Shown here: piece after piece, positions 1-43,927 of the stretch
Position numbering within the stretch: position 1 is the stretch's first letter
Layout: each line of letters opens with the position of its first letter
The notes under the pieces: generated by a model
Databases searched by the model: none
What the model saw: only the letters and a program-made list of their open reading frames with translations
What the model was told of the DNA's origin: nothing
Program-made: the position numbers and the translations under genes
Source: a virus
Taxonomy: Duplodnaviria; Caudoviricetes
IMG/VR virus record: IMGVR_UViG_3300048895_000218
Span: 1-43,927 of that record
Reading direction: 5' to 3' (one strand)
DNA: 43,927 nt

Positions 1-127
1 CCGAGGAGCGGCACGAGGTTTCTGAGCCCGCGCGCCTCCAGGCACTGCTTCATGATGGCGTGGATCAGGGCGATGTTGGCCTGGAGCTGCGGCACCTTCT
101 TGAAGAGGTCGAGCGCTTCGTCCGCCT
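1..127. repeat. 127-bp terminal overlap, identical to 43801-43927 (circular assembly)
   Basis: Exact identity of both ends; falls mid-portal gene; 127 is a common assembler k-mer length. Confidence 0.97.
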
Positions 128-2090
128 CGCCGACGCGTTGTGCTTGCGTCGCAAAGCGCATGTCGGCCTTGATCTCGATTTGGTAGTTCCGCTCGTACAT
201 TTCACGCCCAATTTTGAAGGGCGGCTCCATGCCGAGCGGGATGAGGTTGGCCTCCATTTGGAAGAGCTGCTCTTCGGGCAAAAAGCGGCTGTTCAGGTAG
301 GCGTTGTTCTTCAGTACTTGAGTGAGTACTTGGCGCGCGTAGCTGCCAGTCGTGACGCTGAGCTGTTTGGTCGCCTGCTCGATGCGTGCGGCGATACCGC
401 GCGCGGTTTCACCCGATTTGCCCGATTCGCCAGAAAGCACGGCGGGACCCTGGATGGAGCTCTCAGCCGATTTCTGCATCAGCTCGACGACAGTCATGAG
501 GGCGGGGTTCGGGTCGCCGAATCCGAACGGGACGAGTCCGTCCTTGAGCTCGGCGGGCGAAAGCCCGGTCGCGTTGTTGATGGCGCCCGGGGCGATGATG
601 AACTGCCCGTCTGCGTTCCAGGTGACGCCGCCTGCTGTGAGTAGTCCCTTGCAGTTGGCGAGCGTTGCCGAGTCGATGAACTGCGAAAGCGTGGTGTTGG
701 CTGCGCGCTGGAAATCCGCCTGCATGCAGCCGTAGCCGAGGCCGAGGTTGCCGTGCGCGGGCTCGACGCACACGCCGTGCACAAACAAATGGATCGGCTG
801 CTTGTCGGGCTGCTTCGGAGCTTCGTCCGGATCGTCCGGGTTCTGCATCCACTCGGGCGCCAATGGCGGCGGAGGCTTGTGCTGTTCGAGCTCTTGGAGC
901 GCCGCGAGCGTCTGCTCGGGGCCAGCTGCGCCTTGCGCTGCGGCCTCCCCGATCTGCGAGATGGTGTAGTTGTGCTCTTCGAGCGCTACCCGATGCGCCT
1001 CCTGCTCGGCGCGGAACTTCGCCAGTTCGTCGAGCTGGCGCTTGTACGCTGCCTTATCCTGCCAGGGCGCCTCTTCGTGGATGGTGAGCCGGAAGACGTG
1101 GCGCGTCTCGTAGTCGACGATGGCCTGCACGAAACGCTGGCGCTCTTGGTTCGGCAGGTCGACCCAGCCTTCGTACCAGAGGATTTTGCGTGGGGCTCCG
1201 TCGTCGGGGATTTCTTGCCCCATCGTCTCGGCGACGGAGCCTGCGATGAGCTGCTCGGGCTCGTTGTCGAATGAGTTGACGGGGCGATTGTCGGGGTCGT
1301 CGCCGAGCACCTTGTCGACGTCGACCCAGGCGTCGCGCATGGCCTCGATTTCGTGCGGGTACTTCATGTACACGCGCGTGTAGTGCGGCACGTCGGAGTA
1401 GTTCGGCATCGTCGAGGTGAACGTGAATGGCGTCACGAACTCGTCGGCGGTCAGACTCTCGTGGCGGTTCTGCTTGAGCCGCTCGTCGTAGTACGAGTGA
1501 AACGTCACGTCGCCGACCGTGAAGAAGTTCATCAGCCCGCGTGACTGCTGGCGGTAGAAGTCGGGGATTTCGTTTCGGAGCTGCCAGTTGCCGTGAAGGC
1601 TGAGCAGGGCTGCTTGGTCCTGGTCCTTCTGCCCGAGCGAGCTCACGCCGAACACGTTCGACATGTCAGCGAATAGCTCGCCGTACGCGCGGAACACGAC
1701 GCGCGTCAGGTTCTCCATCATGATCGGCACGTTCGCGTTGGCAGCGTTGGCGAACGGCCACTCCTTCGGCGGCAGGTCACCAGCGAACAGCTTCCAATCG
1801 GCCGCGATGCGCTTTCGACGCGCCTCGCTACCCTCATAGTCTTCGTCGAACTCATCGACGATTTTGTTGCCGAGCTTGGTGACGGCCTTCTCTCCGTCCG
1901 GATGCTTGGCGAAATCCACGGCCAGGTTCGTCGAGTCCTCGTCGTACACGAGCACGTCGGGTTTCGCGTCTTCGCCCAGGTCGTCTACCGAGTAGTCGTC
2001 TTGCGGGTCCGGCGTGGTGTCTGCGATTGGCTCCAGAGCCTCCTCAGTCGGGTTGTCGAGAGGCTCGGGTTCGTCTTGTTCGAATGCCAT
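1..2090 (-). CDS. Portal protein, 5' part (continues across the junction to 43530; 786 aa in total)
   Basis: Missing from the ORF track because it wraps. ATG at 2090 overlaps the terL stop (TGATG). Translation MAFEQDEPE...KEWPFANAANANVPIMME...NTTLSQFIDSATLAN resembles podovirus portals; lies directly after TerL. Confidence 0.85.
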   Translation of the reverse strand, partial: MAFEQDEPEPLDNPTEEALEPIADTTPDPQDDYSVDDLGEDAKPDVLVYDEDSTNLAVDFAKHPDGEKAVTKLGNKIVDEFDEDYEGSEARRKRIAADWKLFAGDLPPKEWPFANAANANVPIMMENLTRVVFRAYGELFADMSNVFGVSSLGQKDQDQAALLSLHGNWQLRNEIPDFYRQQSRGLMNFFTVGDVTFHSYYDERLKQNRHESLTADEFVTPFTFTSTMPNYSDVPHYTRVYMKYPHEIEAMRDAWVDVDKVLGDDPDNRPVNSFDNEPEQLIAGSVAETMGQEIPDDGAPRKILWYEGWVDLPNQERQRFVQAIVDYETRHVFRLTIHEEAPWQDKAAYKRQLDELAKFRAEQEAHRVALEEHNYTISQIGEAAAQGAAGPEQTLAALQELEQHKPPPPLAPEWMQNPDDPDEAPKQPDKQPIHLFVHGVCVEPAHGNLGLGYGCMQADFQRAANTTLSQFIDSATLANCKGLLTAGGVTWNADGQFIIAPGAINNATGLSPAELKDGLVPFGFGDPNPALMTVVELMQKSAESSIQGPAVLSGESGKSGETARGIAARIEQATKQLSVTTGSYARQVLTQVLKNNAYLNSRFLPEEQLFQMEANLIPLGMEPPFKIGREMYERNYQIEIKADMRFATQAQRVGEADEALDLFKKVPQLQANIALIHAIMKQCLEARGLRNLVPLL

Positions 2091-3610
2091 CAGCAAAGCT
2101 CCTGTCCGTAGCCGAGTTGCCCCGCGCGCTTCTGAAGCGGACCGACCTCTTCATCGTCCCACTCGGATTTGAGCGGACGCATCGGAGGGATCGCCGCCTT
2201 GCCCTTGGATGCGTACGCGCAGCCGTAGACGCACGAGTCGTAGGGATGGTCGTCGCCGCCATCCATCGGCTCCTCGGTGTTCTGCGGGTTCGTCTGAATC
2301 GACGGCAAAACCTGGATGATCCATTTGCACGAAGTGAAGAAGACGATGCCCGGGGTCTTCGTTTCCTCTTCGTGATCTGTCAGGCGCTTGATGAGATGCT
2401 GTGCGTTGGTCTGCCTGCTCTTCTTGTCGGCAGGCAGCCACATCACGCCCTTTTTGCGGAACGATTCGGCCTTGTTCTCGCCCGATTCGCCGCGCTGCTC
2501 CCAGAGCTGCGTGTCAGCGGGGCCAGTGATGCGTGAGCATTTTCCGCGCTCGTCCCAGAACCCGAGCAGCTCTTCCGTCGCCTGCACCATGGCCGCTACT
2601 TCGTCGGCGGTCTTGCCTTGGAAGCGCAGCTCGTAGATCACATACAGCGTGTTCTCGTCGTCGAGCGCGAACCAGTGAATGCAGCCGGGCGCTTTGAAGC
2701 CCCAGTCCATGGAGCGGAAGATGCGCCACTCACTGGACACGCGGAACGGCCGCACGATGTGCATGCGCTCCTTCCAGTACTCGGCGAAGAAGGAGCCGAC
2801 CGTGATGTACCAGTTGCCATCGAGCAAGGCCGCGCGGATGTGCGGCTTCTGCTTGAGCAGCTGAAGCTCGTACTGCGCGACGAACGCCTTGTTGGGGTTC
2901 ATCGACAGCTTCGCGGGCATGTACACCCACTTCGTGTAGGAGTGCGTGCCGTCCGCGCGCGTGAGCTTGCGCTTGAAGATGACGTTGCCCTCTCTGCACG
3001 GATCGACGAAACGCTTCCGTACCCAGTTGGCGTCCTTGACCGAGAAGCTCTCACCCTCGGTGCGCATGAGCGGATTGCTCATCGAGCGGATGCGCAGCAT
3101 CTTCGAAAGCACGGGATCGTCCGAGCGGAGGCGCGTGCTGATTTGGTCGTACTGCTCCTCCTCGAACCCTGTGAGCTCGTCGAAGTAGATCGCCGTGAAC
3201 GCCGACGACATGTACTGCTCGTAGTCGTGCGGGTCCTTGCAGTGGCCGAACTGGTATTTCAGCCCGCTGCTGAAGGTCCAAGTCGTCTCGCTCTCACTCC
3301 AGGTCGCGCCCGGATCGACAGCGCGGAACATCCGATGGCTGAGCGCGATGGTCTGCTTCAGCATCTTGACGGTGCGACGCAGATGCAAAGCCCAGCCGGC
3401 CGACGTTCCCCAGATGAGCGGGAAGGCGTGGTTCGGATCGGTGCAGCGCTCGTGCTCGACGGCCACCTGATCCATGATGTCCATGGTCAGGCACAGCGTT
3501 TTGCCGGGGCCTGCGCTGCCTGCTCCGAGCACCTCATCGATGCCTTGCCCCACCGTGTCGTGGAAAGCCTGCTGCCACTCGGATGGCCGATAGATGATGT
3601 CGTCGCTCAT
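2090..3610 (-). CDS. terL: Terminase large subunit
   Basis: Walker A GSAGPGKT, Walker B AIYFDE, nuclease motifs SMDWG and DDHPYD; likely start MSDDII at 3610. Confidence 0.95.
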   Translation of the reverse strand: MSDDIIYRPSEWQQAFHDTVGQGIDEVLGAGSAGPGKTLCLTMDIMDQVAVEHERCTDPNHAFPLIWGTSAGWALHLRRTVKMLKQTIALSHRMFRAVDPGATWSESETTWTFSSGLKYQFGHCKDPHDYEQYMSSAFTAIYFDELTGFEEEQYDQISTRLRSDDPVLSKMLRIRSMSNPLMRTEGESFSVKDANWVRKRFVDPCREGNVIFKRKLTRADGTHSYTKWVYMPAKLSMNPNKAFVAQYELQLLKQKPHIRAALLDGNWYITVGSFFAEYWKERMHIVRPFRVSSEWRIFRSMDWGFKAPGCIHWFALDDENTLYVIYELRFQGKTADEVAAMVQATEELLGFWDERGKCSRITGPADTQLWEQRGESGENKAESFRKKGVMWLPADKKSRQTNAQHLIKRLTDHEEETKTPGIVFFTSCKWIIQVLPSIQTNPQNTEEPMDGGDDHPYDSCVYGCAYASKGKAAIPPMRPLKSEWDDEEVGPLQKRAGQLGYGQELC

Positions 3611-3708
3611 TCGATGCCCCGGAGCACGGCGCACACGGCCACGACCATGCTGAACGTGGATGCGGCCACGAAGAGAACGAGCCCGGCAATTTTCAGCAGC
3701 TCAATCAT
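3607..3708 (-). CDS. 33-aa single-TM peptide MIELLKIAGLVLFVAASTFSMVVAVCAVLRGIE
   Basis: ATGA overlaps at both ends exactly fill the gap between 3705..3938 and terL; hydrophobic. Confidence 0.65.
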   Translation of the reverse strand: MIELLKIAGLVLFVAASTFSMVVAVCAVLRGIE

Positions 3709-3938
3709 GGCGTCGTCGAGTCTTTGATGGCGCCAGCCTTGGCGAGCGCCGTCAGCAAAAGCGTGAGCACCGCGGCCGTGGCGGCGCTGCGCGAACCCGT
3801 AATGACGGGCGGCTCGATGGGCGCGAGCTTGTCGACCAGATCGCCCGTTTGGCGAATGTACGGAATCACCTCGCGCTGCATCGAGATGAGCAGCGTGTCC
3901 TTTTCGAGCGAACGGGTAGTGAGCTGCTTACGCGCCAC
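3705..3938 (-). CDS. Hypothetical protein, 77 aa
   Basis: Coupled within the late operon; amphipathic C-terminal helix. Confidence 0.7.
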   Translation of the reverse strand: MARKQLTTRSLEKDTLLISMQREVIPYIRQTGDLVDKLAPIEPPVITGSRSAATAAVLTLLLTALAKAGAIKDSTTP

Positions 3939-4362
3939 TCTTGCCTCCCATGGCGCGCAAGATGGCCTTGTAGACGTCGCGGCGCGGGCCCGTTTTCGCC
4001 TTGGGGCCGTCGACCATCCAATCGCGACGCTGCTTTTCGGACAGGTCGATCCAGAGTCGCTGCGCGATGTCTACTTGACCGAGCGCGCGGCATACCTCCT
4101 TGTCGGCGACGAACGCCACCATTGCGATTTGGTGCATGCTGAAGAGCGGCACCTCGTCGACCATCTTTTTCCACTTGTGGAGCTCGTGCGTGGTGTCCTT
4201 CGCCATCGCACGGTCCCACTTGATGGCAGGCTTACCGTCGCGTGTGACGAGATAACCGCGGTCTCCAGTCTCCAGATGGATGAAGTACTCCCGCTTGTTG
4301 GGTGGTGGGTCATTGGCCTCCTCGCTGTTCGGGGAGCGGTTCAACGCAGTGGGAGCTTTCAC
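3928..4362 (-). CDS. Hypothetical protein, 144 aa
   Basis: GTG at 4362 overlaps the upstream stop (GTGA). Confidence 0.75.
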   Translation of the reverse strand: MKAPTALNRSPNSEEANDPPPNKREYFIHLETGDRGYLVTRDGKPAIKWDRAMAKDTTHELHKWKKMVDEVPLFSMHQIAMVAFVADKEVCRALGQVDIAQRLWIDLSEKQRRDWMVDGPKAKTGPRRDVYKAILRAMGGKSGA

Positions 4363-4847
4363 TCGCTCACCTCGCGTTCCTCGAACTGCGGGACAGCGGC
4401 GGCGTTGATGATCACCTTGCCGATGTTGAGAGCGGGAGCGGCGCCCTTCTCTGAGGCGTTGGCCTTGAGAATGCCGACGGCGATGGCGGCTGCCAGCTTG
4501 AGTCCGGCGGGAGCTTCGGAGTTGGGGCGCCACGCCGCCTTAGCAATGCGATAGGCACGCTCGGCATCGATGGGCCCGAGGTCTTCTTCGAGGCGTTGGT
4601 AGTTGGGGTCCGCCTCTTTCGGGAGATGTTCGTCGATGTCGCGAAAGCGCATGGCGTCGCGCATGACGCCCATGGTCTCGGAGAGCAGCTCGTCGCGCAG
4701 ACCGATGAGCTTGTCCCGCTGCTCGCGCTTTTTCTGGAGCGGGTCCTTCTTCGGGACCAAAACCGGCGGGTCGTCGAAGTTCCCGAACGGCACCTTGTCC
4801 ACCGCCGACTGAGCCTTCTTGCCCTTCGTTGGTGATTTGGGGGCCAT
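4359..4847 (-). CDS. First late gene, 162 aa; possible terminase small subunit
   Basis: Position upstream of terL, size and helical character; no diagnostic motif. Confidence 0.45.
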   Translation of the reverse strand: MAPKSPTKGKKAQSAVDKVPFGNFDDPPVLVPKKDPLQKKREQRDKLIGLRDELLSETMGVMRDAMRFRDIDEHLPKEADPNYQRLEEDLGPIDAERAYRIAKAAWRPNSEAPAGLKLAAAIAVGILKANASEKGAAPALNIGKVIINAAAVPQFEEREVSE

Positions 4848-4920
4848 TCACCCCAGGATAGCTCAGGAGACGGCTGCTTGGGGGGTACGTCCCCCAGATT
4901 GTTTGACGTGTTAAGCTAGG
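4848..4920. promoter_or_regulatory. Divergent promoter region (late operon / 4928 gene)
   Basis: Minus-strand -10 TATCCT (4855-4860) lies 7 nt before ATG 4847; plus-strand TG-T-TAAGCT extended -10. Confidence 0.5.
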
Positions 4921-4927
4921 CCAAGCC

Positions 4928-5218
4928 GTGAAGCCCGTACGTCAACTGACCCGTCCGCGCGAACCAGCCCCTCGGAAGGAGGGGCTGATCAGTCACATCG
5001 AGCTGCGTGATTTCCTCGGAAATCCGGACAATCGGCATTGGAAGCAGCTGCTCAGGAAGGCGAACGTGGAGCTTCGCTGGTCGAAGACGCTGCTGCCTGG
5101 ACACGGCGAGCAGAACCGGCCGCACCGTTGCGGCCTGAACCGGAACCAAGTGATGCGAGTGCTCAGGGTGCGGTACGCGAGCGTGGGGGAGTACCGCATC
5201 AAGCGGTGGAAGCTCTAG
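4928..5218 (+). CDS. Hypothetical basic protein, 96 aa
   Basis: ORF downstream of a promoter-like sequence. Confidence 0.55.
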   Translation: MKPVRQLTRPREPAPRKEGLISHIELRDFLGNPDNRHWKQLLRKANVELRWSKTLLPGHGEQNRPHRCGLNRNQVMRVLRVRYASVGEYRIKRWKL

Positions 5219-5336
5219 CCACGTCAAACGCTTCGTGTTACATTCAGCCGGAGCCGGGTCGGTATGGTGTGCGGCGAGATGTCGTAACGTGGTCTATTTG
5301 GGGCCTCTTTGAAACAAACGGCCCGGTGCTTTCAAT

Positions 5337-5624
5337 ATGAACGGCGTTATCGTTGGCCGAAAAGACGTGCTCCCGAACGGCAAGGAGCTGGCAGTTTTGT
5401 GTACCATCGCTGAGCTCGAAGATGAGCTGGGCGCTCCTCCGCAGCAGACGGATGTTGCAGAAAGGTACGGGGTGACGCGCCAGGCGATTCACTACTGGGT
5501 GAAGCGGCTACGGAAGAAGAACCTCGTGGAGGAGGGGCCGGGTGCTGGGCACACGATGGGGAGCTTGGCGCCGCCAATCAAGATCACGCGGCAGGGCCGC
5601 TACTTCATCGAAGCGTCGCGGTGA
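5337..5624 (+). CDS. Winged-helix regulator (LexA N-terminal domain-like)
   Basis: ELGAPPQQTDVAERYGVTRQAIHYWVKRLRKKNLVE. Confidence 0.75.
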   Translation: MNGVIVGRKDVLPNGKELAVLCTIAELEDELGAPPQQTDVAERYGVTRQAIHYWVKRLRKKNLVEEGPGAGHTMGSLAPPIKITRQGRYFIEASR

Positions 5625-5938
5625 TGCCAGGGCGCTACCCCTGGATTGTGCTTCGCGGCGTGGGTGAAATGCGCTGCGAGCGTTGCAACGGAACCTACGT
5701 GCCGACGTTGCCGGCATCGATGAGCGTGTACGCCGCGATATGCAGGGCGTTCGTGAGTGACCACTCCAAGTGCCTCAAGTCAAAGGCTGAGCGGCTTCAG
5801 GAAGCCAAAGAGAAGCGGCAGGCAAAGATTCGGGCCTCGCTGCCGAAAGTCTCCGATTTCACCGAGGCTGAGCTAGTGGAAGCGCGCAAGGCGCTCCGAA
5901 CTAGCGAGATTAAGCGGCGGATGAGAGACCGACCGTGA
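5621..5938 (+). CDS. Hypothetical protein with CxxC, 105 aa
   Basis: Coupled to the upstream gene. Confidence 0.65.
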   Translation: MMPGRYPWIVLRGVGEMRCERCNGTYVPTLPASMSVYAAICRAFVSDHSKCLKSKAERLQEAKEKRQAKIRASLPKVSDFTEAELVEARKALRTSEIKRRMRDRP

Positions 5939-6150
5939 AGCCTAGCCGGTCACTTAGCCCCTTCTGCGGGCGGAATATGTGCCTAGCCACACCCGGCCGA
6001 ACGCGGCGAGACCGGAAGTGGACGGCCCGCATGGAGCAGCACGTACGCAAGTGGCACAAGCGGCGGCGCGGCGATCATGGGCGATGGATGGCCCGGGGCT
6101 ACGCGCTGAGCCGCGAGCAAGACGACCCCGAACCGAGCTGGTGGCTCTAG
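5935..6150 (+). CDS. Hypothetical protein, 71 aa
   Basis: GTGA coupling. Confidence 0.55.
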   Translation: MKPSRSLSPFCGRNMCLATPGRTRRDRKWTARMEQHVRKWHKRRRGDHGRWMARGYALSREQDDPEPSWWL

Positions 6151-6349
6151 CCCCGGCCCGTCGTTCGCTTATCGGCTATAGGGGTCCTATAACCGAACGT
6201 GGCGGTGTATCGTACGGGGGTAGCGCGCTCAGATCGCTCGGTTGCTCGTGGGCGCGCGAAGGGAACCTGGTCGGTCGGGTTCAGCATTTGTGCCACCTGG
6301 CCCGCCGCTCCCAGGGCAAGCAATCGAGAGCGGCAATCCAGACTGGGGG

Positions 6350-6922
6350 CTACAGCCCCCGCTTCTCCGCAACCAACGAGTACCCGCCGCATTCACAGAG
6401 CGCGCAGAATACGCCCAGCTCGGTGGCAGTGTGGGCAGTTCCCAGGTGCCCGCATTCGCATCTGAGCGGCAAGTCATGACTCGGCGGCATCTTGAGCGAA
6501 CCGTCGGGGTTCTGAGCCAGGCGCGCCACCAGGGGCGGAGGCTCTGGTCCGGTCCCGGATTCCACACACGACGAGCAGCGCGGGTCATGGTCGGGCGAGC
6601 GATAGGGCTTGCCGCAGCCGAGGCAGAGAGCCGGCTCCCCCCACGGCTTCAGGTCAGCCGAACGCAGCGAGCAGTCCATCTTGTGATGGGGGCGCCGCTG
6701 GTGGCACTGCGGGCACTCGGACAAGACCACGCTCATCAGGCACGCCAGGTGATAGGGCGCATCCTTCACGCGATCCACGTCTACAAATGGCAGCACCACA
6801 CCCCGGTCACCCTCCGCAATCGGCACGCCGCACAAGCCGAAGCACATCGCTCCGACCGGCGTCTCGACGTGCGCAGCCTCCTCGCAGACGTGCGCTCCCC
6901 AGCTTTTGCCGAACCACTGCAT
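6350..6922 (-). CDS. Cys/His-rich multi-zinc-finger protein, 190 aa
   Basis: Several CxxC/CxC/H clusters; ATG 6922 immediately follows the 16-bp junction repeat. Confidence 0.7.
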   Translation of the reverse strand: MQWFGKSWGAHVCEEAAHVETPVGAMCFGLCGVPIAEGDRGVVLPFVDVDRVKDAPYHLACLMSVVLSECPQCHQRRPHHKMDCSLRSADLKPWGEPALCLGCGKPYRSPDHDPRCSSCVESGTGPEPPPLVARLAQNPDGSLKMPPSHDLPLRCECGHLGTAHTATELGVFCALCECGGYSLVAEKRGL

Positions 6923-6923
6923 G

Positions 6924-7139
6924 TCAGCCCCGCACCGACGGGCAGCCGTTGGGGGTAGCACCGCTGCACAGCAGTAGGCCCGCACGCTCGGCCGCTGCGT
7001 TCAGGATCGGCAATAGGTGTTGCAGGGTTTCGAGTTTGGTCCCTGTTTCGACCTTAGCCATCTCGGTCGCGGCCGAGATCAGAAAGTGCAGGTCGGGACG
7101 CCGAGCAAACGTCTCGATCATTTCTTCAGCGTCGACCAT
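6924..7139 (-). CDS. Hypothetical protein, 71 aa, ends SVRG
   Basis: ORF bounded by junction repeats. Confidence 0.65.
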   Translation of the reverse strand: MVDAEEMIETFARRPDLHFLISAATEMAKVETGTKLETLQHLLPILNAAAERAGLLLCSGATPNGCPSVRG

Positions 7140-7141
7140 CG

Positions 7142-7381
7142 TCAGCCCCGCACCGAAAGCGCGAACGCCAAGAGCTCAGCATGGACTCCGTCCAGCATGG
7201 CCAGGTCCTCCTCCGTCGGCTCAGTGCCCGGGTCGAGGCGAAGCATGGCCTGGGCGAACAGGTGAGCCGCACCCGCGAAGAAAGCCTTCCGCATCTCGAC
7301 AACCTGAACCGCCGAAGCATTGGCCGGAACCACGCTCTGTCGGAAGCCATCCCAACCCTGCTCGATGAGCCCCTTCGCCAT
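7142..7381 (-). CDS. Phage hypothetical protein, 79 aa, ends SVRG
   Basis: W..FR..VVP..A...Q..EMRKAFFAGA pattern recalled from small phage proteins. Confidence 0.75.
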   Translation of the reverse strand: MAKGLIEQGWDGFRQSVVPANASAVQVVEMRKAFFAGAAHLFAQAMLRLDPGTEPTEEDLAMLDGVHAELLAFALSVRG

Positions 7382-7394
7382 GAGCCAGCAGTAC

Positions 7395-7612
7395 CACGTC
7401 AACCGTTCGCTTGACAGCCTGGGGCATCAGAAAAATTGGGAGGGGTGGTCAGCCCCGCACCGACCGGGAGAGGTAGAGCCACAGCGAGCACGTTCCGGTG
7501 CCCGCTCCCAGCAAGAATCCAGCTACCAGGTGCATCAGCTCTGTGTGGGTCATGGCCCCCAAGATAGCACACGTCAACCGAACGCTTGACCTGAAGACGC
7601 CTCAAGAAAATT
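7395..7612 (-). promoter_or_regulatory. Duplicated promoter/operator module CACGTCAACCG(TT/AA)CGCTTGAC...AGAAAA(A)TTG
   Basis: GTCAA-N8-TTGAC palindromes at 7398-7415 and 7573-7590, each just upstream of a minus-strand ATG (7381, 7553). Confidence 0.6.
7449..7553 (-). CDS. 34-aa hydrophobic peptide MTHTELMHLVAGFLLGAGTGTCSLWLYLSRSVRG
   Basis: -10 TATCTT 7 nt before ATG; ends in the same SVRG repeat. Confidence 0.6.
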   Translation of the reverse strand: MTHTELMHLVAGFLLGAGTGTCSLWLYLSRSVRG

Positions 7613-7989
7613 GCCAGCGGTGGTGGCCCCCCGGCGAGGCCGCCGCCGCCTCCCCCTGGGGTGGGGGTCGTAGCAGTCTCGCGTCATCGGGGGCTGCATC
7701 CCCCAGTGGGGGCTGCACACCCCGAAGACCTGGGGGCTTGTCACCCCATGCCAACCTGATGGGGGCTGAAGCCTACAGGCTAGCGACCCCGTTACCTGAT
7801 TTCGCGGGGTTAGCAGTACCCAGGCAGGGAGATGTGGGGGCTGAGGGCCCCATCTCCACGTCAAGCACTCACGTCACCCAATCGGCTGGCCGAGAGGTCG
7901 GCGGCATGCGCCTCCGAGAGGGGAGACGGAGAGGAGAACCGCGCGACCCTGACAGGTTCCGGCCGGGCTTGTCAAGAGAGCATGTTTCG

Positions 7990-8026
7990 AGCCATGGTTA
8001 GTTGCGCGGTGCATCTAACCATGGCT
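7990..8026. terminator. 12-bp perfect hairpin after the 8037..8321 gene
   Basis: AGCCATGGTTAG / CTAACCATGGCT; no U-tract. Confidence 0.4.
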
Positions 8027-8036
8027 GCGAGGGGCG

Positions 8037-8321
8037 TCAGAATGGGCAGGCCGCAAGCTCACTGAGCGTGTCATTCGAGGGCTCGCCGTCCAGCATGGGA
8101 GGCGGACCGTACAGCTCCAGCGCGAGGCGTTCGGAGTGCTTGGGGTTAGCGGTGCAGCGGCCCGAGCCCTCGCGGTGCGCGTAGTGGTAGGCCGGGCACA
8201 AGCAGGTGCGGTTCCGGCGTGCATCCGTCCGACGGCAGCGCGGTCGGCCTGGGGTGCATTTGTGCTTTCCCCCCAGGCGGTCCGGGCTTGTGCATGTGCA
8301 CCCACGGATCGCGGTGCTCAT
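8037..8321 (-). CDS. Cys/His-rich hypothetical protein, 94 aa
   Basis: CLCPAYHYAHREGSGRC motif; ATGA coupling. Confidence 0.7.
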   Translation of the reverse strand: MSTAIRGCTCTSPDRLGGKHKCTPGRPRCRRTDARRNRTCLCPAYHYAHREGSGRCTANPKHSERLALELYGPPPMLDGEPSNDTLSELAACPF

Positions 8322-8539
8322 TGCGACACCCAACGGTTTGAGCATGCCGGGCGAGCGGCGGACTGCACGCGATAGGGCGGCAAGACCCGGCAGGTCTCGT
8401 CCGGAGCCTGGAAGGGGTCCGTTTCCTCGATCGAGATTTCGAGCCATTGCCGGCTAGCGGCCGCATTCGGCGTTACCACGGCGCGCGGTACGCCGTTCCA
8501 AGTAGTACGCCATACGAAAAAGCACTCTGATTTGGGCAT
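8318..8539 (-). CDS. Hypothetical protein, 73 aa
   Basis: Preceded by the early-type RBS AGAAAGAACCCC. Confidence 0.6.
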   Translation of the reverse strand: MPKSECFFVWRTTWNGVPRAVVTPNAAASRQWLEISIEETDPFQAPDETCRVLPPYRVQSAARPACSNRWVSQ

Positions 8540-8574
8540 TTGGGGTTCTTTCTGCCGGTTCGTTAGGCCGGCCC

Positions 8575-8710
8575 GCATTAGATACTATCTCCTTTCTAAT
8601 ACGTCAAACACTTTCGTTGACTTTAGTGACGATAGGAACGCCTGGGCAATAATCGACAGGCGGACAATCAAAGTGTTTGACTGGATTAGGCGGACGCATT
8701 AGAAAGGACT
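8575..8710. promoter_or_regulatory. Back-to-back sigma70-like early promoters
   Basis: Plus TTGACT(8677)-N17-TAGAAA; minus TTGACG-N17-TATCTA; 12-bp inverted repeat 8603-8614/8670-8681; AT-rich. Confidence 0.6.
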
Positions 8711-8748
8711 CTCCAGCCAGTGAGGCTGGCCCAAAAGGAACCCCGAAC

Positions 8749-9030
8749 ATGAAACGCCCCTCCCTACTCCTCTCACTTGCCCTGCTAGCGCTTCCCAGCG
8801 TCGCAAGCGCGCGCGCCTACGAGGCGCCGGATGCCTACTGCCACGATCTAGCGGAAGCCGCGTATCAGGCCGCAGTGGCGCGCGGCGATGGCCTGCCGGA
8901 CGGCGCCTACTCGCAAACGCAATCCGATTGCGATGCTGCGGCGTACCGTTGGCATTTGCTGACCGACCCCTCTGTCAGGCTGAACGATTTGATCGCGTTC
9001 GATCAGGAGTCCGACACCTCGGAGTTTTGA
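8749..9030 (+). CDS. Exported protein, 93 aa (Sec signal peptide)
   Basis: MKRPSLLLSLALLALPSVASA; AAAGGAACCCC RBS. Confidence 0.75.
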   Translation: MKRPSLLLSLALLALPSVASARAYEAPDAYCHDLAEAAYQAAVARGDGLPDGAYSQTQSDCDAAAYRWHLLTDPSVRLNDLIAFDQESDTSEF

Positions 9031-9032
9031 GA

Positions 9033-9087
9033 TCTGCCAGTGCGCATCGCCTCCGGCCTTGCGCGCTAGCGGGACCAAAAGAACCCG
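9033..9087 (+). ncRNA. Repeated intergenic structured element, copy A
   Basis: TCTGC-C-AGTGCGCA..TGCGCGCT-A-GCGGG..CCCG; G-U pairs. Confidence 0.6.
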
Positions 9088-9111
9088 AACTAACCCGAAA
9101 GAACCCCAAAA

Positions 9112-9903
9112 ATGCAAATGCAAGTATCGACCTCCTTTGTTCAAGACCAGCGGCACGTTTCCAAATCGGCTCGTTTCGTACCAGTGCAGCCGAGCCAAAT
9201 TGCTACCGTGCTTGCCGACCATGGTCTGTTTCTGAACCATCTTCTGACCAGCAAAGCGCGAAACCCGGATCGCGCTCATCATCAGCAGTCGATTGCGCGC
9301 TACGTCGCACGCGATAGCGCCGACATCGTGCAAGCGCTAGGACGTGAGAGCACGCTCGACCTACTTGTTAAAGCGCCCCACCTAACGGGAGCCATCGAGC
9401 TTCGGTTAGGGTTCTTTCGCGGCGCATGTGCAAATCAATGGAATTCTGGACGGTTGATCGGTTCGGTCAAAATCGCCCATACGGGCAATTGCCTCGAAAT
9501 GCTCAATCAAGCGATTCCCGCGCTAGTCGGCCGGCGCAATGAGCTGATCGGCCAGATTGGCGCCATGTCCGATCGCATGCTCGAAGCTGGAGAGATTGCC
9601 GGCCTAGCGCAAGCGGTCGCAGAAATCCGACTTGGCGCGACTGACCCGGGTTTCTCGCGCGATATCCACGTGGAGGATTTGCTTCGCTTGCGCCGTCGGG
9701 AAGATGCGCCGCCGAACCTGTTTACGGTTGCCAACGTCCTACAGGAAAACGCGCTCCGGTTCGGCATGCGCTACGACTTGCGAGCGAATGAAGGTGGGCA
9801 GGTTCGGCATATGAACACGCGCCCGATCATCGAGACAACGGGAGCGGCCGTTGCAATGACTGGTTCAGTTTGGGAAGCTGCTGCTGCTTTGCTTCGCAAG
9901 TAA
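9112..9903 (+). CDS. DUF932/DUF945-like protein
   Basis: SARFVPVQ, LGFFRGACAN, IAHTG, RREDAPPNLFTVANVLQENA motifs. Confidence 0.75.
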   Translation: MQMQVSTSFVQDQRHVSKSARFVPVQPSQIATVLADHGLFLNHLLTSKARNPDRAHHQQSIARYVARDSADIVQALGRESTLDLLVKAPHLTGAIELRLGFFRGACANQWNSGRLIGSVKIAHTGNCLEMLNQAIPALVGRRNELIGQIGAMSDRMLEAGEIAGLAQAVAEIRLGATDPGFSRDIHVEDLLRLRRREDAPPNLFTVANVLQENALRFGMRYDLRANEGGQVRHMNTRPIIETTGAAVAMTGSVWEAAAALLRK

Positions 9904-9908
9904 CGATC

Positions 9909-9964
9909 CCCGCACACTGCGCGCAATCGGCTGGATTGCGCGCAGTAGCGGGCCCCGTTGCTCG
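9909..9964 (+). ncRNA. Repeated intergenic structured element, copy B
   Basis: CCCGC-AC-[13-bp perfect stem]-A-GCGGG..GCTCG. Confidence 0.7.
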
Positions 9965-9988
9965 AAACCCTAACCAAAAGGAAACCCC

Positions 9989-10345
9989 ATGGCACTACAG
10001 GTCACGCACCATTGCAGCATTTGCGACCGCGAACCGGAAGAAAGCACCGGCTTCTGTCCGATGCATCCGAACGCGAGGCTTGACTCGATTCTTTCGGAAA
10101 CGGAAGCCGAGTCGGAAGCCGAGTCACTCACCGTCGAGACCTTTGATGCGCCGGCTCACTGGGCTAGCGCTTTCGTCAACGGCGACACCTCCGGCCTGGA
10201 ATCGGCCGACTACGAAGCGTTTAAAGCGTTTTGCACCGCCAATGATGAACCGGCCGTTGTCGATTGCGGCGAGCCCTTTATCGGCCGATTTGACGGCCTA
10301 GTGACTGAGCTGTGCACCTATACCTATCATGTGGGGTCCAAATGA
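9989..10345 (+). CDS. Phage hypothetical protein, 118 aa
   Basis: PAHWASAFVNGDTSGL motif; strong RBS. Confidence 0.75.
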   Translation: MALQVTHHCSICDREPEESTGFCPMHPNARLDSILSETEAESEAESLTVETFDAPAHWASAFVNGDTSGLESADYEAFKAFCTANDEPAVVDCGEPFIGRFDGLVTELCTYTYHVGSK

Positions 10346-10503
10346 GCGGCTATCAGCCTTGCGCGTGTCGCGATTGCTTTGAAATTGCGATCGGCGATGA
10401 CAGCGACGAAACGCCGGCCATGTGCCACGCCTGCGAGGCTGCCGGCTGCGAGCTTGAAAGCGAATGCTGCTGCGAGCCTGAGCTAGAGGAGTTCGACGAA
10501 TGA
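10342..10503 (+). CDS. Cys-rich acidic protein, 53 aa
   Basis: ATGA coupling on both sides. Confidence 0.65.
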   Translation: MSGYQPCACRDCFEIAIGDDSDETPAMCHACEAAGCELESECCCEPELEEFDE

Positions 10504-10802
10504 AACGCCGCGCACAGGTTCGAGCCTTTCTTGATGCATTGCGGGCCGGTCCTTACACCTCGATCGGCTGCTATCCGATCTTTTTCCTTATGGCCGATGG
10601 GGGCACGCTGTCACACGCAAGCGCGCGCGAGAACGTCTGGCAGATCGCCCGCGCTACGCGCGACGCTGCCCAAGGCTATCGCACGGGATGGGAATTCGAA
10701 GCCTCGGACATCAACTGGGAAGATCCAGACATGATCTGCGATCACTCTGGCGAGCGCATTGAGTCGGCCTATGCCGAGCCAGAGGAGCCCTCCGACGACT
10801 AG
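10500..10802 (+). CDS. Phage hypothetical protein, 100 aa
   Basis: GCYPIFFLMADGGTL...DINWEDPDMICDHSGERIESAY. Confidence 0.75.
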   Translation: MKRRAQVRAFLDALRAGPYTSIGCYPIFFLMADGGTLSHASARENVWQIARATRDAAQGYRTGWEFEASDINWEDPDMICDHSGERIESAYAEPEEPSDD

Positions 10803-10811
10803 CGAAACCTC

Positions 10812-10866
10812 CCCGCACACTGCACAGCGTTCCGACCCTGTGCAGTAGCGGGCAGCGTTTCGCCCG
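10812..10866 (+). ncRNA. Repeated intergenic structured element, copy C
   Basis: CCCGC-AC-ACTGCACAG..CTGTGCAGT-A-GCGGG..GCCCG. Confidence 0.7.
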
Positions 10867-10887
10867 ACCCTAAAAAGGAAAACCCAA

Positions 10888-11409
10888 GTGTCTGTTATTC
10901 GTCCCCTTGTAGGCCACACCTCTCCAGAAACCGCTTTCTTAATTGCCGACTATCCCTATGGGCGCAAGCTTCGCTGTCAGCGTCGAGTGTGGATCGAACA
11001 TTCGCCGAGCCATGGTTTCCGGTTTTGCGCGCAAACCACGAACCCCAAAAACGGCCGCTGGAACAAGCCGCACAAAAGCACGTACTCCGAGATCGCTATG
11101 GCCCTCTATCTTGATGAGCAAGGCCACGTTCAGAGCATGGCCATCACTCCCACATCAAGCGAAGCGCATGCCCTGACCTTTGCGCGTGCGTTCGGTCGCG
11201 AAGCAGAGGGCGCCGGCATCTTCCGAGTATTCGCAATCAAGCGAGCGCGCTACCTTCAGCAGCTTGCGAGCGGCGAAGCTTACTTTACGATCAACGGCAA
11301 GCGCGACGAGACCTCACCGGCTGAGGCTGCGCGCTGTCTGGAAGAGTCGAAGCAGTGGCTTGAGGTCGCGGAGATTCTAAACCCGGAACGCCTGGGGCAA
11401 TCCGAATGA
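10888..11409 (+). CDS. Phage hypothetical protein, 173 aa
   Basis: DYPYGRKLRC...QTTNPKNGRWNKPHKSTY; strong RBS. Confidence 0.75.
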   Translation: MSVIRPLVGHTSPETAFLIADYPYGRKLRCQRRVWIEHSPSHGFRFCAQTTNPKNGRWNKPHKSTYSEIAMALYLDEQGHVQSMAITPTSSEAHALTFARAFGREAEGAGIFRVFAIKRARYLQQLASGEAYFTINGKRDETSPAEAARCLEESKQWLEVAEILNPERLGQSE

Positions 11410-11615
11410 GCGCCTTCTATCCGGTCCCCAAAGCCCACTACACGATCATCATGGGGCGCCAGCGCTGGACGTTCACCAGCAAGCGCGCAGCCCTAGCGCA
11501 TGCTCGCCAGCTAGGCGGCAAGCGCATTCGGCGCGCCAAAGCCACGCCGCCCCAACTGACCTACTATGCGCTCCCAGACGGCGCGCAGCTCTGCCTCCGC
11601 AAGGACGAACCCTAA
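11406..11615 (+). CDS. Hypothetical protein, 69 aa
   Basis: Coupled. Confidence 0.65.
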   Translation: MSAFYPVPKAHYTIIMGRQRWTFTSKRAALAHARQLGGKRIRRAKATPPQLTYYALPDGAQLCLRKDEP

Positions 11616-11920
11616 TGGCCATGACCCCGCAAGCATTTCTTGCCGCGCATGCGAGCAACCCAGAACGCTGCGATCCAGCTTGTCCCGGATGGTTCATAAA
11701 CTCTGAATCCGGACTAACCAACCGCTGCGATGAATGCTGGTCGCATTACCCGGAGGACGATCAGCCATGCGACGGCGAAGCCGCTGCGGCCCGCGTCGAG
11801 CCTAACACCATCGTTCCGCGCATGCTCTTGACCTCGGGCGAACCCGTTTCGATCGGCATGCTCCAGGAAGCGCTAGCAAAGCTCGGTCTCGCGATCCTGC
11901 CAGTGGAGGAGCTGCCCTAG
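11615..11920 (+). CDS. Hypothetical Cys-containing protein, 101 aa
   Basis: TAATG coupling. Confidence 0.65.
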   Translation: MAMTPQAFLAAHASNPERCDPACPGWFINSESGLTNRCDECWSHYPEDDQPCDGEAAAARVEPNTIVPRMLLTSGEPVSIGMLQEALAKLGLAILPVEELP

Positions 11921-11922
11921 CT

Positions 11923-11975
11923 TCCACACACCGCGCAACGCTTCGGCCTTGCGCGGTAGTGGGCGCTAGAAGCCC
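11923..11975 (+). ncRNA. Repeated intergenic structured element, copy D
   Basis: TCCAC-AC-ACCGCGCAA..cTTCGg..TTGCGCGGT-A-GTGGG..GCCC; compensatory changes. Confidence 0.7.
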
Positions 11976-11991
11976 TCAACAAAGGAACCCC

Positions 11992-12213
11992 ATGACCGCT
12001 CCCACGAAGACCCCGAAAGCGCCGCAAGCGCACAGCATCGCCGACCAATGGCACGAAGTGCAGGAAGCCCAGAAGAAACGCGATCGCCTGCTCGCCGAGC
12101 TGAACACCGCGATCGCCCGCTACGGCTCAGCCGAGACTGAGCTCGGCCTGGCCACCGACCGCTTCGATCGGCTGATGGCACGCGAGCCTGCGCCGGCAGT
12201 GCTGAAGCCGTGA
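11992..12213 (+). CDS. Coiled-coil hypothetical protein, 73 aa
   Basis: AAAGGAACCCC RBS before ATG 11992. Confidence 0.7.
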   Translation: MTAPTKTPKAPQAHSIADQWHEVQEAQKKRDRLLAELNTAIARYGSAETELGLATDRFDRLMAREPAPAVLKP

Positions 12214-12395
12214 CCAAAACCGACTACGAGAACATCGGGAAGCATTTGATCGACGAGTACAAACGCGCGGTCTATTCGATGGTTGAGACGTGTTTCTCGC
12301 AACATATGGCCGAGGAGATGATCGACGCCTATTCGAACGGCGTGCGCGACGGAATGAAAGCGCTACTCACAGCAATCACGCCGTCAAAAGACTAA
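12210..12395 (+). CDS. Hypothetical protein, 61 aa
   Basis: GTGA coupling. Confidence 0.65.
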   Translation: MTKTDYENIGKHLIDEYKRAVYSMVETCFSQHMAEEMIDAYSNGVRDGMKALLTAITPSKD

Positions 12396-12400
12396 GGCTA

Positions 12401-12458
12401 TCCGCCACTGCCCGCGCACCTTGAGCGGTCGCGGGCAGTAGCGGGCACCGTTCGCCCG
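12401..12458 (+). ncRNA. Repeated intergenic structured element, copy E
   Basis: TCCGC-C-ACTGCCCGCG..CGCGGGCAGT-A-GCGGG..GCCCG. Confidence 0.7.
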
Positions 12459-12477
12459 ACCCAGAAGGAAAACCCAA

Positions 12478-12732
12478 ATGAAACAAGCCCTAATTGCCAT
12501 CGCTCTGATCTGCCTGCCGACCCTTGCCAACGCTGCCGACCCGGCGAAACCCGCCAAGACGTTCGCGTGTACGAACTACAACGTCGCCACGACTACCGAC
12601 GGCGCGACCATCGGCATTTGTGGCGCGACCAAGCCAGGCGGCAAGGTCACGTTCCTGCGCAGCTTCCAAATCGTGAAGCTCATCGACCCCACGACCGACA
12701 CCGAAACCACGCTGATGGTTGGCTTTCAGTGA
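12478..12732 (+). CDS. Exported protein, 84 aa (signal peptide)
   Basis: MKQALIAIALICLPTLANA; two Cys in the mature part. Confidence 0.75.
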   Translation: MKQALIAIALICLPTLANAADPAKPAKTFACTNYNVATTTDGATIGICGATKPGGKVTFLRSFQIVKLIDPTTDTETTLMVGFQ

Positions 12733-12917
12733 GCATCACAAAGCGCGCGGCCACCATTGTGGACCAGGCGGGACAGGCCGGCGGGATAGACGAAGTTCAG
12801 CGAATAGCTGAGCTTGGTTGGCCAGACAGCAGCGAGCTCACCAACGACTCGCCCGAGCTGCGAGCTGCCATCAAGGCCGCCGCACGAGAGTTCTTGGATA
12901 CGCTCTCCAAGAATTGA
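12729..12917 (+). CDS. Hypothetical protein, 62 aa
   Basis: GTGA coupling. Confidence 0.6.
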   Translation: MSITKRAATIVDQAGQAGGIDEVQRIAELGWPDSSELTNDSPELRAAIKAAAREFLDTLSKN

Positions 12918-12932
12918 AGCCACCAAATAGGA

Positions 12933-12964
12933 CGCGCCCCGTGGCCTTACAGCGACGGGGCGCG
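12933..12964 (+). terminator. GC-rich hairpin ending the early operon
   Basis: CGCGCCCCGT / ACGGGGCGCG; no U-tract. Confidence 0.4.
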
Positions 12965-13087
12965 GAGACAGGGGGGGGGACACTGTCTGCCCGCAGTTCT
13001 ACAGCAAAACGAGGGGCCCGGAACTATTGCAGATCGCCCCATGTGCGAAATCGCCCAAAGTGAGACGAGGCAAACTTGCATTAGCTG

Positions 13088-13103
13088 GATTAGTTTAGTA
13101 ATC
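13088..13103. promoter_or_regulatory. Putative repressor operator GATTAG-TTTA-GTAATC in a promoter
   Basis: Matches the palindrome at 22658; lies just downstream of a TTGCAT -35-like hexamer. Confidence 0.6.
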
Positions 13104-13135
13104 AATTGGACTTGAGCCAGGGGAGACTGGATTTC

Positions 13136-13510
13136 ATGCCCAAAAAACAAACTAAGAAGCAGTACAAATACCCGGACGCTTTCCGCGAAAAGGCCCTCGC
13201 AACTTGGGAGAAGCTGCGAGCGCAGGGCACGCCGTCGAAGGACGCAGCCAAGGCTGCCGGCGTGGTTGAACAGACTCTATACGTCTGGAAGAACCAGCGG
13301 GACGGCACAGTGCCGCCGAGCCAGAGGCCCAAGACGCGCACCGTGCTCGCCGCGCGCCAGGATGAGCGCCCGCGTGCGCTGGTCGCCAAGCGCGATCGCG
13401 CTTCCGATTCGGAAGTCGCGGAGCTGAAGCGCGAAGTCGAAAGGCTGCGCGAAGAGAACGAGATTCTAAGCCAAACTGTAATGGTGTTCGCAGCGCGACG
13501 GAGGAGTTAA
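13136..13510 (+). CDS. IS3-family OrfA-like HTH/leucine-zipper protein, 124 aa
   Basis: KYPDAFREKAL..AAKAAGVVEQTLYVWK..EVAELKREVERLREENEIL..F; no OrfB follows. Confidence 0.7.
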   Translation: MPKKQTKKQYKYPDAFREKALATWEKLRAQGTPSKDAAKAAGVVEQTLYVWKNQRDGTVPPSQRPKTRTVLAARQDERPRALVAKRDRASDSEVAELKREVERLREENEILSQTVMVFAARRRS

Positions 13511-13512
13511 TC

Positions 13513-14508
13513 ATGATGACCGCAGAGGGGAATCAATGGGACGCGGAACTCAGCAACCAGCAGAAATACAACCGGCTACGACCGAAGAACATCGTAGAGG
13601 TGCGACTGGTCTCGCACGCAGGGGCGGAAGAACGGTGGTTCCGCGCAAAGATTAAGGACACGAACAAGGAAGGCGCCTACTGCCAAATCGTTGACGGGCC
13701 GCATACCCGTTTCTGGCACTGGCGCGAGGTTCGGGTATGCGCTGCGACGACGGGACTCGGAGCCATATCAGCGACGCTTGGAGAGGTAGCGCAGACGCAC
13801 CTTAAGCCGGTCGCTGACCTGCCGCGTAGGGAGCCGATGCCGGCCCCGTCTGCGCTTCGCGCTGCGCTGGTTCCAGTCTCCACGCCAGCGCCAGCTCAGC
13901 TGGTGCGGATCACACACGAACCGAAAGCGCTTGGAGGTGTCCCGATCATGCAATCAGACGAACCCGTCACAGCAGGCGAAATGGTTCGCCGAGCGCGCCA
14001 AGCCGCGGGCCTCACGCAAGACGCGCTAGCCGCCAAGCTTGCGAAGCTGACGGGCGAAAGCGGTCTGACGAACAAGCGCTTAAGCGCGCTGGAAACCGGC
14101 TTCCGTCCACCGACGGAGACGGAGCAGATCGCGATCGTGGAAGCGCTTGGCATCGACCTCGCGCAGCTCCTAGCGGCGTGTGAACGCGATGCCGTGCGAC
14201 GAGAGGAAGAGGCGAAGAAAGCGCGCGCGCGCGAGAACACGCAACGCAGGCGCGCAGAGCGAGCAGCGGCCGCCGGTCGCGAGATTGTACCACGCGCATC
14301 GAAATACCGGCCACGCGAGGCTGCGATCGTGGTCGCCCCTCCTGCCGCCCGGGTATCCAAGCGCGCCCCGGTCGCCCCATCTGGCGCGGGAGACACACTC
14401 GAAGACCTGATCGACGCACTGATTGCGATCGTGCCGATGCCGAGCGATCGGGAAGAGCGGCAAAACTGGTTCCGCTGCGCGCGTGAATTGTTCGCGCTGT
14501 CGAGGTAG
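13513..14508 (+). CDS. XRE-HTH protein with N-terminal Tudor/Agenet-like domain
   Basis: VRRARQAAGLTQDALAAKL..LSALETGFRPP; N-terminal IVEV..WFRAKI..EVRV. Confidence 0.7.
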   Translation: MMTAEGNQWDAELSNQQKYNRLRPKNIVEVRLVSHAGAEERWFRAKIKDTNKEGAYCQIVDGPHTRFWHWREVRVCAATTGLGAISATLGEVAQTHLKPVADLPRREPMPAPSALRAALVPVSTPAPAQLVRITHEPKALGGVPIMQSDEPVTAGEMVRRARQAAGLTQDALAAKLAKLTGESGLTNKRLSALETGFRPPTETEQIAIVEALGIDLAQLLAACERDAVRREEEAKKARARENTQRRRAERAAAAGREIVPRASKYRPREAAIVVAPPAARVSKRAPVAPSGAGDTLEDLIDALIAIVPMPSDREERQNWFRCARELFALSR

Positions 14509-14515
14509 GTGAGTC

Positions 14516-15070
14516 ATGGGAAAGGTACTACCGAAACGGCGAACCAATACGATCAAGGAAGCAACGAGCCCGCTCGGTCTCGCGATTCGTAACGCGCGCG
14601 TGGCCAAGCAAATACCGCAGCGAGTAATCGCTGAAGCCCTGGCTTCGAAGTGCGGCGGCGAGCCGACGAACGTTCGTGTGAGCTGCTTTGAGCTGGACCG
14701 AAAGCTGCCGAGCGACGCAGAGCTAACGGTGCTCGCTCAAATGCTCGGGCTGAGCGTAGTCAGCCTGCGCGAGCTGCGCGAGGCTAGCCGGCGCGACGTC
14801 AAGAAAGCCAACAAGGAAAGGTACGAGCACCAAGTAGCGACAGGGGTAAAGACCCCATCGTTTCGGATGAAGCCCCGCGGGGAAGCACGCGCGGCCCCGG
14901 CATCCGCAAGGGTGCCCAAGGCCAAAGCGCAAGAGCCCGCAGGCGTGCCGATGCTCGCCGATCTGGTAGAGCAGATCGATGAGATCGCCCCGATGCCTGC
15001 GGACAAGGACGCACGCAAGCGCTGGTTCCACTGCGTGACCATGCTGTCACGCATCGGAGCCGCGTCGTGA
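14516..15070 (+). CDS. XRE-HTH protein, paralog of the upstream gene
   Basis: IRNARVAKQIPQRVIAEAL..VSCFELDRKLPS; shared C-terminal PMP.D...R..WF.C. Confidence 0.75.
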   Translation: MGKVLPKRRTNTIKEATSPLGLAIRNARVAKQIPQRVIAEALASKCGGEPTNVRVSCFELDRKLPSDAELTVLAQMLGLSVVSLRELREASRRDVKKANKERYEHQVATGVKTPSFRMKPRGEARAAPASARVPKAKAQEPAGVPMLADLVEQIDEIAPMPADKDARKRWFHCVTMLSRIGAAS

Positions 15071-15267
15071 GCGGCTGGACGCATCGGTGCTGCGGGGTGT
15101 GCTTCTACAAGCTGCACCCGGAGCGCGAGCCCGTTAGCCTGCTCGGCGACGATGAGGGCGTGTGCTGCGTGTGCGGGGATAAAGCCTATGGGATCTACAT
15201 TCGAGCTGAACCCAACTCGCTCAAGTGCCAGAACAAAGGCCCGGAACACCAGGACAGCGCGCCATGA
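15067..15267 (+). CDS. Cys-rich hypothetical protein, 66 aa
   Basis: CCxxC twice; coupled. Confidence 0.65.
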   Translation: MSGWTHRCCGVCFYKLHPEREPVSLLGDDEGVCCVCGDKAYGIYIRAEPNSLKCQNKGPEHQDSAP

Positions 15268-15491
15268 ATGGCGGGCCCTACGACGGGGAGCTCCACGCCA
15301 CACTGTCCACCACGAACGCGACCTTCGTGTTGCTCCTGGTGTACGGTGGGAACAGGGGCAGCGGGTTTAGCTTGGGAGTCGATGAGAACGCAGTCAGCCC
15401 GAAGATGGTGATGACCATGGTGCCGGCTATGCTGCGCGCGATTGCCGACGGCATCGAGGCAGAGGGCCTACCGAGCGAGCAGGTGAGCTAA
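15264..15491 (+). CDS. Phage hypothetical protein, 75 aa
   Basis: VLLLVYGGNRGSGFS; ATGA coupling. Confidence 0.7.
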   Translation: MNGGPYDGELHATLSTTNATFVLLLVYGGNRGSGFSLGVDENAVSPKMVMTMVPAMLRAIADGIEAEGLPSEQVS

Positions 15492-15727
15492 TGGAGTCGC
15501 TGAGCATCTTCACCGTGTACGAGAACCCTCGGGACTACCCGGGCAGTTTCGTGGTGCGCAGGTTCGAGGTGTCGGCCGACAGCAGCGTGCAGCATGCCGC
15601 GCTTCCTTTGGTCGTGACAGACACGCTCGACGAAGCGCGGGCGGCGATTCGCCGTGCACACCCGGTGGCTGTTTGCATGGCGCGCAACGACGGCGACGAG
15701 CCGCAGATTGTCGAGAGCTGGATATGA
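15491..15727 (+). CDS. Phage hypothetical protein, 78 aa
   Basis: TVYENPRDYPGSFVVRRF..DEPQIVESW. Confidence 0.75.
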   Translation: MESLSIFTVYENPRDYPGSFVVRRFEVSADSSVQHAALPLVVTDTLDEARAAIRRAHPVAVCMARNDGDEPQIVESWI

Positions 15728-16008
15728 GAGCCCTGACCTATTGCTCGTTCGCCGACGGCACCGGATGCAAGGGCATCGTGATCCTGGAGGGCGCGCTCGA
15801 CCCGCTGCAAGCGGCCGTGCGTGCCTGCGAGCTTGGAGTAAACCCGGGCGGCGAGCTGCTAGCGTTCCCACTCAATGACCAGGAGCCCGATGTGTCGGCG
15901 GAGCTTTTCGCGACGATGGCAGCCAACGTGCACCGACTCATCTCGGTAGCGGAGGGGAGAGTCTTGTTCAAGGCGCGCTCTCTCGGAGAGTACCTGGACG
16001 CGAACTGA
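15724..16008 (+). CDS. Hypothetical protein, 94 aa
   Basis: ATGA coupling; MRALTYCSFAD. Confidence 0.7.
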   Translation: MRALTYCSFADGTGCKGIVILEGALDPLQAAVRACELGVNPGGELLAFPLNDQEPDVSAELFATMAANVHRLISVAEGRVLFKARSLGEYLDAN

Positions 16009-16180
16009 GCTTGCGCCATCCACGCTTGCCGCCGACGTGGGTGTACGGGCTTGGTAGGTCGAGGGCCACGCAAATCTTGTTCACAGCTGAGCGCTCAATC
16101 TGAGCGACCAGCGCGTGCGAGATACCGAGCCGGCGCGCCACCTCCCGCTGACTGAGCACGCCTAGTGCGCGGCGGCTCAT
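15968..16180 (-). CDS. Small sigma70 region-4-like HTH protein, 70 aa
   Basis: LSQREVARRLGISHALVAQIERSAVNKI. Confidence 0.65.
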   Translation of the reverse strand: MSRRALGVLSQREVARRLGISHALVAQIERSAVNKICVALDLPSPYTHVGGKRGWRKLSSRPGTLRESAP

Positions 16181-16395
16181 TCCGCGGCCCTCGGCACGAG
16201 CCTCAGCGTGCGCCCCTTGCCGTCCTCCCACGCCACCTCACCCCGTGCGCGCATGGCGTCGAGGTGCTGGGCGACGCAGCTAGGGCTGACCCGCAGCACC
16301 TCCGAAAGCTCACGCAAGCTAGGCGCGAAGCCGTGCGCCTCGGTGCCGATTCGGATGGCCTCCGCAATCTGCGAGCGACGTTCACGCGCGGTCAT
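16177..16395 (-). CDS. Stand-alone LexA DNA-binding domain protein, 72 aa
   Basis: HGFAPSLRELSEVLRVSPSCVAQHLDAMRARGEVAWEDGKGRTL; no peptidase domain. Confidence 0.8.
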   Translation of the reverse strand: MTARERRSQIAEAIRIGTEAHGFAPSLRELSEVLRVSPSCVAQHLDAMRARGEVAWEDGKGRTLRLVPRAAE

Positions 16396-16730
16396 GTTGC
16401 GATCGCCGCCTCGTAGCTGCGCCGTGTGACTAGCTCGATGGGAGGGAGCGGCACGTGCGCCAGCTTGCACCGCGGGCAGCCGGCGAAGGGGCGACGATGC
16501 CCGAGGTCGAAGCACTCGTCGCAGGTCTGACCCGGCAGAAGCGGCGGGCGGTTCATGGCGCGGCGGGCCGCCCGAGCGGCACGGTGCGCCTTCTTCCGGA
16601 CGCGGCAGCACGCCCGGCAGTGCGGGTGGTAGCCGTCCCGCCCGTGGTCGTGACGGCCGAAGTTCTCGCTGTTGAGCGGGAGCTTCCGCTTGCAGGTTCG
16701 GCACTCCCGGCGAACTTGGACGCTGTCCAT
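16392..16730 (-). CDS. Zinc-binding protein, 112 aa
   Basis: CRTC..F..DG..CRAC plus CDEC/CPRC. Confidence 0.7.
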   Translation of the reverse strand: MDSVQVRRECRTCKRKLPLNSENFGRHDHGRDGYHPHCRACCRVRKKAHRAARAARRAMNRPPLLPGQTCDECFDLGHRRPFAGCPRCKLAHVPLPPIELVTRRSYEAAIAT

Positions 16731-17224
16731 CAGTGGCGCTCCTTCCAAGCGTTGTGCGCTTGGATCCATCTCTCGTCGGCAAAAGCCTGGCCGTACTTCC
16801 GGCGCATCGCCTTAGCGAACCGGTCCCGGTGCGCCTCGGTCCGCTCGCGGCTGAGCTCGCGCCCGGTCGCCTCGAAGTAGGCCAGCTTGACGACTTCGAG
16901 CTTCGCCAGCCACTCCTCCCACGCATGGAAGATGACCGCGTTCCGCCAGTCCCACGCAGCGCGGGCCGCCGTGCCAGGCTCGGGGGGATTGAGCGCGTCG
17001 AGCGCGCTGTAGTCGTCCGGGAATACCGCCGAGCCCCGGAGCCCATAGTCGGCCGCCTGGGCGCCGCGTTGCTCCTGCGCTCGCCAGGTCGGTTCGAGCT
17101 GGACGTACAGCGCGTGCAGCTTGGCTGCGACGGCGCGGTCAGGGACGGCGCGGAGCTTGTCCAGGCCGCGGAGCTTGGTCGCGTCCGCGGTCGGCGAGTA
17201 CGGGTAATCCCGCTCGGTGGTCAC
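16730..17224 (-). CDS. Hypothetical protein, 164 aa (possible replication accessory)
   Basis: Coupled directly after the initiator. Confidence 0.65.
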   Translation of the reverse strand: MTTERDYPYSPTADATKLRGLDKLRAVPDRAVAAKLHALYVQLEPTWRAQEQRGAQAADYGLRGSAVFPDDYSALDALNPPEPGTAARAAWDWRNAVIFHAWEEWLAKLEVVKLAYFEATGRELSRERTEAHRDRFAKAMRRKYGQAFADERWIQAHNAWKERH

Positions 17225-18099
17225 TTGGCCCCCGCCAGGAACTCCTGCACCCGGCGCGACGACGCGAGGGCAGCGCGCGTGTCGTAGTCCACGTTCGGGC
17301 TGACCTCCTGCGGTCTGCCGCCGCGGAAACCAGCGGCCGGCACGGGCCGCCTGAACTCCGGCGCTCGGGCAATCCAGGTGTCGAAAGCCCGGTGCCAGTC
17401 AGCGAAAAGCGCGCCGGTCGACTGGTGCCGCGCGCTGAATTTCTCGAACTCCTCGGCGCAATTCAGCAGCAGCTCACGGCATTTTTCCTGCTGCCTGGGC
17501 AGCGGCTGCAAGTCCGGCGGGAACGGCGTGCTTGGCGCCTTCCTGAGCTTTTTGGCTCTCGGCGGCGGGTCCGGCGCAAACGAATTCAAATCCCCACGAG
17601 CAATGTCGCGGTCGCCCCCCTGGGGGGGTACCACCGAAGGTGGTGGGGGATCTCTTTCTGGTAGGGGAAGAGGAAGAGGAAGAGGAGAGGAAGAGGGCAG
17701 TGTGACTGACGGTGTGACTACGCGCGCTGTCACAGCGTCTGTCACGGTGTGACTACCGCGTGACTTCGCCTGCCGTTCGCTGTTACGGCGTCGTGACTCC
17801 AGCACGTCAGCGCGCGAACGGGACCACTGTCGGTAGTCATGCAATTGCACTCCACCTTCCGCCTCTTCGAGTAGGCCGACCGTTCGCAGCGCGGCGAGTG
17901 CCGCCGCTCGCTTCTTCGGATCGCGCGGGCCTCGCACATCAATCAGCATGTCGGTTGGGATGAACCCATCGGTCAGCTGCTTGCCGCAGTACGCGCGCAG
18001 CCCGAGCCACAGGAACGGGCCATCGCCGCCAACCATCGTCACCAGCCGAACGAATTTCGGGTGGTCCAGGATGCCGTCGTCGAGCTCCAGCCAGCTCAC
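17221..18099 (-). CDS. Replication initiator (RepA/replisome-organizer-like), 292 aa
   Basis: WLELDDGILDHPK, TDGFIP, LHDYRQW; C-terminal DnaT-like FADWHRAFDTWI; GTG 18099. Confidence 0.8.
   Translation of the reverse strand: MSWLELDDGILDHPKFVRLVTMVGGDGPFLWLGLRAYCGKQLTDGFIPTDMLIDVRGPRDPKKRAAALAALRTVGLLEEAEGGVQLHDYRQWSRSRADVLESRRRNSERQAKSRGSHTVTDAVTARVVTPSVTLPSSSPLPLPLPLPERDPPPPSVVPPQGGDRDIARGDLNSFAPDPPPRAKKLRKAPSTPFPPDLQPLPRQQEKCRELLLNCAEEFEKFSARHQSTGALFADWHRAFDTWIARAPEFRRPVPAAGFRGGRPQEVSPNVDYDTRAALASSRRVQEFLAGAK
17660..17800. other. Putative replication origin inside the initiator gene
   Basis: Cluster of GTGAC/GTCAC iterons next to a GGAAGA purine-tract repeat. Confidence 0.6.
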
Positions 18100-18419
18100 T
18101 TGAACAGCTCCAGTTGCTTTTGGGAGGGGGGCTTCCTGGGCTTCGTCGGGCGTGCCGACTGCCCCCGAGCGAAGGGGACCGTTGCGAAATGGAGCCCCGC
18201 TGCCCGAGCCTCGGCGCGCAGCGTGGCGAGGTCCGCCTCGGCGACCCGCCACTCGGGCAGCGTCCCGCGCTTGGCCTCGATGCCCCCGTGCGCCAAGGCG
18301 AACGCCCACACCCCGCCACCGTTCGGGTAGCGGAGACGAGCCCATGGGCGAGCCCCGTCGAACCCGTCAAACTCGCACACCTTCTCCACTCCGCCGAGAT
18401 GAACGATCGTGATGTTCAT
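18096..18419 (-). CDS. Hypothetical protein, 107 aa
   Basis: Coupled; ends QLELFK, resembling a beta-clamp-binding motif. Confidence 0.7.
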   Translation of the reverse strand: MNITIVHLGGVEKVCEFDGFDGARPWARLRYPNGGGVWAFALAHGGIEAKRGTLPEWRVAEADLATLRAEARAAGLHFATVPFARGQSARPTKPRKPPSQKQLELFK

Positions 18420-18766
18420 TGGTCCCGCTCCTTTTCCGCCACCTCGCCAAACCGCTCGACCAGCTGCTCCACCAGCTCAGCCAGCCCCGGGTCACGGGCG
18501 CATTTCGCACCCATGGACCGGACCCCGGTGAGCACCGTCGTATGGTTCCGACCGAACGCGCGCCCCAGCTCCGGGTAGCTCAGCCGGGTGCAGCGGCGGG
18601 CCACCACGTAGGCCGCTAGCCGCCCCTCCTTCACCGACTTGCTCCTGTCCTTCCCGAGCAGGTCGTAAGCCCCGAGCCCGAACGCCTCCGCCGTGGCAGC
18701 GACGATCTGGTAGACCCTAGAGCTCCAGAGCGGGACCCCGGAAACCTGTGCCTCCAGGTCGGTCAC
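18416..18766 (-). CDS. Stand-alone DnaA C-terminal (domain IV) protein
   Basis: DLLGKDRSKSVKEGR..LSYPELGRAFGRNHTTVL. Confidence 0.85.
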   Translation of the reverse strand: MTDLEAQVSGVPLWSSRVYQIVAATAEAFGLGAYDLLGKDRSKSVKEGRLAAYVVARRCTRLSYPELGRAFGRNHTTVLTGVRSMGAKCARDPGLAELVEQLVERFGEVAEKERDQ

Positions 18767-18966
18767 GGCTTGGCCTCCTCGGCGTAGTCAGCCATCTCGG
18801 CCAGGGCCCGCGAGAGCTCCCGGGCTGCCCTGGGCGTGAACCCGAGCTTGAGGTCATGGGCCGTCAGGACCACCGCGCCCGGCCTCGCTTCGAGCGAGAT
18901 GGCGAGCCCGGAGACGACGCGGCCGGCCTGCTGGCGGCGCCGGAAGGGGAGGATGCGCGCGGTCAT
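18763..18966 (-). CDS. Hypothetical protein, 67 aa
   Basis: ATGA coupled to the integrase stop. Confidence 0.65.
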   Translation of the reverse strand: MTARILPFRRRQQAGRVVSGLAISLEARPGAVVLTAHDLKLGFTPRAARELSRALAEMADYAEEAKP

Positions 18967-20504
18967 GAGGCGACCTCCGCCGGAGCATCGGCCAGCAAGC
19001 CGTCACGCTCTGCGACGTGCGCAAGGACCGCGCGAGCGAGCGCTACTGACTTGGTGTGGGTGAGCGGATCGCCTGCCTCGACGGCCTGCAAAACCTCGAT
19101 TGCGAGCCCCCCGAGAGCCTGAAGCACGTGTGCTTCAGTTGGTGCGTTTCTCTCGGGGTTTGTGCCAATTTGGGTGAGTGACGGGGATAGATACTTTTGA
19201 GGGGTTTTGTCGAGGTTTTTGGGGGGTCGTGCCTCAGACTGTGCCTCAAGAACCGCATCGCTTCCCGAGAGGCATAAGAGCTGCTGAGCGGTCAAGGCTT
19301 CCGGACTCTCCGGTCGCGCCTTCCGCCCCGTGAAGTGCCGAACCTGCCGCTGCCACGTCCCGTCCTCGTACTTGCCGTAGTACCGTTCGGTCGTCGTGAT
19401 GTCGGCGTGCCCCAGCTGATCCTGGATGAACTGGAGCGACTGCGGATCGTAGCCCCACGTCCCGCTCAGCATCGCCACCGCGTAGCTGTGCCGCATCACA
19501 TGCGAGGTGATCCCCTTGCCGCCCACCACCTCCCGCCAGCTCGGCGACCCGTCCTTCGGCTCCTCCGCGAACTTCTCCGGCCACGCCTTCCGATAGCCGC
19601 CCTTCGGGCCCGCGAAGATTTGCGGGCCGTTCTCCGGTCGGTAAAACCCCCTCATCCAAAGACGAAAAAATCCAAGCCCCGGCTCAAACAATTCCACCCG
19701 CCGCTCCTCCCGACCCTTCGGCGGCGCGTGCCCGTCGCCCCCGTACAGAACCCACAGGTGGGGGTCGTCCGCATCCAGGTGAAGCTCCGTCACCTCCAGC
19801 GCCAAGAGCTCGCCGATGCGCAGCCCCGACCCCATGCCGCAGCCGGCCAGGATCCGATCCATCAGCTCGATCTCGCGCGACCCGAAAAATTTGAGCTGCT
19901 CCGGCAGCGTCATGTAGACAATGCGAGGCTTGCTCTTGCTCGGCAGCTCCAGCGAGTCGACCGGATTGGGCAGCACCTTGGCGCGCTTGAATACCGCCGC
20001 CACCAGCCGCCCCACGTTGCCGATGAACGAGCCGCTCAGCGGCTCGCCCGTCGTCTGACTCTCCGCCTCGTCCTTCAGCCAGTCGAACCAGTTTTGCAAG
20101 ACGGGGATTTCGATCCGGTTCGGCGGGTCCTGATAGAAGGGCGCATTCTGCAAGTGCACCTCGTCGATGGACTTCCAAGTCGACACGGCTTTGTTTGCTC
20201 GGTTGATGGAGCCGTACGTGCGCTTGGCCTCCGTGAACCGACCGCGGATCTCTTGCTGCACATAGTTCGCGAACGGCAGCCCATGCCGGAGCGCGGCCAC
20301 GTCCGACTGCTCCAAGACGGCCGCGTCCAGGATCCGCCGCGCCTCGTCCCAACTTGAGAATGTCCCCACCGGGCGCTGGTAGGTCTCGGGGTTCTTACAG
20401 CCCTTCGGCGCCGGCTTACTCAGCTCGCGCGGCAAGAGCGCTTGGAATCTCGCTCCTCCGCGCAGGGTGCGGATCGAGCCAGAGTTCTGTTCATTTTTCG
20501 CCAT
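18963..20504 (-). CDS. int: Tyrosine integrase with long C-terminal extension
   Basis: GLRIGE (R), PPKG (K), HVMRHSY (HxxR), LGHADITTTERYY (H, Y). Confidence 0.92.
   Translation of the reverse strand: MAKNEQNSGSIRTLRGGARFQALLPRELSKPAPKGCKNPETYQRPVGTFSSWDEARRILDAAVLEQSDVAALRHGLPFANYVQQEIRGRFTEAKRTYGSINRANKAVSTWKSIDEVHLQNAPFYQDPPNRIEIPVLQNWFDWLKDEAESQTTGEPLSGSFIGNVGRLVAAVFKRAKVLPNPVDSLELPSKSKPRIVYMTLPEQLKFFGSREIELMDRILAGCGMGSGLRIGELLALEVTELHLDADDPHLWVLYGGDGHAPPKGREERRVELFEPGLGFFRLWMRGFYRPENGPQIFAGPKGGYRKAWPEKFAEEPKDGSPSWREVVGGKGITSHVMRHSYAVAMLSGTWGYDPQSLQFIQDQLGHADITTTERYYGKYEDGTWQRQVRHFTGRKARPESPEALTAQQLLCLSGSDAVLEAQSEARPPKNLDKTPQKYLSPSLTQIGTNPERNAPTEAHVLQALGGLAIEVLQAVEAGDPLTHTKSVALARAVLAHVAERDGLLADAPAEVAS
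19119..19248 (-). other. Putative attP inside int
   Basis: Core 19172-19188 reads ATC-CCCGT-CACTCAC-C-C on minus, like a tRNA-His 3' end; flanked by TGA(G/A)GCAC repeats; locally AT-rich. Confidence 0.7.
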
Positions 20505-20508
20505 GCGT

Positions 20509-20796
20509 TTAGCCTCGGGTCCTTCTCAAGTCGCCGTCTCGGAGCAGCGCGCGCGCTCGCGCTCGGTCCACCTCGCTCGGCGGCGCAATCGTCGGCCGGT
20601 GCGGGGTCTTTGGTTTCTGTAGGGTGCGCAGATCCACCACCTCGCCCTCGGCCATTTCTGCCCAAATAGCGGCGCGCTGCGCCCCGAGCTGCGCCCGGCG
20701 CGAGGCCAGCTCCGCCATCTGCCCGTCGAGCTCAGCCGAGTCGTGGTCGATGCGCGCAAGCTTCGCCATACGCAGCTTTCCGTCCGCTTTGTTCAT
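20509..20796 (-). CDS. Coiled-coil hypothetical protein, 95 aa (possible excision factor)
   Basis: Immediately upstream of int; function inferred from position only. Confidence 0.55.
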   Translation of the reverse strand: MNKADGKLRMAKLARIDHDSAELDGQMAELASRRAQLGAQRAAIWAEMAEGEVVDLRTLQKPKTPHRPTIAPPSEVDRARARALLRDGDLRRTRG

Positions 20797-20899
20797 GGGA
20801 AACCTGCCGCTGAAATGCTAGCTTCGGTGTGTCCTGTTAACGCAGGGCCAACGTCCCGGTCGTGTTGCAGCGACTCGGGACGTGTTTCATTTAGCACAC

Positions 20900-21004
20900 T
20901 CACCGCCCCCTCGTGTAGTCGATCAGCTCCCACACGAAGTGCACAGCGACGACGAGCGCCATCATCGCGACCCCAACCTTCAGCACGTCGATCGCTAGCG
21001 ACAT
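20900..21004 (-). CDS. 34-aa single-TM peptide MSLAIDVLKVGVAMMALVVAVHFVWELIDYTRGR
   Basis: Strong GGAGGAG RBS 6 nt before ATG; not in the ORF track. Confidence 0.7.
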   Translation of the reverse strand: MSLAIDVLKVGVAMMALVVAVHFVWELIDYTRGR

Positions 21005-21020
21005 TGTTTTCTCCTCCGCG

Positions 21021-21602
21021 TCAGAGAGCTTTTCGAATCCTCGCAAGCAGCGCCATGCGTGCCGCCTCGCCCGAGTACGGAGCGAGGCAGCCGCGCCCGC
21101 TGAGCACTCGCCACATGCCGACCTCGGGCTGCACCGACCGGAACCCGCGGCACTCGGCGACGGCTCCTGCCTGGGCGACTCGTGCCGCTCTCGCTTGCAC
21201 TAGCGCGTCCTCCGTCCCCCACACGTCCGCGTTCAGGCGGTTCTGATGGAGCTGGTAGGTGCCCCACGCTCGGTGTCGGCGCACGCCGTCGCGATCGGTA
21301 TAAGCGTCGCCCTCGTGGCTGCGGTACTCCGAGCGCGAGACCGCCGCCGTCAGCCCCGACTCCAAGACCGCCATGGTGAGCAGCCGGGCCGCGCACTCCC
21401 GATCCTGGTTGCACGCCACGGCGATGGCGTTGCCAAACTCCACCGGTTCGACTAACTCCACCCCGCGCGTGCCGAGCCGCGGGACCAGCTCAGCGATCCG
21501 CTCAGCCAGGCGCGAATAGTCGGCGCGCGCGACCGAACACACCAGGGCGAGCAGGGCCAGGAACGCGATCGTGACCCAGCCGATCTTGTTGACCGGGCTC
21601 AC
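21021..21602 (-). CDS. Lysozyme-fold / lytic transglycosylase-like protein with N-terminal signal or anchor
   Basis: MAVLESG (catalytic E) and AWGTYQL motifs; hydrophobic N-terminus ending ARA; GTGA coupled to cro. Confidence 0.65.
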   Translation of the reverse strand: MSPVNKIGWVTIAFLALLALVCSVARADYSRLAERIAELVPRLGTRGVELVEPVEFGNAIAVACNQDRECAARLLTMAVLESGLTAAVSRSEYRSHEGDAYTDRDGVRRHRAWGTYQLHQNRLNADVWGTEDALVQARAARVAQAGAVAECRGFRSVQPEVGMWRVLSGRGCLAPYSGEAARMALLARIRKAL

Positions 21603-21874
21603 GCTGCCCCACGCCTTCGGGGCCTGGGCTCGACGGGGCCGAAGTCGGGCTCCGGCCCAATGCCGAACGCCAGCCACTCGGAGCGCACCCCAAGCGCCTG
21701 CGCCAGCTTCTCCACCGTCGGCAGGGTGGGGTTATTGATGACCGCCCCGTAGATTTCGCCCGACCGTTCGAGCATCGAAACGTAGCTGTTAGAAAGGCCC
21801 GCCCGCGCTGCGAGCTCCTTTTGGATCCAGCCCCGCTTGTTGCGCACCATCCGCACCCGATCCGCCAACGTCAT
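21599..21874 (-). CDS. Cro-like XRE HTH regulator
   Basis: LADRVRMVRNKRGWIQKELAARAGLSNSYVSMLE..NPTLPTVEKLAQALGV..WL. Confidence 0.85.
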   Translation of the reverse strand: MTLADRVRMVRNKRGWIQKELAARAGLSNSYVSMLERSGEIYGAVINNPTLPTVEKLAQALGVRSEWLAFGIGPEPDFGPVEPRPRRRGAA

Positions 21875-21961
21875 GGATTAGCGAACTAGCATACATCGTG
21901 GCGCTAATCTAGTAGGGAATTGTAGTGCGCTTAGTCCACTAATTATGCTAGGATAACGGCT
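21875..21961. promoter_or_regulatory. Lysis/lysogeny switch region with operators
   Basis: Divergent TATGCT -10 boxes; degenerate GATTAG-N4-CTAATC sites at 21876-21891, 21894-21909, 21929-21944. Confidence 0.7.
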
Positions 21962-22393
21962 GTGTCGGAAACTATCGCGGATCGCATCCGCCGGCTGGTC
22001 AGGAAAGCCGTCGATGATGGCAAGTTCAGGTCGTCAAATCACTTCTGGGGTCCCGACGGCTGTGGCCTCAGCAAAGACTACCTCGGCAACCTGCGTTCCC
22101 GGCTCAAGACCGACCCCGACGCCACGGTGACGTACGAGAGCGCCGCCAAGATCGCGCGGGCCCTCGAACTACCGGTGAGCGCTGTCACCGGCAGGGACGA
22201 GAGCCAAGAACCGATCACTGACCCCTACCCGAACCGGGCCAGGGCCGTGAGCGCGGCGCGGGACCTCCAGCTGCCCGAAGCCGCGATCCGCGTCATTCAG
22301 CGGGAGAACCCCGGGCACGACATGCCCCGGCTCTCCTGGTTTCTGCGGATCCAAGCTGAGGCGGTACGCCTCCAGCCAGCCTCCAGCGGCTAG
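21962..22393 (+). CDS. CI-like repressor (HTH, no peptidase domain)
   Basis: Divergent from cro; GLSKDYLGNL..VTYESAAKIARALELPV. Confidence 0.65.
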   Translation: MSETIADRIRRLVRKAVDDGKFRSSNHFWGPDGCGLSKDYLGNLRSRLKTDPDATVTYESAAKIARALELPVSAVTGRDESQEPITDPYPNRARAVSAARDLQLPEAAIRVIQRENPGHDMPRLSWFLRIQAEAVRLQPASSG

Positions 22394-22655
22394 CGCCTCC
22401 TGCTCTAACGAGTGAGCTGTAGCGAGCGCGCGGCACAGGACCGCGTTGTCGCCCCTCACGATTTGCAGTTGCTCAGCCACGCCCCCGACCCCGCGGCGAA
22501 ACAACGTGAGCGTGTCGCCGCTGATAGCTCCCAACATCAACACACTACCGCCACACTCGTACATGGGCGTCTAGTGGGTAAGTAATAATTCTGACTTGCC
22601 TTTCCGCAACACTTCAGGAAAGGGGGGCCACCGTACAGAAAGATACCGATCTAGG

Positions 22656-22691
22656 TTGATTAGTTTGCTAATCTAGCCTAGACTGCTGGGC
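22656..22691 (+). promoter_or_regulatory. Sigma70 promoter with perfect operator GATTAG-TTTG-CTAATC (22658-22673)
   Basis: TTGATT-N17-TAGACT-N7-ATG. Confidence 0.75.
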
Positions 22692-23054
22692 ATGAACTTC
22701 GCGCCCGCCCCGCTGCCCCCGTCCTGCGACGCCTGCGGCGCTCGTATCGACTACGAGCCCGAAGACCCCACCGGCATCGCCTGCAACGACTGCTGGCAAG
22801 AAAGCGAGCTGAAGGCTCAAGCGGAGGCCGTCCGTGAGTTCCGCTGGGCGGCTCGCAATTGGCTCCGCTGCGACGGCTGCAAGGGCACCGGAGAGCGCCG
22901 CGACGAGCACTGCTACTGCCGCCTGGGGCAAGCCATGCACGCCGCCGAGGCCAAGCGTTTCGAGTTCGTGCGCGGCCTGCCTGCGCTGGCCGTGACCTCG
23001 CCCCGGGCCCTCCGCGAAAGCGAGCTCGACCCGCAGCTGAGGATCGCCCAATGA
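22692..23054 (+). CDS. Zinc-finger-like hypothetical protein, 120 aa
   Basis: CDAC, CNDC, CDGCKGTG, CYC. Confidence 0.7.
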   Translation: MNFAPAPLPPSCDACGARIDYEPEDPTGIACNDCWQESELKAQAEAVREFRWAARNWLRCDGCKGTGERRDEHCYCRLGQAMHAAEAKRFEFVRGLPALAVTSPRALRESELDPQLRIAQ

Positions 23055-23266
23055 ACGCGCGCCTCATCCCGGTCCCGACGGCCGCCGAACGCCGTGCCGC
23101 CGCCCTCCTCATCCTCGGTCGCGCCCGGACCCAAGTCGGCAGCTGCACCTATTGGGCCGAGCAAGGCGATTGCGCGGCCCAGCTCCGCGCCTCCTTGCGC
23201 GTGCTCGCGGCTGAAGTCGAGGCCGCCCAGCGCGCGCTGCTGGACGCCGATCGCATGCGTGAATAA
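23051..23266 (+). CDS. Hypothetical protein, 71 aa
   Basis: ATGA coupling. Confidence 0.6.
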   Translation: MNARLIPVPTAAERRAAALLILGRARTQVGSCTYWAEQGDCAAQLRASLRVLAAEVEAAQRALLDADRMRE

Positions 23267-23311
23267 GACAGTCAGTCAAAACGTTTGACATGTTAAAGTG
23301 TGGAGGTCAGA

Positions 23312-23644
23312 ATGTCCGACTCGATGCCCTGGGACGAATTGCGCGATCGCGGTGACGATGCCGAACTGGAAGAGCTGGCAGAGCTGGCTGAGTTCGCGCG
23401 CGAGGAGGCAGAGCGCCTGGCGTGGATCGACGGGCTCGCCGAGGGCGATCCTGATTTGGCCGTGCTCGTCGATCGGCCGGGCCTCGCGAAAGCCTTCTGC
23501 CGTCACGGCTCCTACGAGTTCGCGCTCGTCGCCGAAACCCGCCACGCCATCTGCTGCACGTGCGGCCACTCGTGGCTGATCGCGGTCGGCGATGGGAACA
23601 CCGACTCCCTGCCAGGGGACCTTCCTGGCGTCGCGCTGCGCTGA
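23312..23644 (+). CDS. Acidic hypothetical protein, 110 aa
   Basis: GGAGG RBS; upstream GTCAA-N5-TTGAC and extended -10 TGTTAAAGT. Confidence 0.65.
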   Translation: MSDSMPWDELRDRGDDAELEELAELAEFAREEAERLAWIDGLAEGDPDLAVLVDRPGLAKAFCRHGSYEFALVAETRHAICCTCGHSWLIAVGDGNTDSLPGDLPGVALR

Positions 23645-23653
23645 AAGAAAACC

Positions 23654-24721
23654 ATGAGCCAATCGAACGACACCATGTTGGAACGACAGTTAGCCGCCAG
23701 CTTGCAAGAGCGGGCGCCGGGCCGCGCCCTTGCGGTCGTGCCGCAGCGCGCTGAGCTCGCCGCTGCCAACGACACGGGCCTCCGGTTCTCGCCCGAGCAG
23801 GAGCGCATGATTCGCGACACCTGCGCGAGCGGATGCAGCTCCGAGGAGTTCGGGGTGCTCCTCGAGATTGCGCGCGTCCGCCGCTTGAACCCGCTGCTCC
23901 GTCAGATCCATTTCGTCAAGCGCTGGGACAAGAGCAAGGGGCGGAACGTCTGGTCGGCTCAGATTTCGATCGACGGCATGCGCGCCGTCGCGCAGCGCAC
24001 GGGCCTCTACAATGGGCAAGACGAGCCGGAGTACGGGCCGTGCAATGCCAAGGGTTTCCCCGAATGGGCGAAGGTCCGCGTCTATCGCAAGGACTGGGAC
24101 CGTCCCGCGGTCGGCTTGGTCTTTTGGCGCGAGTACGTGCAGACCACGAAGGAGGGGCACCCAACGAGCTTTTGGGCTGACATGCCCATGAACCAGCTCG
24201 CGAAATGCGCCGAAGCACACGCGCTCCGGAAAGCCTTCCCGGAAGATTGCGGCGGGCTCTACACGGACACGGAGATGGAGCAAGCCACGCACCCGATCGC
24301 GCTCGAAGCGGTCGCAGAGGCGCCGCGCGTCCAGGTCGTGGAGGAGCAGCCGATCCGTCAGCCGATCACGGTTCACGGGAACGACAACGACGAGCCGCCG
24401 CTCGTAGACCCCGAGGCTGCCTCTGAGCTGTTCCAGGCGTTCCGCAGGGCGCTAGCCGAGGTCGAACAAGAGCTACCTCGCTGCCGCAGCTACCAGGGCG
24501 TGCTCATCCTGCGCGATCGGATCGGCAGCAACGCCCGACCCTCGCGGCTCACGCGCGACATGCAGATTGCCCGCGAGGGCGGGCTGCTCAGCCCGAGCAT
24601 GTATGCCGAGCTCAGCAAGACCTGGCTGCGCTGCAATCGCCAGCTGGTCAAACTCGAAAAGGAGCTGCCCGCGCCCGATGTCGCCGCCTCGTTTATCGAC
24701 GATGATGGCCTCGTCGACTAA
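23654..24721 (+). CDS. bet: Bet/RecT-family single-strand annealing protein
   Basis: LNPLLRQIHFVKR, ISIDGMR..A.RTG, KCAEAHALRKAFP. Confidence 0.9.
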   Translation: MSQSNDTMLERQLAASLQERAPGRALAVVPQRAELAAANDTGLRFSPEQERMIRDTCASGCSSEEFGVLLEIARVRRLNPLLRQIHFVKRWDKSKGRNVWSAQISIDGMRAVAQRTGLYNGQDEPEYGPCNAKGFPEWAKVRVYRKDWDRPAVGLVFWREYVQTTKEGHPTSFWADMPMNQLAKCAEAHALRKAFPEDCGGLYTDTEMEQATHPIALEAVAEAPRVQVVEEQPIRQPITVHGNDNDEPPLVDPEAASELFQAFRRALAEVEQELPRCRSYQGVLILRDRIGSNARPSRLTRDMQIAREGGLLSPSMYAELSKTWLRCNRQLVKLEKELPAPDVAASFIDDDGLVD

Positions 24722-24830
24722 GACTTCCCGCACGCCCACCAGCCCCGCTTGCTGAACGGTCGCGGGGGCAGCAACGGAGAATGGTTCTCTGCTTGCTGTT
24801 GGTTGACAGCCCTGGTGGGCGCTGTGGGCG

Positions 24831-24980
24831 TTACGGGCCCGCGCCCGCTTCGCCGATAGCGGCCACGGGCCCCGGGCAATCGACGGAGACCGCGGCGACG
24901 GTGCAGCCGATGAACAGGCGGCAGCAGAGCCAAAGTAGCAGCAGGCAGACCAGGCCGAGCGCGTAGTCGGAGGCCGTCAT
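24831..24980 (-). CDS. 49-aa hydrophobic, possibly lipidated peptide (candidate lysis accessory)
   Basis: ATGA coupled; MTASDYALGLVCLLLLWLCCRLFIGC...; last late gene. Confidence 0.5.
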   Translation of the reverse strand: MTASDYALGLVCLLLLWLCCRLFIGCTVAAVSVDCPGPVAAIGEAGAGP

Positions 24981-26023
24981 ACCGCGATCGCGCCCGGCCC
25001 GTAGCCGGCTGCCGAATTGATGGCAGCGTCGAAGGCGGCATAGCTGGTCGGTACGACGTAGCCCACCATGAAAATCTCGCAGTTGCCGTTACGCGCGGCA
25101 GTGAAGATGCCACCGATCACGCGCTGAGTGCTGATGAGTCCGCCCGTGTTCGAGCCCGTCACGGGCGCCGCGCTGCCCATTTTGAACGTGTCGGCCGTCG
25201 AGTTCGTGAACAGCGCTGCGAAGCGCTGATTAGTGAGCGGCACTGGTGTGACGCTCAGAGTCCCAACGCCCGAATATTGGGTGAAATCGCCGGCCGCGAG
25301 CGAGATAATACAAGCCTGGAACGGGGTGTCGCCGCCCACGAATGAATTGGCCGCGGTCGGAGCCGATACCGCGCGCCCCACGACTAGCAAGAGGCACGGG
25401 TAGGGGAGCGTGATCGTGCTCAGCAAATAGTCGTCGGCAGCATCGAACAGGAGGCCCACCTTGCCGTTGAGGCCAGCCGTGATGATCGGCTGTAGGCTCG
25501 CCGTGGCCTGCGTGTAATGCTTGCCGTTGCCGCTCTGGTCGAGGAGCCCCGCGCAGGTAGCCTTCCAAATATTGCCGTTGACGGAAGTGTTAGCGGTCCA
25601 CGTCAGCCCCAGGCCGGTGCCTGCGCCTGTCAGCGCGATCGTTGCTCCGCCCACGGGCACTAGGCCCGACATACCCGGCGTTACTCCTAGCCCGTCATAG
25701 TAGACGTCGAACGTGCCCCCCGTGCCGACCCCGAGGCTGTTCGTAGCCTTGACCCACACGGGCACGGGCACGCCCGCGATCGTGCCGGACACTTGGACGA
25801 TCGTGAGTGAGCCATTGCCGGCGTTCGGCTTGGCAATGTTGCCGTAGGTGAGCCCCTTGTCGGCCTGGACCAGCTGATAGGCGCCAGGAAACAGATCGAT
25901 GTAGTTGCCGCTGAACGGCGGAGGCCCGCCACTGTCCGGCCAATTGACGCCAGTCGGCCAATTGACCCCTGTGGGCCAATTGACGCCAGTCGGCCAATTA
26001 GTCGCGGTGGGCCAGCTCGGCAT
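24977..26023 (-). CDS. Tail fibre / receptor-binding protein with lectin (LamG)-like C-terminus
   Basis: DQSGNGKHYTQAT..QP..GLNG...LLFDAADDYL pattern; N-terminal NWPTGV repeats. Confidence 0.65.
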   Translation of the reverse strand: MPSWPTATNWPTGVNWPTGVNWPTGVNWPDSGGPPPFSGNYIDLFPGAYQLVQADKGLTYGNIAKPNAGNGSLTIVQVSGTIAGVPVPVWVKATNSLGVGTGGTFDVYYDGLGVTPGMSGLVPVGGATIALTGAGTGLGLTWTANTSVNGNIWKATCAGLLDQSGNGKHYTQATASLQPIITAGLNGKVGLLFDAADDYLLSTITLPYPCLLLVVGRAVSAPTAANSFVGGDTPFQACIISLAAGDFTQYSGVGTLSVTPVPLTNQRFAALFTNSTADTFKMGSAAPVTGSNTGGLISTQRVIGGIFTAARNGNCEIFMVGYVVPTSYAAFDAAINSAAGYGPGAIAV

Positions 26024-26440
26024 TTAGTTCGACTTCACGCGCTCGCCCGTGAGCGCGATGTTGGGCAGCCACGTCGCCTGTGCCGCGCCACCGTTCACGA
26101 ATTCGAGCTTCACGTCGTCGTACTCTTCGACGAGCAAGTCGAGGATGTTCGAGGTCGTGGTGACGGCTGCCGCGGGGAAGGTGGCGATTTGCGTCCAGAC
26201 TACCTTGGTCGTGTCGCGCGTGGTGGCGAGCGTTTGGTTCGTGACGCGCGTCGAGCTCTTGTACAAATTGAAGGTGCCGGCCGCGCTGTTCGACAGGTCG
26301 ACGACCAAGCGCTTCAGTCGGTGCAAGCCGATGTAGCGGGCGCCCGGAAACGCCACCACGGTGTCGAGGAACGAGTAGACGAGTGCGTCTGCCCCAGGCG
26401 TGGCGCCCGTGTAACGGATGTGCGTGGTCTCTGCGCTCAT
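26024..26440 (-). CDS. Virion-associated beta-rich protein, 138 aa
   Basis: Late-operon position. Confidence 0.65.
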   Translation of the reverse strand: MSAETTHIRYTGATPGADALVYSFLDTVVAFPGARYIGLHRLKRLVVDLSNSAAGTFNLYKSSTRVTNQTLATTRDTTKVVWTQIATFPAAAVTTTSNILDLLVEEYDDVKLEFVNGGAAQATWLPNIALTGERVKSN

Positions 26441-26450
26441 GGGTTCAATC

Positions 26451-29117
26451 CTATCTCTTATGCTGCCTTAGTGCTTCGTCGATGATGCGCATCTGCTCGG
26501 CGTCCAGGCTGCCGGTAGAGCGCGCTCTTTCGTCGTTTGTGGCCGACTCCAATCCTACTCCCGCGCGCACGCCCAGCGCTCCACCGCCGACCCCGAACAG
26601 GCCAGCGGAAGGAAGCAGCGAGCGCCCGGGTGGCAGGCTTCCCATGGCTGCTTCTGGGTTGTAGGGCGGCACGTAGAGCGGGTTGCCTTGCGTGTCGCGA
26701 GCGAGAGCTCGCGCAATGGCATCGAGTCGAATCTTCCCCGCTGGGAGCAGCCCACCTAGCCCGAGCGGACCACCGCCAGAGGTTAGGCCCGAGGCGAGCG
26801 AGGTCTTGTCCTTGAGGTCGAGATAGCCACGTACGGCGCGGATGCCTTCGAGGTCGTGTCGAACATTTTGCCCGGGGCCAACGCCAGCTTCGGCTTGATA
26901 AGCCGAAACACGCCCCGCGACGTCGGCTAGCTGAGCCAGTGCCTTGTTTGTTTGTCCGGGCGCGTTGCCGTAGCTCTTGATGGTTTGCTCGGCGACCTGC
27001 CGATTGCCGGGCGACATTTTGTCGTACGGCGCTTCCTCTACGATGCCCGCGTACTTGCCGCGCTGCTTGATCTCTTTAAACAGCTCGTCGTGCCGGTTGT
27101 GCATCCGGCTCCATTCCCCGTTCTTGAACTTGTCGCGGTCCTTACGCGCGACGGCGATCAGGTCGTCCCAGATCTTTTCTCTGGCGCCCTTCACGCTTGA
27201 GGCGTTGCCGGCATCGTCGATGCTCTCGACTACGCTCTCGAACTTGAGCGGGCTCATCTTGATGGGCTTGAGCTCCACCACGAACGCATTTTCTGGGTGG
27301 TAGGCCGGGATCTTGAGCGTCGTCTCCGAATCCGGAGGGTTGCTATGCGTGCCAAATGCAATGTCTGGCGGCGGCGGGCGCGATGGCCTCGCCGCCTGCC
27401 TCACATTCGGCGGCTGAATATCGAAGCCGAGTTCGCGCGCTTGAGCAACGCTGATAATCTTGGAGCCGCCGCGCAAAGCCCCCGGTGGCACCTCGGTTGC
27501 TAGGTGCACTGCCGGCTGAGAGAGCTTCGCGTAGGTATCGAACAGTTTTTTGTTCGTGTCCCACGCTCCGACTTCATCACCCGGGCTGGGAAATGCCGAT
27601 GCCGTCGGCTTGCTGCGCCTGACCATCTCATCGAAGAGCGCGTCCATGACGTTCGTCGGCTCGATCGTCTGATTCTTGAGCACCGGGTCGAAATCAACGT
27701 ACCGCTGCTTCTCGCCCGCGGCCTGAATCTTGGCCAGGCTAAGCGCGCGGTTCTGCTGGTTGATGATGGGTTCGAGTACCGGAGCGGCGGCGTGCTCCAC
27801 CGCGGTTTCCATGATTGGGCCGCGCGCTTCACCTGGCACCGGACCACGAGCTTTTTCTAGGATGTCCCTCACCTGTTCAGAAGGCTTCACCCCGGAGACC
27901 AGGCTCGTAGTAGAGCCAGTCGCTTCCGCGTTTGGCAAACTGGGCTTGGCTGCCGAGCGCAAATACTTCCGCAAGGCTCCGGCGCCTCCGGCTACGAGCT
28001 CACCCACTAAGCCACTGCCGGCCCCGACGGCCGTCGTGAGCAGTGCCTTCTGTGGCAGCTCGGACACGACGTCCTCCATGTTGACAGGCTTGCCAGCGAT
28101 GAGGTCTTCGATGGAGCTGCCAGCTACGTTGGTGAGCAAGTCTGCATCGGCAGTAGCGGCACCACCAAGCGCCGCCATGCCCAGCTTGCCAGCCATGCCG
28201 ACTGGCTTTGCCAGCGCGTTCACCTTGCCTGCTACCTTGCCGAATAGAGACCCTGGCACCAGCGATCCAGCCATGGCGCCTGCCGTCCCAATGTACGGAT
28301 GGCGTTCGGCGCGCTCGCGCATCGCTCCTACATCGTCTCTGCCCGTTAGCAGGTCGCGTCCTGCGAGCACGAGACCTCTAGCGGGGCCAGCGTAACCCCT
28401 AGCCGCGCCTTCGGCGAAGGCCGCGCCCATGTCAGCCGCTTTGCCGAGGTAATTTTCAACCTCGTGCCAGTTGGTGTCCCCGTGCGCAAATTCGGCACGA
28501 GTGATCGGCAGGTCGTTGATGACCGCGTTTTGGTACGCCTCCTTCCACTTGGTGTCTTGGTAGATCTGGTAGGCGTTCTCGAACTCACGGCTGCCCGGAG
28601 CAATGCCTTTGGCTTCCAAGTAGGGACCCATGTCGGTCTGAAACTTCTCCCGACTCGGCTCGAAATACATCGTGCTCGATGGTCCGGTGATTTGGTCCAC
28701 GGCCATGTTCTGCGCGATGACACCAAGCGCGCTACGTGACTTCGATGCGTGATCGGTCGGGAACTTGAGCCTCACTAGCTTCGAAGCGTTCGGTAGCGAT
28801 GAGTCGACATCCGGGCTCTCTGGCGGTCCGTATGGCGCGGGGCCCGGCTCGATGTAGTTAGGCTCCGGAGCCTCTGGAGCAGGCGGCCCGTAGTCTTTGC
28901 CTAGAATCTCAGCCACCTGGGCAGAGGCATCGGGAGCCGCTGGCGGCTCGGGCGGAGCATCGCCCTGCTCAGGAGCAGCCGACGCCGCTGCTACAGGCTC
29001 TTGCTTCGATGCCTCGTACTCGGTGACAGCCGCCTGGAGCTCCGCCTTTTCATCAGCCGACAAGGACTTGTCGTTGATGCCTTCTTTTGCCAGCCCGTAC
29101 TCTTCCTCGGTCAGCAT
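26451..29117 (-). CDS. Large ejection / DNA-transfer protein, 888 aa
   Basis: Size, Gly/Ala-rich central segment, last of the internal-protein cluster. Confidence 0.65.
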   Translation of the reverse strand: MLTEEEYGLAKEGINDKSLSADEKAELQAAVTEYEASKQEPVAAASAAPEQGDAPPEPPAAPDASAQVAEILGKDYGPPAPEAPEPNYIEPGPAPYGPPESPDVDSSLPNASKLVRLKFPTDHASKSRSALGVIAQNMAVDQITGPSSTMYFEPSREKFQTDMGPYLEAKGIAPGSREFENAYQIYQDTKWKEAYQNAVINDLPITRAEFAHGDTNWHEVENYLGKAADMGAAFAEGAARGYAGPARGLVLAGRDLLTGRDDVGAMRERAERHPYIGTAGAMAGSLVPGSLFGKVAGKVNALAKPVGMAGKLGMAALGGAATADADLLTNVAGSSIEDLIAGKPVNMEDVVSELPQKALLTTAVGAGSGLVGELVAGGAGALRKYLRSAAKPSLPNAEATGSTTSLVSGVKPSEQVRDILEKARGPVPGEARGPIMETAVEHAAAPVLEPIINQQNRALSLAKIQAAGEKQRYVDFDPVLKNQTIEPTNVMDALFDEMVRRSKPTASAFPSPGDEVGAWDTNKKLFDTYAKLSQPAVHLATEVPPGALRGGSKIISVAQARELGFDIQPPNVRQAARPSRPPPPDIAFGTHSNPPDSETTLKIPAYHPENAFVVELKPIKMSPLKFESVVESIDDAGNASSVKGAREKIWDDLIAVARKDRDKFKNGEWSRMHNRHDELFKEIKQRGKYAGIVEEAPYDKMSPGNRQVAEQTIKSYGNAPGQTNKALAQLADVAGRVSAYQAEAGVGPGQNVRHDLEGIRAVRGYLDLKDKTSLASGLTSGGGPLGLGGLLPAGKIRLDAIARALARDTQGNPLYVPPYNPEAAMGSLPPGRSLLPSAGLFGVGGGALGVRAGVGLESATNDERARSTGSLDAEQMRIIDEALRQHKR

Positions 29118-30673
29118 TATTTCTTCGCCCGGAGTTTATCGAGGATGCTTCGTACGCCGCCCGCTGCGGGCGCTGGAGCCGCTGCTTTTGGAGTCGGTGC
29201 AGTAGCCCTCGGTGCAGCAGCGGCAGCCCTTGGCGCGGCAGCCCTCGGCGCGGCAGCCTTCGGCGCCATGCCCGGACGAGGGAGCGGCTCCGTTGGATCG
29301 TTGCCTGGGTCCGTGTCCGGGTTGAACCTGGCGTTCTTGAACTCGCCCATCGTGGCCGAGTAGATGCGCCTAGCCTGTTGCTTGGCTACCTCCGGGCCGT
29401 AGACAGGCTCGACTGCCTCCAGCACGTCGTTTGCGGCAGCGGTGGCGATGGCCTTCCTGCGCTCGATCACTGCATTCCTTTCGGTTTGCAGGTACCTCTT
29501 CACTTCCTCCACGTAGGCACGTGTCATGCCCGGATCATTTGGGTCCAGCTGCTTGAACTTGTTGGCCCAGTAATCCCACTCGCCAGCGCCTTTGGTAACG
29601 CCCGCGCGCTCAGACTCTACGGACGCCTTGCCGGTCAGACCGAGCAAGATGACCATGGGAGCGATGCGCTCAGCCATTGGCTTATCGGACGAAATCAGGG
29701 CATCGACCCGATCGAACTGACTGAGCATCTCGTTCGCTGCGGCCAACTTGGTGACCCTGCTCTCGCGACCGGCGACAGCCTCTGCCATCTTGAATGCGTT
29801 TGTGGCGGACGCCTCGTCTGCCTTGCCCGGCAGGTTAGGGTTGCGCAAGCCACGATTGGCCGCCGCCGCTGCGATTCGGTCCCTCCCGAGGTCGCGCTTC
29901 AGCACATTGCCGACGCCGTGGTCCCACATGTCGGTCATGATTTTTTGGATCTCTTGGATCGGCATCTGGCCGACCAACGCGCGCCCCGCCTGCAACGCTT
30001 GATTTGCGACCCTCCGCTCTCGATCGTCACCCGACCCGTTGACGAACGCCTGCCCGAGCTTGTCCACGATGTCGTTGTCGCGTGGGTTCAGGTCGCGGAT
30101 CGGGATCACGGCGCCACTCGGCGCGACGAGATCGAAGTCGCCCGTCCTGTCGACGCGCGGCGGCGGGAGGCCAGGCAGCAAATGGCGCACGCCGGGTCGC
30201 ATGCCGTAAGGCGCGTTCACTTTAGGCGGAGCAGCTCCGAGCGGGCCGAGCGGGCCCTTGGCGCCTGGCTCTGCCGCTGATGGGCGCATGCCTGCTGACT
30301 TTGGGATGAACGTGTCGCCGTTCCAAGAGCCGCCGTCACCCTTCGAGTATTGGCTCTCGTTGCTGAACGTCTCGTGCCCGTGCTGCTTGAAGGTGTCCGG
30401 GAAGTGCCCCTCAGCACCGGGCTCGCGACCGACACCAGCCTTGAACGCGCCTCGGTAGTCGTAGTGCGAGCGCGGGTCGTCGAGGTCGTGGATGTTGTTT
30501 GCGCGGAGCCACTGCTCGAACGCGGCTTGCTCTTCGGGCGCGAGCTGAGTCGTCTCGGGCGTCGAAGCGGTCGCGACCGGGCCGAACGCCGCGACGGAGC
30601 CGGGCGCCACGGCTCGCAAGCCAGGCGCGAGCGCGCCACCAGGGATGAGCCCTCGGGGTCCTGCGTCGGTCAT
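29117..30673 (-). CDS. Internal virion (ejection) protein, 518 aa
   Basis: Position; N-terminal YDYRG..HFPDTFK..HETFSNESQY domain; AAAP-repeat tail. Confidence 0.65.
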   Translation of the reverse strand: MTDAGPRGLIPGGALAPGLRAVAPGSVAAFGPVATASTPETTQLAPEEQAAFEQWLRANNIHDLDDPRSHYDYRGAFKAGVGREPGAEGHFPDTFKQHGHETFSNESQYSKGDGGSWNGDTFIPKSAGMRPSAAEPGAKGPLGPLGAAPPKVNAPYGMRPGVRHLLPGLPPPRVDRTGDFDLVAPSGAVIPIRDLNPRDNDIVDKLGQAFVNGSGDDRERRVANQALQAGRALVGQMPIQEIQKIMTDMWDHGVGNVLKRDLGRDRIAAAAANRGLRNPNLPGKADEASATNAFKMAEAVAGRESRVTKLAAANEMLSQFDRVDALISSDKPMAERIAPMVILLGLTGKASVESERAGVTKGAGEWDYWANKFKQLDPNDPGMTRAYVEEVKRYLQTERNAVIERRKAIATAAANDVLEAVEPVYGPEVAKQQARRIYSATMGEFKNARFNPDTDPGNDPTEPLPRPGMAPKAAAPRAAAPRAAAAAPRATAPTPKAAAPAPAAGGVRSILDKLRAKK

Positions 30674-31710
30674 GGTGCCTTGAGCAGCGAGTCACCGGGG
30701 GCGACCATTTGGTCGGCTTCCGCCGCGCGCCTATGCAGGGTCTTGCCGGGGAGGAGCGGCCTGGCCGTAGGTGGGAGGCCGGCGGCCTCGCGCGCCACCA
30801 CGTCAGCGATGGCGCGGTCCAGGAGCTCCTTCTCCGTCGGCGGGTGCCAGTTCATGTCGTCGTAGAACTGCGCGTTGTCGCTGGCCATGGGGCGTGGCGG
30901 CATTGAGGGGGGCGGCTGCTTGCCCTCGATCCACGACATGTCCTGGGTCTTATTGAGGAGGGGGACACCATCGCTGGGCGGGCCTGGGCGTGGCGCTGCT
31001 GGTGGCGGAGGCGGGGATGCCCCAGGCGGAGCCGCTCTCATGGGCGGCGCGGCTCCAGCTGCTCCAGCGTCCGGGAAGCTCGCGGTCGAGCGTGGTGCCA
31101 CGCCGGCTGGCGCGGCCTTCATGGGCGGCGCGGCTGCGGCTTCTCCAGCGTCCGGAAACCTCGCAGTGGGCGGCGGCGAGCGCGGCGGCATTGGCGAACG
31201 GTCTACTGGCGCTGACTGCGGGGGGCCAGGCGGCTGGTTCCCTGGCATGCGCTTGGCGAAGTCTTCGTCCGACTCCTGCGGCTGCACCGGCTTGTCTCCG
31301 TAGCCTCGGCGGTTGAGCTCGTCGGTGAAAAACTCGACGGCCGCTTGGTCCTTGGCTTGCTTGGCGTTCTGGAGCGCATGGATCAGGTCGCGCGTATCAG
31401 CCAGGGCGAGCCGCTTCTGCTCGAAGTCCTGGCCGCTCTTCGCGCGCGCTTCGCCGGCTTCGTTCACGGCCGCGTTGCGCTTGCTGATCTCGTTCGAGCG
31501 CCGGTCGCGCCGGGCTTGCTGCGACTGCTCGCGCGCCTTGAAGACGTTCTCCTCGTCGTTCTCGCGGCGACGCGCTGCCTGCGTGGCGCGATTCTGCATC
31601 GCTTGGTTGAGCATCTGCGCGTACTGCGGGTCCGGCTTGTGCGCGTTCGGATCGAGCGCAACGGTCGGCATGCTTGCGAAGTAGTTCGGGCTGACTCCTT
31701 TGATGGTCAT
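30670..31710 (-). CDS. Internal virion protein, Pro-rich, 346 aa
   Basis: Position; duplicated FPDAG.A.AAPPM.AAP.G unit. Confidence 0.6.
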   Translation of the reverse strand: MTIKGVSPNYFASMPTVALDPNAHKPDPQYAQMLNQAMQNRATQAARRRENDEENVFKAREQSQQARRDRRSNEISKRNAAVNEAGEARAKSGQDFEQKRLALADTRDLIHALQNAKQAKDQAAVEFFTDELNRRGYGDKPVQPQESDEDFAKRMPGNQPPGPPQSAPVDRSPMPPRSPPPTARFPDAGEAAAAPPMKAAPAGVAPRSTASFPDAGAAGAAPPMRAAPPGASPPPPPAAPRPGPPSDGVPLLNKTQDMSWIEGKQPPPSMPPRPMASDNAQFYDDMNWHPPTEKELLDRAIADVVAREAAGLPPTARPLLPGKTLHRRAAEADQMVAPGDSLLKAP

Positions 31711-32930
31711 CAGTTCGCCTTTGCGCGGTTGTTGGCGTCTTCGTTCGATTTGTAGTTGTAATAGTTGGTGCCGGCCTGGTTGGCGGCGTTCATGATCGAC
31801 GAGGTGTGTGACGCCGCGTCGTTGGCATCGGCGTTGGCGCCACTCACCTGATCGGCGGCGCTACCCATCGCCACGTTGTTGGCCGCGTCGGTCGCTTCGC
31901 CCACGCCCGTGATGGCCTTGTCGGTGCTGTTATTCCAATTGGTAGCCTTGGCGTCCGCGACCTTGAAGTTGTTGTCGAAATTCAGTTGGTTGCGGTTTTG
32001 CCCTGCATCCTGCGACCTGAAAGCCATGTCGGACAGGCCCTTCGTCCACTCGAAGTTCAGCGCGTTCGCCCGCGCATCGGTGGCGTCAGCGCTGCCCGCG
32101 AGGTTGCCTTCGGCGGCGTAGCGGTCGAGCCCGTACTGCGCCGTGTCCTTGGCTTGCTGAGCGCGCAGCGCCATCTCGGCCGCGCCGATTTGACCGGTCG
32201 CATTGCTCGAACCGTACGAGCCGCGCGATGACATGGCGTTGTCGATCTTGGCCGACGTGAGCTTGCTCGCGTAGTCGTAGTACGGAGACATGTCCTGCGG
32301 CTGCGACTCGCGGAACTTGTCGAGCGTGGTCTTCGCTTCGTTGCTGACGCCGGGGATGCCCGACTCCGAGAAGTGCTGGATGATGGAGTCGGTGAAGCTC
32401 TCACCCTTGCCATCTTTGGTGAGGTCGATGCCGCTCGACGCGAATGGCGTAGCGGCGGGCGCTGCCGGCGCAGCTGCCGGCGCAGCCTGCTTCTGCGCGG
32501 CGTGCTGCTGCTGCCAAGCCTTCTTGGCCGCCTCATTCTGCTTGGCGTTGTTGTTGCGCTTAGTCCACAGCTCGCGTTGAGGATCGCCTGGCGCGTAGGG
32601 GTTCTCGCTGTCCGGCTGCGGCGGCGCCCAGTTGGGCATGTAGGCGCCTGTCCCTGGCGCGATGCCGGAGGCAGAGGTGCCAACCATTTTCTCGTACGCA
32701 GCAATCTGCTGCTGCGTCGGCAGTGGATAGCCCTCGGAGTCATACTGAGTCTGCCCGTTGTCCGGATGCTCCTTCGCCCACTGCTGGCCCTTGGCGCTGC
32801 CAGCCGGGTAGGGGTTGATGTAGCCGCCGGGAACCGCCAACTTGCTCGGCTGCGACGGGCCGAAGTCCATCGGACCCTGAGCCTGCGGACTAGCGGGCTG
32901 CCCCTCAATGCTCGGGTCAGGCAGGCTCAC
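31710..32930 (-). CDS. DNA-transfer (ejection) protein, 406 aa
   Basis: PYYDYA..IDNAMSSRGSYGSS resembles P22-type DNA-transfer proteins. Confidence 0.6.
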   Translation of the reverse strand: MSLPDPSIEGQPASPQAQGPMDFGPSQPSKLAVPGGYINPYPAGSAKGQQWAKEHPDNGQTQYDSEGYPLPTQQQIAAYEKMVGTSASGIAPGTGAYMPNWAPPQPDSENPYAPGDPQRELWTKRNNNAKQNEAAKKAWQQQHAAQKQAAPAAAPAAPAATPFASSGIDLTKDGKGESFTDSIIQHFSESGIPGVSNEAKTTLDKFRESQPQDMSPYYDYASKLTSAKIDNAMSSRGSYGSSNATGQIGAAEMALRAQQAKDTAQYGLDRYAAEGNLAGSADATDARANALNFEWTKGLSDMAFRSQDAGQNRNQLNFDNNFKVADAKATNWNNSTDKAITGVGEATDAANNVAMGSAADQVSGANADANDAASHTSSIMNAANQAGTNYYNYKSNEDANNRAKAN

Positions 32931-33400
32931 TTGGTCCTCTGCGGCATGTAGCTCATGGTTTTGGGCGCGTTCTGGCTAGGCATGGGCGTGCCTGGAGCGA
33001 AGGTGGGCGACGAGCTCGGGATGCTCACGTCCTTCATTCCTTCGGCTTTGATTGGAGACGTGTACACGCCGCCCGCGATGTCGGGCGCTCCCTGGCCGCC
33101 GTTCATCGAGTTCAGCATGTTGCTGTTCACGTCGTAGAAGCTGTTGGCGCCGGCCGCCTGCTTCATGTACGCCTCGTTCACGGTGTCGCGGTAGCTGAGG
33201 TACTGGTCGGCGATCTTCTTGGAGAGCTCTTCCTTCTTCTGTCGAGCGTCGTCCACCTCCGCGCCATTGTCGCTGCCGAAGTAGCCAACGAGCCCACCGA
33301 GGGCGCCGCCGATGGCCGTGCCCCAGCCGGGCATGATGGCGGTTCCAGCAGCTGCTCCTGATGCCGCGCCAGATAGTGTGCTGCTAGCCCTTTTGTCCAT
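32927..33400 (-). CDS. Gly-zipper ejection protein, 157 aa
   Basis: GAASGAAAGTAIMPGWGTAIGGALGGLVG. Confidence 0.65.
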   Translation of the reverse strand: MDKRASSTLSGAASGAAAGTAIMPGWGTAIGGALGGLVGYFGSDNGAEVDDARQKKEELSKKIADQYLSYRDTVNEAYMKQAAGANSFYDVNSNMLNSMNGGQGAPDIAGGVYTSPIKAEGMKDVSIPSSSPTFAPGTPMPSQNAPKTMSYMPQRTK

Positions 33401-33407
33401 TCGTTCC

Positions 33408-34898
33408 TCAGCTGTTCAAGATGTCAAACTCTTCGGTCACCTTCACGAGCTCCAACGGCTCGGTGCCTGAAAACTCGAAACGCCACTGCCGTCGCCGATA
33501 GGCCCCCAGTGAGCGTAATTCTACCACGGGATGCGTGTCGCCCTGTGCGCCCAGGTTGACCGCCAGCGGGGGGCCGTAGGGGCCCGGCTGGTCACGCCAG
33601 CTGATGAGGGCGACGGGGCCCACGGAGCTCGTGGTCTGCCCGCGACGCATCGCCACGCGCACCACTTTGCAATGCTTCAGGGCGTCCGTTCCCCGGTCCA
33701 AATAGCCGGTTTCCACGCGCGCGTTGATGGGATCGCCGTAGTCCGTCGTGGCGTCGAGCGACAGGCGCCCGAGACGCCCGAAGCTGTCGCCCACGAGGTT
33801 CGCGCCGTTGATGGGCGAAATCTTCGAGCACGTCACCGGGAACGGCGCCCAGTTGCCGTTCTTCCAACTGAGCCACTCGGCCCAGCCGCTACCCTTCTGG
33901 AACGAGAAGGTGCGGCCGTCCTGCTCGAACCGCCAGGTCATATTGTCCAGCATGCCTGTCACGACGCGGTAGCCGTAGCAGTCGCCGACGATGGGCATAT
34001 CGTCGATGGTCTTCTGGATCGGATCGCCGATGACCTGCTCGGAGCGTCCGTCGCTCATCACGAAACGGCGCAGGTCGTCGAGCCAGAAAAACATCTGATT
34101 CACCTTCACGATGCTGTAGGGCGCCGTGCAGCCGAGCTCCTTCGTCACGCTCGGTGACCAGCCGGCAGGGATGCCGGTGTTGCTCACGAAGGGGTCTGGC
34201 ACGAACAGCTGCACGCTCTTCGTGCCAAAGCAGAACACCTCGTTCGTGTTCTCGTAGATGGCGAGCACCGGGTCTGGATTGGCCTCCGCACTGAAGTGCC
34301 CGGCGCCGCCAATGACCACGCCTTCCGTCCACACCTCTAGTCCCGCAAAGGACGAGTTACCGTTCGCGATGCCGCTGAAGCGCACGACCGATTTGTCGAA
34401 CGTGTTGTTGTAGTTGACGTTCGCGATGTTGCCGAGCAGGCGCGAGCTGTTCGCAGCCACGTGCGAAGCGTAGGGCGGCTCGTCCAAGATGCGGCTCGAT
34501 GTGTCGTCAGCGAGCACGATCTTCTGCATCTTGTCGCCGCCCGCGATCGCTAGGATGAGCTGCGTTTCGGCGAACACCGGGCGCAGTCTGCCGGAGAGCG
34601 TGGAGTCGCTCAGCGGCGCACCGAGTAGCGTCGGGATGCTCGTCACGCGGTAGATGTTGCGGTAGCTCGGGGTGTTGCCGACGACGTACAGCTTGCCGTC
34701 CACGGTCGCGTAAATGCCGCTGAGTCCCGTCGGATCGATGACGCCGTTGTAGAACCCCGGCACGGCCTCCAAGCCCGGACGACGGCGGATAGCGCCCGTG
34801 TCGTCCACGATGACGTTCACTGCAACGGCGGGCGCACCCGCGAGCTCTTGCTGGCCGGTGGCTTGGCGATTGGAGAAATTGATCTCCGCTTGCGCCAT
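33408..34898 (-). CDS. Tail hub / packaged-DNA stabilization protein (P22 gp10-like)
   Basis: SAEANPD, FGTKSVQ, GCTAPYSI, LGAYRRRQWRFEFS. Confidence 0.8.
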   Translation of the reverse strand: MAQAEINFSNRQATGQQELAGAPAVAVNVIVDDTGAIRRRPGLEAVPGFYNGVIDPTGLSGIYATVDGKLYVVGNTPSYRNIYRVTSIPTLLGAPLSDSTLSGRLRPVFAETQLILAIAGGDKMQKIVLADDTSSRILDEPPYASHVAANSSRLLGNIANVNYNNTFDKSVVRFSGIANGNSSFAGLEVWTEGVVIGGAGHFSAEANPDPVLAIYENTNEVFCFGTKSVQLFVPDPFVSNTGIPAGWSPSVTKELGCTAPYSIVKVNQMFFWLDDLRRFVMSDGRSEQVIGDPIQKTIDDMPIVGDCYGYRVVTGMLDNMTWRFEQDGRTFSFQKGSGWAEWLSWKNGNWAPFPVTCSKISPINGANLVGDSFGRLGRLSLDATTDYGDPINARVETGYLDRGTDALKHCKVVRVAMRRGQTTSSVGPVALISWRDQPGPYGPPLAVNLGAQGDTHPVVELRSLGAYRRRQWRFEFSGTEPLELVKVTEEFDILNS

Positions 34899-36556
34899 CA
34901 GTTGTCCACGCTCACGCCCAGCATCACCCAGGTGCCGATCGTGCTGCCCGTGTTGGCAGGCAAAAACATGAACTGGTACAGGCCCTTGCCATTGATCGGC
35001 AGCAAGACGAGCGCTGTCGTCGACATGGTGAATTGAGCGCCGAACGTGATGTTCAAGCTGCCGCCCGTGTGGTTGGTGATGAGGATCTGGAGGCGGTCGC
35101 CGAGCTGCCCCAAGGTCGCCGAGATCACCTGCGCTCCGGCGATTGACCTGTCGATCATGATGACCCCGTAGTTCTTCGCATCTGCGAGGAACGGGCCGTT
35201 CGGGTCGGGCGTGCCGAAGCAGCGGTTCTCGCGGGAGCCGTGAAGCCTGGGGCCCACATCAGTTCCGTGAATGATGGTGCCATCTCCCGCGTCTTCGCGA
35301 TAGCCAGGGAGCGCGCCCGTGGCGATGTCGCCGAAAGAGTTCCCCGACTCGAAGATCGCCGCACCCACAGACGGCCCGGTAACCCTGAACGCGGCCAGCA
35401 CCGCGGGCCCCTTCTTGAAGGTGTTGTTTACGAATTTTGCCCCAGCAAACACCGTTGGGGTGCCGTATCCGATGTATGCGAAACTTCCCGCAGTCAGCGC
35501 GGAAGCATCGAACCGACACCCTTCGATCAGTGTGCCGCTTCCGGCAGCGATCCACGGCCCGCTGTGCGAACCGGTGAACACACCCTTGAAGTCGCAGTCG
35601 CGAAACGTCACGCGACCATCAAACGTCTGCGCGAGCGTCTGGGCTGCGACCTGGAAGAACGAGCAGCGGTTGAACACTACGAGCGAATCGAGCGTCGTGT
35701 TGCCGCAGATGACCAGAGTGCCGATCGTGTTCGTGTCATTGCCGAACAAGCAATCCTCGAAGACGACACGTGCCCCGGTGCCGCTCACGAGCGCCATGGC
35801 CTGATTCGCCAAGGAATTGACGCTGCCGAGCCAAAGACTGCGAACGGTGCGCATGCCTCCACTCTCGGAGCCCGTGAAGCTCATGTTGAAAACCGAAGCG
35901 TTGTCGATGGCGATCTTGCTCGCGGGCGCTCCGCTACCCAGCAAACAAACATTGACCGGGACCACAATCGTGCCCGTGTGCCGGTACACGCCAGGAGGGA
36001 AGAACACCGTTCCGCCCGCGACCGCCGCCGCCGTAATGGCGGCGGTGATAGCCGCTCCATCGTCAGCGATGCCATTGCCGAGCGCACCGTAGCTCTTCAC
36101 GTTGAAGTAAATCGCGGCGAAGCTGCTCAGCGCATCACCGATGGTGACGGGCAATCCGCCGACGAGCACCTTCCAGTCGATGGCGCCCGCGTTCGTCTTC
36201 CACAGGTCGAGCACGCTGGCGAGATTCGTCGGCTTGAACGGCCCGATGGTGCCGTCGCGGTAGTTCGTACCGGTGAACGACTGGCTGATCACTTCGACGG
36301 CTGCCGCGTAGTCGCCAGCCACGAACTGGCGCACGAGCACTCCGTTCGCGTCATGCACGAGCACGTCGACCAGCTCTTCGACGTAGAGCGTGACGCTACC
36401 GAACGAGTCGAGGGGGATGGGCTGCGCGCTGTACTGCTGCGAGGCCGGGAAGTCTTTGTAGTAGACGGCGTGCGTGGCCGTGCCGCGTTCGAGGAGCTCG
36501 ACCGAGCCGATCTCTGCGCCTCGGATGCCGGCCACCAATGGGTTGATTAAGTGCAT
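34898..36556 (-). CDS. Tailspike with pectate-lyase-3-like beta-helix
   Basis: FNVKSYGALGNGIADDGAAI..GGTVFFPPGVY; N-terminal virion-attachment region. Confidence 0.8.
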   Translation of the reverse strand: MHLINPLVAGIRGAEIGSVELLERGTATHAVYYKDFPASQQYSAQPIPLDSFGSVTLYVEELVDVLVHDANGVLVRQFVAGDYAAAVEVISQSFTGTNYRDGTIGPFKPTNLASVLDLWKTNAGAIDWKVLVGGLPVTIGDALSSFAAIYFNVKSYGALGNGIADDGAAITAAITAAAVAGGTVFFPPGVYRHTGTIVVPVNVCLLGSGAPASKIAIDNASVFNMSFTGSESGGMRTVRSLWLGSVNSLANQAMALVSGTGARVVFEDCLFGNDTNTIGTLVICGNTTLDSLVVFNRCSFFQVAAQTLAQTFDGRVTFRDCDFKGVFTGSHSGPWIAAGSGTLIEGCRFDASALTAGSFAYIGYGTPTVFAGAKFVNNTFKKGPAVLAAFRVTGPSVGAAIFESGNSFGDIATGALPGYREDAGDGTIIHGTDVGPRLHGSRENRCFGTPDPNGPFLADAKNYGVIMIDRSIAGAQVISATLGQLGDRLQILITNHTGGSLNITFGAQFTMSTTALVLLPINGKGLYQFMFLPANTGSTIGTWVMLGVSVDN

Positions 36557-36557
36557 T

Positions 36558-37379
36558 TCAGCTCCACTGAACCCGGCTTCCGCCGGTCGCCGTTTGGATG
36601 TTCACGCGCCCGGTAGCCCCGACAGGCAGCGCCATGTCGGCGCCCAGCAGCAAGCTCAGACTTTCGATGTTGAGATTGGTGACCGTCGCGAGCGTGAAGT
36701 CGATCGCCGAGTAGAGAGAGAACCCGACCGTCCCTGCCGACACCACGGTGTCGATCATGGTGAAGCTTGCGACCGTCCCGCCGCCTTGAATGGCGACGTA
36801 CGGCTGCGCGGTGGTGAGGGTCGCGGTAGAGATAAACGTCGAGCTCTCCACGCGGCAGCGAGCGCCGGTAATGCTCAGCCCGGGACCGAGGTCGTTCGGG
36901 CCTTGCTCGAAGTAGCAGCCACGCACCAGCATTTCGGCGACGTTGTTATTGGGGCCGATTTTCGAGGATGCGTTCGCCTGGACACTTTCGGGAAAGTAGA
37001 GGTTTCGGAACTCGACGCCATCCGCGGTGGGGTTGAACATCGTTCCGTTAAAGTTGGGTTTAAACGACACCGACGGCTTGCCGTTCGCGACCCCTTCGCC
37101 GAGGAGCGTGAGGCGCTTTGAAATGTTGTGCACGCCCGTGATCGTCTGCGTGTGCCCCGGAAGGAACACCACGATGTCGCCGGCCAAGGCATTGCTGAGC
37201 GCCTGCGAGAGCGTGGCGAGCGGCTTTTCTCGGTTCAGCCCGGCCGGGCTAATGGCATCGGTGCCAGTGAGTGAGCTCACGTACCAAACGTTGCCGCTCG
37301 TGTAGAGCGGCAAGCAGGTGTCGAGGAAGTCCCCAGGCGGGTCGCCTCCGACGCCGTTCGGGTAATATTGGATGCTCAT
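36558..37379 (-). CDS. Beta-helix virion protein, paralog B
   Basis: WYVSSLTG.D...KPLATL.QA...A.AGDIVVFLPGH. Confidence 0.7.
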   Translation of the reverse strand: MSIQYYPNGVGGDPPGDFLDTCLPLYTSGNVWYVSSLTGTDAISPAGLNREKPLATLSQALSNALAGDIVVFLPGHTQTITGVHNISKRLTLLGEGVANGKPSVSFKPNFNGTMFNPTADGVEFRNLYFPESVQANASSKIGPNNNVAEMLVRGCYFEQGPNDLGPGLSITGARCRVESSTFISTATLTTAQPYVAIQGGGTVASFTMIDTVVSAGTVGFSLYSAIDFTLATVTNLNIESLSLLLGADMALPVGATGRVNIQTATGGSRVQWS

Positions 37380-38221
37380 GCCCAGACCACCCGTGAGCCG
37401 CCAGTTGCCAGCTGCACATTGGCGCGGCCGGTGGCCACGCCGAAATTAGCGTCCGCTCCGTGTAGCAGGCTGAGCCCTTCCACACGCAAGCGCGAAACTG
37501 ATGCGGCTCCGCTGAGGTCGATGGCCGAGAGAGAGGAGATGCCCCCGGAGAAGCCTACACTTCCTGCGTCCACCACGCAGTCGGTGATCTCCAAGCCGAC
37601 CAGCGCCGCGCCGGGACTCACCTCGATCACCGACTTCGGCTGTGCGCTGGTCAGCGTCCCCGTGGAGACGAAAGTGGTGCGTCGAAATCGCGCCCTGTTG
37701 GCCGAAATGACGATAGCCCGCTCGTTGTCGTTCGCGCCGCATTCGAAGTAGCAGCCGGAAAACATCACATCATCAGCACTGACGATGATCCTCGTACTGG
37801 TGGCCAGCACCGCACGTTGCGGAAAGTAGATATTTCGGAACTCACAGCCGACGGCGCCCGCCTGAATACTGAAGAGCGATTGGGCGGCGGGCGAAGAGAA
37901 TTGCACAGCGGGCTTACCGGATGCGTCCGTGCCTTCCCCAACGAACGTGAGGTCCGCCTTGTTGATGTTCAGGTTTGGGGACAACTGCACATGTCCTGGC
38001 AGGAAGACGATAATGTCGCCCGCCGCCGCATTGCTGTACGCCTGCGTGACCGTAGCGAGCGGCTTCTCGCGATTCTGTCCCGCCGGGCTGGCTGCGTTGG
38101 TGCCGATGAGCGAGCTCACGTACCAGACGTTGCCAGAGGTGTAGAGCGGGCGCGCGAGGCCGAGCGGATCGCCGCTCGTGGACAAACCGCCGATGCCGTT
38201 CGGGTAGGTCTGAATGCTCAT
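37376..38221 (-). CDS. Beta-helix virion protein, paralog A
   Basis: Colinear with paralog B from MSIQ.YPNG to ATGGSRV.W. Confidence 0.7.
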   Translation of the reverse strand: MSIQTYPNGIGGLSTSGDPLGLARPLYTSGNVWYVSSLIGTNAASPAGQNREKPLATVTQAYSNAAAGDIIVFLPGHVQLSPNLNINKADLTFVGEGTDASGKPAVQFSSPAAQSLFSIQAGAVGCEFRNIYFPQRAVLATSTRIIVSADDVMFSGCYFECGANDNERAIVISANRARFRRTTFVSTGTLTSAQPKSVIEVSPGAALVGLEITDCVVDAGSVGFSGGISSLSAIDLSGAASVSRLRVEGLSLLHGADANFGVATGRANVQLATGGSRVVWA

Positions 38222-38964
38222 CGATAGCTCTTTCGCCAGCCGGTGCGGTGACTGATGGCCACCTGCACGTTCACGCTCGGCTTGGAGTAGCCCTTGCAGA
38301 TGTCCTTCTTGGCGGCTGCCAAACCGTCGAGGTAGCCCACGCGGTCGAGCGCCATGGAGTTATCGAGGGCGAGGCGACCAGCCAGGGCGTAGACAAAGTA
38401 CTCATCCCAGTAGCGCTCGAACGGCAGCGTCATGCCGCCGTTCACCACGTCGGGGCGGAGGTTGTGAAAGTTGAACCGGATGCGTCCGCCGTCCTCGGTT
38501 TGCGATGGAGTCGGCCACAAATAGAGCGTGCCGAGCGGCGCCTCGCGCGCGAAGTAGTAGATGGTCGGACGCGACGCCGAGCTCTTGCTGGAGAGGTTTT
38601 GGTACGTGTCTCGGTCCTTCTTGATGACCGGCGTCTCTGACGATGCCTGGAACGGAACCTGGCTTTCGGTGGGGTCGATGTAGGCGCCGTTGCCCACGCA
38701 ATCGATCACGGTCTCGGGCAGCGGGTAGAGGTTCTGGCCGGCGACGAGCAGCACGTACCCAGGCTGCACCGCGCGCATGGCGATGCCTTCGCCCTGAAGA
38801 GCCGTGACGATGGTGCTGAGGATTTGGCGAGCGACGCCCCCCTGCGCGATGTCAGGCGACTGCTGGACGTTCAGGAGCCCAGCGCGGCGGTACGCCATGG
38901 CCACCACGTCGTCGATGGACGGAACGTAGAGACTCGTCGGCGCTTCGATTTGTGCGTTCGGCAT
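38218..38964 (-). CDS. Head-tail adaptor protein
   Basis: AYRRAG..L.AGQNLY.LP..RPTIYY..LYLWPTP; position after capsid. Confidence 0.7.
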   Translation of the reverse strand: MPNAQIEAPTSLYVPSIDDVVAMAYRRAGLLNVQQSPDIAQGGVARQILSTIVTALQGEGIAMRAVQPGYVLLVAGQNLYPLPETVIDCVGNGAYIDPTESQVPFQASSETPVIKKDRDTYQNLSSKSSASRPTIYYFAREAPLGTLYLWPTPSQTEDGGRIRFNFHNLRPDVVNGGMTLPFERYWDEYFVYALAGRLALDNSMALDRVGYLDGLAAAKKDICKGYSKPSVNVQVAISHRTGWRKSYR

Positions 38965-38967
38965 CCA

Positions 38968-39267
38968 TCACTCCTTCGGGGGCCGAATGCCGTTCGGGTC
39001 GATGAAGCCCGGAAACGGCGGGCACACGAAGGTGTCGACGCCGCCATCGACGGGGCCGATTTCGCGCGGCGCCTGCGAGCGCATGAGCCGCGCGTTGCCC
39101 TCGGACAAACTGACTACATCGAGCCCCGGCGCATCGCTTGGGCAGGCGAGGTTTCCGGATGCATCGCGCGTGAGCTGCGAGCGGCGCCAGGGCACTCCGC
39201 AGTACGAGCACAAAGCCTGCCGGTCGGGTCCAATTCCAACCGGCCAGCGCTTACCAATGGTTCTCAT
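38968..39267 (-). CDS. Hypothetical protein with CxxC, 99 aa
   Basis: Between capsid and adaptor. Confidence 0.65.
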   Translation of the reverse strand: MRTIGKRWPVGIGPDRQALCSYCGVPWRRSQLTRDASGNLACPSDAPGLDVVSLSEGNARLMRSQAPREIGPVDGGVDTFVCPPFPGFIDPNGIRPPKE

Positions 39268-39316
39268 ACGGGGCTCCTTCCGGGCACCAGCTCCAGCCGG
39301 AGCCCCGTTCAGCGGA

Positions 39317-40234
39317 TCAGGCGTTGACGAACAGGATGCAGCGCGGGTCAGACCACCCGCGCGACCAGCGCGCGTAGATGCCGTACTTCAGCAAGAGTTG
39401 GTCGTTGTCGACCCAGCTGCGCGTGTTCGGCTTCTTGCGCCACTTCCATTTGAAGCCGTTGTCCGCGTTGGACAGCAGGCCCCAGTTGGTCGTGGTGTTC
39501 GTCCAGTACTTGATGGGGATCGTCTTCAGACCCAAGTTGTGGACGACGTTGATCTCGTTGAAGGCGCCCGTCGTCGGGTCCTTCTCCGACATGTTGAGGC
39601 CGTCCCAGATGTACCATTGCTCTTCCGGGCAAAGGTTGGCGACCGGCTCGACACCTTCGATGGTGGCGTCGTGACCGGGGAATTTGCGCATTTGCGTGGT
39701 CGCCGTGGCGACAGCGATGCGCGACGGGCTCGCCGGTACGGTCATGAGGTTCGAGAACACGCCGCCACCCGGCAAGGGATGCACCGCGCTCGCGAGCGAC
39801 ACGCCGTCGCCGCCCGTGTAGAGCGGGTTCACGGCGCGCTGCAAGATGCTCGTCGCGTCGATGTCGACGGTCTTGTACATGGCGCGCGGGAGACGCGAGG
39901 CCGCTTGGATGATCGCCGGGTACTTGGAGTCTTCGGCAGCCTCCTCGGTGACGATCAGCTTCAGCGCGAACGTGCGCGACAGGTAGCGAGTGACGGCTCC
40001 TTGCTGGATGCCGCCCGCCTGCATTTCGGCGCCTTCCGACTTCTCGGCAGCGAGCCCGGGGCCGGCCATCTCGAGGTCGTCCTCGAAATTGTCCTCCATG
40101 TTCGACTGCTTCATCCACTTGGGCATGAGCAGCTTCGACTTGTAGGTGCTGAGATTGTCGTCGACGATCTCATCCAAGGTCAGCTTGAGGCCGTCCGAAA
40201 TCGTACTGGTAAAGACAGGAATGCCTGCGGGCAT
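39317..40234 (-). CDS. Major capsid protein
   Basis: EKSEG, ALKLIVTEEAAED, GGDGVSLASAVHPL, RWSRGWSDPR; recalled resemblance to HTVC010P/Mu gpT-like capsids. Confidence 0.88.
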   Translation of the reverse strand: MPAGIPVFTSTISDGLKLTLDEIVDDNLSTYKSKLLMPKWMKQSNMEDNFEDDLEMAGPGLAAEKSEGAEMQAGGIQQGAVTRYLSRTFALKLIVTEEAAEDSKYPAIIQAASRLPRAMYKTVDIDATSILQRAVNPLYTGGDGVSLASAVHPLPGGGVFSNLMTVPASPSRIAVATATTQMRKFPGHDATIEGVEPVANLCPEEQWYIWDGLNMSEKDPTTGAFNEINVVHNLGLKTIPIKYWTNTTTNWGLLSNADNGFKWKWRKKPNTRSWVDNDQLLLKYGIYARWSRGWSDPRCILFVNA

Positions 40235-40237
40235 GGC

Positions 40238-40456
40238 TTAAATCTCCGGTGGCGCTTCTTCGCGCCGAGGGCGGGGGACGTACGTGTCTACCGGCGCAGC
40301 GCCTTCTTCGCGCGGGTCCGGCGTCTCCGCGACAGACGGGTCGTAGACCTGCGTGTCGGGTGTAGTTTCTGACCAGTCGCCGGAGGAGAGCTCTTCGGGC
40401 TCCTCCGCGACCTTGGGCGGCGGCTCGTGGTGAGCCTTGCTCTTCCCCCAGCTCAT
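40238..40456 (-). CDS. Acidic disordered protein, 72 aa
   Basis: TAATG coupling. Confidence 0.55.
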   Translation of the reverse strand: MSWGKSKAHHEPPPKVAEEPEELSSGDWSETTPDTQVYDPSVAETPDPREEGAAPVDTYVPRPRREEAPPEI

Positions 40457-41118
40457 TACGTGCCCACGTTCGTGTAGAAGGCTTCCGCGCCCTTGTTCAC
40501 GGTGACGAGCATCTTCACCCACTGGCCGGCGTAGTCCTGGTTATCGAACGTTTGCGAAACGCCGAAGATGCGCATGGACAGCGTCGCAGTCGCCGCGGCA
40601 TGCGTCGCGATGGCGAGTACGGGGTTCGCGCTGAAGGCCGGCGCGCTCGCGACGGCAGCGGCCAGCTGGTGGTCGCAGTTCTCGCCGACGAGGGCTTGGT
40701 AGGCGAGCAGCGTGGTTGCCGTCACGATGTCGTTGACGTCGATCTCCCAAATGCCTTCGGAAAATGGCGTAACGAGCACCTTCGACTGCCGGTCGAGACT
40801 CGTGCCGTACGAGATGCCCGACGGCAGCACGGGCGAGCGCGTCATGCGTGCGCCGTTGAAATAGCCCTGGCCACCCATGCCCATCACGACGCCCCAAGGG
40901 GCCGTCGAGGTGGCCGCGTTCTCGTTGCCGCCCGCTAGAACCACGCCGCCGCTCACGTCGAGGCGCACGGGGTCGCCGACGTTCAGGTTGAGGTTCGTGC
41001 CGAAACCCGAGACCGTGAAGTTCGTGCCCGAGGTGACGGGCATCTCGAACACGTCGGGGTGCGCGTTCCGGTTGTAGCCACGCGCCCAGCGAAACCCGTA
41101 TCGTTTTACGTTGTCCAT
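40456..41118 (-). CDS. Capsid decoration / minor capsid protein
   Basis: YGFR..GDPV..GVVMG..IWEI pattern; just upstream of MCP. Confidence 0.6.
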   Translation of the reverse strand: MDNVKRYGFRWARGYNRNAHPDVFEMPVTSGTNFTVSGFGTNLNLNVGDPVRLDVSGGVVLAGGNENAATSTAPWGVVMGMGGQGYFNGARMTRSPVLPSGISYGTSLDRQSKVLVTPFSEGIWEIDVNDIVTATTLLAYQALVGENCDHQLAAAVASAPAFSANPVLAIATHAAATATLSMRIFGVSQTFDNQDYAGQWVKMLVTVNKGAEAFYTNVGT

Positions 41119-41124
41119 GTTCCC

Positions 41125-41607
41125 TCAGCCGCCGTACGAAATGGTGTTGCCGCTCGTCTCGTTTTCGAGCGCGATGGCCGCGTTGTTCGCGCGACCGCGT
41201 GTGCCTTGAATGCCGCGCAAGCCATCGACGACGCTGCTCGGCGAAAGGATGCGGCGCTCCATCTGATCGACTTCGAGCTGGGCAATCGCCTCTTGCGCGG
41301 CGAGCTCAGTCTTGTCGATCGACATGAGCAAGTTGTCTTGCCACTCGATGGGGGATCCATCGCCGACGCTTCTGCGTAGCGAGGTGCAGTACGGCCCACC
41401 CGGGCGCTTCACTTCGATGTCGTACCCGAGGTTCTCGTAGTAGCCGACACCGCCGAGTCCTACTTTGTAGGCCCAGACGTAATGCTTCTCCGGATCACCG
41501 TTTCGGATTTGTCCCTGCTGAAGGCTGCGATCCACCTCGCGCGGAGGCGGGTCTTTGCGAGCCGAGGGAGCGGGAGTCCTGCTCTTGATGACGTGATTTG
41601 ACGACAC
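41125..41607 (-). CDS. Head-module hypothetical protein, 160 aa
   Basis: GGAG RBS; HYVW..GY..LLMSI. Confidence 0.65.
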   Translation of the reverse strand: MSSNHVIKSRTPAPSARKDPPPREVDRSLQQGQIRNGDPEKHYVWAYKVGLGGVGYYENLGYDIEVKRPGGPYCTSLRRSVGDGSPIEWQDNLLMSIDKTELAAQEAIAQLEVDQMERRILSPSSVVDGLRGIQGTRGRANNAAIALENETSGNTISYGG

Positions 41608-41763
41608 GAATCTCCAGGTTCTCCACCTTGCCGACTGGTGGGGTCTCCCTGGAGTTCAGACAGCAGCGACGGGAATCGCTGGAGCCGTCAAAGCGTCCGC
41701 TGGCTAAGCGTGGCGCCGATGCGTCAAGTATGCAGCGCGCCACGCCCCGGTCAACGGGAGCCT

Positions 41764-42657
41764 TTATCGCTTCGCCGCCAAGAGTTTCTTGCCCACCGTC
41801 TGCGCCCACTTCTGACAGGCTGCGCCCGCGTCCAGGTCTGGGTACATGCTGACTGCCATCTTGTAGTAGTGGCTGCCCCGAGGCATTGGGATGGTGCGGC
41901 TCGGGGCGGCAGACAGCGCGCGCGGGCCCGCTGACAAGCCCGTCGCGCGCTGGCGTTCGATGGCGTCGGGCTTGGGGCGCTTGCCCAAGATGCGCTGGCG
42001 GGCCTCCTCCATCACCTCGTCATGGAGCTCTTTTGAGTCCTTTCGGCCTTCGGCGATCAGCTGGTTGACGCGGCCAGCCGCGAACTGAAGCGCCCGCGGA
42101 TCGCCATAAACGTCGGAATTTTCGCGTTCTAGCTGACGCGATAGCTCCTCCTGCTGGCGGCGGGGGGCGTTCAGGATGTCGCGGCGCTCGGCGGCCAGCG
42201 TCGCTTTCTGGATGTCGAGCTCGATGGCTCGCTCGCGCATCTCGGTCTCGCGCTCAGCCGTGAGCGTGCGGCTGTGCTGGGCGCGGGCGTAGTCGTCCTC
42301 GAGCCGCTGGAGCTCGGCGTAGGTCGAGCGGATGCGGCGGTCGACTTCGGCTGTGCTGGCGACGTGGGGAGCCGCGCCGGGCACGGGGCGGTTCCGCTCG
42401 GCGAGCTGCTCTCGGAGCACCTTGGCCTCAGCCTCGGCGGCGGCGGCGCGCTCGCGGGAGCTCATGCGTCCCGCGCGGCGCTCGCGACGGTTCGGCGCAG
42501 CTTCGGAGGCTTCGTCTTCCTCTTCGTCCGACTCGGGCGCCTCGACGGACACCTCGTCCGTGTCTGTCTCTTTGGCGGCTGCCATGCGCTCGCGCATGCC
42601 GCCCAGGTGTTTGCCTACTGCTGCTTCCTCTTGGTCTGTGTCGTCTGGTCCAGGCAT
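41764..42657 (-). CDS. Scaffolding protein
   Basis: Acidic N-terminus, coiled coil, between portal and capsid. Confidence 0.65.
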   Translation of the reverse strand: MPGPDDTDQEEAAVGKHLGGMRERMAAAKETDTDEVSVEAPESDEEEDEASEAAPNRRERRAGRMSSRERAAAAEAEAKVLREQLAERNRPVPGAAPHVASTAEVDRRIRSTYAELQRLEDDYARAQHSRTLTAERETEMRERAIELDIQKATLAAERRDILNAPRRQQEELSRQLERENSDVYGDPRALQFAAGRVNQLIAEGRKDSKELHDEVMEEARQRILGKRPKPDAIERQRATGLSAGPRALSAAPSRTIPMPRGSHYYKMAVSMYPDLDAGAACQKWAQTVGKKLLAAKR

Positions 42658-43298
42658 TATTCGTGCTCCGCGCGCCAGGCGTCAGCCGGCAGCCAGGGTT
42701 TCCCGTTTTCGTCGATGAAGGTGTGTTCGATGCTCGTCTCGGTACGACGCGCGAGGTAGCGAACCTGCCGGTTCTTGAGGTTCGTCGCGAGGTCTTCGCT
42801 ACCGATGATGTCGCCCGCGAGCAGGATGATCAGGTGCTGTTCGAGCCCGAGCACCGAGTCATACCGAATATGGTACGGGGCCGCGTGGCAGAAGAGCACC
42901 TTATGGCCGAGGTCGACGCCATGCGAGCGCAGCTGATCGAGCGCCTTCAAACCAGCAGCGACGATGATGCCTTGCGGCGCGCGTGATTTCTCGCGCTGTT
43001 GCACCGACTCAGGCATGTGGATCAGCGAGTCCGCTTCGAACTTGTCGCCCTTCTGCATCGGGATCTGCCAGATGAAAACCCGGTCAAAGACCGCCTGACG
43101 AGAGAAGGCTCCATCAGTGATGCCGTACTCGATGCGCCGCTCGTCGAGCAGCTTCGGCAAGCCAAGCGTGCCTGGTGGCGACATGCGCTTGAGCATCACG
43201 GCCGTGCGCCGTTCTGACTGCTCGCGCTCGCGCGCATCCAAGATGCTGCTGTCTACTCGCGCCAGTGCGACGCCGTTCGTGTCGGTGAGCTCATTCAT
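42657..43298 (-). CDS. GroES-like co-chaperonin domain protein
   Basis: FDRVFI..LIHMPE..EK..GIIVAAG..VDLGHKVLF..LIIL..DIIG. Confidence 0.7.
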   Translation of the reverse strand: MNELTDTNGVALARVDSSILDAREREQSERRTAVMLKRMSPPGTLGLPKLLDERRIEYGITDGAFSRQAVFDRVFIWQIPMQKGDKFEADSLIHMPESVQQREKSRAPQGIIVAAGLKALDQLRSHGVDLGHKVLFCHAAPYHIRYDSVLGLEQHLIILLAGDIIGSEDLATNLKNRQVRYLARRTETSIEHTFIDENGKPWLPADAWRAEHE

Positions 43299-43530
43299 CC
43301 ACTCGGTCCTTGTGAGCGTTCCTAAAGAACGCGGCTAACGTGGTCAGTTCGTTCCACAGCGTTGCGGCAGCCGTGACCTTGGGGTCCGTCGACTTGCTGC
43401 ACGTTGCGAGTAGGTTTTCGTGGGCTGCCTCCACGCGCTCGTCGATTTGCTTCAGGAAATACTGACCAGGCGCCGATCGAATCCAATCGATGATGTCGGT
43501 CGACTTCCGGAAGCCGGCATAGTTGGTCAT
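43291..43530 (-). CDS. Hypothetical protein, 79 aa
   Basis: TGATG coupled to the portal stop. Confidence 0.7.
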   Translation of the reverse strand: MTNYAGFRKSTDIIDWIRSAPGQYFLKQIDERVEAAHENLLATCSKSTDPKVTAAATLWNELTTLAAFFRNAHKDRVDE

Positions 43531-43927
43531 CAGTGGGGGTTACCCGGTTGGGGCGGCGCGGGGCGCGGCGGCGGTCCAGGCGGCGGTCCTTTCATCGGAC
43601 CTCCAGGCGGGACGTTGCCGGGGTGCGGCGGCGGTCCGTTGTCGGGTCCCCCAGGCGGGGGGCCTCCGGGGCCAGGCGGGCCAGGCGGGCCACCAGGAGG
43701 TCCACCAGGCGGGCCTCCGGGCAGCCCAGGCGGGCCTCCGGGCGGTCCCATGGGCGGCGCGGGCATGCCGAGCGGAGTCTCTGGGGGCGGGGGGGGCGGG
43801 CCGAGGAGCGGCACGAGGTTTCTGAGCCCGCGCGCCTCCAGGCACTGCTTCATGATGGCGTGGATCAGGGCGATGTTGGCCTGGAGCTGCGGCACCTTCT
43901 TGAAGAGGTCGAGCGCTTCGTCCGCCT
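43530..43927 (-). CDS. Portal protein, 3' part (Pro/Gly-rich tail)
   Basis: In frame with 1..2090 after removing the 127-bp overlap (2361 nt). Confidence 0.8.
   Translation of the reverse strand, partial: ADEALDLFKKVPQLQANIALIHAIMKQCLEARGLRNLVPLLGPPPPPPETPLGMPAPPMGPPGGPPGLPGGPPGGPPGGPPGPPGPGGPPPGGPDNGPPPHPGNVPPGGPMKGPPPGPPPRPAPPQPGNPH

Follow-up and report, generated by a model that had tools for sequence, protein, structure and literature searches.

How RNase III repeatedly punctuates an early operon is already known in detail from the T7 group of phages. The early RNase III sites of T7 and T3 (R0.3, R0.5, R1, R1.1 and R1.3) are five intercistronic hairpins whose core, at an internal loop, is conserved and whose top varies, and the annotated sites of T3 are stem-loops of 40-54 nt situated 20-37 nt before the next start. 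Single cuts by RNase III leave stabilising 3' hairpins (PMC3867540). In S. aureus, RNase III cuts a long hairpin in the cspA leader; the shortened message then begins with a smaller hairpin and is more stable (PMC3386247). Two other systems share parts of this layout: the PeSL cassettes of T4-type phages, repeated stop-to-start units which carry a sigma70 promoter, a terminating stem-loop and a ribosome site, form mini-circles and are found at gene swaps (PMC2839356), and put of HK022, a double hairpin of ~65 nt (PMC8632103).

The locus analysed here lies in a phage DNA stretch of 43,927 nt (the window) and also holds five intercistronic hairpins in an early operon, with a conserved core at the internal loop, a variable top and the layout of the T3 sites. 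There is no sequence likeness to T7, and the covariance model of the element finds no match on the T7 region (E up to 1). The internal loop of the T7 sites is larger, whereas here it is mostly 2x1 and the stems are G-C-rich, and no 5' hairpin is conserved among the T7 products, which fold at -0.3 to -5.8 kcal/mol, whereas all 28 copies collected here encode one. The setting also differs, in that the phage is temperate, and its cleavage sites are predicted ones. The likeness to cspA is the predicted cut of a long hairpin that leaves a shorter 5'-terminal hairpin; however, cspA is a single chromosomal leader in which the cut frees the ribosome site, while here the module is repeated between genes and predicted access is unchanged. 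Unlike the PeSLs, the elements contain no promoter-like or terminator-like site. The size of put is similar and its double-hairpin fold is feasible here too, but as a minor fold, repeated between genes and with no predicted terminator to read through. Judged by helix geometry and predicted folds, a T7-like processing site with a refolding product, the leading idea of the initial annotation, is the best-supported of the readings considered, and the element is probably a single-cut site for the RNase III of the host, after which the downstream message would refold into a 5'-end hairpin.

Hairpins at the gene junctions of the early operon

The phage is temperate, from soil, uncultured and unrelated to T7. 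Its hairpins appear to lie between the genes of a polycistronic early message, presumably one transcript, with the following features:

8677..8705, + strand: candidate operon promoter of the sigma70 type (TTGACT, 17 nt, TAGAAA; a loose pattern)
8749..9030, + strand: first operon gene, present in 6/6 relatives covering that region; no assigned function
9025..9087, + strand: copy 1, upstream of the DUF932 gene; long hairpin 9025-9080, core 9033-9073, putative cut 9069/9070, predicted product hairpin 9070-9087
9112..9903, + strand: DUF932 protein gene (PF06067, E 2.9e-9)
9900..9964, + strand: copy 2; long hairpin 9900-9961, core 9909-9952, putative cut 9948/9949, predicted product hairpin 9949-9964
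9989..10802, + strand: block of three overlapping small genes (9989-10345, 10342-10503, 10500-10802)
10802..10866, + strand: copy 3; long hairpin 10802-10864, core 10812-10852, putative cut 10848/10849, predicted product hairpin 10849-10866
10888..11920, + strand: block of three overlapping genes (10888-11409, 11406-11615, 11615-11920); no family match
11917..11975, + strand: copy 4; long hairpin 11917-11969, core 11923-11963 with a cUUCGg loop, putative cut 11959/11960, predicted product hairpin 11961-11975
11992..12395, + strand: block of two overlapping genes (11992-12213, 12210-12395); no family match
12401..12458, + strand: copy 5; core 12401-12445, lower stem weak, putative cut 12441/12442, predicted product hairpin 12442-12458
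12478..12917, + strand: last block, two overlapping genes (12478-12732, 12729-12917); no family match

The candidate promoter is also found in relatives D and E and scores under the threshold of the consensus scan. The DUF932 gene is present in relatives C, D and E and missing from A and F.

The five cores start on the + strand at 9033, 9909, 10812, 11923 and 12401, as the initial annotation had reported, and the claim that every spaced junction carries one also holds: the element is present at 5/5 operon junctions with a gap (71-85 nt) and at 0/6 of those with overlapping stop and start, in each case after a stop codon and ahead of the following ribosome-binding site. Compared with 300 dinucleotide shuffles, copies 1-5 have folding z-scores of -3.4, -4.1, -6.9, -2.9 and -3.7. 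A descriptor scan of both strands of the whole window returned the five copies and one weak match at 15324, and the covariance model, whose training set included the window copies, gives five full-scoring copies in the complete window genome and four in the complete genome of a relative (G004), in both cases all within the operon. In total 28 copies are present on 9 contigs, from the window phage, seven relatives and one distant phage-like fragment; three pattern matches within genes of locus L046 (630, 1130 and 1401) were excluded before this count. As their ancestry is common, the 28 copies are not independent.

Structure and covariation

Each element is one long bulged hairpin of about two helical turns with few conserved unpaired bases. 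The core had initially been described as a basal stem, internal loop and variable upper stem, and this core is real; overlooked were an extra lower stem of ~5-9 pairs beneath the basal stem, which is evident in copies 1-4 but weak in copy 5, and with it the single long hairpin. The basal stem is likewise present, but the sequence CCCGC does not describe it in general, occurring in only 2/5 window copies while the others carry U-G or A-U variants. Compensatory pairing, by contrast, was borne out. In an alignment of 27 copies 90.7% of the cells are paired and 9/16 pairs have changed on both sides, with a covariation score of 0.437 versus 0.176 in shuffles (0/500 reach 0.437) and 0.04-0.14 in slid controls. 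Action as plus-strand RNA had been argued from G-U pairs and from the cUUCGg loop. The first argument is weak, since the minus strand gives the more stable fold in 25/28 copies, while the second stands: UNCG-type apical loops number 9 on the plus strand and 0 on the minus strand, and together with the direction of the genes they favour plus-strand RNA.

Geometry of the predicted RNase III cut

Although its sequence varies, the helix extends to between -13 and -16 relative to the predicted cut in 28/28 copies, versus -12 to -14 in the T7 early sites measured alike (n=5). For the four T7 sites other than R1.1, the values depend on the cut positions adopted for these sites. The R1.1 site is cut at nt 5887 (PMC8708148). 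RNase III needs at least ~11 helix pairs above the cut (PMC3867540), a length that all 28 copies provide, and a target site that falls in an internal loop or bulge allows a single cut (PMC3867540 section 7); judged by the pair letters, position -2 is mismatched or bulged in 22/28 copies.

The proximal box of RNase III reads G-C, A-U/U-A, A-U, A-U/U-A (PMC1540722). In the element, position -6 is G-C in 28/28 copies, and position -5 is U-A in 19/28 and of the G-C type, a pair inhibitory in E. coli, in 8/28. Position -4 is mostly C-G and in 0/28 copies A-U, the optimum there, while position -3 is A-U in 17/28 and a mismatch in 11/28 but never G-C or C-G, the catalytic antideterminant; T7 R1.1 carries a U-C pair at this place (PMC1540722). 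An invariant G-C pair and a pair that is never G-C, both above the internal loop, would thus fit the proximal box. At the mirror place below the loop, position +3, the pair is C-G in 28/28 copies, and since C-G there blocks binding in E. coli (PMC3867540), this is consistent with a single cut.

A pair matrix derived from E. coli in vivo (PMC6212723 Table S4) fails to distinguish the proposed register, which speaks against it: the copies have a mean loop-side value of 1.90 there and 1.82 five bases higher. The best register per copy by this E. coli matrix is -5 in 16/28, +1 in 7, 0 in 4 and -3 in 1, and the full score favours register -5 in 18/28, a register which would account for the invariance of both the -7 and the -6 pair. 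The distal-box U-G at -11 occurs in 1/27 copies, with U-A/U-G being the optimum of E. coli and not necessarily that of the phage host; the distal box varies between species (PMC3867540). The match to the E. coli matrix is therefore best described as modest and ambiguous, and the matrix may not suit the enzyme of the host. No RNase III domain was found in 2/2 complete phage genomes, and therefore the enzyme would be that of the host.

This modest match, together with a location and two folds that would fit equally well, leaves room for punctuation without RNase III, in which the hairpins serve as exonuclease barriers or translation insulators and the ends arise from another nuclease or from partial decay. 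Such a role is unlikely: a plain barrier requires stability and not a fixed-length helix, a conserved internal loop and position-specific pairs, and the product hairpin begins exactly at the cut placed by the proximal-box rule.

Alternative pairing and the predicted product

Downstream alternative pairing of the GCGGG strand, as initially proposed, is found in all five window copies. In intact RNA, however, folding prediction favours the long hairpin in 26/28 copies (mean 4.1 kcal/mol, median probability 0.99), the alternative fold prevailing in just one of the window copies, copy 5 (probability 0.85), and accessibility of the ribosome site is predicted to be nearly equal in precursor and product of the five window copies. 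The predictions thus do not support a switch between the two mutually exclusive folds in intact RNA. A double hairpin, in which the upper and downstream stems form together, is feasible as well; it wins or ties in 3/28 copies and, in uncut nascent RNA, could act as a put-like antiterminator, as raised by the initial annotation, or as a switch to which a phage or host protein binds. Both functions are improbable, given that the long fold is the favoured one and is able to form first, that access to the ribosome site changes so little, and that no junction has a terminator-like site (4 found versus 5.9 by chance).

The downstream strand would gain its role if the RNA were cut by RNase III. The first paired base of the product after the predicted cut is +1 in 17/28 copies and +2 in 11/28, and a 4-pair stem from +2, closing a loop of 4-13 nt, is present in 27/28 copies versus 15% of shuffles. 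Compensatory change in this stem is limited to a single case (G-C to A-U at +4), next to four G-U variants, and 82/137 of its 3'-arm bases are also paired in the long fold. The predicted cut lies 29-44 nt from the start codon in the 24/28 copies measured.

The process may be envisaged as follows. Starting at a promoter near 8700, a single transcript would cover 12 genes, and at each element the long hairpin would form first, because its 3' arm is synthesized before the competing partner. RNase III would then recognise its proximal box in the four base pairs that lie above the internal loop and cut the 3' strand two bases below them (CAGUAG|CGGG), a second cut being hindered by the G-C-rich basal stem and the loop. 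The short strand freed by the cut would refold, giving the downstream message a hairpin right at its beginning and with it a paired 5' end upstream of its start codon, while the upstream message would retain a 3' hairpin, and each gene block would therefore become a separate message with both ends shielded. A more far-reaching proposal, possible but tentative, is that of a cut-and-cap module, in which one nick both hides the 5' monophosphate and splits the message into stabilised units, and which has spread between distant phage lineages and also serves as a joint for gene exchange.

The element does not constitute a new type of system, and its function is a predicted one. If the cut occurs as proposed, a temperate soil phage unrelated to T7 would follow the logic of T7 with a sequence of its own, adding a step that is not conserved at the T7 sites, the cut itself making the paired 5' end. 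The 28 natural variants would then amount to a base-level prediction of the cleavage rules of the RNase III of an unstudied host, and the element would offer a short part for the construction of polycistronic messages.

Distribution and gene exchange

Gene content between the elements differs in every relative, in agreement with the expectation that related phages keep the elements and exchange the genes. One near-identical hairpin is located upstream of different genes in A/F and in G, and another downstream of a different gene in each of the four sequences window, A, C and F. Along with the RecT (PF03837) encoded by the phage, this could point to hairpins that are mainly PeSL-like recombination handles, at which gene blocks are swapped by a RecT-type protein. 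As a main function this has little probability. It is the pairing rather than the sequence that is under selection, the window copies have just 7-14 exact bases in common, and swaps occur at overlapping junctions too, as in relatives D and E, where a 10888-like gene is directly joined to an 11992-like gene. Furthermore, a promoter defines the PeSLs (PMC2839356), whereas 5/5 elements have no promoter-like site. No deletion joints between copies were found in contigs of 4 DNA runs, which counts neither way as contigs lose rare variants. Of the initial interpretation there remain the five-copy covarying element, the T7-like processing site as the best-supported, though predicted, function and, in part, the handle, in that neighbouring genes do change at the elements; gene swapping there is probably a side effect.

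Searches beyond the relatives gave few matches. Rfam 15 has 0 matches at the gathering threshold in the window (best E 1.5 in the region), which agrees with the earlier view that this is not a named family. Cultured phages show no DNA match to 8600-13000, and their terminases are at most ~32% and their DUF932 proteins 26-28% identical. An exact-core scan of GTDB genomes returned 5 matches, of which only L046 is real and phage-like. Ten of 17 pattern loci (L018-L025, L028 and L031) were dropped as they have no such hairpin or genes, and L048 is a chance match. A loose-pattern scan (54/64 parts) gave at least 120 loci; none of the 117 that were scored with the model, three known relatives being left out, was accepted, because the best reached 26 bits versus 28-75 bits for accepted copies. 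Among 61 genomes of the class of genome G001 (80 candidates scored per genome), the model search found L046 and one match in a coding region, and a protein-alignment scan recovered only the 5 viral contigs already known.

The basal stem also resembles type I-E CRISPR repeats; a CRISPR-repeat mimic was rejected on finding no Rfam CRISPR match, no Cas6e-family gene and an insert of 27-33 nt at the loop place. Intrinsic terminators are unlikely as well, there being no U-tract terminator pattern at the elements. REP elements carry GTAG at the foot of their palindrome, and attC sites are hairpins flanked by the core sites RYYYAAC and GTTRRRY. Recombination sites of either kind, folding as single-stranded DNA, would suit the stable minus strand and the GTAG found immediately upstream of the downstream hairpin (a stem of only 3-6 pairs) in 18/28 copies, yet they, like a small self-cleaving RNA, are highly improbable: both attC core sites occur in 0/28 copies and the phage integrase scores 35 bits on TIGR02249 versus an integron-integrase cut-off of 265, there is no Y1 transposase (PF01797) in 2/2 complete genomes and GTDB yields one real match where many dispersed chromosomal copies would be expected, UNCG-type loops favour the plus strand, and for self-cleavage there is no Rfam ribozyme match and there are few conserved unpaired bases.

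No description of the element was found in the literature searched. The core motif is missing from those parts of the tables of PMC10690425, a catalogue of candidate RNAs, that were available, but its table of the genes that lie downstream of such RNAs includes DUF932 7 times, and the element may overlap with an entry of that catalogue.

The phage and its presumed early operon

The window is a complete virus record of 43.9 kb with direct terminal repeats. Its genes for a tyrosine integrase, RecT, a replication initiator, terminase and tail proteins make a temperate tailed phage the most likely source. No match to the operon region was found among cultured phages. The element-bearing operon comprises 12 genes, among which only that for DUF932 carries a Pfam name; we infer that it is early because its genes are small and variable and it lies beside a divergent promoter region. 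Features in and around the operon are:

8037-8447, minus strand: small Cys/His-rich protein adjoining the divergent promoter; four relatives have versions with 73-84% identity, and the only family match is a weak one, to a PHROG without a known function
8604-8614 and 8670-8680: perfect inverted repeat with 11-base arms, located in the divergent promoter region; its second arm overlaps a candidate -35 box, and comparable arms are present in relatives B, D and E (L002, L015 and L010); likely operator sites
8749-12917, plus strand: the operon
9033, 9909, 10812, 11923 and 12401, plus strand: element cores
12931-12990: operon end, with a G-C hairpin, then a G run and another small hairpin; relatives L001 and L010 retain this arrangement, which has no plus-strand U-tract and may act as an atypical terminator or a further processing signal

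A conserved, covarying hairpin between operon genes

The five core positions given by the initial annotation are correct. The element is present at 5/5 operon junctions with a gap and at 0/6 overlapping junctions, and the folding z-scores of the window copies range from -2.9 to -6.9. Pattern and protein scans identified eight further carriers, giving 28 copies.

Carriers of the element and number of copies
Window: 5
A (L016), IMG/VR contig: 3
B (L002), IMG/VR contig: 1
C (L008), IMG/VR contig: 4 (L039, a repeat of C, was left out of the count)
D (L015), IMG/VR contig: 4
E (L010), IMG/VR contig: 4
F (L038), metagenome contig: 3
G (L040), metagenome contig: 1
P (L046), 2-kb phage-like contig assigned to a Planctomycetota genome bin, with genes and ribosome sites unlike those of the other carriers: 3

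In an alignment of 27 copies, where two of the P rows have alignment errors in their 5' part, 90.7% of cells pair and both-sided changes occur at 9/16 pairs, a count reached by 42/500 shuffles, while the covariation score was reached by 0/500. The 28th copy, which stood outside the model, scores 56 bits and carries U-A in place of a C-G pair invariant in all others. Strong covariance-model matches are confined to this operon in both complete genomes (the window and relative G004). The element is a real feature and has no match in Rfam, in keeping with the initial annotation, which did not recognise it as a named RNA family; no description of it was found in the literature searched, which took in tables of PMC10690425.

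Two copies in L046 (850-923 and 1468-1540) have near-identical flanks from stop codon to ribosome site and a different internal loop, which suggests recent copying between junctions. One similar hairpin each (22-25 bits) was seen in four other viral contigs, L119, L106, L128 and L162 (~1499-1574, minus strand); these scores are weak evidence, as the contigs had been picked by the search pattern.

Each copy forms one long hairpin. Below its upper helix come a small internal loop, most often AC facing A, then a G-C-rich stem of five pairs, a mismatch and an additional lower stem. Numbered from the predicted RNase III cut between CAGUAG and CGGG (minus towards the apical loop, +1 the first product base), the helix extends to -13 to -16 in 28/28 copies, with a freely variable upper sequence. 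Plus-strand RNA had been proposed from G-U pairs and a loop; G-U counts cannot settle the strand, because the minus-strand fold is stabler in 25/28 copies, while UNCG-type loops (9 plus versus 0 minus), like the direction of the genes, favour the messenger strand.

Predicted processing by RNase III

The proposed likeness to the T7 early sites holds in layout: annotated T3 RNase III sites and their T7 counterparts are built alike, with helices to -12 to -14. The element would work as the T7 early sites do, with a sequence of its own, unrelated to theirs. The proximal box reads G-C, A-U/U-A, A-U, A-U/U-A, and a G-C pair blocks binding at box position 2 and catalysis at position 4 (PMC1540722). 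Here, position -6 is G-C in 28/28 copies, -5 is U-A in 19/28 (G-C-type in 8, U-G in 1), -4 is C-G in 21/28, and -3 is A-U in 17/28, mismatched in 11/28 and G-C-type in 0/28. At the mirror position, +3, all 28 copies have C-G, which would disfavour a second cut; where loops lie at the target site, a single cut can be made and leaves a stabilising 3' hairpin (PMC3867540).

All registers were scored with in vivo E. coli pair counts (PMC6212723, Table S4), which may not match the host's enzyme. Averaged over the 28 copies, the loop-side score is highest in the chosen register (1.90), nearly tied with the register five bases higher (1.82), which is best in 16/28 copies (18/28 by full score). Among the T7 controls, four with cut positions that we take to be correct, the matrix peaks at the cut in 2/5 and one base off in 3/5. 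The other control, R1.1, is cut at 5887 (PMC8708148). The matrix is hence compatible with an RNase III substrate and leaves the cut position unfixed. We prefer the chosen register because the higher one leaves fewer than 11 pairs on the loop side and sets the often-mismatched -3 at a position paired in 95% of E. coli targets (PMC6212723), and because the product hairpin begins at the chosen cut. Because RNase III of B. subtilis, a distant species, reportedly shows similar preferences (10.1101/2023.03.12.532304), carrying these rules over to the phage's host is reasonable, though not safe. Both complete phage genomes lack an RNase III domain. We term the element a predicted, rather than a proven, RNase III site.

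With the 5' end set at +1, the first paired base of the product is +1 in 17/28 copies and +2 in 11/28. A 4-pair stem from +2 forms in 27/28 copies versus a shuffle mean of 15% (27/28 versus 44% in a looser test), with loops of 4 to 13 nt; copy F 3246 carries its only compensatory change, and there are four G-U variants. Support for this predicted hairpin is good but not decisive, because the copies are related and the long fold also pairs 82/137 bases of its 3' arm. T7 products, by contrast, lack such a conserved fold; a precedent is S. aureus cspA, where cutting leaves a stabilising 5' hairpin (PMC3386247).

Gene exchange and alternative readings

The initial annotation also proposed a recombination handle and a check for genes swapped between kept elements. 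Each relative indeed has its own set of genes between the operon's two end genes. One near-identical hairpin follows the same upstream gene and precedes different genes in A and F versus G, while another precedes the same gene and follows four different ones, so the elements mark exchange points, as PeSLs do (PMC2839356). Unlike PeSLs they have no promoter; copies within the window genome have only 7-14 exact bases in common, and genes are swapped at overlapping junctions too. We read the swapping as a consequence of the element being the sole conserved non-coding DNA in a variable operon.

The proposed alternative downstream pairing exists and is minor in intact RNA, where the long fold is favoured in 26/28 copies (median predicted probability 0.99), window copy 5 being an exception. 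A put-like antiterminator (PMC8632103) fails on the same preference. Because the five window copies have equal predicted ribosome-site access before and after the predicted cut, the element, so modelled, is not an on-off translation switch. Readings as attC-like, REP-like or CRISPR-mimic sequences failed their tests.

Away from the operon, two neighbouring ORFs (36558-38221, minus strand) have direct repeats in common, at a spacing of ~830-840 bases, a sign that a gene in the structural region was duplicated in tandem.

Follow-up and report, generated by a model that had tools for sequence, protein, structure and literature searches.

Does this phage cut its own integrase gene when it integrates, and with it the operon that leads to its replication genes? 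The question concerns a locus on the minus strand of what we call the window, the whole stretch of DNA analyzed, which is a whole contig of 43,927 nt; since its ends overlap by 127 nt, the genome is considered circular. It carries terminase, capsid, tail, and RecT genes, and ARAGORN found no tRNA gene in it. Our answer, which we consider fairly likely, is that attP lies in int, where relatives are split at its core, and that integration would shorten the integrase Int by about 69 residues and likely unplug the replication genes from the cro-side promoter until excision. Behind this answer stand the core, the arm spacing, the attL and attR forms in relatives, the loss of the tail with the catalytic residues kept, the gene order, and the gene overlaps, all of which are observed.

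The first-pass annotation of this DNA had placed int mid-operon, after cro and before a DnaA domain IV gene and rep, and the order is as described:

21962..22393, plus strand: divergent gene, a putative repressor by its position only, no family match
21599..21874, minus strand: Cro-like helix-turn-helix (HTH) gene, first of the leftward block (HTH_3, E 2e-13)
20900..21602, minus strand: two genes of 193 and 48 aa between cro and the xis-like gene, the larger without a family match
20509..20796, minus strand: 95-aa protein directly upstream of int, by its position a putative directionality factor (xis-like)
18963..20504, minus strand: tyrosine integrase Int, 513 aa, the long form that spans attP (Pfam PF00589, Phage_integrase)
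18763..18966, minus strand: 67-aa gene, its start overlapping the int stop by 4 nt
18416..18766, minus strand: DnaA domain IV-like (DnaA_C) HTH protein (PF08299, E 7e-15)
18096..18419, minus strand: 107-aa conserved gene, no PHROG match
17221..18099, minus strand: phage replication initiator, rep (phrog_2447, E 1.6e-27)

The overlaps are of 4 nt from int to rep, and down to position 15968 all neighboring genes from int onward share 1 or 4 nt. The DnaA domain IV gene, which had been counted among the replication genes, does encode such an HTH protein, but the initiator is the gene at 17221-18099. A homologue of the 95-aa xis-like protein, which itself has no match in Pfam, PHROG, or Atlas, is found upstream of int in most of the loci listed, and the divergent gene occupies an equivalent place in loci L011 and L016.

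The integrase gene and its tRNA-His core

The Phage_integrase domain of Int covers residues 212-378 (Pfam, E 1.6e-10), with the catalytic Tyr376 encoded at 19377-19379. From 98 protein search matches, 94 were kept as candidates for the Int family and 93 were aligned; R229, H339, H366, and Y376 are invariant in the 93, and the fold of Int resembles those of the Tn1549 and lambda integrases. The window carries the unsplit form of the gene, with 137 residues after Y376 (about 135 had been estimated), and the AT-rich patch reported in this tail is visible as a GC dip over 19244-19125 (GC 0.52-0.55, third-position GC 0.5, against 0.75-1.0 in most blocks of codons 21-400), the GC-poor part being codons 421-460. 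Tails of the family are mutually dissimilar apart from short peptides; they extend more than 100 residues past the tyrosine in 74 of the 93 members and 50 or fewer in 12, with 7 between. A single-sequence search of viral contigs returned no relative of the window phage. Some short integrases of about 405 aa (L025 1706, P0010, P0014, P0016, and P0022) end at a TGA, apparently where the first arm site starts, and a shift of 1-2 nt could turn the att-in-int layout into the classical one with att after int.

The elements that concern integration are as follows, the first five from upstream to downstream in the sense of int and the last at the protein level:

19229..19248, minus strand: two direct TGAGGCAC repeats, putative arm-type sites with fixed spacing in relatives
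19189..19228, minus strand: A-tract spacer from the arms to the core, encoding a predicted disordered linker (pLDDT <50, residues 430-453)
19172..19188, minus strand, same sense as int: attP core, a 17-nt copy of the tRNA-His(GTG) 3′ end, int codons 439-444
19109..19158, minus strand: extended hairpin, in which a 9-bp outer stem (19158-19150 with 19117-19109) encloses the inverted pair
19119..19138, minus strand: inverted 9-nt pair, putative arm-type sites beyond the core (half-sites 19138-19130 and 19127-19119)
19005..19136, minus strand: putative detachable C-terminal helical hairpin of Int, residues 457-500 (from pLDDT, pN/pS, and recurrence behind tRNAs)

The minus strand from 19188 to 19172 reads ATCCCCGTCACTCACCC, which is identical over its 17 nt to the 3′ end of the tRNA-His(GTG) that ARAGORN calls in the Polyangiaceae genome G001. 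The tRNA-His match that the first-pass annotation had put forward as a check was thus found, and its parse of the patch as T-loop end, T-stem, acceptor strand, and C discriminator holds. A 14-nt version of the core occurs once in the window, a count that is no evidence alone, shuffles with 2 mismatches averaging 0.58 matches; it is the conservation of the core across related loci that takes it beyond chance. It lies 164-243 nt past the catalytic tyrosine codon in 22 of 41 related loci and is absent from 15, most of which have arm-like repeats around a different core (4 loci did not parse, and the 41 include some duplicates). Among the 94 homologues the core is translated in two frames, as a PRHSP-like peptide in 43 and a PSLT-like peptide in 17, with neither in 34, and, from the sequences, these peptides are two frames of one DNA motif. 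Synonymous divergence is also low around it, with pS of 0.10-0.15 over codons 411-464 against 0.29-0.32 over codons 1-410 (window, L016, and L017). The core was found in 135 of 383 Polyangiaceae genomes, a tally that includes G283, used for this purpose only, against 7 for a reversed control pattern, and ARAGORN calls tRNA-His(GTG) at 25 of the 29 core loci examined, with 14-17 nt in common with the window. A scan of viral contigs for the core gave 119 loci, mostly the tRNAs or att sites of other phages or chance matches; one has a weak Int-family match and none has the Int tail. We regard it as nearly certain that attP lies within int.

Other members of the same integrase family (L011, L012, L013, L014, L024, L030, L033, L039, L042, and L045) have arm-like repeats around a non-His core, and L024 resembles an attR beside host genes. 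At L220 (G247:C162, 247-1581 and 236-308), an integrase weakly like the Int family (E 7e-6) ends inside a tRNA-His in the antisense orientation, on a 16.8-kb island with terminase-like and capsid-like genes recognized by eye; this locus suggests that att-in-int at tRNA-His may have more than one origin. The tRNA-His-targeting int/attP cassette could serve as an integration tool for Polyangiaceae.

Split integrases in relatives and the detachable tail

The expectation that the boundaries of related prophages would fall at the core was confirmed in genomes of Polyangiaceae, myxobacteria of the soil. The core and a matching tRNA 3′ end occur together with split integrated forms in G001, G002, L018, L021, L031, and L038, all relatives and not the window phage itself. 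One end of these consists of an intact tRNA-His followed by the int tail, and the other of a truncated int followed by host DNA. Contig 44 of G002 has the core twice, at a distance of 23.9 kb; one copy forms the end of an intact tRNA-His and the other is inside an int damaged by an IS. The two equivalent ends of G001 are on contigs 119 and 319. A tail profile, made from 69 protein tails of which none was taken from the G001 or G002 attL ends, matches 65 nt past the core behind both tRNAs (E 9.5e-9 and 6.6e-8). Comparison of L018 with the phage-form locus L020 gives 89% identity over the 300 nt before the core and 26% over the 100 nt after it. Host DNA lies beyond the core in six loci; the genes past the core resemble those for PP2C and ribosome recycling factor in L002, L005, L031, and L038 (Pfam-checked for L002), and in L018 and L021 a terminator with a hairpin and a U-run follows.

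It had been proposed that recombination near codon 440 would replace the last 70 or so residues of Int, and the split relatives agree, with about 69 residues lost. For the window phage, integration is predicted to leave a product made of Int residues 1-444 and a host-encoded extension whose length, over the 33 flanks tried, goes from 1 to 200 or more residues with a median of 33; in the three cleanest attR loci it is 1. All the invariant residues are at or before L410, upstream of the core, and are retained after the split. For the window phage, four contig runs over 17000-22500 gave no joint or loose end at the core among those listed; contigs drop rare forms, and two of these runs are possibly the source of the window. 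The host species of the phage was not found, nor was an intact prophage recovered in which tRNA-His is followed by a window-type rep block, the integrated copies that are fully seen being small or decayed islands.

AlphaFold2, given the family alignment, predicts disorder at residues 430-453 of the tail and then two helices, 457-476 and 482-500, with pLDDT of 90-95 in the blocks spanning 461-500. The ratio pN/pS is 0.17-0.21 in codons 465-505, compared with 0.12-0.18 in residues 1-410, on the basis of three close sequences with 4-5 amino-acid-changing differences per pair in the tail; a pN/pS of about 0.2 points to purifying selection on the helical hairpin, and since synonymous divergence is normal in codons 465-505, there is no sign there of an embedded DNA element. 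The hairpin is present twice in several family members, and a tail profile matches 43 of the 383 Polyangiaceae genomes. Thirty tail loci were inspected, 6 of them already in the profile; 9 of the other 24 have an intact tRNA (Thr, Arg, or His) 33-85 nt before the tail, and further loci have partial or antisense tRNA-like ends by eye. G088 has a 21-kb island with an integrase of a sister group, an antisense His att, and the same tail, and G122 has a tRNA-Thr island with a sister integrase. In L238, L239, L242, L244, and L254, the tail module is preceded by antisense sequences whose resemblance we take to be to tmRNA or tRNA 3′ ends.

No named family for the module exists in Pfam, PHROG, or Atlas, and a weak profile search for longer tail-bearing proteins found 8, of which Pfam identifies five as integrases, the others being fragments or att-adjacent frames. 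An ssrA-like tag at the Int C-terminus was considered and rejected by inspection, the C-termini varying in step with the overlap between int and the start of the following gene. The tail need not be translated in every member, since the 12 members that end within 50 residues of the tyrosine include some that end before the core. We nonetheless judge the tail to be probably functional, and the hairpin would then be a defined 44-residue handle on how the behavior of an integrase changes after integration.

Myxococcus phage Mx8 provides the obvious comparison. In the work of Tojo (1996) and Magrini (1999), as summarized in a review (PMC6070905), Mx8 has attP in the 3′ part of a tyrosine integrase gene, with a tRNA as target, and its integration replaces the 3′ end of int while the altered enzyme stays active; the target is named as tRNA-Asp in PMC13454183, whereas that of the window phage is tRNA-His. 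The window phage is Mx8-like in its intact catalytic residues, in a core that lies in the int frame past the tyrosine, and in its split relatives with matching tRNAs. Homology to Mx8 Int was rejected for lack of sequence similarity in integrase or tail: tblastn with the two integrases gives nothing, the family profile scores 2.6 bits, the tails are unrelated by sequence, and no proteins are shared between the phages at E 1e-4. Moreover, in our reading of the Mx8 record, its T-loop motif is antisense to int, near codon 419, whereas the window core is sense. Judged from the sequences, the system operates in the manner of Mx8 but is not homologous to it, and att-in-int is itself old. Further features here are a detachable and apparently selected helical hairpin, predicted to fold and found with several tRNA targets, a core in the sense of int together with a covarying hairpin in the nucleic acid, and the conserved placement of attP between the early promoter and the replication genes. 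What is new is that the part removed is a predicted helical hairpin under purifying selection, common to several tRNA targets (His, Thr, and Arg). One of the few links to Mx8 is the 72-aa gene at 16177-16395, which matches phrog_3502, the family of Mx8 p17; like it, p17 stands between int and the late genes.

Two other systems differ more. In mycobacteriophage BPs (PMC4557955), attP is inside the repressor gene, and integration removes a C-terminal ssrA-like degradation tag and changes the behavior of the protein. Both phages thus have attP inside a gene that loses a C-terminal segment; however, BPs splits its repressor, whereas the window attP is in int and the HTH genes are 2.4 kb away, and the part lost is a degradation tag in BPs but a predicted folded hairpin here. 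In archaeal elements of the SSV type, PMC7253208 places attP in int at a tRNA 3′ end, with int(N) and int(C) flanking the element, the catalytic tyrosine in int(C), and both pieces inactive. Against that account, all the invariant residues in the window phage stay in the N-terminal piece.

Putative arm-type sites and the hairpin beyond the core

Both repeats that the first-pass annotation had noted on the two sides of the core, direct at 19229-19248 and inverted at 19119-19138, were found in place. The TGAGGCAC copies are at 19248-19241 and 19236-19229, 63 and 51 nt before the 14-nt core. Among relatives, the arms sit at -63/-51 and +34/+45 in one of the frame classes; in the other, the positions are mostly -62/-50 and +35/+46. 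A shift of one base before the core is thus offset by one after it, and the frame of the tail is kept. Fixed paired sites flanking a core are the pattern of arm-type binding, as in attP sites of the lambda type. In 10 of the 13 loci with an extractable half-site, the inverted half-site fits the upstream repeats of its own locus better than those of others (12.6 versus 10.7 of 14), although related loci are not independent.

The inverted repeat had also been suggested as a terminator of read-through from the host tRNA gene. As an intrinsic terminator it is ruled out, there being no U-tract: none directly follows the stem in 13 loci, and 14 of 16 loci have at most 4 T per 8 nt. Because the half-sites co-vary with the direct repeats and the U-tract is missing, the best reading of the inverted pair on these sequences is two arm-type sites for the integrase. 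What survives of the suggestion is that read-through may still be damped, since the inverted pair is inside a longer conserved hairpin whose 9-nt outer repeat was absent from that annotation. The extended hairpin has a predicted energy of -28.8 kcal/mol (z -3.75, 0 of 200 shuffles), and in a prophage it would come after the tRNA 3′ end. Over the 80 nt past the core, z is below -2 in 14 of 17 loci, with a mean of -3.85; among the controls, folding as good as this is seen in 0 of 14 loci upstream of the core, in 0 of 14 for the catalytic region, and in 4 of 17 for the next 80 nt. As the arms alone would yield part of this signal, the flanks were tested without the inverted arms. Own flanks pair at -13.2 kcal/mol, compared with -7.8 when swapped (0 of 5000 permutations, 12 loci), and the outer stem is better than shuffled flanks in 7 of 11 loci, or 5 of 11 under a stricter cut. 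The outer stems covary in relatives, and the hairpin is absent in two loci with att antisense to int, which are close relatives of each other. By these measures, the longer hairpin is retained in many sense-oriented elements, and it is a fair guess that it insulates against the tRNA promoter. A C-rich Rho-loading site past the core was considered and set aside as too weak, C exceeding G in at most 8 of 9 loci and clearly in 6. Rfam gave two chance matches over 18700-22700 with E up to 5.

Replication genes beyond the attachment site

The first-pass annotation held that integration would disconnect the replication genes from the cro promoter. The geometry stands and the layout is conserved, but it is not special to the window phage. 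Of the phage-form loci that extend 3.5 kb or more past int, 13 were scanned, and in 10 of them replication genes lie downstream of int on the same strand (the window, L011, L013, L014, L016, L019, L020, L033, L034, and L035, with no match in L003, L015, and L032; L043 was left out, and the search covered selected frames). In 10 of 15 loci, the start of the following gene overlaps the int stop codon. No intergenic space separates int from rep in the window and L016, and nearly none in L011 and L033; in L019 and L035, rep is 8-9 kb from int, with gaps that possibly hold promoters. A conserved promoter gap before the xis-like gene is ruled out, the 103-nt gap there being missing in L016, L033, and L011, and one transcript from cro is favored for the same reason. 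A scan for sigma-70 sites found none in 16000-23000 or in L016; as it was blank even at the cro-repressor gap, it had no power.

Mx8 shows the same order (GenBank AF396866), with uoi, int, p13-p18, the initiator p19, and the DnaC gene p20 on one strand; both phages thus run from excisionase through int and small genes to a replication initiator on a single strand, and hence the layout is not special to the window phage. Since Mx8 combines this gene order with a cultured host, the gating idea is testable in Myxococcus xanthus.

Whether an induced prophage copies host DNA in place depends on which comes first, excision or replication. A genome arranged so that excision has to precede replication would solve this simply, and such an arrangement has so far been demonstrated in Tn916. 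In that element, according to PMC11658703, the integrated replication and transfer genes are cut off from their promoter and rejoined to it on circularization, and an insulator against host read-through was tested, made up of a stem and U-tract terminator with an RNA antiterminator. In 10 of our 13 loci, the geometry would put att between the promoter side and the replication genes; the promoter itself was not located by the scan. Tn916, by that account, is a conjugative element with its att junction outside int, whereas the window phage has att inside int and its gating would be a matter of inferred geometry; the Tn916 insulator has a U-tract, whereas the window hairpin is a stem without one. 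Our literature search, partly by title and the start of the abstract and with few subscription papers, found no phage in which replication is gated by excision.

We envisage the following course of events. In infection, a single transcript would run from cro through the xis-like gene and long Int to rep, with translation through attP coupled to the next gene via the 4-nt overlap. After integration, attL would consist of the rebuilt tRNA-His followed by the hairpin, the orphaned tail, and the rep block, and attR of cro, the xis-like gene, and a short Int ending in host DNA. Transcription entering from the tRNA promoter may be damped by the hairpin and the now untranslated stretch. Once the prophage is induced, only the xis-like protein and short Int would at first be made from the cro promoter; excision would then rejoin the operon, so that replication would come after it. 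The helical hairpin that is removed might tune the activity or direction of Int, as in the reported role of the Mx8 tail.

As the core is in the sense of int, the host tRNA promoter would face the rep block in a prophage, with no intrinsic terminator found between the two, and silencing of the block therefore needs an unproven mechanism. In the islands, 6 of 31 loci have a 4-nt overlap between the tail and the following gene, and a Rep-like gene lies past the tail in 5 of the 17 loci scanned, all below the Pfam cut-offs. On this evidence, we put excision-gated replication at even chances. The broader proposal is more tentative, namely, a double switch in a large Polyangiaceae integrase lineage, in which the helical hairpin is stripped from Int, the coupled rep block is unplugged, and the arm-site hairpin replaces the host terminator, with one helical domain serving tRNA-His, -Thr, and -Arg in either orientation. 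If it is true, such phages would be hard-wired to excise before replicating, and the domain would be a portable directionality domain for tyrosine integrases.

Three other explanations have to be weighed. The arrangement could be compact packing and nothing else, with rep served by a repressor-controlled promoter of its own past attP, its regulation untouched by the split, and the tail mainly keeping ribosomes moving to the following gene, an account that we find rather unlikely. It would accommodate the 12 of 93 short forms without a translated tail and an int-rep distance that varies from <1 kb to 9 kb with gaps, and the powerless promoter scan leaves room for an internal promoter; it sits poorly, however, with the closed or nearly closed int-rep intervals of the window, L016, L011, and L033, with the normal synonymous divergence in codons 465-505, and with a tail that is under protein-level selection and predicted to fold. 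Quite improbable is a swap of promoters, in which the tRNA-His promoter would drive expression of either the DnaA domain IV-like HTH protein or the orphaned tail, the latter starting internally, and so help to quiet the prophage. The sense orientation without a U-tract terminator would allow this, as would the tail frames open behind tRNAs in decayed islands and the 4-nt overlap there, but the hairpin is conserved in the sense class and absent in the two closely related antisense loci, and the tail is also kept in sister elements whose att is antisense, where no host promoter stands ahead of it. Constitutive expression of an initiator in situ would moreover be expected to harm the host, as shown for Tn916 (PMC11658703). 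We give next to no credence to the tRNA-like patch being a chance match or a dead remnant in a phage that integrates elsewhere or never, which draws on the missing joint among those listed in the four contig runs and on the host not being found, since core, arms, and spacing are conserved, the motif is read in two frames, and relatives have attL and attR forms.

Some minor observations concern the gene block and its surroundings. No helicase or loader was found beside the initiator (16730-18099), and most relatives have DnaB, DnaC, or primase. CTAG-containing motifs, possible operators, cluster in the cro-repressor gap (21886-21951) and upstream of 22692 (22651-22681), and a single copy stands ahead of the xis-like gene, at 20818. 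The stretch 13513-15070 encodes two neighboring HTH proteins of 331 and 184 aa that look related and have a similar C-terminal motif; in L013, a homologue occurs past the rep block, on its downstream side. The product of 24977-26023, likely a virion protein, has an N-terminal tandem peptide repeat, NWPTGV-like, in about four copies (25900-26023). Finally, L272 (G102:C46, 14416-16059) encodes, close to an att end, a fusion of reverse transcriptase and trypsin-like protease that looks like the product of a defense cargo gene.
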